Source: Escherichia coli
GTDB taxonomy: Bacteria > Pseudomonadota > Gammaproteobacteria > Enterobacterales > Enterobacteriaceae
Strand: one strand, 5' to 3'
Assembly: GCF_003334255.1 (NCBI RefSeq)
Contig: NZ_QOWU01000060.1
DNA length: 31,035 bases
Part shown: in pieces, positions 1 to 31,035 of the stretch
Position numbering within the stretch: position 1 is the stretch's first letter
Layout: each line of letters opens with the position of its first letter
The notes under the pieces: generated by a model
Told to the model about the DNA's origin: nothing
Database searches by the model: none
The model's input: only the letters and a program-made list of their open reading frames with translations
Position numbers and translations under genes: made by a program

Positions 1-7973: not shown

Positions 7974-8564
7974 TTATTGCTGAAAAATTATACCAATATT
8001 GCTCTCACCCGCCTCACGCAGGTCTGCCCTAAGGCCTTTTATCAGCTCGATATCGCGTTCTTCGCACTCAGCTAAAAGTCGGAATATTTCCCACTGAATG
8101 TCCCATTCTTGCTCTACAGCTGGGTTTTCTTTAAGCTCTTCATCGCTCATTTCGCGACCAGCCTGAGTCATTTCCAGCATCGCAACGGTCGTGATGGAGG
8201 TCTTACTCACTTCCACCGCGTGTTCGAGCGTTTCACCACTCAAACGCGAATGGACCAGTTCACTTAACGCCACGCAGGCATCGATTGCCGGATAAACGCC
8301 GTACAGATCGAAATCGTCGGCTGAAGGAATCGCTTCTTCAAATTTCTCCAGTTGGCTGTCGAAATTTACTTTTGCGTCTTTAACGGTCAGCGTTTCCCAG
8401 ATGAGATCGAGAATGCGACGGTAAATTTGCCCATCACCAAAACCGGTTTGCTGGCAGAACATGGCGTAATTGGGGTACATGCGTTCGCATAAGCAAGCCA
8501 TGAAAGTGACATGCTGCCAGCTTTCCAGGCGCTCCAGACGCAGATGAATTGGGTTTTGTAACAT
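7974..8564 (-). CDS. yjaG: conserved protein of unknown function (DUF416 family)
   Basis: 196-aa ORF MLQNPIHLRLERLESWQHVTFMACLCERMYPNYAMF...; position between nfi and hupA matches K-12 synteny. Confidence 0.9.
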   Translation of the reverse strand: MLQNPIHLRLERLESWQHVTFMACLCERMYPNYAMFCQQTGFGDGQIYRRILDLIWETLTVKDAKVNFDSQLEKFEEAIPSADDFDLYGVYPAIDACVALSELVHSRLSGETLEHAVEVSKTSITTVAMLEMTQAGREMSDEELKENPAVEQEWDIQWEIFRLLAECEERDIELIKGLRADLREAGESNIGIIFQQ

Positions 8565-8606
8565 GTTGAGTTCTCAAATACGGAAATTATCCGCAGTTTA
8601 CCTGAA

Positions 8607-9278
8607 TTAGGGCTGATTTGCTGTATAGCGCACGAACGCCGGACGTTCCGAGGCCACCGCGTCCGCCCAGCGCGTTGGCTCCGGCAGACGATAGCCTTTC
8701 ATGCAGCGTTGTACCCACGCCAGCGCGCTGTCCACGCTGACCCGATGGCCGGTAGCGATAAACAACGGGTTACAGCGCGCTTTGCTGCGCCAGACCCAGG
8801 CCAGCTGCTCGCCTTTATCCATCAGTGGGGCCAGCGCGCCCGGTTCGCTGGAGAGCGGTTCGAATTTACCGCAGAGCCGTTTTTTCGCCACGCCAATGGT
8901 CGGCACATCCACCAATAAGCCAAAATGGCTGGCGACGCCAAGACGGCGAGGATGCGAGATCCCATGACCATCGACAAACACTAAATCCGGCTTTTGCGAC
9001 AGCATCTCCCACGCTGCCAGCAGCGCAGGATATTCGCGGAAGGAAAGAAAACCTGGAATGTAAGGCATGGTGGTGGCGATGCGGGCAACTTTATACTCGA
9101 CCAGCTCAAGCGAGGGATATTTCAGCAGCACCATCGCCGCTCGCGTCACTTCTCCGCCCTGCTCAAACCCGACATCGGCTCCGGCGATCAGATCCGGTGG
9201 ATCTTTATCGAGTCGATCCTCGCGGATCACAGAAGAAGCCAGTTCGATTTGTTGAGCGCGTAATGACGCGAGATCCAT
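8607..9278 (-). CDS. nfi: endonuclease V (deoxyinosine 3' endonuclease)
   Basis: 223-aa product [40 protein letters not shown]...; ATG at 9278 preceded by AAGGAG; the track's 2 extra N-terminal codons come from an upstream GTG. Starts 9 bp after the hemE stop. Confidence 0.95.
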
Positions 9279-9287
9279 AATCACTCC

Positions 9288-10352
9288 TTAGCGGTGATAC
9301 TGTTCAGACAGTCGATGCACTGCCTCCACGAACACGCCAGCATGTTCTGGCGGCACATCCTGATGAATGCCGTGACCAAGGTTAAAGACATGACCTTCGC
9401 CGTGACCGAAACCTGCAAGTATAGTCGCTACTTCTTCTTCAATGCGGGCAGGCGGCGCGTACAGCATCGACGGATCCATATTACCCTGCAACGCGACTTT
9501 ATTGCCCACACGGCGGCGCGCATCGGCGATGTCCGTTGTCCAGTCGAGGCCCAGCGCATCGCAACCGGTTTCTGCCATGGCTTCCAGCCACTGTCCGCCG
9601 CCTTTGGTAAACAGCGTGACCGGTACGCGGCGACCGTCGTTTTCACGCAGTAAACCATCAACAATTTTATGCATGTAATAGAGCGAGAACTGTTGATAAT
9701 CGCGCCCGGTAAGCACGCCGCCCCAGGTGTCGAAAATCATCACTGCCTGAGCACCGGCTTTAATCTGCGCATTCAGATACAAAGTGACGCTTTTCGCCAG
9801 TTTATCGAGCAGAGCGTGCAGCGCCTGCGGATCGGCATACATCATTTTTTTGATCACGGTGAAGGCTTTGCTGCTGCCGCCTTCCACCATGTAGGTCGCC
9901 AGCGTCCACGGGCTGCCGGAAAAACCAATCAGCGGCACTTCGCCTTTCAGTTCGCGACGAATGGTACGCACCGCGTTCATCACGTAACCCAGTTCATCTT
10001 CCGGGTCCGGAATTGGCAGTTTATCGACGTCAGCTTTGCAGGTGACTGGCGAGGTAAAACGCGGACCTTCTCCGGCTTCAAAATAGAGCCCTAACCCCAT
10101 CGCGTCCGGCACGGTGAGGATATCGGAAAAGAGGATCGCCGCATCCAGCGGGTAGCGACGCAGCGGTTGCAAAGTCACTTCGCACGCCAGCTCGGCGTTT
10201 TTGCACAGCGACATAAAATCGCCTGCCTGGGCGCGCGTGGCTTTATATTCCGGTAGATAGCGACCCGCCTGGCGCATCATCCATACTGGAGTGACATCAA
10301 CGGGCTGGCGCAGCAGCGCCCGCAGATAACGATCGTTTTTAAGTTCGGTCAT
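9288..10352 (-). CDS. hemE: uroporphyrinogen decarboxylase
   Basis: 354-aa [39 protein letters not shown]... (URO-D signature); RBS AAGGAA. Confidence 0.97.
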
Positions 10353-10391
10353 TTTGGCTGTTCCTTAGTGCGTCAGGCGGTCAGTGTATCA

Positions 10392-11165
10392 TCACTCATA
10401 CTCTGCCCGACACATCGCCACCGTATCTTCTATCAGACGGCGCGCTACGGTGCCGGGCGGCGGGAGTAACGGCAAATCGTCATAGCGATACCAGTTCGCC
10501 TCGAGCAATTCTTTCGGGTCGATCACGATGTCGCCGCTGTCATATTCCGCCATAAACGCGGTCATTAAAGACTGAGGAAACGGCCACGGCTGAGAAGTCA
10601 CGTAACGCAAGTTTTTAACTTTAATTCCGCTCTCTTCCATCACTTCCCGCGCGACTGCCTGCTCGAGGGTTTCGCCCACTTCGACGAATCCGGCAAGTAC
10701 TGTATGGACACCGTTACGATGGCGGGTATGCTGGGCGAGGAGGATCGAATCATCGCGACGGATGGCAACAATAATGCAGGGGGCGATTTGCGGGTAGTAA
10801 CGCTCACGGCAATGGCTGCACAGCATCGCCCATTCGGTTTTGCTCGGATACATTTCATGCCCGCAGTAACCACAGTATTTATGCGATCGGTAAAACTCCG
10901 CCAGTTGTACGCCTCGTCCGGCCAGTTGAAACAGCCCAACATCGAGATCAATGACCTGACGTACCGACCCCATATCGTGACGCCGCTGCTGTTGTACTAA
11001 CCAAACAGGTTCCCCCTGCCATTCGCCGATTTGTAGTGCGCGCTGACCCACAAGATCGAAATTTGCCGCTTCGCCATATGGCAATTCTCCCTTCGGCAAC
11101 CATAATTTTTGTTCATGGCTGACGACCCACCAGCCGTGATCTAATTTTTCAATTATACGATCCAT
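10392..11165 (-). CDS. nudC: NADH pyrophosphatase (Nudix hydrolase)
   Basis: 257-aa ORF with a C4 zinc motif (CGYCGHEM...CSHC) and Nudix box [22 protein letters not shown]. Confidence 0.96.
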
Positions 11166-11259
11166 AGCTCTTGCACTACCTTTGCATCACTGGCATGTTT
11201 AACATGGTTTTTACATTTCTCACTGAGCAGTTTTTGAATACAAACTTGCGGAGTCAATC

Positions 11260-11736
11260 ATGCTTAACCAGCTCGATAACCTGACGGAGCGCGTCAGAGG
11301 AAGTAACAAACTGGTTGATCGCTGGCTACATGTACGTAAGCATCTGCTCGTGGCTTACTACAATCTGGTTGGCATTAAGTCTGGCAAAGAATCGTACATG
11401 AGGCTAAACGAAAAAGCCCTTGATGATTTTTGTCAGAGCCTGGTCGATTACTTGTCTGCCGGACATTTCAGTATTTATGAGCGCATTCTTCATAAGCTGG
11501 AAGGCAACGGGCAACTCGCGCGCGCCGCGAAGATTTGGCCGCAACTCGAAGCCAATACTCAACAGATTATGGATTACTACGATTCCAGTCTGGAAACCGC
11601 CATCGATCATGATAATTACCTTGAGTTTCAACAGGTTTTATCTGACATCGGCGAGGCGCTGGAAGCGCGCTTTGTGCTGGAAGATAAGCTGATTCTGCTG
11701 GTGCTTGACGCCGCCCGCGTCAAACATCCTGCTTGA
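11260..11736 (+). CDS. rsd: regulator of sigma D (anti-sigma70 factor)
   Basis: 158-aa ORF MLNQLDNLTERVRGSNKLVDRWLHVRKHLLVAYYNLVGIK...; divergent from nudC. Confidence 0.96.
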   Translation: MLNQLDNLTERVRGSNKLVDRWLHVRKHLLVAYYNLVGIKSGKESYMRLNEKALDDFCQSLVDYLSAGHFSIYERILHKLEGNGQLARAAKIWPQLEANTQQIMDYYDSSLETAIDHDNYLEFQQVLSDIGEALEARFVLEDKLILLVLDAARVKHPA

Positions 11737-11762
11737 GTTCTGCGCTGTTAACGCGTAATTTA
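11734..11762 (+). promoter_or_regulatory. candidate thiC promoter
   Basis: -35 TTGAGT (11734-11739), 17-bp spacer, -10 TAATTT (11757-11762); predicted start about 200 nt upstream of thiC, consistent with a riboswitch-containing leader. Not verified. Confidence 0.35.
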
Positions 11763-11789
11763 CATTCAATGCCCCATTTGCGGGGCTAA

Positions 11790-11880
11790 TTTCTTGTCGG
11801 AGTGCCTTAACTGGCTGAGACCGTTTATTCGGGATCCGCGGAACCTGATCAGGCTAATACCTGCGAAGGGAACAAGAGTT
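11790..11880 (+). promoter_or_regulatory. TPP (thiamine pyrophosphate) riboswitch / THI-box in the thiC leader
   Basis: Conserved THI-element core CGGAGUGCC...GCUGAGA...GAACCUGAUCAGGCUAAUACCUGCGAAGGGAAC, 90-180 nt upstream of the thiC ATG. Confidence 0.88.
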
Positions 11881-11965
11881 AATCTGCTATCGCATCGCCC
11901 CTGCGGCGATCGTCTCTTGCTTCATCCGTCGTCTGACAAGCCACGTCCTTAACTTTTTGGAATGA

Positions 11966-13863
<1,898 letters not shown>

Positions 13864-13864
<1 letters not shown>

Positions 13865-14499
13865 TGTATCAGCCTGATTTTCCTCCTGTACCTTTTCGTT
13901 CAGGACTGTACCCGGTGGTGGACAGCGTACAGTGGATCGAACGTCTGTTGGATGCAGGCGTACGTACTCTCCAGCTACGCATCAAAGATCGGCACGATGA
14001 AGAGGTGGAAGCCGATGTCGTGGCGGCAATTGCGCTGGGCCGCCGCTATAACGCGCGATTGTTTATCAACGATTACTGGCGGCTGGCGATCAAGCATCAG
14101 GCGTATGGCGTCCATTTGGGGCAGGAAGATTTGCAAGCCACCGATCTCAATGCCATCCGCGCGGCAGGCCTGCGGCTGGGCGTTTCGACACATGACGATA
14201 TGGAAATCGACGTCGCGCTGGCAGCACGCCCCTCTTATATCGCGCTGGGACATGTGTTCCCGACGCAAACCAAACAGATGCCTTCTGCACCGCAGGGGCT
14301 GGAACAGCTGGCACGGCATGTTGAGCGACTGGCGGATTATCCCACCGTGGCGATTGGCGGTATCAGTCTGGCACGCGCGCCTGCGGTGATAGCAACGGGT
14401 GTCGGCAGTATCGCCGTCGTCAGCGCCATTACTCAAGCCGCAGACTGGCGTTTGGCAACGGCACAGTTGCTGGAAATTGCAGGAGTTGGCGATGAATGA
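13864..14499 (+). CDS. thiE: thiamine-phosphate synthase
   Basis: 211-aa product [21 protein letters not shown]...; ATG at 13864 overlaps the thiC stop (TGATG); the track start at 13861 is a GTG one codon upstream. Confidence 0.95.
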
Positions 14500-15247
14500 C
14501 CGTGACTTTATGCGTTATAGCCGCCAAATCCTGCTCGACGATATCGCTCTGGACGGGCAGCAAAAACTGCTCGACAGCCAGGTGCTGATTATCGGTCTGG
14601 GCGGGCTGGGTACACCTGCTGCGCTGTACCTGGCGGGCGCTGGCGTCGGGACGCTGGTACTGGCAGATGACGACGATGTGCATTTAAGCAATCTGCAACG
14701 ACAAATCCTCTTTACCACTGAAGATATCGATCGCCCGAAATCGCAGGTCAGCCAACAGCGACTGACACAGTTGAATCCCGACATTCAACTGACAGCATTA
14801 CAACAACGGTTAACGGGTGAGGCGTTAAAAGATGCGGTTGCACGGGCCGATGTGGTGCTCGACTGTACCGACAATATGGCGACTCGCCAGGAGATTAATG
14901 CCGCCTGCGTGGCACTCAACACGCCGCTTATCACCGCCAGCGCGGTCGGATTTGGCGGTCAGTTGATGGTACTGACGCCGCCCTGGGAGCAGGGGTGTTA
15001 CCGCTGCCTGTGGCCAGATAACCAGGAGCCAGAACGCAACTGCCGCACGGCGGGCGTGGTTGGCCCGGTGGTCGGGGTTATGGGCACTTTGCAGGCACTG
15101 GAAGCCATTAAGTTATTAAGCGGTATAGAGACACCTGCGGGAGAACTCCGACTGTTCGACGGTAAATCGAGCCAGTGGCGCAGCCTGGCGTTGCGCCGCG
15201 CCAGTGGTTGCCCGGTATGCGGAGGAAGCAATGCAGATCCTGTTTAA
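14492..15247 (+). CDS. thiF: ThiS adenylyltransferase (ThiF/MoeB family)
   Basis: 251-aa product [17 protein letters not shown]... with GLGGLG nucleotide-binding motif and CxxC...CxxC zinc motif; ATG at 14492 overlaps the thiE stop by 8 nt. The track start at 14399 is an upstream extension inside thiE. Confidence 0.94.
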
Positions 15248-15431
15248 CGATCAAGCGATGCAGTGCGCCGCCGGGCAAACTGTTCACGAACTACTGGAGC
15301 AACTCGACCAACGACAAGCGGGCGCGGCTCTGGCGATTAATCAGCAAATCGTCCCGCGTGAGCAGTGGGCGCAACATATCGTGCAGGATGGCGACCAGAT
15401 CCTGCTTTTTCAGGTTATTGCAGGGGGTTGA
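15231..15431 (+). CDS. thiS: sulfur carrier protein ThiS
   Basis: 66-aa product [24 protein letters not shown]...LLFQVIAGG with C-terminal Gly-Gly; RBS GGAGGAAG at 15221-15228; overlaps the thiF 3' end by 17 nt. Confidence 0.93.
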
Positions 15432-15432
15432 A

Positions 15433-16203
15433 ATGTTACGTATTGCGGACAAAACGTTTGATTCACATCTGTTTACCGGCACAGGGAAATTCGCTTCTTC
15501 ACAACTGATGGTGGAGGCGATCCGCGCTTCCGGCAGCCAGCTGGTGACACTGGCGATGAAACGTGTCGACTTGCGCCAGCACAACGACGCTATCCTCGAA
15601 CCGCTTATCGCGGCGGGTGTGACCCTGCTGCCAAATACATCCGGGGCGAAAACAGCGGAAGAAGCCATTTTCGCCGCCCATCTGGCTCGTGAAGCGTTAG
15701 GCACAAACTGGTTAAAATTAGAGATTCACCCTGACGCCCGCTGGCTGTTGCCCGATCCCATCGAAACCCTGAAAGCCGCCGAAACGCTGGTACAACAGGG
15801 ATTTGTCGTGCTGCCTTACTGCGGGGCCGATCCGGTATTGTGTAAACGTCTGGAAGAAGTCGGCTGTGCAGCGGTGATGCCGCTCGGCGCGCCGATTGGC
15901 TCGAATCAGGGACTGGAAACCCGCGCCATGCTGGAGATTATTATCCAGCAGGCCACAGTGCCGGTGGTTGTCGATGCTGGCATCGGCGTTCCCAGCCATG
16001 CCGCGCAGGCGCTGGAAATGGGGGCCGACGCGGTGTTAGTGAATACGGCGATTGCCGTCGCGGACGATCCCGTCAACATGGCGAAGGCATTTCGTCTGGC
16101 GGTAGAAGCAGGCCTACTGGCACGTCAGTCCGGACCGGGCAGCCGCAGTTATTTTGCTCATGCCACCAGCCCGCTGACCGGATTTCTGGAGGCATCGGCA
16201 TGA
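15433..16203 (+). CDS. thiG: thiazole synthase
   Basis: 256-aa product [20 protein letters not shown]...; ATG 1 nt after the thiS stop. The track ORF from 15175 is an out-of-context upstream extension. Confidence 0.95.
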
Positions 16204-17333
16204 AAACCTTCAGCGATCGCTGGCGACAACTGGACTGGGACGACATCCGCCTGCGTATCAACGGCAAAACGGCTGCTGACGTAGAGCGGGCGCTAAATGC
16301 CTCGCAACTCACCCGCGACGACATGATGGCGCTGTTATCGCCTGCCGCCAGTGGCTATCTGGAACAACTGGCCCAACGGGCGCAGCGTCTGACCCGTCAG
16401 CGATTTGGCAACACAGTTAGTTTCTACGTCCCGCTTTATCTTTCCAATCTTTGCGCTAACGACTGCACGTACTGTGGATTTTCCATGAGTAATCGCATCA
16501 AGCGCAAAACGCTGGATGAAGCGGATATTGCCAGGGAAAGTGCCGCTATACGGGAGATGGGCTTTGAACATCTGCTGTTAGTCACTGGTGAACATCAGGC
16601 GAAAGTGGGGATGGATTACTTTCGTCGTCATCTCCCTGCCCTTCGTGAACAGTTCTCTTCACTACAGATGGAAGTGCAACCGCTGGCGGAGACGGAATAC
16701 GCCGAGTTAAAGCAACTTGGTCTGGATGGCGTGATGGTTTATCAGGAGACATATCACGAGGCGACTTATGCCCGCCATCATCTGAAAGGCAAAAAACAGG
16801 ACTTCTTCTGGCGGCTGGAAACGCCGGATCGGCTGGGGCGTGCGGGGATTGATAAGATAGGCCTCGGCGCGCTAATTGGCCTTTCCGACAACTGGCGCGT
16901 TGACAGCTATATGGTTGCCGAACATTTGCTATGGCTGCAACAGCATTACTGGCAAAGCCGTTACTCTGTCTCCTTTCCGCGCCTGCGCCCGTGTACTGGC
17001 GGCATTGAGCCTGCGTCGATTATGGATGAACGCCAGTTAGTGCAAACCATCTGCGCCTTCCGACTGCTTGCACCGGAGATTGAACTGTCACTCTCCACGC
17101 GGGAATCACCGTGGTTTCGCGATCGCGTTATTCCGCTGGCGATCAATAACGTCAGCGCCTTCTCGAAAACGCAGCCAGGTGGCTATGCCGATAATCACCC
17201 CGAGTTGGAACAGTTCTCACCGCACGACGATCGCAGACCGGAAGCGGTTGCTGCCGCGTTAACCGCTCAGGGTTTGCAGCCGGTATGGAAAGACTGGGAC
17301 AGCTATCTGGGACGCGCCTCGCAAAGACTATGA
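16200..17333 (+). CDS. thiH: 2-iminoacetate synthase (tyrosine lyase, radical SAM)
   Basis: 377-aa ORF with radical-SAM CANDCTYC motif; ATGA overlap with the thiG stop. Confidence 0.96.
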
Positions 17334-17580
17334 GACGGAATGTAAGAACGTAAATTTATTCCGAGCCGCTACGGAAGATGAAAAACGCAAGGTTGTTGAA
17401 AGCGTTGTGTTTTTTTATGGTAGTGCCGTCAGCAGGAATGTTGTCCAGGGCGAAAAGCTTCTTCCTCGTTTCGCCCTGCCTTTCTTAAAAATTCCGTAAT
17501 GCAAAGTCTGAAGCCATCGCCTGTTGAGCAATGAAAGAGATCTGATTGTAAGAGAGTAAATACTCAACTATGATAGAGAC

Positions 17581-17745
17581 GAAAATAAGAACACATGTTC
17601 TCATCTTCCAGGATGCAGCAGACTGAAGAAATTCAGACATCCCGCAACCTGCGATTATCGCAAGGTCAAGGCAAAGTCCGGTAATGGCGTTCTGAATACC
17701 AGAGATAATTCTCTGGCGAAACCCACCTTAAGGTGGGTTTTGTTA
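17581..17745 (+). ncRNA. sroH: candidate small RNA in the thiH-yjaZ spacer (sroH-like)
   Basis: Sigma70-like promoter -35 TTGTAA (17546-17551), 17-bp spacer, -10 TATGAT (17569-17574), then about 165 nt to a terminator (stem AACCCACC-uuaa-GGUGGGUU, tail UUGUUAUUUU, 17714-17745). From memory, a ~160-nt sRNA sroH was reported between htrC/yjaZ and thiH; strand and exact ends not verified. Confidence 0.4.
17714..17745 (+). terminator. rho-independent terminator (plus-strand), abutting the yjaZ stop
   Basis: AACCCACC-TTAA-GGTGGGTT followed by TTGTTATTTT on the plus strand; the tail on the minus strand is not U-rich. Confidence 0.6.
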
Positions 17746-18282
17746 TTTTGAGGGCTGAGGAAGCTGCTTATTTCTCAATAAGTTGTAGGCAATGGTGAAA
17801 AATTTCACTGATTTACCTTTCTGTTTTTCAGAAATGGGATAAGCGCTAGTTACATGCAAACGGAGTTTTTTCTTTTCCCTGAAAGCCCTGAACGCAACAA
17901 AGTAAAATGCCTTATCTCCTCCGTCTAAGTCCACCTCAATCACGGCATAGCTACCATACCCGGCATGAATAACGTTGCTTTCTGGCAGCGCCAAAATAGT
18001 TCTTTTTAAGTGTGTGCGCGCTAAGTTATAACGGTGCTGGCAGAAGGGACGAGATTCTTTAGGCGCGTGGTACATTAACGATTGTTTTTCTTCGTTCGTC
18101 TGATGTTCATAATCTTTTGTGAAGCAGTGAAGAGAGTAGGTAACCCAAAAGCGATACTCTAAAGGCTCTTTGCCCTCATGATGCTGAACGTAGACAGCCT
18201 GATGAGCATCAAGAAATGATAAATCACGAATATCACCATCCGGATGTCCAAAAGGTCGCCACTTTTCCACTTCCTGTTTCAT
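17743..18282 (-). CDS. yjaZ: conserved protein YjaZ (HtrC, heat-shock-associated; function unknown)
   Basis: 179-aa ORF MKQEVEKWRPFGHPDGDIRDLSFLDAHQAVYVQHHEGKEPLEYRFWVTYSLH...; RBS AAGGAA; directly downstream of rpoC on the same strand, as in K-12. Confidence 0.9.
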   Translation of the reverse strand: MKQEVEKWRPFGHPDGDIRDLSFLDAHQAVYVQHHEGKEPLEYRFWVTYSLHCFTKDYEHQTNEEKQSLMYHAPKESRPFCQHRYNLARTHLKRTILALPESNVIHAGYGSYAVIEVDLDGGDKAFYFVAFRAFREKKKLRLHVTSAYPISEKQKGKSVKFFTIAYNLLRNKQLPQPSK

Positions 18283-18447
18283 TCTCGTTCCTTAAGAAAG
18301 TTACACAGGAATAGTATCGAATCCTTGCCGAGTTTGACTCAATTAGTTCAGTCAGTTTCAGGATATTAGTCATCTCTACATTGATTATGAGTATTCAGAA
18401 ATTCCTTAAATATTCTGACAAATGCTCTTTCCCTAAACTCCCCCCAT

Positions 18448-18473
18448 AAAAAAACCCGCCGAAGCGGGTTTTT
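18448..18473 (-). terminator. rho-independent terminator after rpoC
   Basis: Minus-strand RNA AACCCGC-uucg-GCGGGUU followed by UUUUUUAU, 22 nt after the rpoC stop; an A-tract on the other side makes it potentially bidirectional. Confidence 0.8.
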
Positions 18474-18494
18474 ACGTTATTTGCGGATTAACGA

Positions 18495-31035: not shown

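Follow-up and report, generated by a model that had tools for sequence, protein, structure and literature searches.

The window analyzed here is a stretch of 31,035 nucleotides of Escherichia coli DNA in which the thiH open reading frame ends at 17333 and the convergent yjaZ has its stop codon at 17743-17745. These open reading frame ends bear out the 409-bp spacer (17334-17742) in which a preliminary description had placed an independent small RNA. The spacer and the region to its right contain the following features:

17334-17497, plus strand: thiH-proximal part of the spacer, outside the sroH-yjaZ cassette and present in essentially all E. coli
17380-17415, plus strand: A-tract/U-tract hairpin followed by UAUGG, from the MFE fold of 17334-17500 (z-score -4.44)
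17446-17478, plus strand: GC-rich 10-bp hairpin with a 13-nt loop, followed by CCTTTCTTAAAAATT (inverted repeat I5, fold)
17498-18442, no strand assigned: accessory cassette of about 945 bp with low GC content, delimited by alignment with strain GN05064
17546-17574, plus strand: sroH promoter TTGTAA-17 nt-TATGAT, from a promoter scan
17581-17749, plus strand: SroH small RNA (Rfam RF00372; K-12 ncRNA b4691; own covariance models)
17743-18282, minus strand: yjaZ (formerly htrC), open reading frame with TAA stop at 17743-17745 (NCBIfam NF007263)
18283-18442, minus strand: yjaZ upstream region with putative promoter and 5' UTR, bounded by the cassette edge in the alignment
18450-18473, minus strand: rpoBC terminator hairpin, just outside the cassette (inverted repeat I7)

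The spacer had been regarded as long for a compact core region, a premise that turned out to be wrong, as its right-hand two thirds belong to the accessory cassette. This cassette comprises the sroH promoter, sroH, yjaZ and the yjaZ upstream region, and its GC content is 0.38-0.46 as against 0.54-0.62 in the flanks. It is carried by 3741 of 5426 complete E. coli genomes and absent from 1685 (31%), and in about 31% of the complete genomes a 21-nt filler takes its place. When genomes without sroH and yjaZ were aligned, query positions 1-164 were still matched with 97-99% identity, and the rpoBC terminator hairpin was also kept, marking the right-hand insertion boundary. The cassette stands in the same context in a lineage that is 5% diverged, and two Escherichia lineages share 88.7% identity in the region upstream of yjaZ. 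Repeats at the cassette edges, an 11-nt direct pair (AATGCAAAGTC/AAGGCAAAGTC) and a 10-nt inverted pair (TTCTGAATAC/GTATTCAGAA), were considered and discarded, both being at chance level for a 1.2-kb region. The genome that serves as species representative for E. coli may itself be without the cassette.

No Rfam family was matched in the thiH-proximal part of the spacer at a permissive E<=1. Of its two hairpins, the one at 17380-17415 could be a bidirectional intrinsic terminator of the thi operon. The other, already noticed in the preliminary description, is present with arms CAGGGCGAAA (17446-17455) and TTTCGCCCTG (17469-17478) and is an alternative candidate for the thi terminator.

The small RNA itself is SroH, as had been suggested in the preliminary description. 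A covariance-model search matched Rfam RF00372 (sroH) to 17581-17741 with 201.1 bits and an E value of 1e-49 over model positions 1-161 of 161, well above the curated gathering threshold of 80 bits, and E. coli K-12 annotates the ncRNA sroH (b4691) at the same place, with the same neighbors, strand and gene order. Our own covariance models score the locus at 145-180 bits. The promoter TTGTAA-17-TATGAT named in the preliminary description was recovered by the scan; taken by itself this lacks significance, shuffles leading one to expect 0.8 such sites against the 1 observed. Position 17581, at which both the Rfam match and the K-12 annotation begin, lies 6 nt beyond the end of its -10 box, and in 39 of 49 homologous loci the RNA is preceded by a comparable sigma70-type promoter. 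At the other end, the hairpin AAACCCACC-TTAA-GGTGGGTTT at 17720-17741, followed by TGTTATTTT, is the sole helix of the Rfam sroH consensus structure, and a simple terminator scan made no call on it. A plus-strand terminator with its hairpin over the yjaZ stop codon had been described; the terminator stands, with compensatory changes in 9 of 11 pairs, whereas the overlap with the stop codon is made by the U-tract and not by the core stem. The transcript probably ends in this U-tract at 17742-17749. Two Escherichia lineages with a synonymous divergence of about 0.28 differ at one of 135 nt in the core of SroH and by 9-11% in its neighbors. By Rfam score, folding z-score (-5.57) and low divergence, the feature at 17581-17741 is far beyond chance. 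The observation on the spacer as a whole is thus confirmed, and its reading as an independent plus-strand sRNA of about 165 nt is supported by a promoter and a terminator of its own, here and in homologous loci without thi genes.

Comparison of the homologous loci revealed that SroH is more than a transcript between a promoter and a terminator. It has a conserved, pseudoknotted fold of six helices in which 31 of 42 pairs show compensatory changes and 96.8% of the cells are paired. The covariation score is 0.441, as compared to 0.163 for shuffles and 0.04-0.08 for slid controls, and the fold is supported on the sroH strand by 96 G-U pairs versus 10 A-C. Hardly any variation is seen at 41 positions, many of which are unpaired. 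The elements of the fold, all on the plus strand, are:

17581-17610: 5' leader with a small hairpin, of the Escherichia type only according to the alignments and without conservation in other lineages
17611-17642: P1 (17611-15 with 17638-42), 3 of 5 pairs compensatory
17623-27 with 17632-36: P1b, 5 of 5 pairs compensatory
17618-17695: pseudoknot, CAGA 17619-22 with UCUG 17691-94, 2 pairs compensatory
17643-17689: P2 (17643-46 with 17685 and 17687-89), closing a junction, 4 of 4 pairs compensatory, 99.5% of cells paired
17699-17716: P5 hairpin CCAGAGA-UAAU-UCUCUGG, 7 of 7 pairs compensatory
17717-17750: P6 terminator hairpin (17717-27 with 17732-42) and U-tract, with the compensatory pairs given above

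P1 surrounds the loop CAGCAGA (17616-22) and the variable hairpin P1b, and presumably stacks on the adjacent P2. The pseudoknot helix, which joins the internal loop of P1 to the strand on the 3' side of P2, is absent from the covariance model used and is nevertheless paired in 99% of the cells; in diverged copies it reads CAGG/CCUG, and a G.A pair (17618/17695), swapped to A.G in 5 sequences, lengthens it. The junction closed by P2 holds the hairpin P3 (17647-66), which varies in length from about 15 to more than 100 nt, the small hairpin P4 (17670-79), and the unpaired, near-invariant GGUC and CGGUAA. A long-range pairing AGGAUGC/GCGUUCU, proposed by MFE and RNAalifold folds, was rejected because covariation favors the local P1 (GGAUG/CAUCC changing to GAGUG/CACUC or GGGUG/CACCC) together with the pseudoknot. 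The leader contains the ATG of a 29-codon open reading frame that is not conserved. The RNAs of about 20 loci lack a leader, as 7-9 nt separate the end of the -10 box from P1 there. The tail of P6 overlaps the yjaZ stop codon (17743-45), and in 35 of 46 loci bearing the open reading frame the stop codon lies -2 to +6 nt from the last model position.

The connection of the RNA with yjaZ extends far beyond what could be seen in one spacer. In a protein-anchored genome survey, confined to loci with a YjaZ of at least 39% identity and enough flanking sequence, the RNA was found convergent to yjaZ and abutting its stop codon in 43 of 44 loci, belonging to Enterobacterales (including plasmids), Aeromonas, Marinomonas, Psychrobacter, Pasteurellaceae and about 20 cyanobacteria. 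Next to distant YjaZ-like proteins (26-37% identity), a diverged RNA was detected at the same place and on the same strand in 10 of 15 loci. When the search was anchored on the RNA, a 16-base pattern gave many chance matches, of which a covariance model filter kept 29 among the 80 metagenome loci listed and 9 of 32 viral ones; the RNA abuts yjaZ at 26 of these 29 metagenome matches (from the 80 loci listed) and at 7 of the 9 IMG/VR matches. An exact-pattern scan for the P1 region of SroH in species-representative genomes, with a pattern that had fixed the variable P1b stem, returned nothing. In all loci the RNA is single-copy, lies convergent to yjaZ and is closed by the covarying terminator, and its divergence correlates with that of YjaZ (Mantel r 0.73, a value reached by 0 of 2000 permutations). 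A conserved third gene was not found, the largest cluster of flanking genes covering 4 of 49 loci. Non-enterobacterial copies that were tested scored 45-79 bits with RF00372, under its 80-bit threshold. As both genes are strictly co-inherited across phyla, the link between the sRNA and yjaZ that the preliminary description had drawn from their 3' ends is strengthened, and the coupling of sroH with yjaZ is strongly supported. The known overlap of the two genes is the U-tract at the stop codon, only a few nucleotides, and among 43 loci no pairing of the RNA with the translation-initiation region of yjaZ was detected relative to shuffled controls (mean z +0.27, n=43).

The yjaZ product has 179 amino acids, is identical in the window to YJAZ_ECOLI, and is basic (pI 8.4-9.6). 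With a dN/dS of 0.18, yjaZ is under purifying selection. An earlier heat-shock assignment as htrC has been retracted (PMC11551758), and NCBI names the family NF007263 'stationary phase growth adaptation protein'. YjaZ gave no matches in Pfam-A, PADLOC, PHROGs or PDB sequences, and a search of AFDB50 returned uncharacterized relatives only. The protein is predicted to be globular (pLDDT 87), and the best superpositions of its model are with RelE/ParE/HigB toxins, partial ones (about 70-80 residues) that constitute a weak fold signal; by hhalign, comparison with a RelE gave a probability of 0.2, and neither this nor the Pfam-A and PDB searches revealed profile or sequence similarity to that superfamily. 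No ToxN/Kid-like (Kid/MazF) fold of the ToxN/AbiQ type was recognized in the model.

The pair is found on mobile carriers, and its two halves are not lost with equal ease. The RNA is present on 104 plasmid records, and in 2.4-kb ColE1-type plasmids the sroH-yjaZ module is the sole cargo. On IncF plasmids, relBE occupies the yjaZ slot beside a resolvase-type recombinase and the RNA stays. In O157:H7, the invariant YjaZ motif KKLRLHVxSAYP is deleted and SroH is kept with 99.6% identity. RNA without yjaZ recurs, whereas yjaZ without RNA was seen once only. Plasmid carriage, the exchange for relBE, orphan RNAs and the decay in O157:H7 form a signature typical of selfish or toxin-antitoxin modules. 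SroH has no connection with the thiamine genes; with yjaZ it makes up an autonomous two-gene module that moves horizontally, and of this module it is the RNA half.

As a gene, SroH is already known and has been catalogued for two decades, having reportedly been found first in an RNomics screen by Vogel and colleagues in 2003. In the searchable literature it figures as an orphan E. coli sRNA with its function left blank and is never tied to yjaZ, and its module context appears neither there nor in Rfam. Northern analysis has shown a strong increase of SroH in stationary phase (bioRxiv 10.64898/2025.12.22.696124). Full-length and processed forms have been reported, and turnover needs poly(A) polymerase, the function being given as not known in that study (PMC5389530). 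SroH is enriched in Hfq PAR-CLIP (bioRxiv 10.1101/2020.06.29.178624) and a gel shift demonstrated that kbl mRNA is bound by it in vitro (PMC6172242), and its overexpression caused no biofilm or motility phenotype (PMC4606813). According to what PMC5389530 relays of Hobbs 2010, a K-12 strain deleted for sroH is viable and only sensitive to envelope stress.

For the role of SroH we consider, at about even probability, that it is a dedicated RNA antidote or regulator of YjaZ within a toxin-antitoxin-like selfish module. In this reading SroH ends in a constitutive terminator that sits at the stop codon of yjaZ. By analogy with type III RNA antitoxins, the structured core of SroH would bind the YjaZ protein, and indirect pointers to such binding are the conserved pseudoknotted fold, the co-divergence with YjaZ and the basic character of the protein; alternatively, or in addition, SroH might pair with the 3' end of a yjaZ mRNA extended past the shared hairpin, in the manner of type I systems whose RNAs overlap at their 3' ends. 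In either way SroH would restrain a potentially harmful, possibly RNase-like YjaZ, and the pair would stabilize plasmids, or make cells addicted to them, and form small islands in chromosomes. The physical or antisense interaction between SroH and YjaZ, the toxicity of YjaZ and the antidote role are what we infer; what the sequences show is the identity of SroH, its own transcription signals, its fold, its lack of coding, and its strict co-inheritance and co-divergence with yjaZ. A longer sroH-yjaZ antisense duplex would need a putative read-through of yjaZ and would depend on the extent of the yjaZ 3' UTR, and an antisense mechanism leaves the conservation of the fold across phyla unexplained. 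A viable sroH deletion argues against this role, as a strain deprived of an essential antidote should not be viable unless its chromosomal yjaZ is expressed weakly, and purifying selection on yjaZ fits any useful protein as well as it fits a toxin. Enrichment by Hfq PAR-CLIP and binding of kbl leave room for trans targets of SroH.

The nearest comparisons are with systems in which an RNA is the antitoxin. The toxin of the type III system ToxIN is an endoribonuclease, and its antitoxin is a pseudoknotted RNA that inhibits it by binding. The operon carries this RNA, as an array of tandem repeats, ahead of the toxin gene, and the toxin processes it. Like ToxIN, sroH-yjaZ is a mobile, plasmid-borne two-gene module of an RNA and a protein, and its RNA has a conserved pseudoknotted fold that goes beyond mere antisense complementarity. 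Unlike ToxIN, SroH is single-copy, convergent and equipped with its own promoter and terminator instead of forming a tandem-repeat operon, and YjaZ, a putative toxin and putative RNA binder, is without the ToxN/Kid-like fold. Convergent RNAs that overlap at their 3' ends occur among type I systems in Bacillus subtilis (txpA/RatA, bsrG/SR4), and type I pairs with an enzyme as toxin are found in E. coli (SymE/SymR, RalR/RalA). Poly(A)-dependent turnover is, moreover, a trait of Sok-type antitoxins. The turnover of SroH (PMC5389530) recalls this trait, and SroH resembles the 3'-overlapping type I systems in being a convergent RNA whose 3' end lies over the 3' end of its partner and in its patchy, island-like distribution. 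It differs from them in that the demonstrable overlap amounts to a few nucleotides, in that pairing with the start region of yjaZ is lacking, and in that YjaZ is a soluble basic protein of 179 amino acids and not the small hydrophobic membrane peptide of type I. A possible likeness to type II toxins lies in the partial superposition of the YjaZ model on RelE/ParE/HigB and in the presence of relBE in the yjaZ slot of IncF plasmids. With respect to SroH of Rfam and K-12, the element is the same; the Rfam structure holds the terminator only, and the membership is too narrow for the non-enterobacterial copies tested.

The same observations could, although we regard this as rather unlikely, mean that SroH is a positive partner of YjaZ, namely a structural, guide or substrate RNA of a YjaZ ribonucleoprotein, in a module that benefits its host through stationary-phase or stress adaptation, defence or anti-defence. 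Co-inheritance, co-divergence and the conserved fold also fit such a ribonucleoprotein, the invariant unpaired bases of the junction suggest a specific binding surface, and purifying selection on yjaZ, the name given to the family by NCBI and the accumulation of SroH in stationary phase (bioRxiv 10.64898/2025.12.22.696124) are all consistent with it. However, a cofactor RNA should be useless alone, yet intact RNA outlasts yjaZ on IncF plasmids, in O157:H7 and among metagenome orphans, and yjaZ without its RNA is almost never seen (RNA at 43 of 44 loci).

It is improbable that SroH is an ordinary Hfq-assisted sRNA that base-pairs in trans with kbl or with messages for envelope functions and stands next to yjaZ incidentally. 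Its Rho-independent terminator with U-tail, its enrichment in Hfq PAR-CLIP (bioRxiv 10.1101/2020.06.29.178624), the gel shift with kbl mRNA (PMC6172242) and the envelope-stress sensitivity of the deletion mutant, as it is relayed in PMC5389530, would be accounted for in this way. But the RNA accompanies yjaZ on plasmids, on viral contigs and in cyanobacteria without any common chromosomal context, and its conserved bases lie mostly in helices, pseudoknot and junction and not in an accessible seed. SroH is also lacking in 31% of E. coli genomes, has not been established as a target of Hfq, and had no biofilm or motility phenotype when overexpressed (PMC4606813).

Still less probable, and in our view quite remote, is a riboswitch-like sensor in which a ligand controls termination at P6 and the read-through antisense RNA silences yjaZ. 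A riboswitch-controlled antisense RNA is exemplified by the B12-riboswitch antisense to pocR in Listeria, and SroH is likewise a structured, sensor-like RNA followed by a terminator and facing a convergent gene, with an aptamer-like multi-helix junction, a pseudoknot and invariant unpaired bases directly before the terminator at the 3' end of yjaZ. It differs in being without a conserved anti-terminator alternative, a known ligand or an Rfam riboswitch match, no related riboswitch being present in that database. The P6 stem covaries freely (CCCACC, GGCUCC, CCCGC) around an invariant core, and because the terminator stem varies while the core stays invariant no conserved anti-terminator pairing is possible. 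Furthermore, SroH is a stand-alone convergent RNA outside any 5' UTR.

That the transcript might be the 3' UTR of thiCEFSGH or a product of its processing is hardly credible. The RNA lies on the same strand downstream of thiH, and the upstream hairpins are candidate terminators only. A thiH 3' UTR is excluded, however, because SroH has its own promoter and terminator, also in loci without a nearby thi operon: the promoter stands at the right distance from the annotated 5' end, RNA and promoter recur together in dozens of loci without thi genes, and in E. coli both belong to a cassette separate from the thiH-proximal spacer. The comparative data already contradict a thi origin. The proposal that SroH is a small mRNA, with a 29-codon open reading frame at 17595-17684 or one of 23 codons from the conserved AUG inside P1, can practically be dismissed, for although the AUG in GGAUG and the UAA in CGGUAA are near-invariant and in frame in E. 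coli, the UAA falls in frames 0, 1 and 2 in 21, 11 and 16 of 48 homologues, reading frames from the AUG span 1 to 36 codons with early stops or are stopless, and the upstream ATG lies in the non-conserved leader with no evident Shine-Dalgarno sequence, so that on its homologues' evidence the conserved AUG-UAA reading frame is rejected and SroH is judged to be non-coding.

The gene call in itself adds nothing. Both SroH and YjaZ are functionally blank, and what the comparison adds is that SroH does not belong to the lineage-specific regulators of E. coli genes but is a structured RNA of deep conservation, carried by mobile elements and tied to a single protein family in different phyla. Returning to the antidote reading, we suggest, with a confidence that falls slightly short of even, that sroH-yjaZ is the founding example of an undescribed class of RNA-protein modules in which a single-copy, convergent, pseudoknotted RNA of about 135 nt specifically neutralizes, or in some other way controls, a protein of the YjaZ family and which has spread horizontally among Gammaproteobacteria, cyanobacteria, plasmids and phage-like elements; it may be a new RNA-antitoxin architecture or an unrecognized ribonucleoprotein. 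In either form, RNA antidote with toxin or ribonucleoprotein, it would be a new architecture among the few RNA-based toxin-antitoxin systems. If true, this would explain why some E. coli phylogroups have the cassette and others lack it, RF00372 would be due for rebuilding with a proper secondary structure and far broader membership, and a function would be provided for the widespread, uncharacterized YjaZ family (Pfam PF27200).

The region of the window corresponds to the E. coli genes thiCEFSGH, yjaZ and rpoC, and the spacer downstream of thiH, together with its borders, contains the following features.

Features of the thiH-yjaZ region (window coordinates)
17333: end of thiH
17446-17478: GC-rich, thiH-proximal hairpin
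17546-17574: sroH promoter TTGTAA-17-TATGAT, from the promoter scan
17720-17741: terminator hairpin AAACCCACC-TTAA-GGTGGGTTT, followed by a T-rich tail that spans the yjaZ stop codon
17743-17745, minus strand: stop codon TAA of yjaZ (179 aa)
from 18495: rpoC, beyond yjaZ

The promoter and both hairpins listed in a preliminary description were thus all found in the window, and the sRNA named there, sroH, is the right one: the covariance-model search it had proposed gave a full-length match of the Rfam sroH model to 17581-17741 (201.1 bits, E 1e-49), and ncRNA sroH (b4691) is annotated at the same position in the K-12 record, one base off the yjaZ end. The element belongs to Rfam sroH on every testable criterion, and as a gene SroH is real and already known, reportedly since the RNomics screen of Vogel and colleagues in 2003. 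Taken by itself the promoter match is at chance level (1 site versus 0.8 expected), and what makes it credible is its distance from the annotated 5' end, together with conservation at other loci. A sigma70-type promoter with at least 9 of 12 matches precedes the RNA in 39 of 49 loci, with 7-9 nt between the -10 box and helix P1 in about 20 loci and ~30-38 nt in the E. coli type; the RNA is thus independently transcribed everywhere, and the alternative that the transcript is a 3' UTR of thiH is contradicted. The geometry of the 3' end relative to yjaZ is also conserved, since in 35 of 46 loci the yjaZ stop codon lies within -2 to +6 nt of where the model ends. That the feature is SroH and an independent gene, as had been proposed, is practically certain.

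Either of the two thiH-proximal hairpins (17380-17415 and 17446-17478) may be the thi operon terminator; a 36-codon ATG ORF (17378-17488, plus strand) overlaps both. Elsewhere in the window, a TPP (THI-box) riboswitch at 11788-11888 (plus strand; 74.8 bits, Rfam threshold 54.3) is presumably the leader of thiC, and an Rfam 'Pseudomonas sRNA P26' match upstream of rpoB (27077-27138, minus strand; 74.5 bits, threshold 36) presumably lies inside the rplL-rpoB spacer.

The spacer had been regarded as unusually long for a compact core region. This view has to be replaced, as sroH and yjaZ are present in 3741 of 5426 complete E. coli genomes and absent from 1685 (31%), in which rpoC directly follows thiH. 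In alignments, a 21-nt filler substitutes for window ~17498-18442, a block comprising sroH with its promoter and yjaZ with its upstream region. The rpoBC terminator is kept, as are the 164 nt next to thiH (17334-17497), which include both thiH-proximal hairpins. Together with the low GC content of the block (38-46%, versus 54-62% in the flanks), this identifies an accessory cassette inserted between two terminators. An Escherichia lineage diverged by 5.4% (over 5.5 kb) carries the cassette at the same site, and on sequence comparison the cassette is old within Escherichia; its loss is reported to be patchy across the phylogroups of E. coli (PMC3318445). In E. coli GN05064 (L001, ~2665-2690, junction of window 17498/18442) the filler reads AGAATTGCCCTCTGAATAACA and holds TCTGAATAACA, with one mismatch to the invariant SroH segment UCUGAAUACCA, which could be a deletion remnant or due to chance (rough p ~0.08). 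A perfect 12-nt inverted repeat, GTTTTTTTATGG / CCATAAAAAAAC, lies on either side of the cassette (17409-17420 and 18444-18455), its arms being the T and A tracts of the thi-side and rpoBC terminators.

Between the window's lineage and the Escherichia lineage diverged by 5.4%, only 1 of 135 positions of the SroH core differs, whereas adjacent non-coding DNA differs by 9.6-11.3%, yjaZ by 8.8% (dN/dS 0.18) and synonymous sites by ~0.28, so the RNA is under very strong purifying selection. The conserved fold consists of the following elements.

Elements of the SroH fold (window coordinates)
17611-17615 with 17638-17642: P1
within P1: loop CAGCAGA and variable hairpin P1b
17643-17646 with 17685 and 17687-17689: P2, which abuts P1 and closes the junction
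junction interior: hairpin P3 (~15 to >100 nt), small hairpin P4, and near-invariant unpaired GGUC and CGGUAA
17619-17622 (CAGA) with 17691-17694 (UCUG): pseudoknot
17699-17716: P5
17717-17742: P6, the terminator

Across 50 sequences, pairing is kept in 96.8% of cells, with compensatory changes in 31 of 42 pairs, in covariance alignments that are biased to the modelled helices and not to the pseudoknot. The covariation score is 0.441, compared to 0.163 for shuffled alignments (reached by 0 of 500) and 0.04-0.08 with slid partners. Although absent from the search model, the pseudoknot shows 99% pairing and two compensated pairs; a G.A pair, for which a swap to A.G is seen, extends it. The excess of G-U over A-C pairs (96 versus 10) assigns the fold to the sroH strand. 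SroH is an autonomous and strongly folded RNA, and it is non-coding: relative to the invariant AUG, the invariant UAA occurs in each of the three frames, and ORFs from this AUG range from 1 to 36 codons or lack a stop, which contradicts a small-protein reading. In the E. coli RNA, the 5'-most 30 nt are lineage-specific. The covariation contradicts the thermodynamic MFE fold (z -5.57), in which other segments pair.

Plasmids of E. fergusonii, Raoultella and other Enterobacteriaceae encode YjaZ homologues (60-78% identity) in unrelated neighbourhoods, with genes such as umuDC-like, ArdC, ParA-like and TraJ, and each of these yjaZ genes has a convergent Rfam sroH match ending 1-2 nt past its stop codon. 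A protein-anchored scan with one genome per species yielded 66 loci; using covariance models built here, the RNA was detected at the same position in 43 of the 44 loci with a YjaZ at least 39% identical and enough flank. The hosts include Erwinia, Pantoea, Serratia, Enterobacter, Aeromonas, Marinomonas, Ferrimonas, Psychrobacter, Glaciecola, Lonepinella, Methyloprofundus and about twenty cyanobacteria. The sole close yjaZ without a convergent RNA belongs to a rearranged Thiomargarita MAG (L043), in which a 5'-truncated RNA copy (2228-2362, plus strand) lies upstream of yjaZ on the same strand; rearrangement or an assembly artefact of the MAG may account for it. When non-enterobacterial copies were rescored, they reached 45-79 bits against Rfam sroH, under its 80-bit threshold, and were covered by none of the other Rfam families. 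For distant YjaZ-like proteins (26-37% identity), the best match occupied the same place and strand in 10 of 15 loci in a search run with the speed filters off; these diverged RNAs score only 14-26 bits and share the architecture, with compensated helices GGGUG/CACCC and CAGG/CCUG. The diverged variant, with loop ..ACAGGG.. and pseudoknot CAGG/CCUG, was seen in L063, L065, L066, L068, L071 and L074-L077 (~3046-3206, minus strand), loci in which it follows a distant YjaZ-like gene in Pseudomonas, Vibrio, Erwinia, Pantoea or Izhakiella.

Starting from the RNA, an abutting convergent yjaZ was found for 26 of 29 verified metagenome matches, among the matches listed, and for 7 of 9 from IMG/VR, in small samples and with a search pattern biased to conserved copies. 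Distances between the RNAs correlate with those between the proteins (Mantel r 0.73, reached by 0 of 2000 permutations), and the most frequent family of flanking genes did not recur beyond 4 of 49 loci. SroH is obligately co-inherited and co-diverges with one protein family, and a functional tie to yjaZ is very probable.

The module is mobile and its decay is asymmetric. The RNA occurs on 104 PLSDB plasmids, among them 2.4-kb ColE1-type plasmids in which the module is the sole recognisable cargo (for example the Proteus plasmid pB1022, L081, 2462 bp); a metagenome contig of ~3984x coverage (L193) contains two copies spaced by exactly 2462 bp, suggesting a circular unit assembled in tandem. On Serratia IncFII plasmids (such as L086), yjaZ and the RNA lie beside a tyrosine recombinase. 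In IncF plasmids of Klebsiella, Citrobacter and E. coli (L083-L085) the RNA is intact (L083 5991-6129, 118 bits) and a relBE cassette takes the yjaZ slot, in the order DUF2913 gene, RNA, convergent relE/relB pair and tyrosine recombinase. Orphan RNAs in metagenomes still have some codons from the 3' end of yjaZ, and in O157:H7 (L239) an out-of-frame deletion of ~62 nt, equivalent to window 17812-17873, removes the invariant YjaZ motif KKLRLHVxSAYP (residues ~137-157) while SroH is 99.6% identical. These cases indicate that the RNA repeatedly outlasts the protein, which essentially never occurs without the RNA. Further truncated YjaZ clusters were seen in E. coli, Shigella and E. albertii. Two phage-like contigs (L093 1732-1862, minus strand; L151 4336-4466, plus strand) carry the RNA without yjaZ; after it, in the same orientation, come a TATAAT-like box and a 156-aa ORF, which points to another use of the RNA or another partner.

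All functional statements on SroH and YjaZ are inferred from sequence. SroH probably acts on its own partner YjaZ, most likely as its antidote or negative regulator; an antidote role is a tentative proposal, close to but not above an even balance. In its working, the module would be most like an RNA antitoxin system, although it is assigned to neither type III nor type I: type III systems have tandem RNA repeats in the operon of a ToxN-type toxin, both lacking in sroH-yjaZ, and type I toxins are small peptides, which YjaZ is not. The favoured mechanism, by analogy with type III systems, is direct recognition of the YjaZ protein by the structured core, since an antisense role alone would not need a fold conserved across phyla; the RNA has no complementarity to the yjaZ start region. 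As an extra layer, SroH may pair with yjaZ mRNA reading through the shared hairpin, which is conceivable because only UUUCGCC follows the hairpin on the yjaZ strand. Patchy plasmid and island distribution, the relBE swap, orphan RNAs and a weak RelE-like signal fit a toxin-antitoxin-like selfish module, a reading that also agrees with the poly(A)-dependent turnover of SroH (PMC5389530) and with its stationary-phase accumulation (bioRxiv 10.64898/2025.12.22.696124). Against this reading, yjaZ itself is under purifying selection, and K-12 deleted for sroH is viable according to Hobbs 2010, as cited in PMC5389530. A role as positive ribonucleoprotein cofactor of YjaZ is weakened by the orphan RNAs. 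Enrichment in Hfq PAR-CLIP and a kbl gel shift would favour a conventional trans-acting sRNA, which however fits poorly with an occurrence on plasmids and in cyanobacteria, and an antisense riboswitch is opposed by the lack of a conserved anti-terminator.

Searches for sroH together with antitoxin or htrC found no link of sroH to yjaZ in the papers searched, and the Rfam sroH entry has neither the real structure nor the wider membership. It appears to be new that SroH represents, in E. coli, a pseudoknotted RNA which is widespread and tied to the YjaZ family.
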